A DNA stretch of 64,000 nucleotides. Source: Leucoraja erinacea. Lineage: Eukaryota. Below, piece after piece: positions 1 through 64,000 of the stretch (positions are counted from its first letter, which is position 1; each line of letters begins with the position of its first letter). The DNA lies in the NCBI RefSeq assembly GCF_028641065.1, contig NC_073384.1, positions 37,944,001 through 38,008,000 on the forward strand. The letters are read 5' to 3'. Made by a program: the position numbers and the translations under genes. The notes under the pieces were generated by a model. The model was not told the DNA's origin. It was given only the letters and a program-made list of their open reading frames with translations, and ran no database searches.

Positions 1-59
1 TCAGGCAACTTGTCAGTTGCCGGCAGTCCGCTGAAAAATCACCTAAGTGGGACAGGCCC
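1..59. mobile_element. Terminal part of a putative PIF/Harbinger-type MITE (cut by window edge)
   Basis: Ends ...AAAATCACCTAAGTGGGACAGGCCC (reverse complement GGGCCTGTCCCACTTAGG), resembling a Harbinger TIR; only one end visible. Confidence 0.4.
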
Positions 60-63
60 ATTA

Positions 64-1295
64 GACCTTTTTATGTGGGGGAGGTGGGGGGGGGGAAACC
101 ACTTTCCTAGTCACTTCCTGGTCGGAGGTATGTCTTTTCTCCGAGTCACATCTTCGCCTCCCCCTCGCGGCCTACCATCAGGATTGGCGCGGCCTTTCCT
201 GCCGGAGAAACATCCGGGGATCGCCGTGTTGGAGCTCCAGAGTGTTGAGCCTGCTGATTAACACCGTGGAGCTGTGGTTGCGGTGCTTTCAGCCGCGGGC
301 GGTGCTAACTTTAACATTGCAGAGTCCTGGGATCTTTTGCCGAGGGTCGCCAGTGTTGAATCTCCGCCCAGCTCAGCATGTGGACTTCGGAAGACATGGT
401 CTCCGGTAAGAAGTGGCCGATTCGGAAACTCCAAACCGATGAGTATGTTCTTCCATTCCGACGCCAGAGCTCCGATCATCCCGGCGAGATCCCAGCCCGT
501 AGCAGCAACTGCGGAGGGCTCAAAGGCCCCGACTACGGGTGAGCAAAAAGGAAGATGACTGAACTTTATTGCCTCCCCTCACAGTGGAAAATGTTCATGT
601 TAATTTCAAATAAACAATCGTGTATTGTGTTCTTTTTATTCATATGGCGGTATGGTCATTCAAATCTCACTGTACCAATTGGTGCATGCGACAATAAATG
701 TAACTTGAACATGATTGTTTTCCGGGTCGTATCTCTGGTCGCTCTGCGGCCTAACATCGTGCAGCTGGAGGCCTGCTCGGGACTGACTTTGAGCCCCACT
801 GCAGGGCGTGGACTTAACATCGGAGCCGATCGCTTTCCTGGGATCGACGCTCCAACTGCGGCCTGCAGACTTTAACATCAGGAGCTTGCAGTCTCGGGTA
901 AGAGACCGATGTCAGCAGCTCCAAAAGCCGCACGACGTTCGACAAATCCCGACCCGTGGTCAGATCGCCCGGCGCGGGTAGCTGACATCCCCCTGATGCA
1001 GGAGCCTGATCGCTCCAACGAGGAGGCCCGCCGCTGACTACGGGAGTAAGATTGTCCCGTCAACGGAAGGTTAGAGGACCCCGACAGCTGGAGGACAAAG
1101 AAGGGAAGAGATTGAACTTTTTTTCGCCTTCCATCAGTGAGGAATGTGATGTTGTCACTGTGGTGGATGTTTATGTTAAAATGTATTTTGTGTGTTCTGT
1201 TGCCTTTTATTAGTATGACTGTAAGGCAAATCAAATTCCTCGTATGTTACAAAACATACTTAGCTGATAAAGTATGATTATGATTATCATTATGA
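64..1295 (+). repeat. Two or more GC-rich non-coding interspersed repeats with short tandem tails
   Basis: 760-880 is homologous in inverted orientation to 55260-55390; (ATGATT)-type tail at ~1274-1295; no credible ORF. Confidence 0.55.
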
Positions 1296-1503
1296 TAGTC
1301 ATTATCATTATGCTAGCCTAGTACTAGCATACGGGGATCGCTGGTTAATTTCCACTGTATCTCTAAACAAATCAATCACATGGCTGTCAAATGTAGACAT
1401 ATTTAGTAGAATTTGGATTTTATTTGACAATTTTCAATGGGTATTTTTAATATAGTTTAAAAAAAAAGAATCACCTCTTCTAATAGGTAGAAAAATAAAA
1501 TAC

Positions 1504-1637
1504 CTGCTTAGTCAAGGCAATAAATGCACGAGAAAGTTTCTTGTAATATCCTTCGACTGTTGCAATTCCATACTGCTCCATGGTATTCCGACAACAAACC
1601 ATATAGTGCAGCTGTGGAGTGCTGACAAGACCATAGT
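1504..1637 (-). CDS. PGM3: Phosphoacetylglucosamine mutase, coding exon 4 (gene continues beyond window start)
   Basis: (D)[17 protein letters not shown]...FIALTKQ; AG acceptor 1638-1639, GT donor 1502-1503; 134 nt, phase-consistent. Confidence 0.95.
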
Positions 1638-2208
1638 CTGCAACAAAGGGAATCACATAATTTAAAACTAAATGCTTATCATCAATCCGACATTTAATCT
1701 TTGTCAGTGCTGGCAAACGCAGTACAGAATAGTCCAGGATCCCTGTCTTGTGAAATTAGTGATGATACAATGTGATCCAAGAGTTTAAAAGAGGATGTGA
1801 AAATAGCACAAAATGCTAGAGTAACTCAGAGGGGTCAGGCACCATCGATGGAGGACATGGACAGGTGACGCTTCTGGACTCTTCTACCTGAAATGTCACC
1901 TATCCATGTCCTCCAGAGATGCTGCCTGCCCTGCTACGTTACTCTAGCACTTTTGTGCGTTTTTTTTTAAAGGTATAATTTGACAAGCTATGTGTTTTTG
2001 ACAAGATTGTGTTTTTCCACTGGACGTTCTGCACTTGATTCCAACTAATCTTTATATTTGTCAACATTTTGGGAGCCATCCAGTAGTGGTTGTGCCTTGA
2101 ATCAAGGCTGAAGAGTTAAAATATAATTTTAACCTTCAAACAAAACAAAATGTACATTACGAGATCACTTTTGGAAGATGTAACTGTTATCCTAACTTCA
2201 GCACATAC

Positions 2209-2276
2209 CTTGATAAGCTCCTCCTAAGACACACACACCATCAACAACAGCCTGGGAAAGCTTGAGGCTACTGGGC
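2209..2276 (-). CDS. PGM3: PGM3 coding exon 3
   Basis: Not in ORF track; read manually as PSSLKLSQAVVDGVCVLGGAYQ; tcag acceptor and gtatgt donor; 68 nt, joins the phases of both neighbours. Confidence 0.93.
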
Positions 2277-2852
2277 CTGAAGATGAAAAACATTCAGAAC
2301 ACAAAATTACAGGACCAGAACACTGACAGACATACGCACACAAAGAAATAAATGTAGCTTATCTTGGTTAAATAAATGAATCATGAAGCAGGAAAGCAGG
2401 CCATGTATATTGGTCATTTAAAGCTTCTTATAAATCTTCTCGTAATAAAATGGAGCCATAAATGAATAATTAATTGGTGACTATTGTTTGAATTAATTTA
2501 CATCTCCAACAATATCAAATTCTTCAATTAGAAAACTCAAAGCCTAAAGACAAATAAACATGTAGGTATGTAGGAGATAGGGAGAACTCCAGGTGCTGGT
2601 TTACAAAAAGTGCTGGATAAACTCAGCAGGTCAGGCAGCATCTCTGGACAACATGTATAGGTGATATTTAATTTAGTTTATTATTGTCGTGTGTACCGAG
2701 GTTCAGCGAAAAGCTTTTGTTATTTAATCTGAACAATGGAATGAAAGTTTACTCATCACCTGATGAGTCTTTCACACTCCCACAAAATAAGAAATAAATG
2801 AGATCTTCTACGATTCCAGCTGTAACTGTAATGCCAGAACCATAACACATAC

Positions 2853-3037
2853 CGTGTGTCCCTACCAAGAAAAATCCGAGCCACATCTTGCAGGTTCACA
2901 GATTCCTTTTCAATGATTTTGGTTAAGACAGATTTTAGATTCTGGTCTTCTGCATTTGCTAACTGGGTGGCATATGCTTCCCAGGCTGATGCAAGCATCT
3001 CTCCATGAGGGTCAACTAATTTCACTCCATTGTCTTC
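2853..3037 (-). CDS. PGM3: PGM3 coding exon 2
   Basis: [20 protein letters not shown]...FLGRDTR; canonical AG/GT; 185 nt. Confidence 0.96.
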
Positions 3038-3836
3038 CTGTAATGGAAATAAATAATTTAATATGGCTTCGTAAAAGAGATTAAGACTTGGTCTGAGGTA
3101 GAGATGTTGACTCGTACTGTGTTTTCAGCTTTGTATGTTATCTTTCTGATTTCCTGCTGCTGTATTAATGTGACCAATGTACAGACTTAATGTGTTGCTG
3201 GTAATTGCCACCAAGGATACAAAGCTAGGTGGCAGTGAGAGTTGTGAGAAGTACGTATTGTGAAGAGGATGCAGATTCATAGCAGGTTATGATATAGTAT
3301 AGTTAATAACTAACAATAACTATACTGTATAATTTATTATACAATAAATTACTATACATGCAAACTTCACCCTACCAGGGACCTTTTGACACAATATTGA
3401 GTCAAATGCTGCTGTATTGTCAAGCGCTGTCATTCTCACATCAATGTTTGAATTCATCTCTATAGTGTATGTTTGAACCAAGACAGTAATGAAATCTTAA
3501 GCAATGTAGCCCCAACAGTACCGAAAATTGGGAAAAATTAGCTGATTATCTGTGAGTATATCTTAATAGTTTGCACTGTTGACACCCCCCTTTCATTACT
3601 GTTTTGCTAAAGAGATAGTAAATTCATGGGTGGTAGCTGACCCAACTGGATTATCCTGCTTTTTGTGGGCAAGACATTACATGATTTTCCATACTATGGT
3701 GACATTAGTGTTATGGTTCTAATGGGATCACAGTTGCTAGATTTTAGCAATTACACATTCAGAATGATAAAATTCAAATTAGAATGACGAATAGCCGGCT
3801 TCCCTTTCAACGTACACATTGACTGTGGAATATTAC

Positions 3837-4043
3837 CTCTGGGTTATGCGAGGCTGTGACCATTACACCGATGGTACTTGCAGTTTTCTTTGACCTCAGG
3901 ACCGATAGCAGGCCCATGCGATACATTACATGATCGAGTTGTTCTGCCTTGGCTCGAAAACCTGCTGTGCCGTATTCAAGAACTAGTCCCACAGGTTTAG
4001 GATGCTGTCCTGGTATCATCTCCATGTCTTCAAAGTGAGTCAT
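3837..4043 (-). CDS. PGM3: PGM3 coding exon 1 (start codon; phosphoserine motif TASHNPE)
   Basis: MTHFEDMEM...YGTAGFR...[11 protein letters not shown]; acceptor cag|gcATG implies an upstream non-coding exon; donor gtaata. Confidence 0.96.
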
Positions 4044-5049
4044 GCCTGCACCAAGAAATTAAAGCTCGAGATAAAAATAGTAGAAATGGGAAAATGTCAC
4101 GTGTCTGCAACAAAACAATTTATGGTGTTTAACTGCAAGGCTTGAAGTAATAACTTTGTCTTTGCAAGAACTGTGTGATTACTGAAATTTGTACTTTCTC
4201 TTCATTCACTATGAATCTCGATAGCATACACACAAGCTGGAGTTCAGCTAACATGCTTGAAATAGTCTGAATCCCAAGTATGTGTTTTGCTTCCAAACAT
4301 CGTTATTTTATGCCTTAAACAATATGTTTTAAATATTGTCGTTTCTATAACAGGTTTCAATTTAAATCTTACAAAACATTTTAGATCCATCAATCGACAA
4401 GATATGAATGGGTGGACTGTATGTCCATATATCTATACAGGTACCGGTTAAAAAGGCATAGGAGGCTTTCCTTTTTCATACAAGATAAAGAATAAAAGAA
4501 CAGGAATGTTACGGTGTAACCATGCACAGTACTAGTTAGTGTCATCCCAGTAAACTGTCCAGTTGTGGTTATATTAGATTCAGATTCAAACTTTATTGTC
4601 ATTGTTACTGAGCAGGTGTACAAGGATGCAAGAGATTTACAAAATGCTGGAGTAATTCAGCGGGCCAGACAATATCCCTGGAGAACATGGATCGGTGTCA
4701 TTTTGGGTCAGGGTCCTTCTTTAGACTGAATGGCACTGGGGATGAAACGTCATGGACGCCATGTTCTCCTGAGATGCTACCAGACCTAGAGTTAGTCCAG
4801 CAGTTTGTGCCTTTTTTAAAAAAATTATAAACCAGCATCAGCAGATGCTAGTGTCTTCAGATTTACAAACATGTTGCCAAGACAAAAAAAATTAACTGAG
4901 GAAATATTGGATAAACCTTTAACTCCAAGATAGCTGAGATGTCCTTGAAACTGAGACCAAAGCAGCCCTTTAAGATGAGACAGAGATTCACTTGCATGTC
5001 CGCCAACCACATCTCCTGCATTTGCTGCTCTCAACTGGCCTCCTTTATT

Positions 5050-5700
5050 ATAATAATAATATAATAATAAATTTTATTTATGGGGAGCCTTTCAAGAGTC
5101 TCAAGGACACCTTACAAAAATTTAGCAGGTAGAGGAAAAACATGTAAGGGGAATGAAATAAATAGTAGAGACATGACTAGTACACAAAGTAAAGACAGAA
5201 TCCAATTCAAAACACAATATGAGGCAAGTAATACACAGATGAAAAGGGAGGGGGACGTGGGGCTAAGGATAGGCAGAGGCGAAGAGATGGGTCTTGAGGC
5301 GGGACTGGAAGATGGTGAGGGACACGGAATTGCGGATCAGTTGGGGGAGGGAGTTCCAGAGCCTGGGAGCTGCCCTGGAGAAGGCTCTGTCCCCAAAACT
5401 GCGGAGGTTGGACTTGTGGATGGAGAGGAGACCGGCTGATGTGGATCTGAGGGACCGTGAGGGTTGGTAGGGGGAGAGGAGGTCAGTGAGATATGTGGGG
5501 GCCAGATGGTGGAGGGCTTTGTAGGTGAGGATCAGGATTTTGTAGGTGATCCGGTGGGAGATGGGAAGCCAGTGAAGTTGTTTGTGGACTGGAGTGATGT
5601 GATGCCAGGATTTGGTGTGGGTGATGAGTCGGGCGGCTGCGTTCTGGACCAGTTGGAGTTGGTTGATGTAAGTGGAGCTGATGCCAAGGAGAAGTGAGTT
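5050..5700 (-). mobile_element. L2-clade LINE 3' fragment
   Basis: Minus frame LQLVQNAAARLITHTKSWHHITPVHKQLHWLP...YKALHHLAPTYL (L2 ORF2 C-terminus); (TTA)n-type tail at 5048-5075. Confidence 0.8.
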
Positions 5701-6289
5701 GCAATAGATGGTATGTGCAGATTGTGCAATTTTGCCCAGTACCTATGCCCTGCCCATTATGGCTTTCTAGAACCATTTTATTTCCTCTTCCAATTCCTAG
5801 GCGGACTTTGGCCCTCTCCATTGGCAGGGAGAGACCAAACATATACTAAAGGCTCAGTGGGTCTGAAAGAGCAAGGGGGAGAGCCAGTATAAATAGAACA
5901 GGTGTGAGTCCCTTCACAAAACCCCTTCTGTCCATTTCCTCTGCAGATGCTCCCTGGCCAGCTGGGTTCCTCCAGTACTTTGTGTTTTGATCAAAATTTC
6001 AACAGTTCCAGTTCCTAGAACCCCAACCGTCCCCAGGATGGCCATCCACAGAAGACTCGTCCCTAGGAGGTCCCGTCCCCAGGAAAGACCTGTCCCCACA
6101 AGGACCATCCTAGGAGGACCCATCTTGTTTTTCCAAAAATAAATGTAATCAATTATTTACACAAATAATATTGACAATACAAACGGTAAGAACACACCCA
6201 CAACCAAATACATAAATTCCCAAATACTCTTAAATATTCCTAAATACCAAATATACTAAATATTAAATAACTATACTACAATCCTTGTG

Positions 6290-6920
6290 TAGGAAGAAAC
6301 TGCAGATACGAGTTATACACCAAAGATAGACACAAAATGCTGGAGTAACTCAGGCAGGACAGGCAGAAGAAGTTAGACACAAAATGTTGGAGTAACTCAT
6401 TGGGTGAGGTAGCATCTCTGGAGAGAAGGAATGGGCGACGTTTCGGGTTGAGATCCTTCTTCAGACTGATGTCAGGGGAGGGGGCGGGACAAAGATAGAA
6501 TGCGGGTGGAGACAGTAAGACCAGTGGAAGAACTGGGAAGGGGGATGGAGAGGGAAAGTAAGGGCTAACTGATGTTAGAAAAGTCAATGTTCATACCACT
6601 GGGCTGTAAACTACCCAAGCAAAATATGAGGTGCTGTTCCTCCAATTTGTGCTGGGCCTCACTCTAACAATGGAGGAGGCTCAGGACATAAAGGTCAGAT
6701 ATGGAATGGGAGGGGCAGTTGAAGTGCTGAGCCACCGGGAGATCAGGTAGGTTAAGACGGACTGAGCGGAGGTGGTTTAAGACGGACTGAGCAGAGGACA
6801 TTCTTACACGTTTTGTCAGCATCTGCAGTTCTTTCTTACAGGCAGAAGCGTCTCGACCCGAAACGTCACCCATTCCTTCTCCCCGGAGAAGCTGCCTGTA
6901 CTATTTTGTGTCTATCTTCA
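6290..6920 (-). mobile_element. Penelope-like element fragment (GIY-YIG endonuclease C-terminus plus terminal repeat)
   Basis: HLRSVRLNLPDLPVAQHFN...KLEEQHLIFCLGSLQPSGMNIDFS; followed by the abundant terminal repeat containing CTGAAGA...GAAAC; inverted partial end at 6810-6920. Confidence 0.8.
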
Positions 6921-7162
6921 ATCTACTACAATCCTTTTCCAGGATGCATTTGACCGCCCGCGTGCCCAGCGGTCCTCGAACCCCTCATGGTGCCTTTGCA
7001 CACCGAATGTTCCAGGGACACCCTGGCACGGGCGTGACCCCGGAAAGCGGGCAGGCAGTCGGCTCTGGCGGCGCCCTCGTCTGCCTAGCACCGTGACCCA
7101 TGAATGGCCAGCTTGACCAGGCCCAGGAGCAAACCAGCCAGAACACCCAGAACAAACCAGCC

Positions 7163-8202
7163 AGAAAATGACGGTAGAGAGAAGCGGCAGCTGAAGGGAC
7201 AACAACAACTAAAGTGCTTGCCGAACATTGGCCGTGCAGATATCAAGAATGAAAATATTTGCTCACTGCATTTCATCAACAGTAAAGCATTATTTGTGTT
7301 TTTTCTTGAATCCTTTGGTATCTAAAAAGTTTCAGAAGTGATAAATCTGGCCGTAAAATTTTATAATCGCCCATGGTTCTCAAGTGGGTTTTTACATACA
7401 AAAAGAAAACGCTTCTGAACCAAAATTTATCATTTTAAAAAATCGCAAACCATACGTGGGTTTTGAATTACTTTTACTCAGATGCAAGCCAAGGAATGGC
7501 ATAATTGTTAGCTGTTAATTGGACATAATCAACCTCCGCAAATTGACAATATCCTATTGAAAGGGAGTGGGTGTTTAAGCTGTCAAGACATTTTATTATT
7601 TGCCAAAATATACATCTCAATAGCCTAATGATTGAAAACTTACTTTTCTACACACCACTCGTACGTCTGTAGATTTTTTAATGACAAATTTAGCTTCAGA
7701 AGCGTTTTCTTTTTGCATGTAAAAACCCACTTCAGAATAATGGGCGATTTTTAAATTTTACAGCCAGATTTATCACTTCTGAAACTTTTTAGATACCAAA
7801 GGAATCAAGAAAAAAAACACAAATAATGCCTTACTTTTGATGAAATGCAGTGAGCAAACGCGATAATTCCCAACATTTTCAATCTCGATACCTGCACAGC
7901 TAATGTTCGCCAAGCACTTTAGCTGTTGTTGTCCCTTCAGCTCTCGCTTCTATCTACCGTAATTTCTCCTCACTTTTGCAATTCTGAAGTAGGATAAATG
8001 TCTCTCACGCTTACCCCGATTTCCACAATTATTTACAGCGCAAAAAATGACATTTTCAGCGGTTTTTAACGGATAAGAATGAACGCGTTTCGTGTATTAA
8101 TTTCGTGTATATGCCGGAAGCTGCCATGTCCTCCACATGGATTGAGCTGGTCTGTGCATCACGCCCTTTGCCCCGATGACCTGACGTGCAGCCCCCTCTA
8201 TA
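7163..8202. mobile_element. Fold-back non-autonomous DNA transposon whose arms contain a THAP-domain remnant
   Basis: ~7163-7460 is the reverse complement of ~7655-7968; right arm (minus) reads CAVNNCGNRG...SYFRI...RVCSLHF with stop/frameshift; second copy at 28648-29470. Confidence 0.8.
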
Positions 8203-8412
8203 CACAAACAAGGACTCCATGTAGACAGGGAAGTGGCAGATGACCCATCCTTAGGAGGTCCATTCCAGTCCGATGAGGGTCTCCGTCCCCTGGAGGACCA
8301 TCCTCGGAGGTCCGGTCCGCTGGAGGACCATCACGCCGTCAGGCTTCATGTGTCGGTAGACGCGATCGGTGCAATTTAAATCGGAGCGCCCGACAGTCCC
8401 CTTCCTTCCTAC

Positions 8413-8620
8413 CTTGTCGTGGTGATAGCCTCCCGTCCGCAGCGGTACACAGCTGACACCGGGGCCGACGGCGCGCGGGAAGCCAACCAACTGCCGCCGT
8501 TCCTGCCACGTCCTCCCGTCACCCTGGCAACTACCGCCGGGCCCGGCCCGCGCATGCGCGGCATGTCGACGGGAGAAGGCCCGTGTGGGGTTCGCCGGGG
8601 AAAAACACGGGTTTGTGTGG
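8413..8620 (-). promoter_or_regulatory. PGM3: Probable PGM3 CpG-island promoter and non-coding exon 1
   Basis: CpG-rich; minus-strand donor AAG|GTAGG at 8413/8412; NRF1-type palindrome CGCGCATGCGCG 8549-8560; RFX-like GTCACCCTGGCAAC 8518-8531. Confidence 0.65.
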
Positions 8621-8921
8621 AGATACCTTGCATGATCACGTTGTTGCCCCTGTCTCTCCTTCTCTAAAAATAATATATTCTGCTGCACTCTTACAATGTA
8701 TGAAATTATAATTGTATTATAATTGGTTTGCCCAGTCTGAATGCGTAGGAAGGATAGACGCAAAATGTTCTGTAGGAAGGCACTAGTGTGAATGGTGGTT
8801 TACACTGAAGATATACACACAATGCTGGAGTAACTCAGCGGTCAGGAATATCTCGAGAAAATGAACAGAAGAGTCTGGACAAGAAACGTCACCTATTCCT
8901 TTTCTCCAGAGATACTGCCTG

Positions 8922-10417
8922 TGGGGTTGCCAACTGTCCAGTATTAGCCGGGATATCCCATATATTGGACTAAATTGGTTTGTCGCATATGGGACTGCCC
9001 TTGTCCCGTATTTGACTGCTACCAACAGGTGCTCCTCAACTTACAATGGGGTTCCGTTCCGATAAACCCATCGTAAATCGAAAATATCGTAAGTCGAAAA
9101 TGCATTTAATACACCTAACCTACCATCACCAGTGTATTCAGGGTTGGACCGCCAAGTGATTGTGGGTTTTCACTCTCCTGGTTATTTCCCCTCCCCTCTC
9201 TCTCTCCTCTTCAGTCCTCTGCCTCTGGGAGTGTTTTTTTATTTCCACGTTTTAATTATGAAATCTCTTTGGCGTCTCTCAACCGCCCACTTCCACTGTT
9301 CGGTCGGAGCGCTCACCAATTCCCCGAGTACTGACAATAGACAATTGTCCCTGTTCGGTCGGAGTGCCCACCAATTCCCTGAGTACTGACGCCCCTTAAA
9401 TCTCCCGAGTGCCAGCCCCCGCAGGAGCGAACACATGACGAATTGTCACAGCAGGTAGCAGCTCTGAGATTTATCAACTGCCTCATCAGATCTGATGCCG
9501 TTCGATGTCCATCTCGTCTCCTGCAAAATTCCTCACAAGTCCCCCCCCTCATCGCTTCCTCCCACGGAAAGGCTAACACGGTTTCTTATCTCCCTGCAAA
9601 ATCTTGCCGCACGCCAGCCTCTTCTTCGGTCCTGAAGCTCGCCTCTTCTGTATCCATTGCATGATTTCTCTCTCCAGCCTCAGCTCAGACACCTTGCATT
9701 CAAAACAGCTGACTCATTCGACCTTGCATCAAGATAAATAGGAGATAAAGTGCACAGGCTAGCGTTAGATACTAACAAGCCAGCTCAGGCGAGCGAGTGC
9801 GTCTGCTCAATAGAACAGCCTTAAATCAAAATATAACACAGGAAAGCTGTTTAAATTAAACAGTAAAGCATTACCGCTTAAATTATCAATGCAGTCCAAC
9901 GCTGCCACAGGGCCAGGCTATTGAAATACGATTTCTACTGAATGTGTATCGCTTTTGCACCATCGTAATGTCGAAATATCGTAAGTCGAAGCATCGTAAG
10001 TCGAAGAGCATCTTGTACTCTGTAACACCAGAGTGCACGCTTACAGACAGATCCTAGATCTGATACGACAGCGTGCGTGCGTGTCGCATGTGTTGTTGAC
10101 GCCACGCACAAGGGATTCACCTGTCATCCAATCATAAGCCCCCTTATGCGCATCAGTTGTACGTTATATTTTGCCAAAACAAAAAGTTTCAGTAGCGTCT
10201 GATGTTGTTCGCTCGGTTTGGCATGTGCAAATATGGATAAACCTGCAAACAAGTAAAGACTGTGCAGCTGTAACAAGCAATGGGAAACAAAAAAGACGTG
10301 GGTTAAGCCCGTCAGCGGTGACACGACGAAGGCCTTCTGTACTTTATGCCATCGGGAATTTCTCCCTTATTTTCACCTTTGGTCCCATATTTGGATGTGA
10401 GAAAGTTGGCAACCCTA
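8922..10417. mobile_element. Non-autonomous hAT-type DNA transposon
   Basis: TIRs TGGGGTTGCCAAC / GTTGGCAACCCTA; 8-bp TSD ACTGCCTG (8914-8921) / GCTGCCTG (10418-10425). Confidence 0.8.
9026..10015. mobile_element. Tigger/pogo-type (MER47/Tigger5-like) non-autonomous element nested in the hAT element
   Basis: Ends CAGGTGCTCCTCAACTTACAATGG... and ...CATCGTAAGTCGAAGAGCATCTTG|TA; subterminal ATCGTAAGTCGAA repeats. Confidence 0.7.
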
Positions 10418-10559
10418 GCTGCCTGACAAATAAATTTTCATTTACGGCAGCTTAACTAGGCACGTAAATGCAATGCACATAGATAAGTAAAATAACAAGA
10501 ACATTTGGGTACAGCAGTAAAATAGTTTGTGTAGGATCTTAGAAAAACCATGTCAGGTG

Positions 10560-11008
10560 TATTTTGTACAATTTTGGTTCACCTATCCTAAGGGAGGATA
10601 TCTTTGCTATGGAAGTAGTTTGGTGAAGATTTACCAGTATGGTTCCTGAGATAGTATTTGATTTGATGAGAGAATGCTATGGTAGTGTTTAGCAGAATGA
10701 GAGACACAAGTTCAAATACAAGAGGAAGGGGTAGGCCATTTAGAATGGAGATGAGGAAAAACGTTTTCACCCAAAGAGTTGTGAATCTGTGGAATTGTCT
10801 GCCTCAGAAGGCAGTGGAGGTCAATTCTCTGGATGCTTAAAAACTCTCTTGAGAGTTAGATAGAGCTCTTAAAGATAGTGGAGTCAAGGGATATGGGGAG
10901 AAGGCAGGAACGGGATACTGATTGTGGATGATCAGATATGATCACAATGAATGGCGGTGCTGGCTCGAAGGGCTGAATGGCCTACTTCTGCACCCATTGT
11001 CTATTGTC
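10560..11008 (+). mobile_element. CR1 LINE 3' fragment
   Basis: CR1 3' region (TTTAGAATGGAGATGAGGAAAAAC...GGCCTACTTCTGCACC) with ATTGTCT tandem tail. Confidence 0.85.
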
Positions 11009-11067
11009 TAATGAAATTGAACCATGGAATTACAGACTTGAAATATTAACTTTATTTCCATTTCCAC

Positions 11068-11362
11068 AGGTGGCACGGTGGCGCAGCGGTAGAGTTGCTG
11101 CCTTATAGGATGCTGCCTGACTACGGGTGCTGTCTGTACAGTTTTAGGTTCTCCTTGGGATCGCATGGGTTTTCTCTGGGTGCTCCCATTTCTTCCCACA
11201 CTCCAATGGCATAGAGGTTTGTAGGTTAATTGGCTTAGGTAAAATTGTAAATAAGTCCCTAGTATGTAAGATAGTGCTACTGTACGGTGTTATCGCTGGT
11301 CGGCGTGGACACCGTGGGCTGCAGGGCTTTTTTCTGCACTGTATCTCTAAAGTAAAGTAAAG
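11068..11362 (+). mobile_element. tRNA-derived V-SINE (HE1-like)
   Basis: Head GGTGGCACGGTGGCGCAGCGGTAGAG; V-domain-like GGGTGCTCCCATTTCTTCCCACACTCCAA; (TAAAG)n tail; many other copies in the window. Confidence 0.8.
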
Positions 11363-11609
11363 TCATAGATGCTGCTTGACCGTTGGTGATACAGCATGGA
11401 AACGGGCTCTTCAGTCCACCAAGCCCACACTGGCCATCAAACACCTGTTCACACGAGTTCTATGTTTCCCACTTTCTCATCCACTCTCTGCACATTTGGG
11501 GCAATTTGCCATGGCCAATTAACCCACAAATCCGCATGTCTTTGGGATATGGGAGGAAACTGCAGCACCCAGAAGAAACCCATATGGTCACAGAGAGAAC
11601 GTACAAACA

Positions 11610-12707
11610 GATGACACAAAGCTGGGTGGCAGTGTGAACTGTGAGAAGGATGCTATGAGAATGCAGGATCACTTGGACAGGTTAGGTAAGTGGGCAGATG
11701 CATGGCAGATGCAGTTTAATGTGGATAATGTGAGGTTAACCACTTTCGTAGCAAAAACAGGCAGATTATTATCTAATGGTGTCAAATTGGGAAATGGCTA
11801 AGTACAACGGGATCTCGGGGTCCTTGTTCATCAGTCAATGAAAGTAAGCATGCAGGCAGTGAAGAAAGCGAATAACATGTTGGCCATCACAACAAAAGGA
11901 GTTGAGTATAGGAGCAAAGAGGTCCTTCTGCAGTTGTAGAAGGGCCCTAGAAGTTCTGCAGGGCCCTAGAAAGACCACACCTGGAGCATTGTGTGCTGTT
12001 TTGGTCCCCTAATTTGAGGAAGGACATTCTTGCTATTGAGGGAGTGCAGCGTAGGTTTACAAGGTTAATTCCCGGGATGGCGGGACTGTCTTATGCTGAG
12101 AGAATGGAGCGGCTGAGCTTGTATACTCTGGAATTTAGAAGGATAAGAGGGGATCTTATTAAAACATATAAGATTATAAAGGGTTTGGACACGCTAGAGG
12201 CAGGAAACATGTTCCCGATGTTGGAGGAGTCCAGAACCAGGGGCCACAGTTTAAGAATAAGGGGTAAGCCATTTAGAACGGAGATGAGGAAACACTTTTT
12301 CACACAGTTGTGAGTGTGGAATTCTCTGCCTCAGAAGTCGGTGGAGGCCGGTTCTCGGGATACTTTCAAGAGAGAGCTAGATAGGGGTCTTAAAGATAGC
12401 GGAGTCAGGGGATATGGGGAGGCAAGAACGGGGTACTGATTGGGGATGATCAGCCATGATCACATTGAATGGCAGTGCTGAACGTTTTTCCTTCCATTAT
12501 TTATTATGTAAAGGTATATGTGTGTTATGATTGTGTTTATAGTTTGTTTGGTTGTTTGTCTTTTTGCACAAAAGTCCGCGAGCATTGCCACTTTCATTTC
12601 ACTGCACATCTCATATGTGTATGTGACAAATAAACTTGACTTGACTTAACTTGCTGGCTCGAAGGGCCCAAGTGGCCGACTCCTGCACTTATTGTCTATT
12701 GTCTATT
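11610..12707 (+). mobile_element. CR1 LINE 3' fragment (RT C-terminus and 3' end) interrupted by a Rex1-type 3' end at ~12481-12650
   Basis: ORF 11993-12313 FWSPNLRKDILAIEGVQRRFTRLIPGM...RTRGHSL; 12481-12650 matches 61215-61385 inverted. Confidence 0.88.
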
Positions 12708-12723
12708 TGTATACTTTGGGTAT

Positions 12724-13248
12724 TGTGCTGGACCACTTTCTGTTTGCAGATATTAATGCCACCTGCTGGATATTCAGGTTCCTACAGCTTTGGGTTACCT
12801 TTCCTGTTAGGCAGGAAGTGGTCATAAGCCAGGAAGCCCAGCTCAGGGACAGTACCGCATGGTGCACACTGTAATTCTAGTGTGTAATTTCTGCCATCCC
12901 ACCGCACCAGTTTGTTAGACGCATTGTCTGTGAGTAATCATGTTTGTGTAACAGCAGCTTTATACGTTATTGTGCAGCATTGCTATTATTAACAGTTTAG
13001 AATGTTTCATGTGCCCTGGCTGGTTTCTTACATAACAGCATTGTATTTAGTGGTGGCATCATAGTTTATGTTTCTATACCAAGTGTATAACGTTACTAAA
13101 TATGCGGTTTCTCTTTCTGCTTGTATGTTACAGTTTTACAGTTGAAAACAGTAAAGAATCAACAACATCTCATGTCTACGGGTCTTTATTGGATTAATTG
13201 TTTAACTTGCTAGATAGCTGGATAGGGACATCCAGCGAGTCCAGTATA
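12724..13248 (+). repeat. 5' LTR of BEL/Pao element
   Basis: TGTGCTGG...CCAGTATA; direct repeat of 16151-16665. Confidence 0.95.
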
Positions 13249-13325
13249 GTAAAAAGACAGCACCACAGCAAGCTGTACTACAGGGTGGCCCACATCATCA
13301 CATTGCCCGTCCACACCTCAACGCC

Positions 13326-15266
13326 ATGGCAACAAGCAACCAAGACAACGCTTCACAGAATGAAGCCAAGTCCCTCAGCGTTCGTTCGTACTGCTCTGCA
13401 GCCAGCTCAAGTGCTAGCATGGCCGTCCTTAAAGCACGGGCTAAAGCAAAAGCAGCCGAAGCTAGAGCAGCATTCGCTCAGAGAGAGATAGATATGAAGG
13501 TCGAGGCTGCACGTATTCAGGTCGAGGCTGTGCGGATGCAGGCGACCTTAGAGGCCTTGCAGCAAGAGAAAGAGATGGAAGCAGCCATTGCAGAGGCCGA
13601 CACCATAGAAGCAGGTTTATTAGCAGAACAAGGGTCACGTGATAGATCACCGAGCCCTGCTCGCCCTCAAAACCAGCACGAGCGTACTCTGGACTACGTC
13701 ATAGAGCAAGCCAGCATAAAGTCAAGCCAACATGTCACTGATTATGATATCGAGAGTGGTAGCATAGTATTTTGCCCATTGCCGCCCATTCACCAGACCA
13801 AATCTAATCTGGCCAGTTCATTTCATAGTCATCACAATCCCAGTAATGTGCAAGGAAACGTGGAGCATAAATTGGAGGATAGAAAGCCAACGGCAACCTT
13901 TCTGCACAGCGGCTCTAACAACTCTCCTCAAGCCACCAACGATATCAATCCCACCACCATGGACCTCGCCAGATACCTTGCTCGCAGCCAGCTCGTTACA
14001 ACAGGATTGACAACCTTTAACGACAAGCCTGAGAATTACTGGGCTTGGAGATCCTCCTTCCAAAACGCCATAGAAGGCCTGGGCCTTTCACCCAGAGAGG
14101 AGCTCGATCTTTTAGTAAAATGGCTTGGGAAAGAATCCTCGGAGCAGGCAACAAGAATTAAGGCTGTCAACATGAGGAATCCTAAAGCAGGTTTGAAGAT
14201 GGCTTGGCAGAGGCTGGAAGAAACTTATGGTTCACCCGAGTCTATCGAGCATGCCCTCTTTACCAAGCTCGAGAACTTTCCCAGGATCACCATCAAAGAG
14301 CCATACAAGCTACGTGAGCTCGGGGACCTTCTGTCAGAAATCGAAGCGGCAAAGGCTGATGGGTATCTACCTGGTTTGTCTTACCTCGATACCTCCAGGG
14401 GAGTTGCACCGATTGTTGGGAAGCTTCCTTATAACATCCAGGAAAAGTGGACTGAATTTGGATCCAATTATAAACGCCGCCACTGCATCTCTTTCCCCCC
14501 ATTTAAAGTGTTTGCCAACTTTATCCGTGCGGAGGCAAAAACCAGAACGGATCCCAGCTTCAATCTTTGCCTCTCTCGTCCAGCAATCGTCCAGAGGGAT
14601 AACATAGAGAGACATGGTAAAACTCTCGTCTCCGTCCACAGGACACAAGCATCTCCAACAACTCCTGAGACACAGAAATCCAGTGACCCATCAAAGCAGT
14701 GTCCCATTCATGCCAAGATTCATCCATTAAAGAAGTGCAGAGCCTTCAGAGAAAAGAGCCTGGAAGACCGCAAACACTTCCTTAAGGAACATTCCATTTG
14801 TTTCCGCTGCTGCTCCCCCACAAGTCATTTCGCCAAGAACTGCACAGCAGAAGTGAAATGTACCGAGTGCAACAGTGACAGACACCTCTCCGCTCTACAT
14901 CCAGGCCCAGCCCCCTGGAAGTCCGAGCCATCTCCCCCCGCATCCGAGCATGGCGGGGAGGAAGAGGTAGCAGTAAACCAGGAGATCACCTCCACATGCA
15001 CGGAGGTGTGCGGTGATGGGGTCAGCGCGAGAGCATCCGCTAAGATATGTCTCATCTCAGTCTATCCAGAAGGACGTCGCCAAGAGGCACGCAGGATGTA
15101 CGCCATCTTAGATGAACAGAGCAACCGCTCTCTTGCAACATCCGAGTTTTTCAATATCTTTGGGGTTAAAGGCAATCTTAAGCCATATTCACTGCGGACA
15201 TGTGCCGGGCTCAAGCAGACTGCAGGTAGAAACAGCCTGCGGTTACATGGTGGAGTCTGTGGATGA
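13326..15266 (+). CDS. BEL/Pao Gag and start of aspartic protease (646-codon ORF)
   Basis: Coiled-coil N-terminus; DUF1759-like core (FNDKPENYWAWRSSF); three BEL-type zinc knuckles (CPIH...HPLKKC, CFRCC...HFAKNC, CTECNSDRHLSALH); protease motif YAILDEQS; frameshift near 15230. Confidence 0.9.
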   Translation: MATSNQDNASQNEAKSLSVRSYCSAASSSASMAVLKARAKAKAAEARAAFAQREIDMKVEAARIQVEAVRMQATLEALQQEKEMEAAIAEADTIEAGLLAEQGSRDRSPSPARPQNQHERTLDYVIEQASIKSSQHVTDYDIESGSIVFCPLPPIHQTKSNLASSFHSHHNPSNVQGNVEHKLEDRKPTATFLHSGSNNSPQATNDINPTTMDLARYLARSQLVTTGLTTFNDKPENYWAWRSSFQNAIEGLGLSPREELDLLVKWLGKESSEQATRIKAVNMRNPKAGLKMAWQRLEETYGSPESIEHALFTKLENFPRITIKEPYKLRELGDLLSEIEAAKADGYLPGLSYLDTSRGVAPIVGKLPYNIQEKWTEFGSNYKRRHCISFPPFKVFANFIRAEAKTRTDPSFNLCLSRPAIVQRDNIERHGKTLVSVHRTQASPTTPETQKSSDPSKQCPIHAKIHPLKKCRAFREKSLEDRKHFLKEHSICFRCCSPTSHFAKNCTAEVKCTECNSDRHLSALHPGPAPWKSEPSPPASEHGGEEEVAVNQEITSTCTEVCGDGVSARASAKICLISVYPEGRRQEARRMYAILDEQSNRSLATSEFFNIFGVKGNLKPYSLRTCAGLKQTAGRNSLRLHGGVCG

Positions 15267-16090
15267 GAAGACATTGCTCCCTCTTCCTCCACTCCTAGAA
15301 TGCAATCAAGTGCCTAACAACCGTGCCGAGATCCCCACTCCCAACATTGCGCTTCACCACAGCCACCTCAGATGCATTGCCAACGCGATTCCTCCACTGG
15401 ACCCAAACGCCAAAATACTGCTCCTATTGGGAAGAGATATTCTGCAGGTGCATAAAGTGAGGAAACTAATTAACGGTCCCAACAATGCCCCGTACGCCCA
15501 GAAGCTGGATCTGGGATGGGTAGTTGTTGGCGATGTAGGTATTGGTGGAGCACATAGACCTACCCAAGCGGAGGGACGTGTTCCAGGGTCTACAGATGCG
15601 ACAGATTCCACGGCCCTACACCACATTCTCAAAGTTGAGCATGCTACAACAGGAGCTCTATCTGTTCTCGGACGCATCTGGCAAGCCAAGATACGCAGTT
15701 GCCTATCCGAGGGTCATCATCGAAGACGGAATAACGGAGGTGGGCTTCATCTTTGGCAAAGCAAAGCTAGCAACCCAGCCAGAGCTCACTATTCCAAGAC
15801 TAGAATCGTGCGCAGCGGTCTTGGCTGTCAAAATCGCAGAGACGATTGCGAAGGAGATGGACGACATCCCCTACCACACGGACGGCAAAGTAGTACTGGG
15901 GTACATCTGTAACCGATCGAGGCGATTTACACATGCGTCCACAGCCGTATCCAACGCATCCATCAGTTTTCACCACCTCATCAGTGGAGGTTCGTTCCCA
16001 CGCACGACATCCCAGCTGACTCCGGGGCACGGTCCGTCCCAGAAGCTCTAGGTCTGCCCAATCACCGAAATGGTTCTCCTCCTGTCTCCC
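15230..16090 (+). pseudogene. Degenerate BEL pol remnants: protease end, RNase H fragment, last codons of integrase
   Basis: LLLLGRDI...LGWVVVG; ELYLFSDAS...AVAY...FGKAKLA...TIPRLE; PITEMVLLLS; no RT motif. Confidence 0.85.
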
Positions 16091-16150
16091 GAGGACTCTG
16101 AGGGTTAAATGGGAAATGTACATGGGGTCTGGGAGACCCCAGGCGGGGAG

Positions 16151-16665
16151 TGTGCTGGACCACTTTCTGTTTGCAGATATTAATGCCACCTGCTGGATGT
16201 TCAGGTTCCTACAGCTTTGGGTTACCTTTCCTGTTAGGCAGGAAGTGGTCATAAGCCAGGAAGCCCAGCTCAGGGACAGTACCGCATGGTGCACACTGTA
16301 ATTCTAGTGTGTAATTTCTGCCATCCCACCGCACCAGTTTGTTAGACGCATTGTCTGTGAGTAATCATGTTTGTGTAACAGCAGCTTTATACGTTATTGT
16401 GCAGCATTGCTATTATTAACAGTTAAGAATGTTTCATGTGCCCTGGCTGGTTTCTTACATAACAGCATTGTATTTAGTGGTGGCATGTTTCTATACCAAG
16501 TGTATAACGTTACTAAATATGCGGTTTCTCTTTCTGCTTCTATGTTACAGTTTTACAGTTGAAAACAGTAAAGAATCAACAACATCTCATGTCTACGGGT
16601 CTTTATTGGATTAATTGTTTAACTTGCTAGATAGCTGGATAGGGACATCCAGCGAGTCCAGTATA
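16151..16665 (+). repeat. 3' LTR of BEL/Pao element
   Basis: Copy of 12724-13248 with about 3 substitutions and one 10-nt indel (by eye). Confidence 0.95.
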
Positions 16666-16980
16666 GGTATGCAGCAAAGAATTTCACTGTGCCTAGTCAC
16701 ATATGACAAGAAAGTATTCCATTCCATCTACAGTTCCTTCCTTCACATTTTGAAGAAGGGTCCTGACCCAAAACGTCACCAATCCTTTTTCTGCTGAGAT
16801 GCTGCCTGCCCACTGGGTTACTCCAGCACTTTGAGTTTATTTAACATTCTGGTAAACCTCTTCTGCACCTTCTCCACCAAATCCTTCCTACAACGAGGGG
16901 GCGACCAGAATTGTATATAACTTCACACATTCTGGTTGGCTGAGGTTACCTATTGTTCCCAACCCCAAGAAGATTTGAAC

Positions 16981-16992
16981 CAAAGATCTTTG
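16981..16992. mobile_element. 12-bp palindrome CAAAGATCTTTG with 8-bp TSD (collapsed micro-MITE or footprint)
   Basis: ATTTGAAC (16973-16980) / CAAAGATCTTTG / ATTTGAAC (16993-17000); same termini as 17370-17407. Confidence 0.7.
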
Positions 16993-17000
16993 ATTTGAAC

Positions 17001-17110
17001 CTCGCGCCGCCGCCCGCGACGTCATCACGCAACGTGGATTTGGGTGGGGGCGGTAGTGCGCCTGCGCCCCGCCGGTCGGCTTCACCGCGAAAGGATCTTT
17101 GGGCTGCACC
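17001..17110 (+). promoter_or_regulatory. SERAC1: SERAC1 CpG-island promoter / 5' UTR
   Basis: CpG-rich; CRE-like GACGTCA ~17018; GC box GGGGCGG 17047-17053; NRF1-like GCGCCTGCGC 17058-17067; Kozak GCACC-ATG. Confidence 0.7.
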
Positions 17111-17219
17111 ATGTCGCTGCGTGCGCGTTGTGTGTGCGTGTGCTGCAGCCGGGGGCTGGTCGCCGGCATCCCCGCCACCCACCCCCACCCTCGCCCTCGC
17201 TCTCGCTGGACACGCCTCA
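17111..17219 (+). CDS. SERAC1: SERAC1 coding exon 1
   Basis: MSLRARCVCVCCSRGL...RWTRL resembles human N-terminus MSLAAYCVICCRR; donor A|GTAAGA, phase 1. Confidence 0.85.
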
Positions 17220-17369
17220 GTAAGACCGACATCCGCATCTTTGTTTTGTTTACTGTCCGCAGCAGGCTTTGTTGGGGGGTGAGGAGTGGACTCGGTGCTT
17301 TGGAGCATGAGGGGGATGCAGTTGCCCCGCTGTGGAGGGCCCCATGCTGGGCATTGGGGCAGTTGCAGC

Positions 17370-17407
17370 CAAAGATCCTATAGCAGAGCTCTGCTATAGG
17401 ATCTTTG
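17370..17407. mobile_element. 38-bp perfect palindrome with 8-bp TSD (TIR-only hAT-like micro-MITE)
   Basis: CAAAGATCCTATAGCAGAG|CTCTGCTATAGGATCTTTG flanked by GTTGCAGC (17362-17369, 17408-17415). Confidence 0.85.
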
Positions 17408-19371
17408 GTTGCAGCCGCCGGGACAGCCTGCAAACTCTTGGGCCTGCATTGGTTTTGCCTCGGGATTTATGTGTGGCAGGTCTGCAACACATTGTTTTCG
17501 TTCTGAGCTGATTTTTTTGCTTAGTAGGCACATTATAACTACGCCTGATTGGAGAACATAGAACAACATAGAAAAGCACAGCTGCCCCGTTGAGTTTCTT
17601 CAGCAACTAATTATTTTGGCTCAAGATTTCAGCACCTTCAATCTCTTAGACCATACCATAGAGGAACAGACCCTTTAGTTCAGTTCATTCTTATCACGTG
17701 AACTGGGGTACAGTGGCAAATAATAAACTAAAAGGCCTGTTCCTGTTGGCCCATAATTTCTGTGCCAAACATAAATAATCCAAGTTCTAATCCAATAATC
17801 CCAAATTAAACTAATTTCAGACAAATGTAGAAAAATACAGGTGGTGTTTATACCAAAGATAGACACAAAGCTGGAGTAACTCAGCAGGACAGGCAGCATT
17901 CCTGACCCTTGAACAAATCTCATATCCTTCTACTCCACCTATCCATGTGCCCATCTCAAAATTTCAAGTGCCATTGTTGTATGCATCCATCACCACTCTT
18001 GGCAGTGCATTCTGCACCCACCACCCTCTGGAAAAGAAACGTTTCTCTGCACACTTCCTTTAATCTTTGTTGCTCTTACCTTAACCTGTGCTCTGTAGTG
18101 ATTAACATTTCTGACTGCTTACCACATCTACGCCTCTCATAATTTTTTTAACCTCAATCGGGTCTCCTCTCAACTTTAGGCGTTCTAGAGAAAACAATCC
18201 AAGTTTGGATCCAAGCTATCTCATTGTAACTAATACCCCCCTCCCCCCCAAGGGATCATTCTGGTAGACCTCATTACAGAAATGAAAACCAATAGTCTGG
18301 AAAACCTGCTGATGTGGCAGCACCAAAGTCCTGGGTTTACTAGATCATCAGAATTTTATTGCATGCTAGACCACATCATTTTCCTCCTGTTTTCAAGTTC
18401 ATTACTTGCAGCCCAGTAAAGCATAAGTTCATTGTAGATTAACTACCGGTACATGTTAATGTGACAAATAATTCAATTAACTTGTCATTTTATCAAAAAA
18501 AAAAAATTTCTCTTGGGAAGTACATTACTAGCCATGTTTGATGCAAGTATTTCTTTACAGTCTCAATTGTTTGCATATTTTAAGATGGTAAAACAAATAA
18601 TAATTAATGTTCTACTTAAGTCAATTTTACAGGCACACAGTCTGACAATGCACAACAAGACTAAACATAAAGTACACACAATTCTGAGTAGAAAAAAAAA
18701 GTACTGCAAAAGATTTAAAAAAAAACATTAATGCAAAACACAGTAAACAGGTACGGCCATGGTAATGCAAGTGGTGGTCCATAGTGTTCCTTTGTCACCG
18801 TTCAATTAGGGTTGTGTGGGTGGGTTTCTGAAGCTGATGGGTGTACAGCTGATAGCATGACTTGAAGTCATGCATGCATGGTGGAGCATGACTTCATGCT
18901 TCTGTACGGCCTCCTCGGTAGTACCAGTCAAAGAGAGCATGACCTGGATGGTGAGGGTCTTTGATAGATGCTGCTTTCTTGAGGCAGCACCTCTTGTCGA
19001 TGCTATTTATGGAGGGGAAGACTGCCAGTCATGCAGCCTCTGTACATTCCTGTATTGTGGGAATTGCCATTCAAGGGCATGATGCAGCCAGTTCTCCCCC
19101 CCCCCCCACCCCCCATCACTGAAGAAGGGTCCTGACCCACAACGCCCAAAGATGCTGCCTGACCTGCTGAGTTACTCTGGCAATTTGCCTTTTTTTTTTA
19201 TGGAACCTGCAAGGATACCTTCTAGGCAAAATTTGATCAATTCAGAATTAGCAAACTTCGTACTTCGGAATGATTACCTTTTGTGCGGGCAGTATTTATC
19301 TCTAATTCATGACTTGAAACTCTACTCACTAGTGTGCAACATTCTGAATTGCACTGTTTCTACTTTGACAG

Positions 19372-19408
19372 AAAAAATCGGAAGATATGCTCTCCCGGTC
19401 GTTGTGGG
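19372..19408 (+). CDS. SERAC1: SERAC1 coding exon 2
   Basis: 37 nt, KKIGRYALPVVVG; acag acceptor and gtaagt donor; phases fit both neighbours. Confidence 0.85.
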
Positions 19409-19545
19409 GTAAGTGTTGCTTCTGTGAGAATGGATGTAGAGCCATTTTTTTCAAGTTATTCTGTGGAGGGGCCAATAGTGTAGAGAAAGCAAGGACTCTG
19501 CAGAAGGACTTGGTCAGGTTAGGAGAGTGGGCAGAGAAGTAATGA

Positions 19546-20885
19546 ACAATAGACAATAGGTGCAGGAGTAGGCCATTCGGCCCTTCGAGCCAGCACTGCC
19601 TTTCAATGTGATCATGGCTGATCATCCCCAATCAGTACCCCGTTCCTGCCCTCTCCCCATATCACCTGACTCCGCTATCTTCAAGAGCCCTATCTAGTTC
19701 TCCCTTGAAAGTGTCCAGAGAACTGGCCTCCTCCACCCTCTGAGGCAGAGAATTCCACAGACTCACAACTCTCTGTGTGCAAAGGTTTTTCCTCATTTCC
19801 GTTTTAAATGGCTTACCCCTTATTCTTAAACAGTGGCCCCTGGTTCTGGACTCCCCCCAACATCGTGAAACATGTTTCCTACCTCTAGCATGTCCAACCA
19901 TTAATAATCTTATTTGTTTCAATAAGATCCCCTGTCATCTTTCTAAACTCCAGAGTATACAAGCCCAGCCGCTCCATTCTCTCAGCATATGACCCGCCAT
20001 CCCGGGAATTAACCTTGTAAACCTACTCTGCACTCCCTCAATAGCAATAATGTCCTTCCTCAATTAGGGGACCAAAACTGCACAGAATACTTCAAGTATG
20101 GTCTCACTAGGGCCCTGTACAACTGCAGAAGGACCTCTTTGGTCCTATACTCAACTCCTCCTATTATGAATGCCAGCATGCCATTCACTTTCTTCACTGA
20201 CGGCTGTACCTGCATGCTTACTTTCATTAACTGATGAACAAGGACCCCCAGAACCCGTTGTACTTCCCCTTTTCCCAACTTGACACCATTTAGACTAATC
20301 TGCCTTTCTGTTTTTGCTACCAAAGTGGATAACCTCACATTTATCCACATAAAACTGCATCTGTCATGCATCTGCCCACTCACCCAACCTGTCCAAGTCA
20401 CCCTGCATTCTCATAGCGCCCTCTTCACTGTTCACACTGCCACCCAGCTTTGTGTCATCTGCAAATTTGCTAATGTTACTTTGAATCCCTTCATCTAAAT
20501 CATTGAAGTACATTATAAATAGCTGCGGTCCCAGCACCGAGCCTTGCTATACCCCACTAGTCACTGCCTGCCATTCTGAAAGGGACCCGTTAATCCCTAC
20601 TCTTTGTTCTGCCAACCAATTTTCTATCCATGTCAGCCTTCTACCCCCAATACCACGTGCCCTAATTTTGCCCACTAATCTCTTATGTGGGACCTTATCA
20701 AATTGCTTTCTGAAAGTCCAGGTACACTACATCCACTGGCTCTCCCTTGTCCATTTTCCTAGTTATATCCTCAAAAAATTCCAGAAGATTAGTCGAGCAT
20801 AATTTCCCATTTCGTATATCCATGCTGACTCGGACCGATCCTGTTACTGGTATCCAAATGTGCCGCTATTTCATCTTTTATGATT
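19546..20885 (-). mobile_element. CR1 LINE fragment inserted in reverse into an older plus-strand CR1
   Basis: Minus-strand RT-like peptides (ORFs 20060-20401, 19662-19922) and ATTGTCT tail at 19546-19560; plus-strand CR1 at 19420-19540 resumes at ~20896. Confidence 0.88.
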
Positions 20886-20895
20886 GTCTCTTATG

Positions 20896-23800
20896 AGTAC
20901 ATTGTAGCAAAGTGTGGAGTCAGGCATTTTGGTAATAGGAATAAAGGCGTAGACTATTTTTTAAATGGGGAGAGAATTCACAAATCGGAGGTGCAAAGGG
21001 ACTTGGGAGTGGTGGTGCAGGATTCCAAAAAGGTTAATTTGAAAGACAAATTGGTAGAAAGGAAGGCATAAGCAATGTGAGCATTTATTTTGAGAGGAAT
21101 AGAATATAAAAACAGATGTAATGCTGAGGCTTCATAACGCATCGGTCAGACCGCATTTGGAATATTGTGAGCAGTTTTGGGCTCCATCTCTGAGGATGGA
21201 TGTGCTGGCGTTGAGGATCCAGGGGGGTTTTACGAAAATGATCCCAGGAATGAGTGGGTTGACATATGATGAAAATTTGACGGCACTAGGTCTGTATTTG
21301 CTGGAGATTAGAAGGATGAGTGGGTCCTCATTGCAACTTACTGAATATTGAAAGGCTAAGATAGATTGGATGTGGAGTGGATGTTTTCACTTGTGGGAAA
21401 GTCTAGGAGCAGAGACCAAAGCCTTAGAATAAAAGGATGTACCTTTAGAAAGATGAGGAGGAATTTCTTTAGTCAGAGGGTGGTGAATCTGATGAAGCCA
21501 AATAAAGTTACAAAAATAAGAAAAAATTAAAATAGGTTTCAGGGCTAGCTTACAGTTTACATTTAGTGTCAAATTAGGCTTGTCTAAGGTTGTGGGGTGT
21601 GGGAGATAATAAATCCTATAACATTGTCTTCCAAGTGACAGGCAGAGAGAGAAGGAGATAAAGATATCTTTGAAGTAGAGATCAAATGACCAATGTTTAT
21701 GGGGAGGAGGCAATAAAGGAAGACGAGGAATAGGCAGTCACATCTTTGTAAACAAATGACCTATGTTTATGAGGGACCAAATGACAGAGGAAGCAGCGAA
21801 GAGAGCTAGGGTGGTCTATTTGGAGATAAAACAAATGGACAATGTTTTTAGTATATCTTGTACCATGTAAAAAAAAGGTTTGATGTGATGCATTCTGTGG
21901 AAACCTTTTCCAGTACTTCTGACCATGACTAATGTCTGTGGAATGTGATAAGGGGACAAAAAAACCTATTTAAAGCAATGTAATTCTGTTGTTCAGGGAA
22001 GGTGACTGAGCACAGTCAAGTGTCTGTGTTGGTCACTTGACTGGAGTTCTCCCTCCCTTCCATCGGCCGATGTTAAGTAAAGTTTTGAACTGGTCTACCA
22101 AACCGTTTGTGTGGTGTCTGTTTATTAAGAAGCGAACCTGGTTTAGTTGTTATAACAGTAACTTTTTCATTGGCGTAGTTATGCAGGCCTCGCTGGGACC
22201 ACATCAACGGCTGACTGTGCAAGAGGTTGCGGAGGTTGCCGGGATTGGAAGGGAGATAACTGAGCTCTATCGGCCCCCTTGTAAGACCGACTCCCTAGAA
22301 ACTCCCGGGAACATCTGTGATCCTTCATCAGAGGTTGAATTGGTTCCCTGCCGAGGTTCTTAGACACAGACGAAGGTAAGACCAGTTGGGCTTTATATGG
22401 TTTTTTTTTAAGAAGGGATATTGTGTATGTATTTTTAAGACAGAATTGTGCATGTATTTTTAAGAATGGCTTATGTATATTGTTAAGACGGACTTGAGCG
22501 GTTCCTCTCTCTCTCTGTCTATCTCTCTTTGTTTTCTTTTTTTCTCTCTCTACTAAGGGCTCATCAGCCTTGTTGAGATATCCGTGATTTGTCGGGTTGA
22601 GATACGGGGGTTGAGGTGTGTGTCTGGCTTATTGAGACATCCGAAGAGTAGTCGGGTTGAGAAATAAGTGACGTTGTATATTACAGTATTAAGAAGTCTG
22701 CCAAGTTGAAAAGAAACTGGGGTCTCGGTTAGCGGGTCTGCTTCGTTGAGACACTTGGGTCGTATATTAAGGAGTTAAAAAGTCAGCCAAATTGAGAAAC
22801 TGGGGTCTCATTTAGTGGGTCGGCCTGGTTGATATATTTGGAACGATTCGGAATTACGAAGTCTGTTTTCTCTCTCTTTCTATCTATCTATGGGGAATGC
22901 TCTGGATACCAGTCCTATATATGTGTTATTTGAATCCTATGTATAATAAGAAATTTAGCATGTTAAGTTACAAGTTGACCAAATGGTTAGGGGATGAAGC
23001 CTGGCCTGTAGGGGGCACATGGAATGTCGAGACAATTAAACAAGCAGAGGTGTTGATATGGGAAAGGAAGACAGGAACCCACTAGAAAGCCGATTTAAAA
23101 TAGACTTTAATTTACAGCAATTGAACACTTATTGATTACTGATTCTGAATGAGTTCTTTTGGGAAAGATTGTTTTGATATGATAACAGAGGCTGTCTTTT
23201 AAAATGCTAATGAAGCAAGATTACTGTTTTCAAGCAAACAAAAAGATGTTGAAGCATGTGCTGTGTGAGTGAAATGAAGGTAGATGAAAAATGGTCTTGT
23301 GACTTAAAAAAGGAGGTTTGAGGGAACTCACAATGAGGGATAAAAGGTGAGAAGATAAAGTAGATTGGGGAAGAGAACATATTTGGAGAATTGAATGTTT
23401 AGGTGGGGAGAGCCTCTTCGGAGATAATCGGATTAAAGAATAAATTCACAGGGAAGTGTTAAGAAGGAACTGGAGATACTGAAGGATCAAAGGAGGACAA
23501 AAGTGCTGGTGAAACTAAGCTGGTGAACAAGATTTACAACTTTTTATTGCCCCTGGAGAGTGGGGGGAAGCCACCAACAGGCCCTGGGCAATTAACTAAT
23601 TATGTATGGTCGGCAATTAACCCATGTCTTGCCAGATCTACATTCCCAGGTTGGAGGAGCTTTGCTGGGAGCCATAAAAGCTATACGATGACGGGGGTGC
23701 TGGGACAAGAAGAAATTGAGACTGTTGAAAGAACAACCAAGTGTTGCTAATAACATGAACTGCTGTAAAGATGAAAGATCATCGTCGCTGGATACATTTG

Positions 23801-35784: not shown

Positions 35785-36946
35785 GTAACGTTTGTTTATT
35801 CTATGAAATATCTAAACTAAGACGGCTTGATTGGCGTCTTTTCGCTGACTGGATAGCATGCAACAAAAAAGCTTTTCACTGTACTTTGGTACATGAGACA
35901 ATAATAAACTAAACTCAAGAAAGGTTTGCTTGATCAATTCCTCGAATCCTGTGACTGCTGTATGTGTGGAGAAGGATCAATAGGCCAATAGGGTTTATAG
36001 GAATGAGAAGACAGCTCATCGACGGGGCTTGAGAGACCTGTTACATGGAGTATGTTTCCCCTGGTCAATGAGACTCGAACGAGTGGCCAGAATCTCTGCA
36101 TACATGCTTTGTTCAATTGGAGCATGATGAGTCTGGGTTTCTCTATGAAGATCAAGTTGTTGAATGTGTTTAATGTTGAGACAGAAATTTGCCCTTTGTC
36201 CCAATATGGATCAGAACATGATGCCGTTAAATTAATTTCTTCTGCCTACCCCTCCACTCCCCGCGTACCCCTCCACTCCCTACATATCCATGTGATGTCC
36301 AAAAGACTCTTAAATGCCACCTTCATATCCACTACCACCACCACGTGCTCCAGGCACTCGCCAATGTCTTTCCCTGCACATCTCCTTTAAACTTTGCCAC
36401 TCTTACCATAATGCTATGCCCTCTAGACTTTGACATTTCATCTCTGGGGGAAAAAGATTCTGAGAACCCGAAATGGTTCTGATTATCTACACTTTGCTGT
36501 GTAACGTTGTATTTGAGAAACTCAGTGTGATATTGTGCCACGTTGCTAAATTTCCAGTAGTGGGAGAGTCTAGGACCGGAGAGCACAGCCACAGAATAAA
36601 AGGACTTACTTTTACAATGGAGATGAGGAGGAATTTCTTGAGCCAGAGGGTGGTGAATCCGTAGAATTCATTGTCCGAAGGCCATGGAGGTCAAGTCACT
36701 AGATATTTATAAAGTGGTGATTGAGAGGTTCTTGATTAGTAAGGGCATCAAAGGTTACGGGGAGAAGGCAGGAGCATGGGGTGGAGAGGGAAAGATAGAT
36801 CAGCCATGATCAATCAAGGAGCAGACTTCATGGGCTGAATGGCCGAGTTCTGCTCCTATGTCATCGTCTTATATGCTTTTTTCTCTGCTACAGTTATTCT
36901 TTCTTCAAGATAAAATGTTTTTGTTTTACTTTGCATCCAACACCAG

Positions 36947-37109
36947 GTTCCCAGCCACTGTGATGCCATTGTAACAAATGGAGGCTTGCAGTTACTGCAA
37001 AAAATTTATCAGCTGCGTCAAGACTCTCAAAAAATTCAAAGGAACATAATTCGGACAATTGGAAATTTGGCTTTAAATGAGCGACTGCACTCAGCCATCG
37101 CACAGTCAG
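36947..37109 (+). CDS. SERAC1: SERAC1 coding exon 9
   Basis: [21 protein letters not shown]...[14 protein letters not shown]; AG/GT; 163 nt. Confidence 0.95.
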
Positions 37110-37280
37110 GTGACAGCATAACTTGACATCATACGCAGATATTCTGGGTTATTCTGAAAGGAATAGAATTAATTAACCTTGCACGATATGAGCACTCATG
37201 AGAACCATTTTACCTTTTTTGATAGCTGCTAGTTTTACTCAATTTTCTTCACAGTTAGTATTTTCAGAAGGTATTTTAAA

Positions 37281-37872
37281 GGCGGCACAATGGCACAGCT
37301 GGTAGAGCTGAAATGCCGTAGCGTCGGAGATCCTGACTTCAGGTGCTGCCTGTGTGGAGTTTGTATGTTCTCCCCGTGACCACATTTGTTTGCTCTGGGT
37401 GCTCCGGTTTCCTCCCACATCCCAAAGACTTATGGGACGGCACAGTGGAACAGCGGTAGAGTCGCTGCTTTACAGCGCCAGAGACCCGGGTTTGATCCTG
37501 ACCACGGGTGCTGTCTGTGTGGAGTTTGTACGTTCTCTCTGACAGCATAGGTTTTTTCCAGGTGTTCCAGTTTCCTCCCACACTCTAAAGACGTGCAGGT
37601 TTGTAGGTTAATAGGCTTTAGTAAAATTGGCACGTAGGATAGTGCTAATGTACCGGTAATCACTGGTCAGCGTGGCTTTTGTAAGCCGAAGGGCCTATTT
37701 CCGTGCTGTATCTAAAGTAAAGCCTAAAGTGTGGGTTTGTAGGCCTCTGTAAATTGTCCCTAATTTGGAGGAAGTAGATGGGAAAGGGTATAACATAGAA
37801 CTAGTGTGAATGGGTGATCAATGGTCAGCGTGGACTCGGTGGGCTGAAGGGTCTGTTTCCGTGTGGTGTCTT
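37281..37872 (+). mobile_element. Nested V-SINE (HE1-like) copies
   Basis: Two tRNA-like heads (37281, ~37438) and V-domain GGGTGCTCCGGTTTCCTCCCACA. Confidence 0.78.
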
Positions 37873-37993
37873 TTAAGAAAAAAAAGTTTTACATGATATT
37901 GTGCAGGCTTTGAAATTGTTGATTGTATTTATCATTGTGAGGACATGGCAAAGTGGGATCTGTAAACTAATGGAGAGGGTCTTTGGGTTGCAG

Positions 37994-38144
37994 GATGGAT
38001 TGGCATACTGGCTGAGGTGATGAAATCCCCGCATGTTATCCAGGCCTCGCATGCTGCAAGAGCTTTGGCAAACCTTGACAGAGACACCATGGAAGAGAAG
38101 TACGAAGATGGAGTATATATCCTTCATCCTCAGTACAGAACAAA
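37994..38144 (+). CDS. SERAC1: SERAC1 coding exon 10
   Basis: [14 protein letters not shown]...[10 protein letters not shown]...[12 protein letters not shown]; AG/GT; 151 nt. Confidence 0.96.
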
Positions 38145-39358
38145 GTAAATGGTGCAGAGATATCGTCGTTTGAAAATAATCACCCTGCATTTTTTTGCGA
38201 CAGTATTGCATGCCAACATGACGTGTTATTAACCGTGCTTAGCTAATGGATAATGTAAGTGAGTGAATCAGAACATTTAGTAAGTCTAAATGCACTAGTT
38301 CAGATATTATATTACAAGTTAGTGTCTCTAAAGTTGGGTATATTGATGGGGAAAAAATGTTGATAAATCTAGCTTAATTTGTAATTGATATGCGTACAAG
38401 CAATTTGTCTACAAAAAAGCACAGGCCTGAATATCTATGTAGCTGGTTAACTGACTTTGAAAGAACTGTGCCATTCTGCTCCCAGTAGGTCATTGCTTTC
38501 TAACTTAGTTCAGTTCCTTTAATGTATTTATCCCATAATTCACCTCGGTACCAGAGTATGGTCACCCCATTACAGAAGAGATGTGTAGTTTTTGGAGAAA
38601 TTAACGAATGCAGCCTGGATGAGAGGAGAGGTTGGACAAACTTGGATTGGTTTCTCTGGAGCGTTAGGTCAACGGGAGATCTGACAACTCAGCAGGTCAG
38701 GCAGCATCTGTGGAGAACATGGATAGGTGACATTTTGGGTTTGCACCCTTTTTCCCAGGATGGAAATGTCAAAGACTAGAGTACTCATGTGTTGTTAATA
38801 GACAGCACAAGCTGGAATTGTTCTCTTTTAAACATAGCAGATTGGAAGGAATGGATCACACTTGTGGACGATTCAAGAGTAAGGCGACGCAAAATGAAGG
38901 TAACCAGCAAAAGAACCAAAATGAGCAGAAAAGCTTTCTCAAGCAGCGAGTGTTTGGGGTCTTTGATGCACTGTTGGGATCATAGTAGGGGTAAATTTAG
39001 TTGTAACATTTGTAGGGGGAGCTGGATGATGTCTAACAGGAAATAATTTGCAGGGAATGAGTAGGGAAGTGGTATGGCTGGATTGTTACTCAGAGCTGGT
39101 ATAGACTCTATGGTCCTTGTGGCCACTTTCCATGCTGTAACCATTCTGTGAATGGTTTGCTATCCGCGATGTCCCAATGCAATTCCTTTAAAAACAGTGC
39201 TTGTGCAGTGTTAATCATTAAGGGATTTTCTAATGCTGATAAATTGAGTCTTCCGGTTACAACTTTTGAGTTATTTCCTTCAACCTGTCACGTTTTGTCA
39301 AACATTTTGCAGCGTTGGTGCAAGTATAGTACAGACACTGATCTGTTTTTATCATCAG

Positions 39359-39485
39359 TCAGCCAATCAAAGCAGACGTTCTTTTTATTCATGGCCTGCT
39401 GGGAGCAGCTTTTAAAACATGGCGGCAGAAGGATTGCAGTGACATGGAGGATAAGAATGGCGATTACACGGAATGTTGGCCGAAG
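39359..39485 (+). CDS. SERAC1: SERAC1 coding exon 11
   Basis: [25 protein letters not shown]...YTECWPK; AG/GT; 127 nt. Confidence 0.96.
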
Positions 39486-40829
39486 GTACCAATGAAATCT
39501 GTGGATTATTGGCTTTAATGTCTTTTGTTGCAGCCATTTTCCACCACTGCTTCCAACCCTCCTTTCCACCTCCCCCCATTCTGTCCTTTCCCAGCCCCCA
39601 CCCCCCACCTCACCACTTCCATTATCTCCTTGGTCCTGCCTATAAGTGATACAGTATTTCGACATGAAATGCACACAATCTGGTAAAAATAAATCCTTTA
39701 TTCCATGATGACTGTGGTTGAATCACTGTCAGGCAGTATAGATTTGAAAGGCAGTGGAGAAGTACTGAGATTGTGGGTCTGAGCAAAAAGCAACGTGCTG
39801 GAGGAACTCAGCGGACCAGTCAGCATCCATGGAGGGAAATGGACTGATAATGTTTCTTCCGAACTGACCCGAGTTCCTCGATCAGTATTGTGTTTTGCTC
39901 AAGATCTGCAGTCTCTTGTCTTGGGATTGATGGACTGCCAGAAACTCTCTGCAAAGGCTTTACTCATGATCAACCCATCCAGTCCAGTTATTAATCTAAT
40001 CAACCTCCAATATTATTTCTGAACAAAATGTATCAAAATAGATAATTTCACATTTCCAATGCAGTTAGGCAGGGTGGTGCAGTGAGATCAGCGTATGAGC
40101 AGGCATTTGCCTTATCTCTGCCCATTCACTTAAACCATCCATATCCCTTGATTCAAAGTGCCCCGGGGTATTATGTGGTCTCTCTTATAGAACAGGCTTA
40201 TCTCTGTCTTGCACCTCTAATACCCAAGAGCAAAACCATTAAGTTTGTTGCTGGCTAATATTCTGGTTTTCTTTAAGACGTAGTAAAATAATTATTATAT
40301 TGTACCTTTGTTCATTCCAAAATGACTGCTTTAGAGTCGTGTTATCATACAAAGGTTGACACTGGGCCACTGTTTCTGCATTAATAGACAAAGCCAAGTA
40401 TGCACCTCATTCTCCATAGGGCACTTGGATCTCCAGTCACTGAGCTGGGTATCATGACTTCAATTTGACCAAAACATTGCACCCTATGACTAATTCCCAT
40501 CAGGATCCCATCACCCAGTGGTTGCTGGCGGTCACGAGTTCCAGATTAGTCGGAGATGTTAGGGTAGGTGACCAAAACGTTTTAAATATTCCTGTAAGGA
40601 GGAAAGTGTTTTGTGGGGGAGGGGAGAAAAGTTCAGAACTTGTGGCCTGCAGACAGGAGAGATGTCTGACAACAGTGGAGTAATACAATTTGGGGATGAG
40701 CAAGTGTCCTTGAGTGCCCGTACCTGGAAGATTACAGATAGGCAGGGTGGTGCAGTGGAGGGATCCAAAGATAGAGATGATCATATTTAAGATCAGCGTA
40801 TGAACAGGCATTGTACAGTGTACAGCGTA

Positions 40830-41098
40830 CGAACAGGCATTTCGGGTCACCGAGTCCGTACCGACCAGCGGTCACCCTGTACACTAGCACTATCCTACAT
40901 ACTAGGGACAATTTACTGAAGCCAATTAACCTGCAAACCTGTACATCTTTGGGGTGTGGGAGGAAAACGGAGTACTGGAGAAAACCCACGCATGTCATAG
41001 GGAGGAAGTACAAACTCCATACAAACTGTGGTCAGGAACAAACCCGGATCTCCGACGCTGTAAGGTGGCAACTCTTCCGCTGCACCACTGTGCCGCCA
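40830..41098 (-). mobile_element. V-SINE (HE1-like)
   Basis: Reverse complement of the SINE head and V-domain. Confidence 0.75.
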
Positions 41099-41513
41099 GT
41101 ATGGGGGGTAGCATTTTGGTCGAGCTCAAGTCTATGAAGGTGGAGGAAAAAATTCACCTGGGGTTGCAATCAGGTCCTAAAGTAAAAAAAGTCATGGGTC
41201 AGGATTTTGGCAGCAGAATTTGAGGCAGGTCCAAATCTGGTTTGCTACAGAGATAAGTTAGGTCATCAAGTTACCAATATTTCAAGTTATAAAATTAAAT
41301 GCATGTCTTCGTCTTTGACCACATCATTAAAAATGTGAGATTTTTAAATACCGTAAATGGAGTCTTGTAGACAATTATTTTCAGTCGATCAATTAAACCG
41401 AGTATGGTGTGAGTTTAGAAACCGTTGTACAATTCTGATAGATTTTTTTCGGTTTCAACGGGTTTTTGATTTAATGTGTGCATATTCCTGATTTTTTTTT
41501 TTTTTGCCCTCAG

Positions 41514-41614
41514 GCATGGTTGGCTGCAGATTGTCCCAATCTAAGGATATTAACAGTGGAGTACGACACTCAGCTCAGTGACTGGAGATCCAAGTGTCCT
41601 GTGGAGAATGAGAG
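41514..41614 (+). CDS. SERAC1: SERAC1 coding exon 12
   Basis: [29 protein letters not shown]; AG/GT; 101 nt. Confidence 0.96.
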
Positions 41615-42104
41615 GTATATATGTGGCTTTGTCTATTAATGCAGAACTGATGAGAATTTGCATGCATATAAATCCATATCATGTCCTGATAATGTCTCCA
41701 AGGTACTGGCACCAGTAGCTGCCTTTCAAGTGTGGTTATTGGCATTGATGCCAGCAAATTATTGAAGATCTGTCTTGGAGATAATGCTTGAGAAAGGAAC
41801 TTGGGAGAGCTCCCTAATCTTCCTTGAATTATGCATTTGCAGCCTCCTGTACTCAAAGTAAATCTTATTGAAATGTTGAAACAGTAGCTCTTCTGACAGT
41901 GCAGAACATCTGAATGGTTGGATTAAATTGACCAAGTCTACAATCTTCTGCCCCAAGTTTCCTACCTACTTGGAGTCGAGGATTTGCAACATCATGTTTC
42001 AGCTGGACAAGATGTTAGCCACATTTGTAGTACTATATACAATTCTAGTTGCCCTACTATAGGAAGGATGTCATTAAATTGGAAAGGGTGTAAAACAATT
42101 TGTC

Positions 42105-42465
42105 AAGTCAAGTCGCATTTATTTATATAGCACATTTAAAAAAACAACTCTCGTTGTGCCTAGACCGTGGGATATTTAGCAACCCCAAGTCGGCCGATCT
42201 GAGGGGCCTGGAGGTGGAGTGGTGGGTGAGAAGACTTTTTATGTAGGTGGGGGCAAGCTCATTGAGGGCTTTGTAGACATGGAGGAGTATTTTGAAGTTT
42301 ATACGAAACCGCACAGGGAGCCAGTGGAGAGAGGCCAGGATCGGGGTGATGTGGTCCCTTTTTCAGGTGCCCGTCAGGAGACTCGCTATGGCGTTTTGGA
42401 CCAGTTGCAGGCGGAACAGGGAAGATTGGCTGATGCCAGTGTAAAGGGAGTTGCAGTAATCTAGT
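42105..42465 (-). mobile_element. L2-clade LINE 3' fragment
   Basis: RFRINFKILLHVYKALNELAPTYIKSLL...RPLRS; (GACTT) tail. Confidence 0.75.
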
Positions 42466-42735
42466 AATTTATGAGGATGTTACCAGTTCTGAAGAGTTGT
42501 AAGAATAGGTTGGGACTGTATTCCCGGATATGTAGGAAGCCGAAGTGTTTAGTTTAGAGATACAGGGCAGAAAAGGGGTCCACGTCCGGCCGAGTCCATG
42601 CCGACCAGCGTTTTAAAGGCAATTCATACAGTCGACATTTTATGTCAACGATCTTTCGTCAGAATTTAAAATTAAAAAAATTGCAGATGCTGTAAATTTG
42701 AAAGCTAACTTACCTTGCATTTTGTTTTGATCCAG

Positions 42736-42833
42736 GAAATCCTTGGCCTACAGAGGCCGGGAGCTACTGACTAAACTGAAGGCTGCGGGTGTTGGGGATA
42801 GGCCGGTGGTGTGGGTGGCACATAGTATGGGAG
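42736..42833 (+). CDS. SERAC1: SERAC1 coding exon 13 (catalytic serine motif AHSMGG)
   Basis: [32 protein letters not shown]; AG/GT; 98 nt. Confidence 0.97.
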
Positions 42834-44128
42834 GTATGGACTTTATAACATCAACAGCTTTTTATCTCTTTCATCATTGCAAATGCATATGCTTTTAATC
42901 ACAAATGACAATTAAATTGACTCTTGACTCTTGACAAAACCATGATGGATTATTGCAGGTGGAAGCTCATCCGGTGGACTTTTTGTTCCATTCCTCAACT
43001 CCATCTCCACAGCTCTAGTTTCTTACCCCTCCACCCACTCCCTTGTTTTATATTAGTATTAAATCTGCTTTTGTAACCCGCTCACCACTGTTCTAGCAAC
43101 CATGTTTTTTAAATGTTCTCACTCATAGTGTTATATAGAAAGTGGTCCTGAGCTTCCAGAAAGTGACCCTGAGCTACTATCTACCTCACTAAAGACCCTC
43201 AGACTATCTTTAATCAGACTTTACTGGACTTTTATCTTGCATTAAACATTATTCCCTTCATTGTGTACCTCTACACTGTGGATGGCTTGGTTGTAATCAT
43301 GTATAGTCTTTTCACTGACTGGTTAGCATGCAACAAAAAGCTTTTCACTACCTCGTGACGATAAACTAAACTAAGATACGCAATGAAACACCAGTAAAGG
43401 GAGGTATTCATTTGATAACCCCAATGATATATTGGCATCTACACGCCTAGTTTTTGTTGTCCCACTAGATTCTCTGGGATTGGGTTTCGTGGTTAAACAT
43501 TTACCTTGTATTTTGGCATTAAACTTGGTTCTCTTGTGCAGGGATTGTGGGAAGAACTGAGCTGTACGCTCCATTTTGTCTTTCAACATGGGTAACACTT
43601 CATTCTGTGGGAATGGAACTTTACTCTAGTGAACATGCCCTTCAGAGCTAGGCTAAACATGCCTGGTGCCAACGGCCCATAGAATCAAAAACAAGTTTGT
43701 TAAACACAATGAAGAGCTTGTGAACTCAAGGTTACTCCTAGACACTCTAATCATCCTACATAGATAGAGAAGCCTGTTTTTCAGAAAGTTACTGAATGTT
43801 GGATCAGAATAGTTAACCCTGTAAACAAATGTACGTGACTAACCTTGCTTTGATGCTATCAAAAATGATATAAAGACACTGTATGCTTTGAATCTGTGGA
43901 ACAGTCTTTTGCTTATCTGTTCTCCTTGACTGACAAGTTATTGTTAACAAAGAAGTTAACCGTCACTCGCGTCTTGCACAAATTATTCCGACACTTGGTT
44001 GAGTGCTTATTCTGGCGTTATAGCACAAGTGCTTTGTTTTAATAGTAATTCAGCATGTATGAGTGTAACTAGCAAACTCCATTTCTGTTGTCCCTGCATT
44101 TAACTTTTGCAATCTTTTTCAATTGCAG

Positions 44129-44311
44129 GCTTGCTGGTCAAAAAGATACTTTTAGATGCTTCAGAGGATCCTGAAATGAAGTCAGTGGTTCAGAATACCC
44201 AAGGGATTGTATTTTACAGTGTACCTCACAGTGGATCTCACCTGGCTGAGTACTCTGTGAATGCTCGTTTCCTACTGTTTCCTTCTGTTGAAGTCATGGA
44301 GTTGAGTAAAG
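44129..44311 (+). CDS. SERAC1: SERAC1 coding exon 14
   Basis: [12 protein letters not shown]...[20 protein letters not shown]...[13 protein letters not shown]; AG/GT; 183 nt. Confidence 0.97.
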
Positions 44312-44384
44312 GTGAGACTGCCTTGTCTCATCAAATTCTGGTTTTGTTCTGTCGGTCACTATGCACATCATTTGATGGTTGAAT

Positions 44385-44860
44385 TTTGAGCCCCATATCT
44401 GAGGGGGGTTGTGCTGGCGTTGGAGAGCGTCCAGAGGTGGTTTATGAGAATGATCCCAGGGATGATTGGGTTAACGTAAGATGAGCGTTTGACGGCACTG
44501 TGCCTGTACTTGCTGGAGTTTTGAAAGATATGGGGGGACCTCATTGAAGCTTACCAAATATTAAAAGGCCTGGATAGAGTTGATGTGGAGAGAATGTTTC
44601 TACTAGTAGGAGAGTGTAGAGGACACAGCCTCGGAATAAAAGGACGAACCTTCAGAAAGGAGATGAGGAGGAATTTCTTTAGTCCGAGGGGGCTGAATCT
44701 GTGGAACTCATTGCCACAGATGGCAATTGTCACATAGAAAACTGAGTTGCAGGGATGTGGATCATAGGCAGGCAGAAGGTATTTTATTTTAGCGTAATGC
44801 TCGGCAGACATTGTGGGCCGAAGGATTTGTTACTGTGCTGTACTGTTCTATGTTCTATGA
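44385..44860 (+). mobile_element. Degenerate CR1 fragment
   Basis: Similar to 21170-21489; TGTTCTA tail. Confidence 0.75.
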
Positions 44861-46196
44861 TGGGGTTATTGAAAAGTAGAAGGGAGTAAACCTGAGCTGA
44901 GAAAGTGCCTAAGGTGTGATCCATCTGCTGTCCCTGCAGTGATCCCACCATTGAATACTGGAGGGGAAAATGAAAGGATGGAATCAACAGCTTGAGAAAT
45001 TGCGAGTTCAGATATGAGCAAGACAAGGTGGTGAAATTCAGTGGGACGAGTGTAGATAAGGTATGTTGGTCAGCATGGGCAGGTTGGCCTTAAGGGCCTG
45101 TTTCCACACTGTATGACACTGACTAGAGAATCATAAAAGAGAAGTGGAGAGTAATTGTCAGGGAGGGGTATATCAGCCTACCCGGAAGAAACCGGACATT
45201 TTTTACAGGACATGTGGCAGTCTGCACACAGCCAAAGCCAAAAACCGTTATATGTTTAAAGTTTTACTTACGTTTATGGAAATAATAGGGGAAAAAAGGA
45301 AATAATAGGGAGAATTAGCTAAAAAAAGGTGTTGACCAGAATCAGTTTTTTTTGTTTTTAATTTTTTGATCTTTTTTAAAAGTAATATTAGTGCTACAAC
45401 ACTTTTTGGTAAAGTCACATCTGTTTGCAGCATTATTATTTAAATCTAATTCAGTTAATCATCTTCTACACCCCTCTGCTTTAATTACAAAGTACGTGTA
45501 CTGTCTTAACACCAGAATAAGCGGAGCTCAATCAAGAAAACGAACCCAAGACCCACAGCCAGCAGCAAGCCCCGCCTACAGAAAGTACTATCTAAGCTGA
45601 CGTTATGCAAACTTATGCTGGGAAGTGGGGTTGTTTGGGCAAAGGGGGCAAGGGCGGTAAGTTAACTCCATAGGGGGTGGCCGTAAGGAATCAGGCTACC
45701 TACGGAGATCCCAGAGACACAGCAGCATTTCCCAACTAAAAAACTGATGGTGTGTGTAGATGCAAGTATATCATTGGGGTTATCAAGTGGTGTTCACAGG
45801 TGATTCGTTGAGTTGGGCCCATGACACCTCGGGAAGGCTCAACAGTTAGTTCTGGCGTCCCAGAACAACTCCCCTCAATACCTGCTCTCACTACCTATGC
45901 TACCAGTTTCTACTAAATAAAATAAACTATAGACGATTAATTTACTCTTGACAAATGATAAACAGTTCCACTTATTCTAACCCATCCAACTCGTAGCACC
46001 AGAAATATCACGTATCAGTGATATCAGTCTTTCAGATATGGGATGTCCAAAGAATGCTGAAAATTCACTTTTGCAGTATTTCCTTTTGTAATGTATTGAA
46101 TTGGAATAATAAGCTAATTAGATTTGTCCACTAAAAGCAAGAACTGGTAGAGATTAATTGTCCGTGGTTAATTTAATTTTCAATATTCTCTTGTAG

Positions 46197-46340
46197 ATTC
46201 GCCGTCTTTGACAGAACTGAATGATAATTTCACCAAGTTGATAAAGGAACAAGAAGTTAACGTTCTGAGCTTTGGCGAAAAGCTACCAACAAACATTGGC
46301 AGTATGATCAAACTACACGTGGTACCTCTCAATTCAGCAG
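46197..46340 (+). CDS. SERAC1: SERAC1 coding exon 15 (GC donor)
   Basis: DSPSLTELNDNF...LPTNIGSMIKLHVVPLNSA; 144 nt; donor CAG|GCAGGA. Confidence 0.92.
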
Positions 46341-47036
46341 GCAGGACTCTCACTTAACTTTTTTTCTGTGTTTCTAGTCGGGCAGCTTTTTAGGTTGTAA
46401 TTTCAAGAATCTAAGCATTTCTCCTTTTAGCACCTAGATACTAAGTGTAAACAGATAATCTGCTATCCAATCACAGGATTAGGTTCAGCATCTGTTCAAC
46501 AAGAACCTAGACCTAATGGCCTCAGAGAAGCCACAAGAACAGAACCCACCTGGATTCTTGTAGAAACCTAGACATAATGGCACCAAGGTGTCACAAAAGC
46601 AGAAGCTACTTGAAGTTATTCCGGAAATCCAGACTCGATGGTACCAGCTAAGTGGACATGGACCTCTTGCACCTTGTGTTTTGTCACCTCCACCAGCTCG
46701 ACCTTACTCACAGGCACTGTTAGCTATTTTGCAAAGCACCATCCATTAACCATTTCCCAAAGTATCCATATTCTTACACATTATCATTGGATGATCAGCC
46801 ATGATCATATTGAATGGCGGTGCAGGCTCAAAGGGTCGAATGGCCTACTCCTGCACCTATTTTCTATGTTTCTACAACAACACGAATCCCCACCAAAAAG
46901 TGGTCCTCCACTTTTGCAATCACCTTGATTTTATTCATATGCACCACCAGACTCAGGTACAGCTTCTTCCTCTCTGTTATTGGGTACCTGGACGGTCCTT
47001 CCTTAAGCTAGAATACTGTTCGATTCACCTCTACCT

Positions 47037-47316
47037 TAGTTTAAGAATAAGGGGTTGGCCATTTAGGACTGAGATGCGGAAAAACCTTTTCACCCAGAGA
47101 GTTGTGAATCTGTGGAATTCTCTGCCACAGAAGTCAGTGGAGGCCAATTCACTGGTTGTTTTCCAGAGAAAGTTAGATTTAGCTCTTAGGACTAACGGAA
47201 TCAAGGGATATGGGGGAAAAAGCAGGAATGGGGTACTGATTTTGGATGATCAGCCATGATCATATTGACTCGAAGGGCCGAATGACCTACTTCTGCACCT
47301 ATTTTCTATGTTTCTA
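47037..47316 (+). mobile_element. CR1 3' end fragments (also 46788-46872)
   Basis: CR1 3' end with TTTCTATG tail. Confidence 0.8.
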
Positions 47317-47385
47317 TCAAGGTTATTTGTAGCTACTCTGTGATGCGTATAACTTTAACACAATTTTTTTTAATTCATTTTTCAG

Positions 47386-47522
47386 ATTTGGGGATTGGGG
47401 ATTTTATTCCACTGGACGTTAATCATCTGGATATTTGCAAACCCAGAAACAGAGACTCCTTCATATATCAGCACAGTTTGAAATTTATAAAAGATGCTCT
47501 GGCACAAGCACTCAAAAGTTGA
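47386..47522 (+). CDS. SERAC1: SERAC1 last coding exon (16); spliced CDS totals 1968 nt = 655 aa + stop
   Basis: [20 protein letters not shown]...[12 protein letters not shown]; AG acceptor. Confidence 0.97.
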
Positions 47523-48139
47523 ATCACTTCCTTATTCGGACCACTCCGAGGTGCCAAAGTTTTGACGTAAATGGATCCTACCTTCCATGGTGCATTCTAG
47601 TGTAATTTCTTCCTTTAAACAAAGCTTTTAAAATATCAAGAATGATAAGTCAAGGACTAATTTAATATTGTATATAATAAATGACTATGTATTCTGTGGG
47701 TTTACTCATGTCAGGCTAACAACTTTCAAATAGGTATTTTGTTTGAAGTTTAAAATAATAGATAACCATGTATAAAAATGTCGCTTCAAAATTGCAATAA
47801 GCAAAACTTTTATTTATTATTGACTGGAACTATTGGATTAATTTAACTTTGACCTGTGACTATTGCCTATTTTGTAATGTTGAGATTTTAATTTGCTTAA
47901 TTTACATTACATCGCGTCATTTTCTCCTAGAGCTGTCTTTGCTGTACTTAATTTGGTATACACTATGTGGCAGACAGTATAAGATGCCTGTTTATAAAAA
48001 ATATTTAACTAGGTATGTCAAGGTAAAAAATATTTAACTAGGGTTGTACCTTCCCACACTTAGAATTGTTATTTTCCGATGGTAATAAACTAATGTACCT
48101 GTTCATTGATATTAGTCCAACACTCTTTGATGTGAAGGT

Positions 48140-48460
48140 GTAGCCATAGGCACTTACTTGAGCCCCAGCTATGCCTGTCTTTTTGTTGGTTGCATCAAAC
48201 AGTCCTTGTTCTAAAGATACCATGGCCCAATTCCCCCAACTCTTTCTCTGCTACATCAATGACTGCATCGGGCCTGCTTCCTGTGCAGAACTGATCAACT
48301 TTACTCCTAACTTCCATCATACCCTCAAATTTACTTGGATTACCTCAGACAAATCTTTTCCCTTTCTCTATCAATCTGTCTCCAACACAAGAGACAGACA
48401 AAAGACTGATGACTATGTCTACTACAAACCCACTGACTCCCAGTTATCCTGACCACACCT
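48140..48460 (+). mobile_element. Penelope-like RT fragment
   Basis: PSYACLFVG...LFLCYINDCIG (YIDD-like)...NFHHTLKFTW...VYYKPTDS. Confidence 0.75.
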
Positions 48461-49199
48461 GTAGAGAACATGTTGACTGATTGCATCATGGCCTGGTTTG
48501 GCAACTTGCCCACTGCCCTTTACCTCACCTGAGTGTATCATAATCGAGACGGGTGTGGGCCACATAATACGACCGCCCTCCCAGGTGGTGACAGGCAATG
48601 CTGCTCAAAGCTGGCCATCCCCATTGGACCGGGCACCTGCCCTTCTGACAAATCAATGTTCCTCCAACTGATTTGTGTTTTGCACAAGATTCCAGCAGCT
48701 GCAGTCTGTCTTGGGATTGTGGAACTGCCCGGATCTCTCTGTAAAGACTCCTCATATGATCAACCCATCCATTCCAGCTCTTAATCTAATCAACCTACCC
48801 AAATTGTTTCCAGTGCCTATACATCCTTCCTTAAATTAGGAATTCAATAAAAGACACATTACTCTGGAAGTTGACACTGGCCCACGTCAGGAGATGCTAT
48901 GGACTATTCAAAACCAGGTTCTGTCCCTCTTTAATAATTGTCTCTAACATTTTACCCACCAACGATGTTAGAGATATAAAACGGTCTATAGGTTACCCGC
49001 CTTCTGTTTACTTCCTTTTTTTAATCCAGGTTTCAAATGTCTGTTTATTGTCACATGTACCAATCAACGTACAGTGGATTCATCATTGTGATGGGAGGCA
49101 ATAAAGTCTTATAAAGTTCAAATTCTTTCGCAATAAACAATATTCTGTTAACTTTCTAACTTACCTACTGCACCCCATCCTTCCAAGGGGTTCTTCCAA

Positions 49200-50795
49200 A
49201 GATTCCAAGTGGAGTAAGGGGTGACCATGGCTGTTAAGGAACATCAGGGACAGTATAAAAATAAAAGAAGTACAACGTAGCAAAGATGAATGGGAAGCAA
49301 GGGGATTGGGTAATGTTTAAAGAGCAACAGAAGATAACTAAAAAGACAATACGGGGAGAAAAGATGAGGTACGAAAGTAAGCTAGCCAAGAATATAAAGG
49401 AGGATAGTAAAAGCTTCTTTAGGCATGTCAAGAGGAAAAAATTAGTTAAGACCAAAGTTGGACCCGTGAAGACCGACATTTTTTAAAAAAGGTGAATTTA
49501 TTATGGGGAACTAACAGGAAATTATTATTCTCTATTTAAGAGGGAGTTAGATGTGGCCAAGGGGATCAGAGGGTATGGAGAGAAGGCAGGTACGGGATAC
49601 TGAGTTGGATGATCAGCCATGATCATATTAAATGGCGGTGCAGGCTCGAAGGGCCAAATGGCCTACTCCTGCACCTAATTTCTATGTTTCTATGTAAGAG
49701 GAAAAAATTAGTTAAGACCAAAGTTGGACCCGTGAAGACCGAAAAAGGTGAATTTATTATGGGGAACAAGGAAATGGCATTTGAGTTGAACAGGTACTTT
49801 GGATCCGTCTTCACTAAGGAGGACACAAACAATCTGGGGTGAATGAAATCCACATTAGGCAGAAAATGGTGTTGGGTAGACTGATGGGACTTAAGCCTGA
49901 TAAATCCCCAGGGCCTGATGGTCTGCATCCCAGGGTACTTAATGAAGTGGTTCTAGAAATCGTGGATGCATTGGTGATAATTTTCCAATGTTCTATAGAC
50001 ACAGGATCAGTTCCTGTGGATTGGAGGCTAGCTAATGTTATCCTACATGTTAAGCAACGCGGGAGAGAGAAAACTGAATTATAGACCAGTTAGCCTGACA
50101 TTGGTGGTGGGGAAGATGCTGGAGTTAATCATAAAAGATGAAATAGTGCCACATTTGGATAGCAGTAACAGGATCGGTCCGAGTCAGCATGGATTTACGA
50201 AGGGGAAATCATGCTGACTAATCTGGAATTTTTTGAGGATGTAACTAGGAAAATGGATGAGGGAGAGCCAGTGGATGTAGTGTGAAAAATTATTTTCCTG
50301 TAGGACCACCTGAATTTAATTATGGGGATAGGCAATAGTGCATTGGAGTTGAACAGGTGCTCATCCATTCTTCCTGAGGCAAACCTAGGAAAGTTTCGGC
50401 AGAAATTTGTTTACCACATGGACTTTCAGAAAGCATTTGACAAGGTCCCACATAGGAGATTAGTGGGCAAAATTAGGGCACATGGTATTGGGGGTAGAGT
50501 GCTGACATGGATAGAAAATTGGTTGGCAGACAGGAAACAGAGAGTAGGGATTAACGGCAGGCAGTGACTAGTGGGGTACCGCAAGGCTCAGTGCTGGGAC
50601 CACAGCTATTTGCAATATACATCAATGATTTGGATGAAGGGATCCAAAGTAACAGCAAATTTGCAGATGACACAAAGCTGGGTGGCAGTGTGAACTGTGA
50701 GGAGGATGCTATGAGAACGCAGGGTGACTTGGACAGGTTGGGGGAGTGGGCAGATGAAGTTTAATGTGGATAAATGTGAGGTTATCCACCTTGGT
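49200..50795 (+). mobile_element. CR1 ORF2 fragments (rearranged)
   Basis: KSPGPDGLHPRVL; NYRPVSLT; QHGFTKGKSC; DFQKAFDKVPH; [11 protein letters not shown]; FADDTKLGG. Confidence 0.9.
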
Positions 50796-50805
50796 ATCAT
50801 AAACA

Positions 50806-51137
50806 GGCGGCTGGGGGGCGGGGCGCGGCGGCTGGGGGGCGGGGCGGGCTCAGTGGTTGTTCTCTATATTGGGTAATGGTGGATGCGAATCAAAATCAGC
50901 CGATCCCCGCGCTTCAAGTATTGGTGGGTGCGGATCACAGTGGCTGCTCTCCGCGTCTCAGGTAATGTTGTGTGCGGGGGGGATGCACTAGGACTTCCCT
51001 TGGGCGGAGACGCGTCCCCCGGTAGCCGCTGTTGTGCCGCCGGTCGGGCCCGGTGCTGCTCGGCGGCGTCTGCAGCCGCGTCTCGCTGAGGCCACCACTG
51101 GGCCGTAGGCCGACCGCTCTTTGTGCTCGGGCAACGG
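50806..51137 (+). promoter_or_regulatory. GTF2H5: Probable GTF2H5 CpG promoter and non-coding exon 1
   Basis: Duplicated GC-box unit GGCGGCTGGGGGGCGGGGCG at 50806-50846; CpG-rich; donor CGG|GTAAGA at 51137/51138. Confidence 0.65.
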
Positions 51138-52732
51138 GTAAGAAGCCGGAGATGCTTCATCTGAACTGTGAACTCCAGACCTCAGTTCGAAGAAGGGTCT
51201 CGATCCGAAATGTCACCCATTTCTTCTCGCCAGAGATGCTGCCTGTCCCGTTGAGTTACTCCAGCATTTGTGTCTATGGTGTAAACCAACATCTTACAGT
51301 TCCTGCCACACATTTCGTTTACCTATTTGAGATGTTCTCCTATCTCTGACGAGAATTCGGCAACACCCTCCATCACGTCACATATTCCTTTTCATCAGAG
51401 ATGCTGCCAAACCCGCTAAATTACTCCAGCATTTTGTGTCTTTTTTTTTAACAGGAAAGAGATTCTTGGGCTATCAGTCCAATCCCTTCATGATCGCTGG
51501 CACTATCTGAAAACTGCACACTAACGCTATCCTAGACCGACACACACGAGGGACAGTTATAGCAAAGCAATTAACCTACAAATCCATACGTTTTTAGAGT
51601 GTGGGAGCAAACCGGAGATACCGGAGAAACCCCACGTAGGTCACAAGGAGAACGTACAAACTCCATACAGTCAGGATCGAAACCGGGTCACCGGCGCCGT
51701 AAGGCTGCAACTGTACCACTAGGAGTTGAGAGTAAATTCTAGGTCACCCGACCTCAGGCCTTTCACCTTGAATGGCACCAGGAAGAACATGTGGAGATAG
51801 ACAAAAATGCTGGAGAAACTCAGCGGGTGAGGCAGCATCTATGGAGCGAAGGAAATAGGCAACGTTTCGGGCTGAAACCCTTGTTCAGACTCAATAGGCA
51901 ACGTTTCAGACCGAAACCCCTCTTCAGACACTAACACTCCCTATGTGGAGAGTGGTGTGGCGGATGGGGGGCAAAGTGCATTAATATATTTGCATCCTGT
52001 GGTCCATTGAGACAACCCAGAGATTTATGGTGGCTGAGTTAAGAGAGGACACCACTATCACTCCTCCAGGTATGGTGTTCTCGGCATCTTTCTTCCCTTT
52101 TGCTCTCTCAAAAGCCCTGCTCAACTCACCTGCTCACCCATCCCACCCCCAATCCCACTATAAATAAAGTGAATAGATTATTTGTGAAACAATGTACACT
52201 CATTACATCATGGTTTTCAGGCAGAATTTTACAACAAAAGAAACTTTTTTTGGTTTTAACTTGCGCAATTTTCAATGCATTTGTAATGGCAAGTTAAACT
52301 TTGGTGTAGTTCTGAAGTCATCAATGTTGACCATATTACATGAATTGCTTATAGTGTAATTAGTAGAACATCTTCAGTAGAACATATTATTTTCCAATAC
52401 TGATGACTTTCATTAGTTATTGATTCTGTGTCTATGGTTGCTGACTGACTTACTGATTGTTTCCACCGTTTTCTGATTTTATTTCAGATTTCCTGGGCGT
52501 GTTTATTTTTCTGATTTTCTAAATATTTCCTCCCTAGCTATGATTGGTATTTAAAAGGGTTAGTGAATATACTTGATTGCAAAATCTAATTGGAATGGTC
52601 CTGTGCATTGTCTTAATCATTGTATTGATGTAAGAACTAAGTATGTAAATTCTGTTTCTGATCTTCAGTTTAAAAGACTTGCCGGTGCCTCAATAATCTG
52701 ATCTTCAGTCATATTTTCGAGTTTCAATAAAG

Positions 52733-52767
52733 ATGGTTAATGTCTTGAAAGGCATTCTCATTGAATG
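52733..52767 (+). CDS. GTF2H5: TFIIH subunit 5 (p8/TTD-A), first coding exon
   Basis: Not in ORF track; MVNVLKGILIE(C); donor TG|GTAACT; 35 nt. Confidence 0.93.
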
Positions 52768-53556
52768 GTAACTATAAACCTTTGAATTTTAAAAACGCAA
52801 TTGTATTTGGTTGTCTTAAGTAAAACATGAATGTAGTCAGGCGTAGACACATTAGTGTCAAATGATATAATGGTAACTAATTAATTAGTGTGTGGGAGGA
52901 AACCGAAGACCTCGGAGAAAACCTGCGCATGTCATGGGTAGTACGTACAAACTCCGTATAGACGAGCACTCGTCGTCGGGATCGGACCTGGGGCTCTGGC
53001 GCTGTAAAGCAGCAAGCCTATCGCAGCTCCACCATGCCGCCCATCTGTCTTAATCCATCTTAAATGTGTAACAACTTAATTTTAAACATTAACCACCACC
53101 CCCTCACTAGTTCCAGAGTCTTTCACAAGATCAAAATCTTAGCCACATCCATTTTGAGAAGATTCATTTGTATCTTATTTAAATCAAAACCTTGCTCTTC
53201 TAAATTCCCATGAAATCAACATTGCATGTTCAACCGTTCTTCATAAAACAACCCATCCTTGTAAATATTCTATGAATTGTTACGAACTCATTAACATCCT
53301 TAAATAAGATTGGTGCTCCTTATATGGGCTCATCAATGTTGTCTATATAAACATAGAACACAAAGTACAGCACAAGTACAAGTCCTTCGGCTGACAATAT
53401 CTGTGTCTTATCTTAAAGCTATGCCCTCTAGTCTGGGGAAAAAGGTTCTGTCTACCCTAATTATACCCCTCATAATTTTATACGTAAGCATAACCTTCCT
53501 GATCGGCAATAAACCTTCCTAATCGGCATAACCTTCCTGATTCAGCAATAAACCGT

Positions 53557-53815
53557 GGGCGGAATGGTGGCGCAGCAAGTGCCAAAGACCCGGGTTTGAG
53601 CCTGATTGCAGGGACTGTCTGTAGGGAGTTCTCCCCGTGACCTGATGGGTTTTCTCTGGTTTCCCCCCACTCTCCAAAGACATACAGGTTTGCTGGTTAA
53701 TTTGTTTGGTATAATTGTAAATTGCCCCATGAGTAGTGTAAGTGTGCGGGGATCGCTGGTCGGCACAGACTCAGAGGGCCGAAGGGCCTGTTTCTGCGCC
53801 TTATCTAAACTACAC
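53557..53815 (+). mobile_element. V-SINE (HE1-like)
   Basis: tRNA-like head, V-domain and shared 3' tail. Confidence 0.72.
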
Positions 53816-54102
53816 AAGACTAAATATTTATTTCCTAATTACTCAGTACATGTGTTCTTAACCTTTTGTTAATCTTTCACTATGACACCAAATTCCCTCT
53901 ATATTTCAGATCTCTGCAATCTCACCATTAAGATCGCACTGTTTTATTTTTCCTACCAAAATGCATGTTGTCCCGTTTCCTACTTTTATAATCTAATCAA
54001 ATCCCTCCTAGTATCCTCTTCTACATGTTTCTAAATTTCTTTGTTGCATACTGAATTGATAGTGATATTAATATTGATGCAATCATTATTTTTTGTTTAT
54101 AG

Positions 54103-54283
54103 TGACCCAGCCATGAAGCAGTTCCTGTTGTACTTGGATGATACAAATGTTTTGGGGAAAAAATTTATAATACAGGACCTTGATGAAACTCATTTATTTG
54201 TCTTGGCTGAGGTGGTCCATATCTTACAAGAAAAAGTTGGAGACTTAATGGATCAGAATTCATTTCCATTGACACAGAAGTAA
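54103..54283 (+). CDS. GTF2H5: GTF2H5 last coding exon; spliced product 71 aa
   Basis: [33 protein letters not shown]...[12 protein letters not shown]; AG acceptor. Confidence 0.97.
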
Positions 54284-54879
54284 AGTCATGTGATTAAAGA
54301 GCTTGAGCTGTTTAAGAAATTAATCAACAATTCCATGACCAGCTGGTGCAAATAGCCTGGAAGACGTTATTTGGAAGTGGTGCATGTAGAAGACTTTTGC
54401 TTTAGTATAATAATATTGATTCAAGTGCACCCGGAAAGTAACTGCTATTGCTGGCAGTAACTAGATTCACCATGGGGTATCAGAAGATATGTGAACTTGC
54501 TTTGGACAGATTGACCACATGTTACGAGGAAGCTTGCAAAGTTAAAAAGCCATTTGGCAGAACATGTACACTCCACCTTGCCATGGGGCCTAATCCATCC
54601 ATCGAATCGTGGTCCACCCCCCAATGAATTCAAACCCTTCTAATTTATGTTTGTATTCCAATGTATACTTTTGATGAATTATCACATTCATTATTCCTCC
54701 ATTTACCTTTTGCTTACCATATAGAGTGTGCCTATACAGGTCAACATGCATTAAAAAATATTTTTTGCCTTTAAAAAAAGCTCTATAGCCATTGTGTAGT
54801 TTTATAATTGGTAAATTTCACAATATATAAAAAAAAAAACATTATGTGGAAAGAACTGCAAACTTGAACACCCAAGCTC

Positions 54880-55620
54880 AGAATCAGTATCACACTTTAT
54901 TCGGCAAGTATGTTTTGTAACATACGAGGAATTTCATAGGCCAGGTCAGTCATACAATTAAAAGTAACAGATCACTTCAAAACCACATTTTAACATGAAC
55001 AACCACCACAGTGACTCCTACACATTCCTCACTGTGATGGCGAAATAAAGTTCAAGTCCTTCCCTTAATTCTTCCTCGGTCGTGGGTCTCGAGCCCCCGT
55101 TGACGGGATGATCTTAACTCTCGTAGCCGGCGGCGTTTGGGCCCTCCGCATCGAGGCGATCCGCTCCCGCATCAAGGGGCTGTCAGCTCTCCCACGCTGG
55201 ACAATCGAACCTCGCAGCGGGGCTGGTCGAGCCTTCCACAACGTTGGAGCTCCCGACTAGCCTCTCCCGAGACTGCGAGCCCTTTATGTTAAAGTCCGCG
55301 GTGGGAGCGATCCCAGGCAAGGGATCAGCTCCGATGTTAAGTCCACGCCCCATGGTGGGGCTCATGACAGTCCGAGGAGGCTTCCAGCTCTATCGATGGT
55401 AGGCCGCAGAGCCCGGAGAATGTGATCCGAAAATTGATCACATCTCCGGGAAGGTAAGAACCTGAAAAAAAGTTTTCCCCGATCCCTCCCCCCTTCCCCC
55501 ACATTAAACAAACCAAAGAACATTAAAAACAAAACTTTTAAGAAACTAAAAAATAACAAAAGAATGATAAACACACAGACTGCCGGCAGGGCAGCCATCT
55601 CCCCGGCGTCCCTGGTGGTC
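54880..55620 (-). repeat. GC-rich interspersed repeat, same family as ~720-1270
   Basis: Inverted homology to 760-880 and 1130-1270. Confidence 0.7.
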
Positions 55621-56070
55621 TTTAGTATAATAATATTGATTCAAGTGCACCTGGAAAAACCTCTTAAATGCCACTGTCATATCTTACTTTACTATTTAAT
55701 CGAGAATTCACTTTGGATTTATGCATTCATTTTGTAATGCATATCAAAAAGTAGCAAGGAAATATATATTTTTCTATATGACTTCAATTTCTTTGATTGA
55801 TTGTTCTGTTTGGAAGGTAGCAGGTGGACTGCTCCTGAACACGTAACTCTGATATAATTTTAACATCCTCATGCAGTAGTACAAGTCCCAACATTAAGAT
55901 GGGTTATTGTAGCCTTGCGTGAGTTATGTGATGCTGCATCTCCCTCACTCTTAAATATTTTGCAGCCTGCCTATCGTTCAGCATTGTTTTTAGCCACAAA
56001 CAGCAACATCTGTGTTCATCTTCCTGAAGTAAACCTGAAGACTATCCTAGCTTGTGAGAAATGATAGCGA

Positions 56071-59000
56071 CAGTGCTCTCCATAATGTTTGGGACAAAAA
56101 CTGATCATTTCTTTATTTGCCTGTGTACTCCACAATTTGAGATTTGTAATAGAATAAAATCACATGTGGTTAAAGTGCACATTAGCAGATTTTAATAAAG
56201 TCCATTTTTATACATTTTGGTTTCACCATGTAGAAATTACAGCAGTGTTTATACATAGACCCCCATTTCACGACACCATAATGTTTGGGACGCAGCAAAG
56301 TCATGTGACTGAAAGTAGCCATGTTTAGTATGTTGTTGCATATCCTTTGCATGCAATGACTGCTTGAAGTCTGCGATTCATAGACATCACCAGTTACTGG
56401 GTGCCTTTGGTGATGCTACGCCAGGCCTGTATTGCAGCCATCTTTAGCTTATGCTTGTTTTGGGGGGTAGTCCCCTACAGTTTTCTCTTCAGCATATAAA
56501 AGCCATGCTCAATTGGGTTCAGATCGGGTGACTGACTTGGCCACTCAAGGATTGACTTTTTTAGCTTTGAAAAACTCCTTTCTTGTTTTAGCGGTATGTT
56601 TGGGATTATTGTCTTGCTGTAGACCGACCCACCAGCCAATTAGTTTTGGGGCATTTGTTTGAATGAGCAGATAGGCTGTGTCTATACACTTCACAATTCA
56701 TTATGCTACTACCATCAGCAGTTGTATCATCAATGAAGATAAGTGAGCCAGTATCTTCAGCAGCCATACATGCCCAGACTACTGTGTCACAGATGAGGTG
56801 GTATGTTTTGGATCTTGGGCAGTTCTCTCCTCCATACTTTGCTCTTGCTATCACTCTGATATAAGTTAATCTTCATCCACAAGACCTTTTTCCAGAATAC
56901 TGGTTGCTCTTTTATGTACTTCTTGGCAAACTGTAACCAGGCCATCCTATTCTTGTGGCTAACCAGTGGTTTGCATCTTGCAGTATAGCATCTGTATTTC
57001 TATTCATGAAGTGGTCATTGACAAATCAGCACCTAACTCCTGAAGTGTGTTTCTGATCTGTTGGACAGGTGTTTGGGGATTTTTCTTTATTATAGTGAGA
57101 ATTCTGTCATCAGCTGTGGAGGCCTTCCTTGGCCTACCAGTCCCTTTGTGATCAGTAAGCTCACCAGTGCTCTTTCTTAATGATGTTCCAAACAGTTGAT
57201 TTTGATAAGCCTAAGGTTTGGCTCATATATATTAAGAGTTTTATTCTTGTTTCTCACACTCGTGTCTTCTTTGACTCATTGGCACAACTTTGGTCATCAT
57301 GTTGATAAACAACAATAAAAGTTTCCAAAGGTGATGGAAAGACTGGAGGAAAGACAAGGCGCTGAGAGCTCTCTTATACCTGCATTAAGGAGGCAATTAA
57401 ACACACCTGAGCAATTACAAATGCCTGCAAAGCTATGTGTCCCAAACATAATGGTGCCCTTCTTGCATATGGCGTGCACAGCCTAAAGTTGTCGGACAAC
57501 TTGTTCTATTTGATCTTATTTGATTGTGCACGCCGGGTTGATTGCATTCGTCGAAACAGGGCAGACCACGTGAAGGTTGCAATCTTCTACCAAATTATGG
57601 TGCCCTGAAATGGGGGACTGTAAAACACAGCTGTAATTTCTACATGGTGAAACCAAAATGTATAAAAATACCATACCCTTTAATAAAATTTGACAATGCA
57701 CTTTAACCACATGTGATTCTTTTTCTCTTCTTCTTAAGCCCTTTGCTGCGCTAGGGAGCATAGGCCATTAACAGATGTCCCCCACCTCGCTCGGTTGTTG
57801 GTAGTTCTTTTGAGATCTCCCCAGTGTCTGTCTGGACACATGTTCAGCTGTTCCTGGGGCGACCTCTTTTCCTTTTTCCTTGGGGGTTCCATTTCAGGGC
57901 TTGCCGGGTGATATTTGTGGCAGGTTTCTTGAGGGTGTGTCCAATCCAACTCCATTTTCTCCTTCGAATTTGTAAGTCAATGGGCTCCTGGCTTGTTCTT
58001 TTCCACAGGTCCACATTGATTATATTGCCGGTGATGTCCACAACACTGCTTAGGTATGTGAATGTTTCTACCTCCTCTGGAGCTGTGTTGTGCATAAGGA
58101 TAGGGTTGCTGGTTTTGGAGTGGATCCTCATCACGTGTGTCTTTGCTGTATTTGGTGTAAGACCATGTTTTGTTCCAGCTTGTGAGAGTGTCCATCTTCT
58201 ACTGCATTTGTATCTGTGTGTGTGTGAAAGGAGACCTATGTCGTCTGCAAAGTCAAGATATTATAGCTGCTCCCACATTGTCCACTGAATTCCATTTATT
58301 TTCCCTTCAGTTGTTTCTATCATGATCCAGTCAATTACCAGGAGGAACAGGGATGGTGACAATAGACATCCCTGCATGGTGCCCGTTCTGACACTAAAGC
58401 TCAGAGAGCTGATCTGCATGCATAACTTTGTATGAGGTTCCATCATACGAGTTCTTGATTAAATTTGTGATCTTGGTGGGAATTTCATGGTGGTCCATTA
58501 GGTGCCATAGTGTTGTCCTGTCTAAGCTGTCAAATGCTTTCTCAAAGTTGATGTACAGGGACGTGTTCCATTCAATGATGATGCGTAATGTTGCTCTGTG
58601 CATGAGCAATCCTTCCTGAATCGTGCTTGCTGGTCCTGTAGCCTCTTGTCTACAGCTTCCTGAAGACGGTTGAGACATCCCTCGGTAATTGCCACATTTT
58701 CTTAGGTCACCTTTTTTTGGCAGTTTCACAATGTATCCCTCTGCCCATTCTTGTGAAACTGGTGTCCTTGAGACTCTTGAAAGGCGCCCATAAATAAAAT
58801 TTATTATTATTATTATTATTCTGTGGGTATCTTTTCCTCTTCCCAAATAAGCCATGTTGATGAGTCTATATCTACTTCCAGGGCTCAGGCGGAATATTGT
58901 CAGGGCCAGCAGCAGCCTTGCCAGTTTTCTGTTGCTTGATTGCAGCCTTTTTTTAAATTTTGTTGGTCTGTCACATTTATTTGTAGAGGTATCCTGGCTT

Positions 59001-60144
59001 TGGGAATATGTGGCTGTACAGCCGGTGGTGGCCTGCTTAGGACTTTTTCAAAATGTTCTACCCATTGTGTCGAGCTGCACCTCCTGGGTTGAAGGCAGTT
59101 GGCTGTAATTGGTTTATTACAATGCAAATATGTCCCGGACAATGAATTGAATATTTATTACATGTCATTTGAACCTCAGTGAGGCTCAAACGAAACTTAG
59201 TTTCCACAGCCATACAAACAGAGACAATTCCTACAAGACACACACACAATTCAAGTTACACAAACATCCATCACAGTGAATCTTCTCACTGTGATGAAGG
59301 CAAAGTCTTTCTCTCCCCTGCGCCATTTTTCTCCCGATGTTGAAGCCCCAGTTGGGCAATGGTAAGTTCCACGGCCATTTTAGGCCACGCCGGGCCCAAA
59401 AGTCACAAGTTGGAGCTCCTGGCGGGCCCTGGAATGAATTGAAGCCACTCCGGGCGACGTACGGCCCCGCTCCGGGTCGTTCCAACCACGCGAGACGGGC
59501 TGGAGAAGTCACGTCGCAGGAGCTCCGGAAAGCGGTCTCTCACCCGGACCCGCGAGCTCCCGATGTCCCAGTCCACCGGACCTGCGGCTGCAGCTGGAGC
59601 TACCGAGCTCCGGGGTCGGGCCACAGCAGCAAGCCACCACTGCTCCCCACGCTCCGAGGCCGGCCAGCCCCACGATGGTAAGTCCACAGCTCTGCAGGCT
59701 CCGGGGACTGGAGCCCCCAGGTCGTTCCAGCTGGAGGCCGCTCCACGGTGCTAAGCCCCAACGACAACGGAGACCTGACAGGAAAAAGGTCGGGTCTCCC
59801 GTGCAGAGAAGAGATTTTTAAAAGTTTACCCCTCCCCGCCCCCCACATATACACAGTTAAAAATACTATTAAAAAACACGAACAACTACATTTAAGTAGA
59901 CAAAAAATAAAAAAAGACAGACAGGCTGAAGGGGCCGCTGCAACAGTGTCGTGCCGCCACACCCGAATGTTGGTATATTACTCCCTCTTTTTCCTTTGAA
60001 TCTCTGCAATTTCTGCCTCTTTGGCTAGCCTCTCCACCTGTTCTTTTCTCTGTTCTCTCTTTTTTCTATTCCAAATCTCAAATTGTGGAGTACATAGGCA
60101 AATAAATAAATGATGGGTCTTTGTCCCAAACCTGGAGGGCACTA
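56071..60144 (-). mobile_element. Degenerate Tc1-like transposon with long IR/DR-type TIRs; right TIR split by an RTE insertion
   Basis: Left TIR CAGTGCTCTCCATAATGTTTGGGAC with internal direct repeat at ~56277; right TIR in two pieces (~57600-57725, ~60060-60144); transposase remnant VVWACMAAEDTGSLIFID...MNCEVY. Confidence 0.85.
57726..60058 (-). mobile_element. RTE-clade LINE fragment with nested L2 tail (~58760-58820) and GC-rich repeat (~59130-59960)
   Basis: EWAEGYIVKLPKKGDLRKCGNYRG; FEKAFDSL; QGCLLSP; [12 protein letters not shown]...[12 protein letters not shown]; (GAA)n tail. Confidence 0.85.
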
Positions 60145-61214
60145 AATATTTGAAGAGAAAACTGACAATGATTATACATCTTATCGTGGAATGGCACAAC
60201 AAAGAAACCCATTTGACCTATTGTATCTGAGCTGTTGTGTTCCAGAACTTGCCAGTTCCATATATTTACTCACACCTTAGCTCTGCACTCCCACACTCGA
60301 TCCAAATGCAATAATGTAACAGCGTACGATTATAAATTAAAAGCACAAGATTGTAAATCTGCCTTTCCATACCATGTTCAATGATTGTGGAGTTGCTGCA
60401 AGCTGTGTATTCTGTGATTTGAGATAGTCTGGAGCTGCATGTTTTGGACCAGTAGCATAGGTCTGCACACTGCAGTTGAGCAGTCAAGTACACATTCAGG
60501 TAGAACCAGTACTCTTGCTCATAGAAAGGAAATTATGAAAAGATTTACGAGGATGTTGACAGGACTCAAGGACCTGAGCTATAGGGAGTGGTTAAGCAGG
60601 CCAGGTTATTTCCTTGGAACGCAGGAGGATGAGGGGTGATCATATACAAGTGCAAAATCATGAAGAATAGATCTGGTAGACGCACAGAGTCACTTGCCCA
60701 GAGTAGAGGGATCGAGAACCAGAGGACATAGGTTAAGGTGAAGGAGGGATAGATTTAATAGGATTTAATTGGATTGGATTCAATTTCATTGTCATTGCAC
60801 TTTTCAGTGCAACAAAATGGTTTAGCTTGGAGTCATAGCATAGAATAAATAACAAAACAAACACTCAACACAGTTTAAAGTCCCAAAGTCATTGTCTCTT
60901 CCCTCCTTGCTCTCCCTCTGCGCCGAGGCAATCCAGGCCTCCGATGTTGCGACCCCGCCGGGTGATGGTGTGCAAGTCCCGCGGCTGAATCCGAGCTCCG
61001 CAAACGGGTCGGTCCAAACTCTGCACCCGGGGCGGTCGAAACTATGAACGAGCTGCCAGAGGAGGTAGTTGAGGCAGGCATTATCACATTTTGTAACATT
61101 TAGACAGGTACCTGGGACAGAATAGGGTCAGAGGATGGGATTAGTGTAGATGGGACATGTTGGTCGGTGTGGGCAAGTTGGGCCACTGCATCTGTTTCCA
61201 TGCTATATCATATC

Positions 61215-61735
61215 AAGTCAAGTTTATTCGTCAAATACACATACGAGATGTGCAGTGAAATGAAAAGTGGCAATGCTCGCAGACTTTTGTGCAAAAAGAC
61301 AAACAAACAAATAACCAAACAAACTATAAACACAATCACATATTCTTTTACATATTAAATATTGTGGGCGGAAGAAAAAACGTTCAGTAAAGTTAGTCCC
61401 TGGTGAGATAGGAGTTTACAGTCCGAATGGCCTCTGGGAAGAAACTTCTTCTCAACCTCTCTGTTCTCACAGCATGGCAACTGAGGCGTTTGCCTGACCG
61501 TAGCAGCTGGAACAGTCCGTTGCAGGGGGTGGAAGGGGTCTCCCATGATTTTATTGGCTCTGGAGTTGCACCTCCAGATGTATAGTTCCGGCAGGGGGAC
61601 GAGTGAAGTTCGCATAGTGCATTCGGCCGAACGCACTACTCTCTGCAGAGCCTTCTTGTCCTGGGCAGAGCAATTCCCAAACCAGATGGTAATATTTCCG
61701 GACAAGATGCTTTCCACAGCCGCTGAGTAGAAGCA
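61215..61735 (-). mobile_element. Rex1/Babar-like LINE 3' fragment
   Basis: ESILSGNITIWFGNCSAQDKKALQRVVRSAE...RANKIMGDPFHP; (GACTT)n tail. Confidence 0.8.
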
Positions 61736-63344
61736 CTATTATGGCATAAACTACTGCAAATTCTGGAATGTGGCAAAAAAAAGGAGAGCTGCTGCTGGAA
61801 CTCAGTGGTTCAGGCAGTTCACTACATGTGATGGCAAGAAACAAATTAGAAGCATCTGAAACCAAAAAAAAAAGAGAGCTGGGTGGAGGGTGATAGGTGG
61901 GAACATAAATTGCTACATCTTTGTGAAAATGCTAATTTAATCCCTGTAGATTGATAGGAGAAAATGCAATTGATTTGTGCTACCCTACTGCCAGAGTAAG
62001 AGACAGCAGATTGACATGGGTTAATTTATCAATACAAATTGTAACTAATTCAGATTTATATCCTGTGACCCCACATGAGCCATTTGCAGTTTGAAAGATT
62101 TTATGTCAGTAACATTTTCTTTGTCATGCTGTTGGTGCGTTATTAATGTGCACCTTGTTTAAATATATTCCAAAATTCAGGAAGATTAACGAGAGTAATA
62201 TTTTTCATTTGTAGTTTAAATACATCTCTAATATAAGGATCATCAATAAATGACATAAATGTCTAACTAAATGATTAACCCTCTGAATGATTCAGTGTGG
62301 TCTATTCACCCGAGATTTCAAAGAACTGCATCTGCATTTGGTATTAAGTTCTCTTTATGTTTGCTAATTAGCAAACCGATCGTGAGATATTTTCCATGTG
62401 CAGATTACAACGGTAAAAATCAGAGGGAGCATGTTGAGCATGCAACATTAATTGAATTGCTTGAAAGAAACAGGCCCTTAGGCCTACCGAGTCCACGTCA
62501 ACCATTGATCACCTGTCTTTGGATTTTGGGAGGAAACCAAATCTGGAGGAAACCTACGCAGCCACAGGAAGAACATGCAGACTCCACGTGGAGGGCAAAT
62601 GAGGTCCGGGTAGCTGCAGCTTTACCAGATGCTCCACCTCTTACCTCCACCTTGTTTTCCCTAAACATTGCATGATAAAATATACTGCTGAAAATAAATA
62701 TCCTGGCCTACAATGGTATCCCATCCGGGATAGACAAGCTCACAGGCAATTATGCCAAGCAGAATGAGTTTGTGCTACCACACACATTACCGTTTGGACG
62801 GTGCTCAGCAAAGACTTCCAACACAAGCAGTTGGCATGCAACCACAAAAATATCCCCACATAGGCAATTGAGATTTCTTCTGACAGCTGCTGTGATGTAT
62901 GGGAGCAGAGTTACCAGCTGCTCCGAGACAAGGGATACCACTGACAACGTCGACTATAAGACGCAGGAGCAGAATTACGCAATTCGGTCCATCAAATCCA
63001 CACTATCACTCAATTGTGGCTGATCTATATTTCCCTCTCAAAGCCTTCCTTCTGCTTTCTTGCTGAAACCTTTGACCCTCTTACCAACATGACTGAGGAC
63101 ATTTCTGAGAAACCAAAGGAGTGATGCTGGAAACAATGCTATATCATTGATTGAGGTGTACAAAGATATGAGGGACAGAGACAGTAGGAAACATCCCCAT
63201 CAGTCAGGTCTCAATCTGGGTTTAAGGTAAGGGAGAACAAGTTTAGAGAAAATTTATTTCATCCAGATGGTTAGAATCTGAAGAACGATTAGCTCCAACC
63301 ACAACCCCTTTACTATGATTCACCCCCTCCAATATCTTTATCAA

Positions 63345-63640
63345 CGTGTTCCCGATGTTGGGGGAGTCCAGAACCAGGGGTCACAGTTTAAGAATAAGGA
63401 GTAAGCCATTTGGAACGGAGACGAGGAAACACTTTTCTCTGCCTCAGAGGGCGGTGGAGGCAGGTTCTCTGGATGCTTTCAAGAGATAGCTAGATAGAGC
63501 TCTTAAAGATAGTGGAGTCAGGGGATAGGGGGAGAAGGCAGGAACGGGGTACTGATTGGGGATGATCAGCCATGATCACATTGAATGGCGGTGCTGGCTC
63601 GAAGGGCCGAATGGCCTACTCCTGCACCTATTGTCTATTG
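63345..63640 (+). mobile_element. CR1 3' end
   Basis: Close match to 12210-12480; ATTGTCT tail. Confidence 0.85.
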
Positions 63641-63814
63641 TAACTTGGGTACCTTTACTCCCATGTTGAATCTTTACTCTTTTGTTGTATGTTAAGCCCC
63701 CCCCCCCCCCCCCCCGTAAATTTATATCTCCTCCTATCTTCCCTCCTTACCTATATCTTCTCCTCCATATCCCACCGCCCCCTGATCTTTCTCCCCATCA
63801 TGAGGACACCCAAG

Positions 63815-64000
63815 TCACCGCTTTCGCCCTCTAGTATATTTGCTTTCGCCTACAACAGGCGCGCCGCGGCGGGAGCGCGCACGCCGCTGCCCCACGCGAA
63901 ACTCGGCCGCTGAGACAGGACAGCGGGCGGGAGATGCCCCGGGACGGGGGTGCAGATTCCTCCGCACCGCTTGTGCCCGCCTATCTCCCATTGAATGACC
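63815..64000. promoter_or_regulatory. Start of a CpG island, probably the promoter of the next gene
   Basis: Abrupt rise in CpG/GC content; GC box GGGCGGG; not obviously repeated elsewhere in the window. Confidence 0.45.

Follow-up and report, generated by a model that had tools for sequence, protein, structure and literature searches.

The start of the SERAC1 gene in the skate Leucoraja erinacea carries three short stubs, which are very probably the tips of a transposon of the P-element superfamily, left behind as scars at the donor site when longer elements were excised by a staggered cut that would fall 18–20 nt inside each transposon end. The stubs themselves are predicted to be immobile and without function, and the three scars at SERAC1 are probably neutral. 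All positions below are numbered along the window, by which we mean the whole 64-kb stretch of L. erinacea contig NC_073384.1 that was analysed.

Since a search with the Pfam domain PGAP1 gave no match in the window, the host gene was identified through a homologue instead. The peptide encoded by the exon at 17111 matches the Amblyraja radiata SERAC1 N-terminus at 92% identity, and that protein aligns in order across 17111–47519. Thus the gene named in the preliminary description of this sequence is indeed SERAC1, and the two palindromes reported there do bracket its first coding exon (Table 1). The surrounding DNA is rich in CpG: between 17000 and 17330 the GC content is 0.67 and the observed-to-expected ratio of CpG is 0.95. 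Raw RNA over 16885–17355 amounts to 3 reads in total from two runs. The window contains 16 island-like stretches, of which one, the stretch just described, has scars of the P-type family. Downstream of SERAC1 and in tandem with it, we observe a GTF2H5 exon at 54104–54283 on the + strand (Pfam Tfb5, E 8.9e-19); in human, the two genes presumably lie head to head.

Table 1. Features at the SERAC1 start, in window coordinates.
Feature	Position	Strand	Basis or remark
CpG-island-like stretch over the SERAC1 start	16851-17350	.	computed
Site 1, left TSD copy, ATTTGAAC	16973-16980	.	sequence; organism C lacks 20 nt here, equal to the insert plus one copy
Site 1, 12-bp remnant	16981-16992	.	two 8-nt transposon tips sharing a GATC overlap
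Site 1, right TSD copy, ATTTGAAC	16993-17000	.	sequence
Site 3, left copy of 8-bp duplication	17078-17085	.	one mismatch in the window, at 17082
Site 3, one-armed remnant	17086-17101	-	matches the initial 16 nt of one transposon end, apart from two substitutions in the window
Site 3, right duplication copy	17102-17109	.	sequence; ends one base ahead of the start codon
SERAC1 first coding exon	17111-17219	+	homologue match; donor GT at 17220 read from sequence
Site 2, left TSD copy, GTTGCAGC	17362-17369	.	sequence
Site 2, 38-bp palindrome	17370-17407	.	two 20-nt tips sharing a GC overlap; in the intron after the first coding exon
Site 2, right TSD copy, GTTGCAGC	17408-17415	.	sequence

Both palindromes, of 12 and 38 bp, are present between perfect 8-bp duplications just as first described. 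They lie 378 nt apart, site 1 about 120 bp upstream of the start codon and site 2 about 150 bp into the intron, and they are the only inserts of 10–50 nt in the 64-kb window that have inverted ends of at least 4 nt and sit between perfect 8-bp direct repeats. The half-site at 17093–17101, which had been set aside as possibly due to chance, belongs instead to a third remnant, flanked by 8-bp repeats with a single mismatch. The 12-mer is likely an end-joining footprint, or else a longer footprint shortened through slippage; for this one remnant the latter history has, in our judgement, perhaps one chance in three. Further into the gene, in intron 1, two identical 12-bp palindromes with their flanks (21660–22072 and 24590–25001) lie 2,930 bp apart, an arrangement that points to a local duplication or to two copies of one repeat.

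In order to compare the locus with that of relatives, contigs of four runs were aligned to 16850–17750, and two raw RNA runs and two contig runs to 16885–17355; the relatives are thus represented by assembled contigs and not by raw DNA reads. In organism C, 20 nt are missing at site 1 and 46 nt at site 2, in each case the insert together with one copy of the repeat. Organism D skips exactly 46 nt (38 + 8) at site 2; its site 1 is short of 23 nt, spread over four pieces, and we take this for an empty site altered by a small local change. In organism B, which differs from the window by about 1%, there is no 20-nt loss, and contigs run across the centre of the 38-mer from both flanks, which speaks against the suspected assembly collapse of a longer hairpin.

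Site 3 has a different history. Organisms C and D, which differ from the window by about 3%, have at 17082 a G, the base of the right repeat copy, and a T at both 17089 and 17091. With these bases, 17086–17101 becomes the exact first 16 nt of one transposon end, and 17078–17085 repeats 17102–17109. Because both organisms read an exact end beside a repeated flank, the half-site is therefore an older one-armed scar beside the start codon; judged from these alignments, the other transposon end appears to have been lost, and the remnant to predate those at sites 1 and 2. Organism C has one further difference, at 17080, and organism D a 5-nt duplication inside the remnant. The gene start has thus been struck three times, all inside 440 bp of a CpG island: one strike came before the split from organisms C and D, and two came after it. 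The earlier suggestion of repeated strikes at this promoter gains a third case. As a separate observation, the window has three substitutions within the 24 bp of site 3 (17082–17091), none of which occurs in C or D, and this exceeds the roughly 3% divergence; organism B likely shares all three, since none is listed for it there. The first coding exon also shows a 12-nt in-frame length difference at 17182–17201: organisms C and D lack these bases, as do some of the contigs from another organism A run.

The remnants are part of a family with many copies. Across the 2.19-Gb genome there are 7,452 occurrences of the 14-mer CAAAGATCCTATAG, as compared with 5 of a control; end-to-end joints of 16–46 bp number 4,248, versus 7 for the reversed pattern, and the overlapped 12-mer numbers 1,131, versus 88 for its control. 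The expectation of many copies with 8-bp duplications is borne out. We sampled the first 50 joints on the largest contig, and found a perfect 8-bp duplication at 29 of them and one with at most two mismatches at 45. These 45 joints represent 35 distinct sites, the remainder being passive copies carried inside host repeats. Of the 12-mers, 27 were fetched: a duplication with no more than one mismatch flanks 10 of them, and the other 17 look like chance words, many of them inside another repeat. By scaling, we estimate at most about 3,000 independent joints and some 400 12-mers, redundancy being likely higher across the genome than in the sample. The exact repeat measures 8 bp in 47 of 89 centred elements and has some other length from 4 to 12 bp in only one, and the target consensus is (G/C)T-N4-A(C/G). 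Stub sizes range from 12 to 46 bp, with asymmetric arms, blunt joints and insertions.

Copies of host repeats allow a single site to be seen in several states. At one such site, 30 of 289 copies comprise 7 that are empty and 23 that carry footprints or decayed forms; none of these 30 copies has a full element, and organisms B, C and D likewise show only an empty site or a footprint. One host site occurs with 12-, 19-, 22- and 32-bp versions and another with 33-, 44- and 46-bp versions. The different sizes at the site with 289 copies do not count as evidence of independent excisions, since most of them seem to have arisen by later alteration of a single 33-bp footprint.

What element do these tips come from? 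The genome contains 40 matches to the P transposase RNase H family, of which 20 loci were fetched and extended. Two of the 20 are bounded by the ends of our family with perfect duplications, in elements of 10,519 bp (contig C956) and 9,654 bp (contig C1676). A transposase that goes with these ends can therefore be named, and it is a P transposase: a 773-codon open reading frame contains a helix-turn-helix (HTH) region, both parts of an RNase H domain as well as the GTP-binding insertion, and a THAP domain lies on two upstream exons (its first piece scores 18.5 bits, against a Pfam cut-off of 23.9, and its second lies above the cut-off). The only PDB match is the Drosophila P transposase (6P5A, E 1.3e-42). 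Relative to that structure, and using the residue list in PMC7776569, D230, D303 and E531 are kept, and seven of eight GTP residues are identical, with K400 replaced by R. On this sequence evidence we assign the elements with these ends to the P superfamily and not to hAT. The preliminary description, which had left open a P or a hAT affiliation, was thus right as to a DNA transposon with 8-bp duplications and as to P; membership in hAT is rejected, as both long elements bounded by these ends encode a P transposase.

The predicted three-exon gene is open from exon to exon in four of seven copies scored, one of which lacks most of exon 1, and reading through it requires a GC donor at intron 2. 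Both fully bounded copies have broken genes. None of the 20 loci examined combines both ends with an open gene, nor was a complete end pair found for the open copies among these loci. The elements bounded on both sides carry an 18-nt end, whereas the 38-mer in the window is of the 20-nt type; for that type only one end was found beside transposase genes, 5' ends being absent within the 18–30 kb fetched. Five long frames differ from one another at 0–28 of 2,319 bases, a near-identity that may reflect recent movement or segmental copying, and the open three-exon copies may, to judge from their sequence, still be active. Shorter relatives are common as well: 60 loci include 14 non-autonomous elements of 153–1,488 bp with 8-bp duplications. 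The terminal inverted repeats are imperfect and about 33 bp long, and internally deleted copies are present.

Several other features of the transposase copies deserve mention. Those on contigs C1296, C1087 and C1305 (loci L079, L081 and L083) read through only with a GC-AG second intron; were intron 2 retained, a stop would yield a THAP-only protein of about 128 amino acids, which by analogy could act like the short P repressors. Near both of its ends, the 10.5-kb element contains short footprints left by its own family (L078:7404–7514 and L111:7682–7712), some with duplications of their own, so the family has inserted into itself and then left. Among the best 120 transposase matches, most of which are unnamed, the named relatives are molluscan and 37–40% identical, and no vertebrate THAP9 is found among those named. 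Five unnamed proteins in this set (P0001–P0005) are 57–80% identical, after which identity drops to about 40%, a gap for which a narrow clade or horizontal transfer are possible explanations.

Evidence for excision comes from where the arms of the scars stop. Among the 68 long-element ends with AGC at one of positions 18, 19 or 20, 58 read ..AGC|AAGAT (another 25 ends are unclassed), and intact ends of the 20-nt type that continue into AAGAT number 2,389 across the genome. In the short joints, by comparison, 1,084 strand matches reach 20 nt, a peak inflated because the GC at the end of the arm is a favoured joining word, and 20 reach 22 nt, as against 88% expected from random breakpoints. Of those 20, a 30-mer that can be read equally well as 20+10 accounts for 12, and two clearly run on. 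The same limit appears in the largest-contig sample, where 88 of the 90 arms in the 45 joints with a duplication are at most 20 nt long, and the two arms that score longer are the ambiguous 30-mer and a later tandem duplication; such arm counts include passive copies within host repeats and later size changes by slippage.

The limit moves with the end variant. For the 18-nt variant, one of 100 matches listed, out of 419, continues into AA, and does so ambiguously; for the 19-nt variant, 3 of 36 run on past the motif, one of them as a true long arm. Were the cut fixed at 20 nt, the shorter ends should extend into AA or A; the cut thus seems to follow the motif rather than a set distance. The junctions in the 45 joints fall into 25 with microhomology, 11 blunt and 9 with an insertion, and blunt 20+20, 18+18 and 19+20 joints all occur. 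From these end products, a staggered cut 18–20 nt inside the ends, placed by the motif, is likely, although its position may be off by one base.

We can now propose how a scar would arise. A member of the family inserted in the germline and duplicated 8 bp, as the empty sites in relatives show. Transposase would then cut one strand at the very end of the element and the other just 3' of ..AGC, before AAGAT, leaving on each flank a 3' overhang of end sequence, as the arm limit and the Drosophila mechanism together suggest. The two identical overhangs would pair at self-complementary words: pairing at GC would give the 38-mer (20+20-2), and pairing at GATC the 12-mer (8+8-4), while at site 3 one overhang would have been lost. 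Finally, the small scar would be tolerated at the gene start and then spread. The sampled joints have the properties of P excision footprints, in that both copies of the duplication are kept, the arms do not exceed the limit, and the junctions are of end-joining types.

It is important to weigh this account against others that could produce short palindromes between direct repeats. For example, longer elements might have collapsed without transposase, through cruciform deletion between their inverted ends, as first suggested for these sites, through slippage deletion between those ends, or through aborted gap repair after excision. The 38-mer can fold as a hairpin, which merely restates that it is a palindrome, and the secondary size changes at the two host sites above are real, so that the idea retains some merit for later shrinkage and possibly for the 12-mer. 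The long elements, however, are not palindromes, and their inverted ends extend for about 33 bp while the arms stop sharply at 18–20 nt. Under random breakpoints, 60% of joints should have an arm of at least 22 nt, but only two of 45 do, both explained otherwise, and a 5-nt overlap lying just beyond the limit yields only 12 joints genome-wide. We therefore consider such a collapse improbable.

Somewhat less probable still is the proposal that the stubs are miniature elements consisting of terminal repeats alone, moved as units by the family's transposase. Every stub is indeed flanked by a separate 8-bp duplication, relatives show the site empty, and sizes of 38, 33 and 28 bp recur at unrelated sites; these, however, are the very sizes dictated by GC or GATC overlaps. 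The spread of sizes, the asymmetric arms, blunt joints and insertions, and the absence from the stubs of AAGAT and of the inner end kept by most scored long elements are at odds with a mobile unit, and a one-armed remnant with a duplication, such as site 3, cannot be one. Heterogeneous sizes, marks of end joining and a missing inner end thus leave mobile micro-MITEs, as postulated in the preliminary description, unsupported. MITEs form size-uniform subfamilies with complete ends, which the stubs do not, and which the family's elements of 370–405 bp and about 1 kb could. A last alternative would explain the 38-mer as a longer hairpin that was misassembled, and the 12-mer and the half-site as words that arose by chance; its probability is negligible, for although 17 of the 27 12-mers fetched elsewhere lack a duplication and contigs rather than raw DNA reads were compared, organism B crosses the 38-mer, organisms C and D lack the insert with one repeat copy, and both read the half-site as an exact end.

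Excision by a P-type transposase, the reading we prefer, has a close parallel in flies. In Drosophila, cleavage by the P transposase gives the donor 3' tails of end sequence that are 17 nt long (PMC2895639; PMC7776569). The end-joining products consist of repeat, arm, arm and repeat, and their junctions show microhomology, are blunt, contain an insertion or keep one arm only (PMC2895639 Table 1). The skate junction classes match those in that table, and skate and fly alike retain the 8-bp duplication on both sides with arms of end sequence up to a set limit (PMC2895639). Both also have a THAP-HTH-RNase H-GTP-binding transposase with shared catalytic residues, together with internally deleted copies (PMC7776569; 6P5A), and both show a palindromic GT..AC target bias (PMC2577343) and a preference for promoter-like DNA. 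They differ in that the limit is 17 nt in the fly and 18, 19 or 20 nt in the skate, according to the end variant and following the motif; in that the fly products cited come from experiments (PMC2895639), whereas those of the skate are passed on by inheritance, with thousands of them in one vertebrate genome; and in that the fly element is 2.9 kb with four exons, while the skate element is about 10 kb with a predicted three exons and ends that are imperfect repeats of about 33 bp.

The zebrafish Pdre2/THAP9 elements share with ours a vertebrate host, P-like affinity, 8-bp duplications and internally deleted copies (PMC10983969; PMC7776569). According to PMC10983969, Pdre ends are 13 bp long and of another sequence, the copies number about 50, and the zebrafish enzyme excised without integrating in those assays and left larger flanking deletions.

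The hAT elements and MITEs have in common with the skate family an 8-bp duplication and CA..TG ends, but the skate ends enclose a P transposase gene. Excision of hAT elements typically leaves flank sequence derived from a hairpin and not end sequence. The hAT elements Hobo and Hermes also favour T at target position 2 and A at position 7 (PMC2577343), as the skate family does.

The mechanism is thus known from flies, and P-like elements of vertebrates are known from zebrafish (PMC10983969). Literature searches outside subscription journals, Repbase and Dfam turned up no account of this family, nor of P footprints inherited across the genome of any vertebrate. What the window adds is the empty sites across species, the third scar, and two layers of time at one gene start. 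Thousands of inherited scars document how a vertebrate germline has repaired breaks by end joining, and where the element landed; if the cut is indeed set by the motif, they would form a genome-wide record, open to dating, of end joining in the skate germline and of the promoters open there. It would also be useful to have a vertebrate P transposase with young copies, because the zebrafish enzyme showed no integration in PMC10983969.

The end variants, with scars that stop at one motif 18, 19 or 20 nt in, supply a direct hypothesis along with the substrates on which to test it. The AAGAT just past the limit repeats end positions 3–7, and the Drosophila strand-transfer complex shows a fold-back helix (PMC7776569). 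Tentatively, and with rather less than even confidence, we suggest by analogy that this vertebrate P family might cut the inner strand at a motif and not at a set distance, that the freed 5' AAGAT could leave its partner for the last bases of the transferred strand and, by pairing with them, form a Drosophila-like fold-back helix, and that the loop would tolerate 18–20 nt.

The scars also favour CpG-rich DNA. Within 500 nt around 43 distinct scars, the median observed-to-expected CpG ratio is 0.68, compared with 0.38 in a background of 400 windows drawn from 20 evenly spread 10-kb stretches, windows in one stretch being not independent. Fifteen of the 43 scars, versus 23 of the 400 background windows, are island-like (Fisher p 1.8e-7), and CpG around the scars declines with distance. 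This bias fits the promoter preference of P elements, with the reservation that CpG-rich young repeats contribute and that the measure is of CpG, not of start sites. Some targets may be favoured at a finer scale: two copies of one host repeat, 840 bp apart (C1:3100667 and C1:3101506), carry footprints of 28 and 40 bp at the same position with different duplications, and are likely independent strikes on a preferred target.
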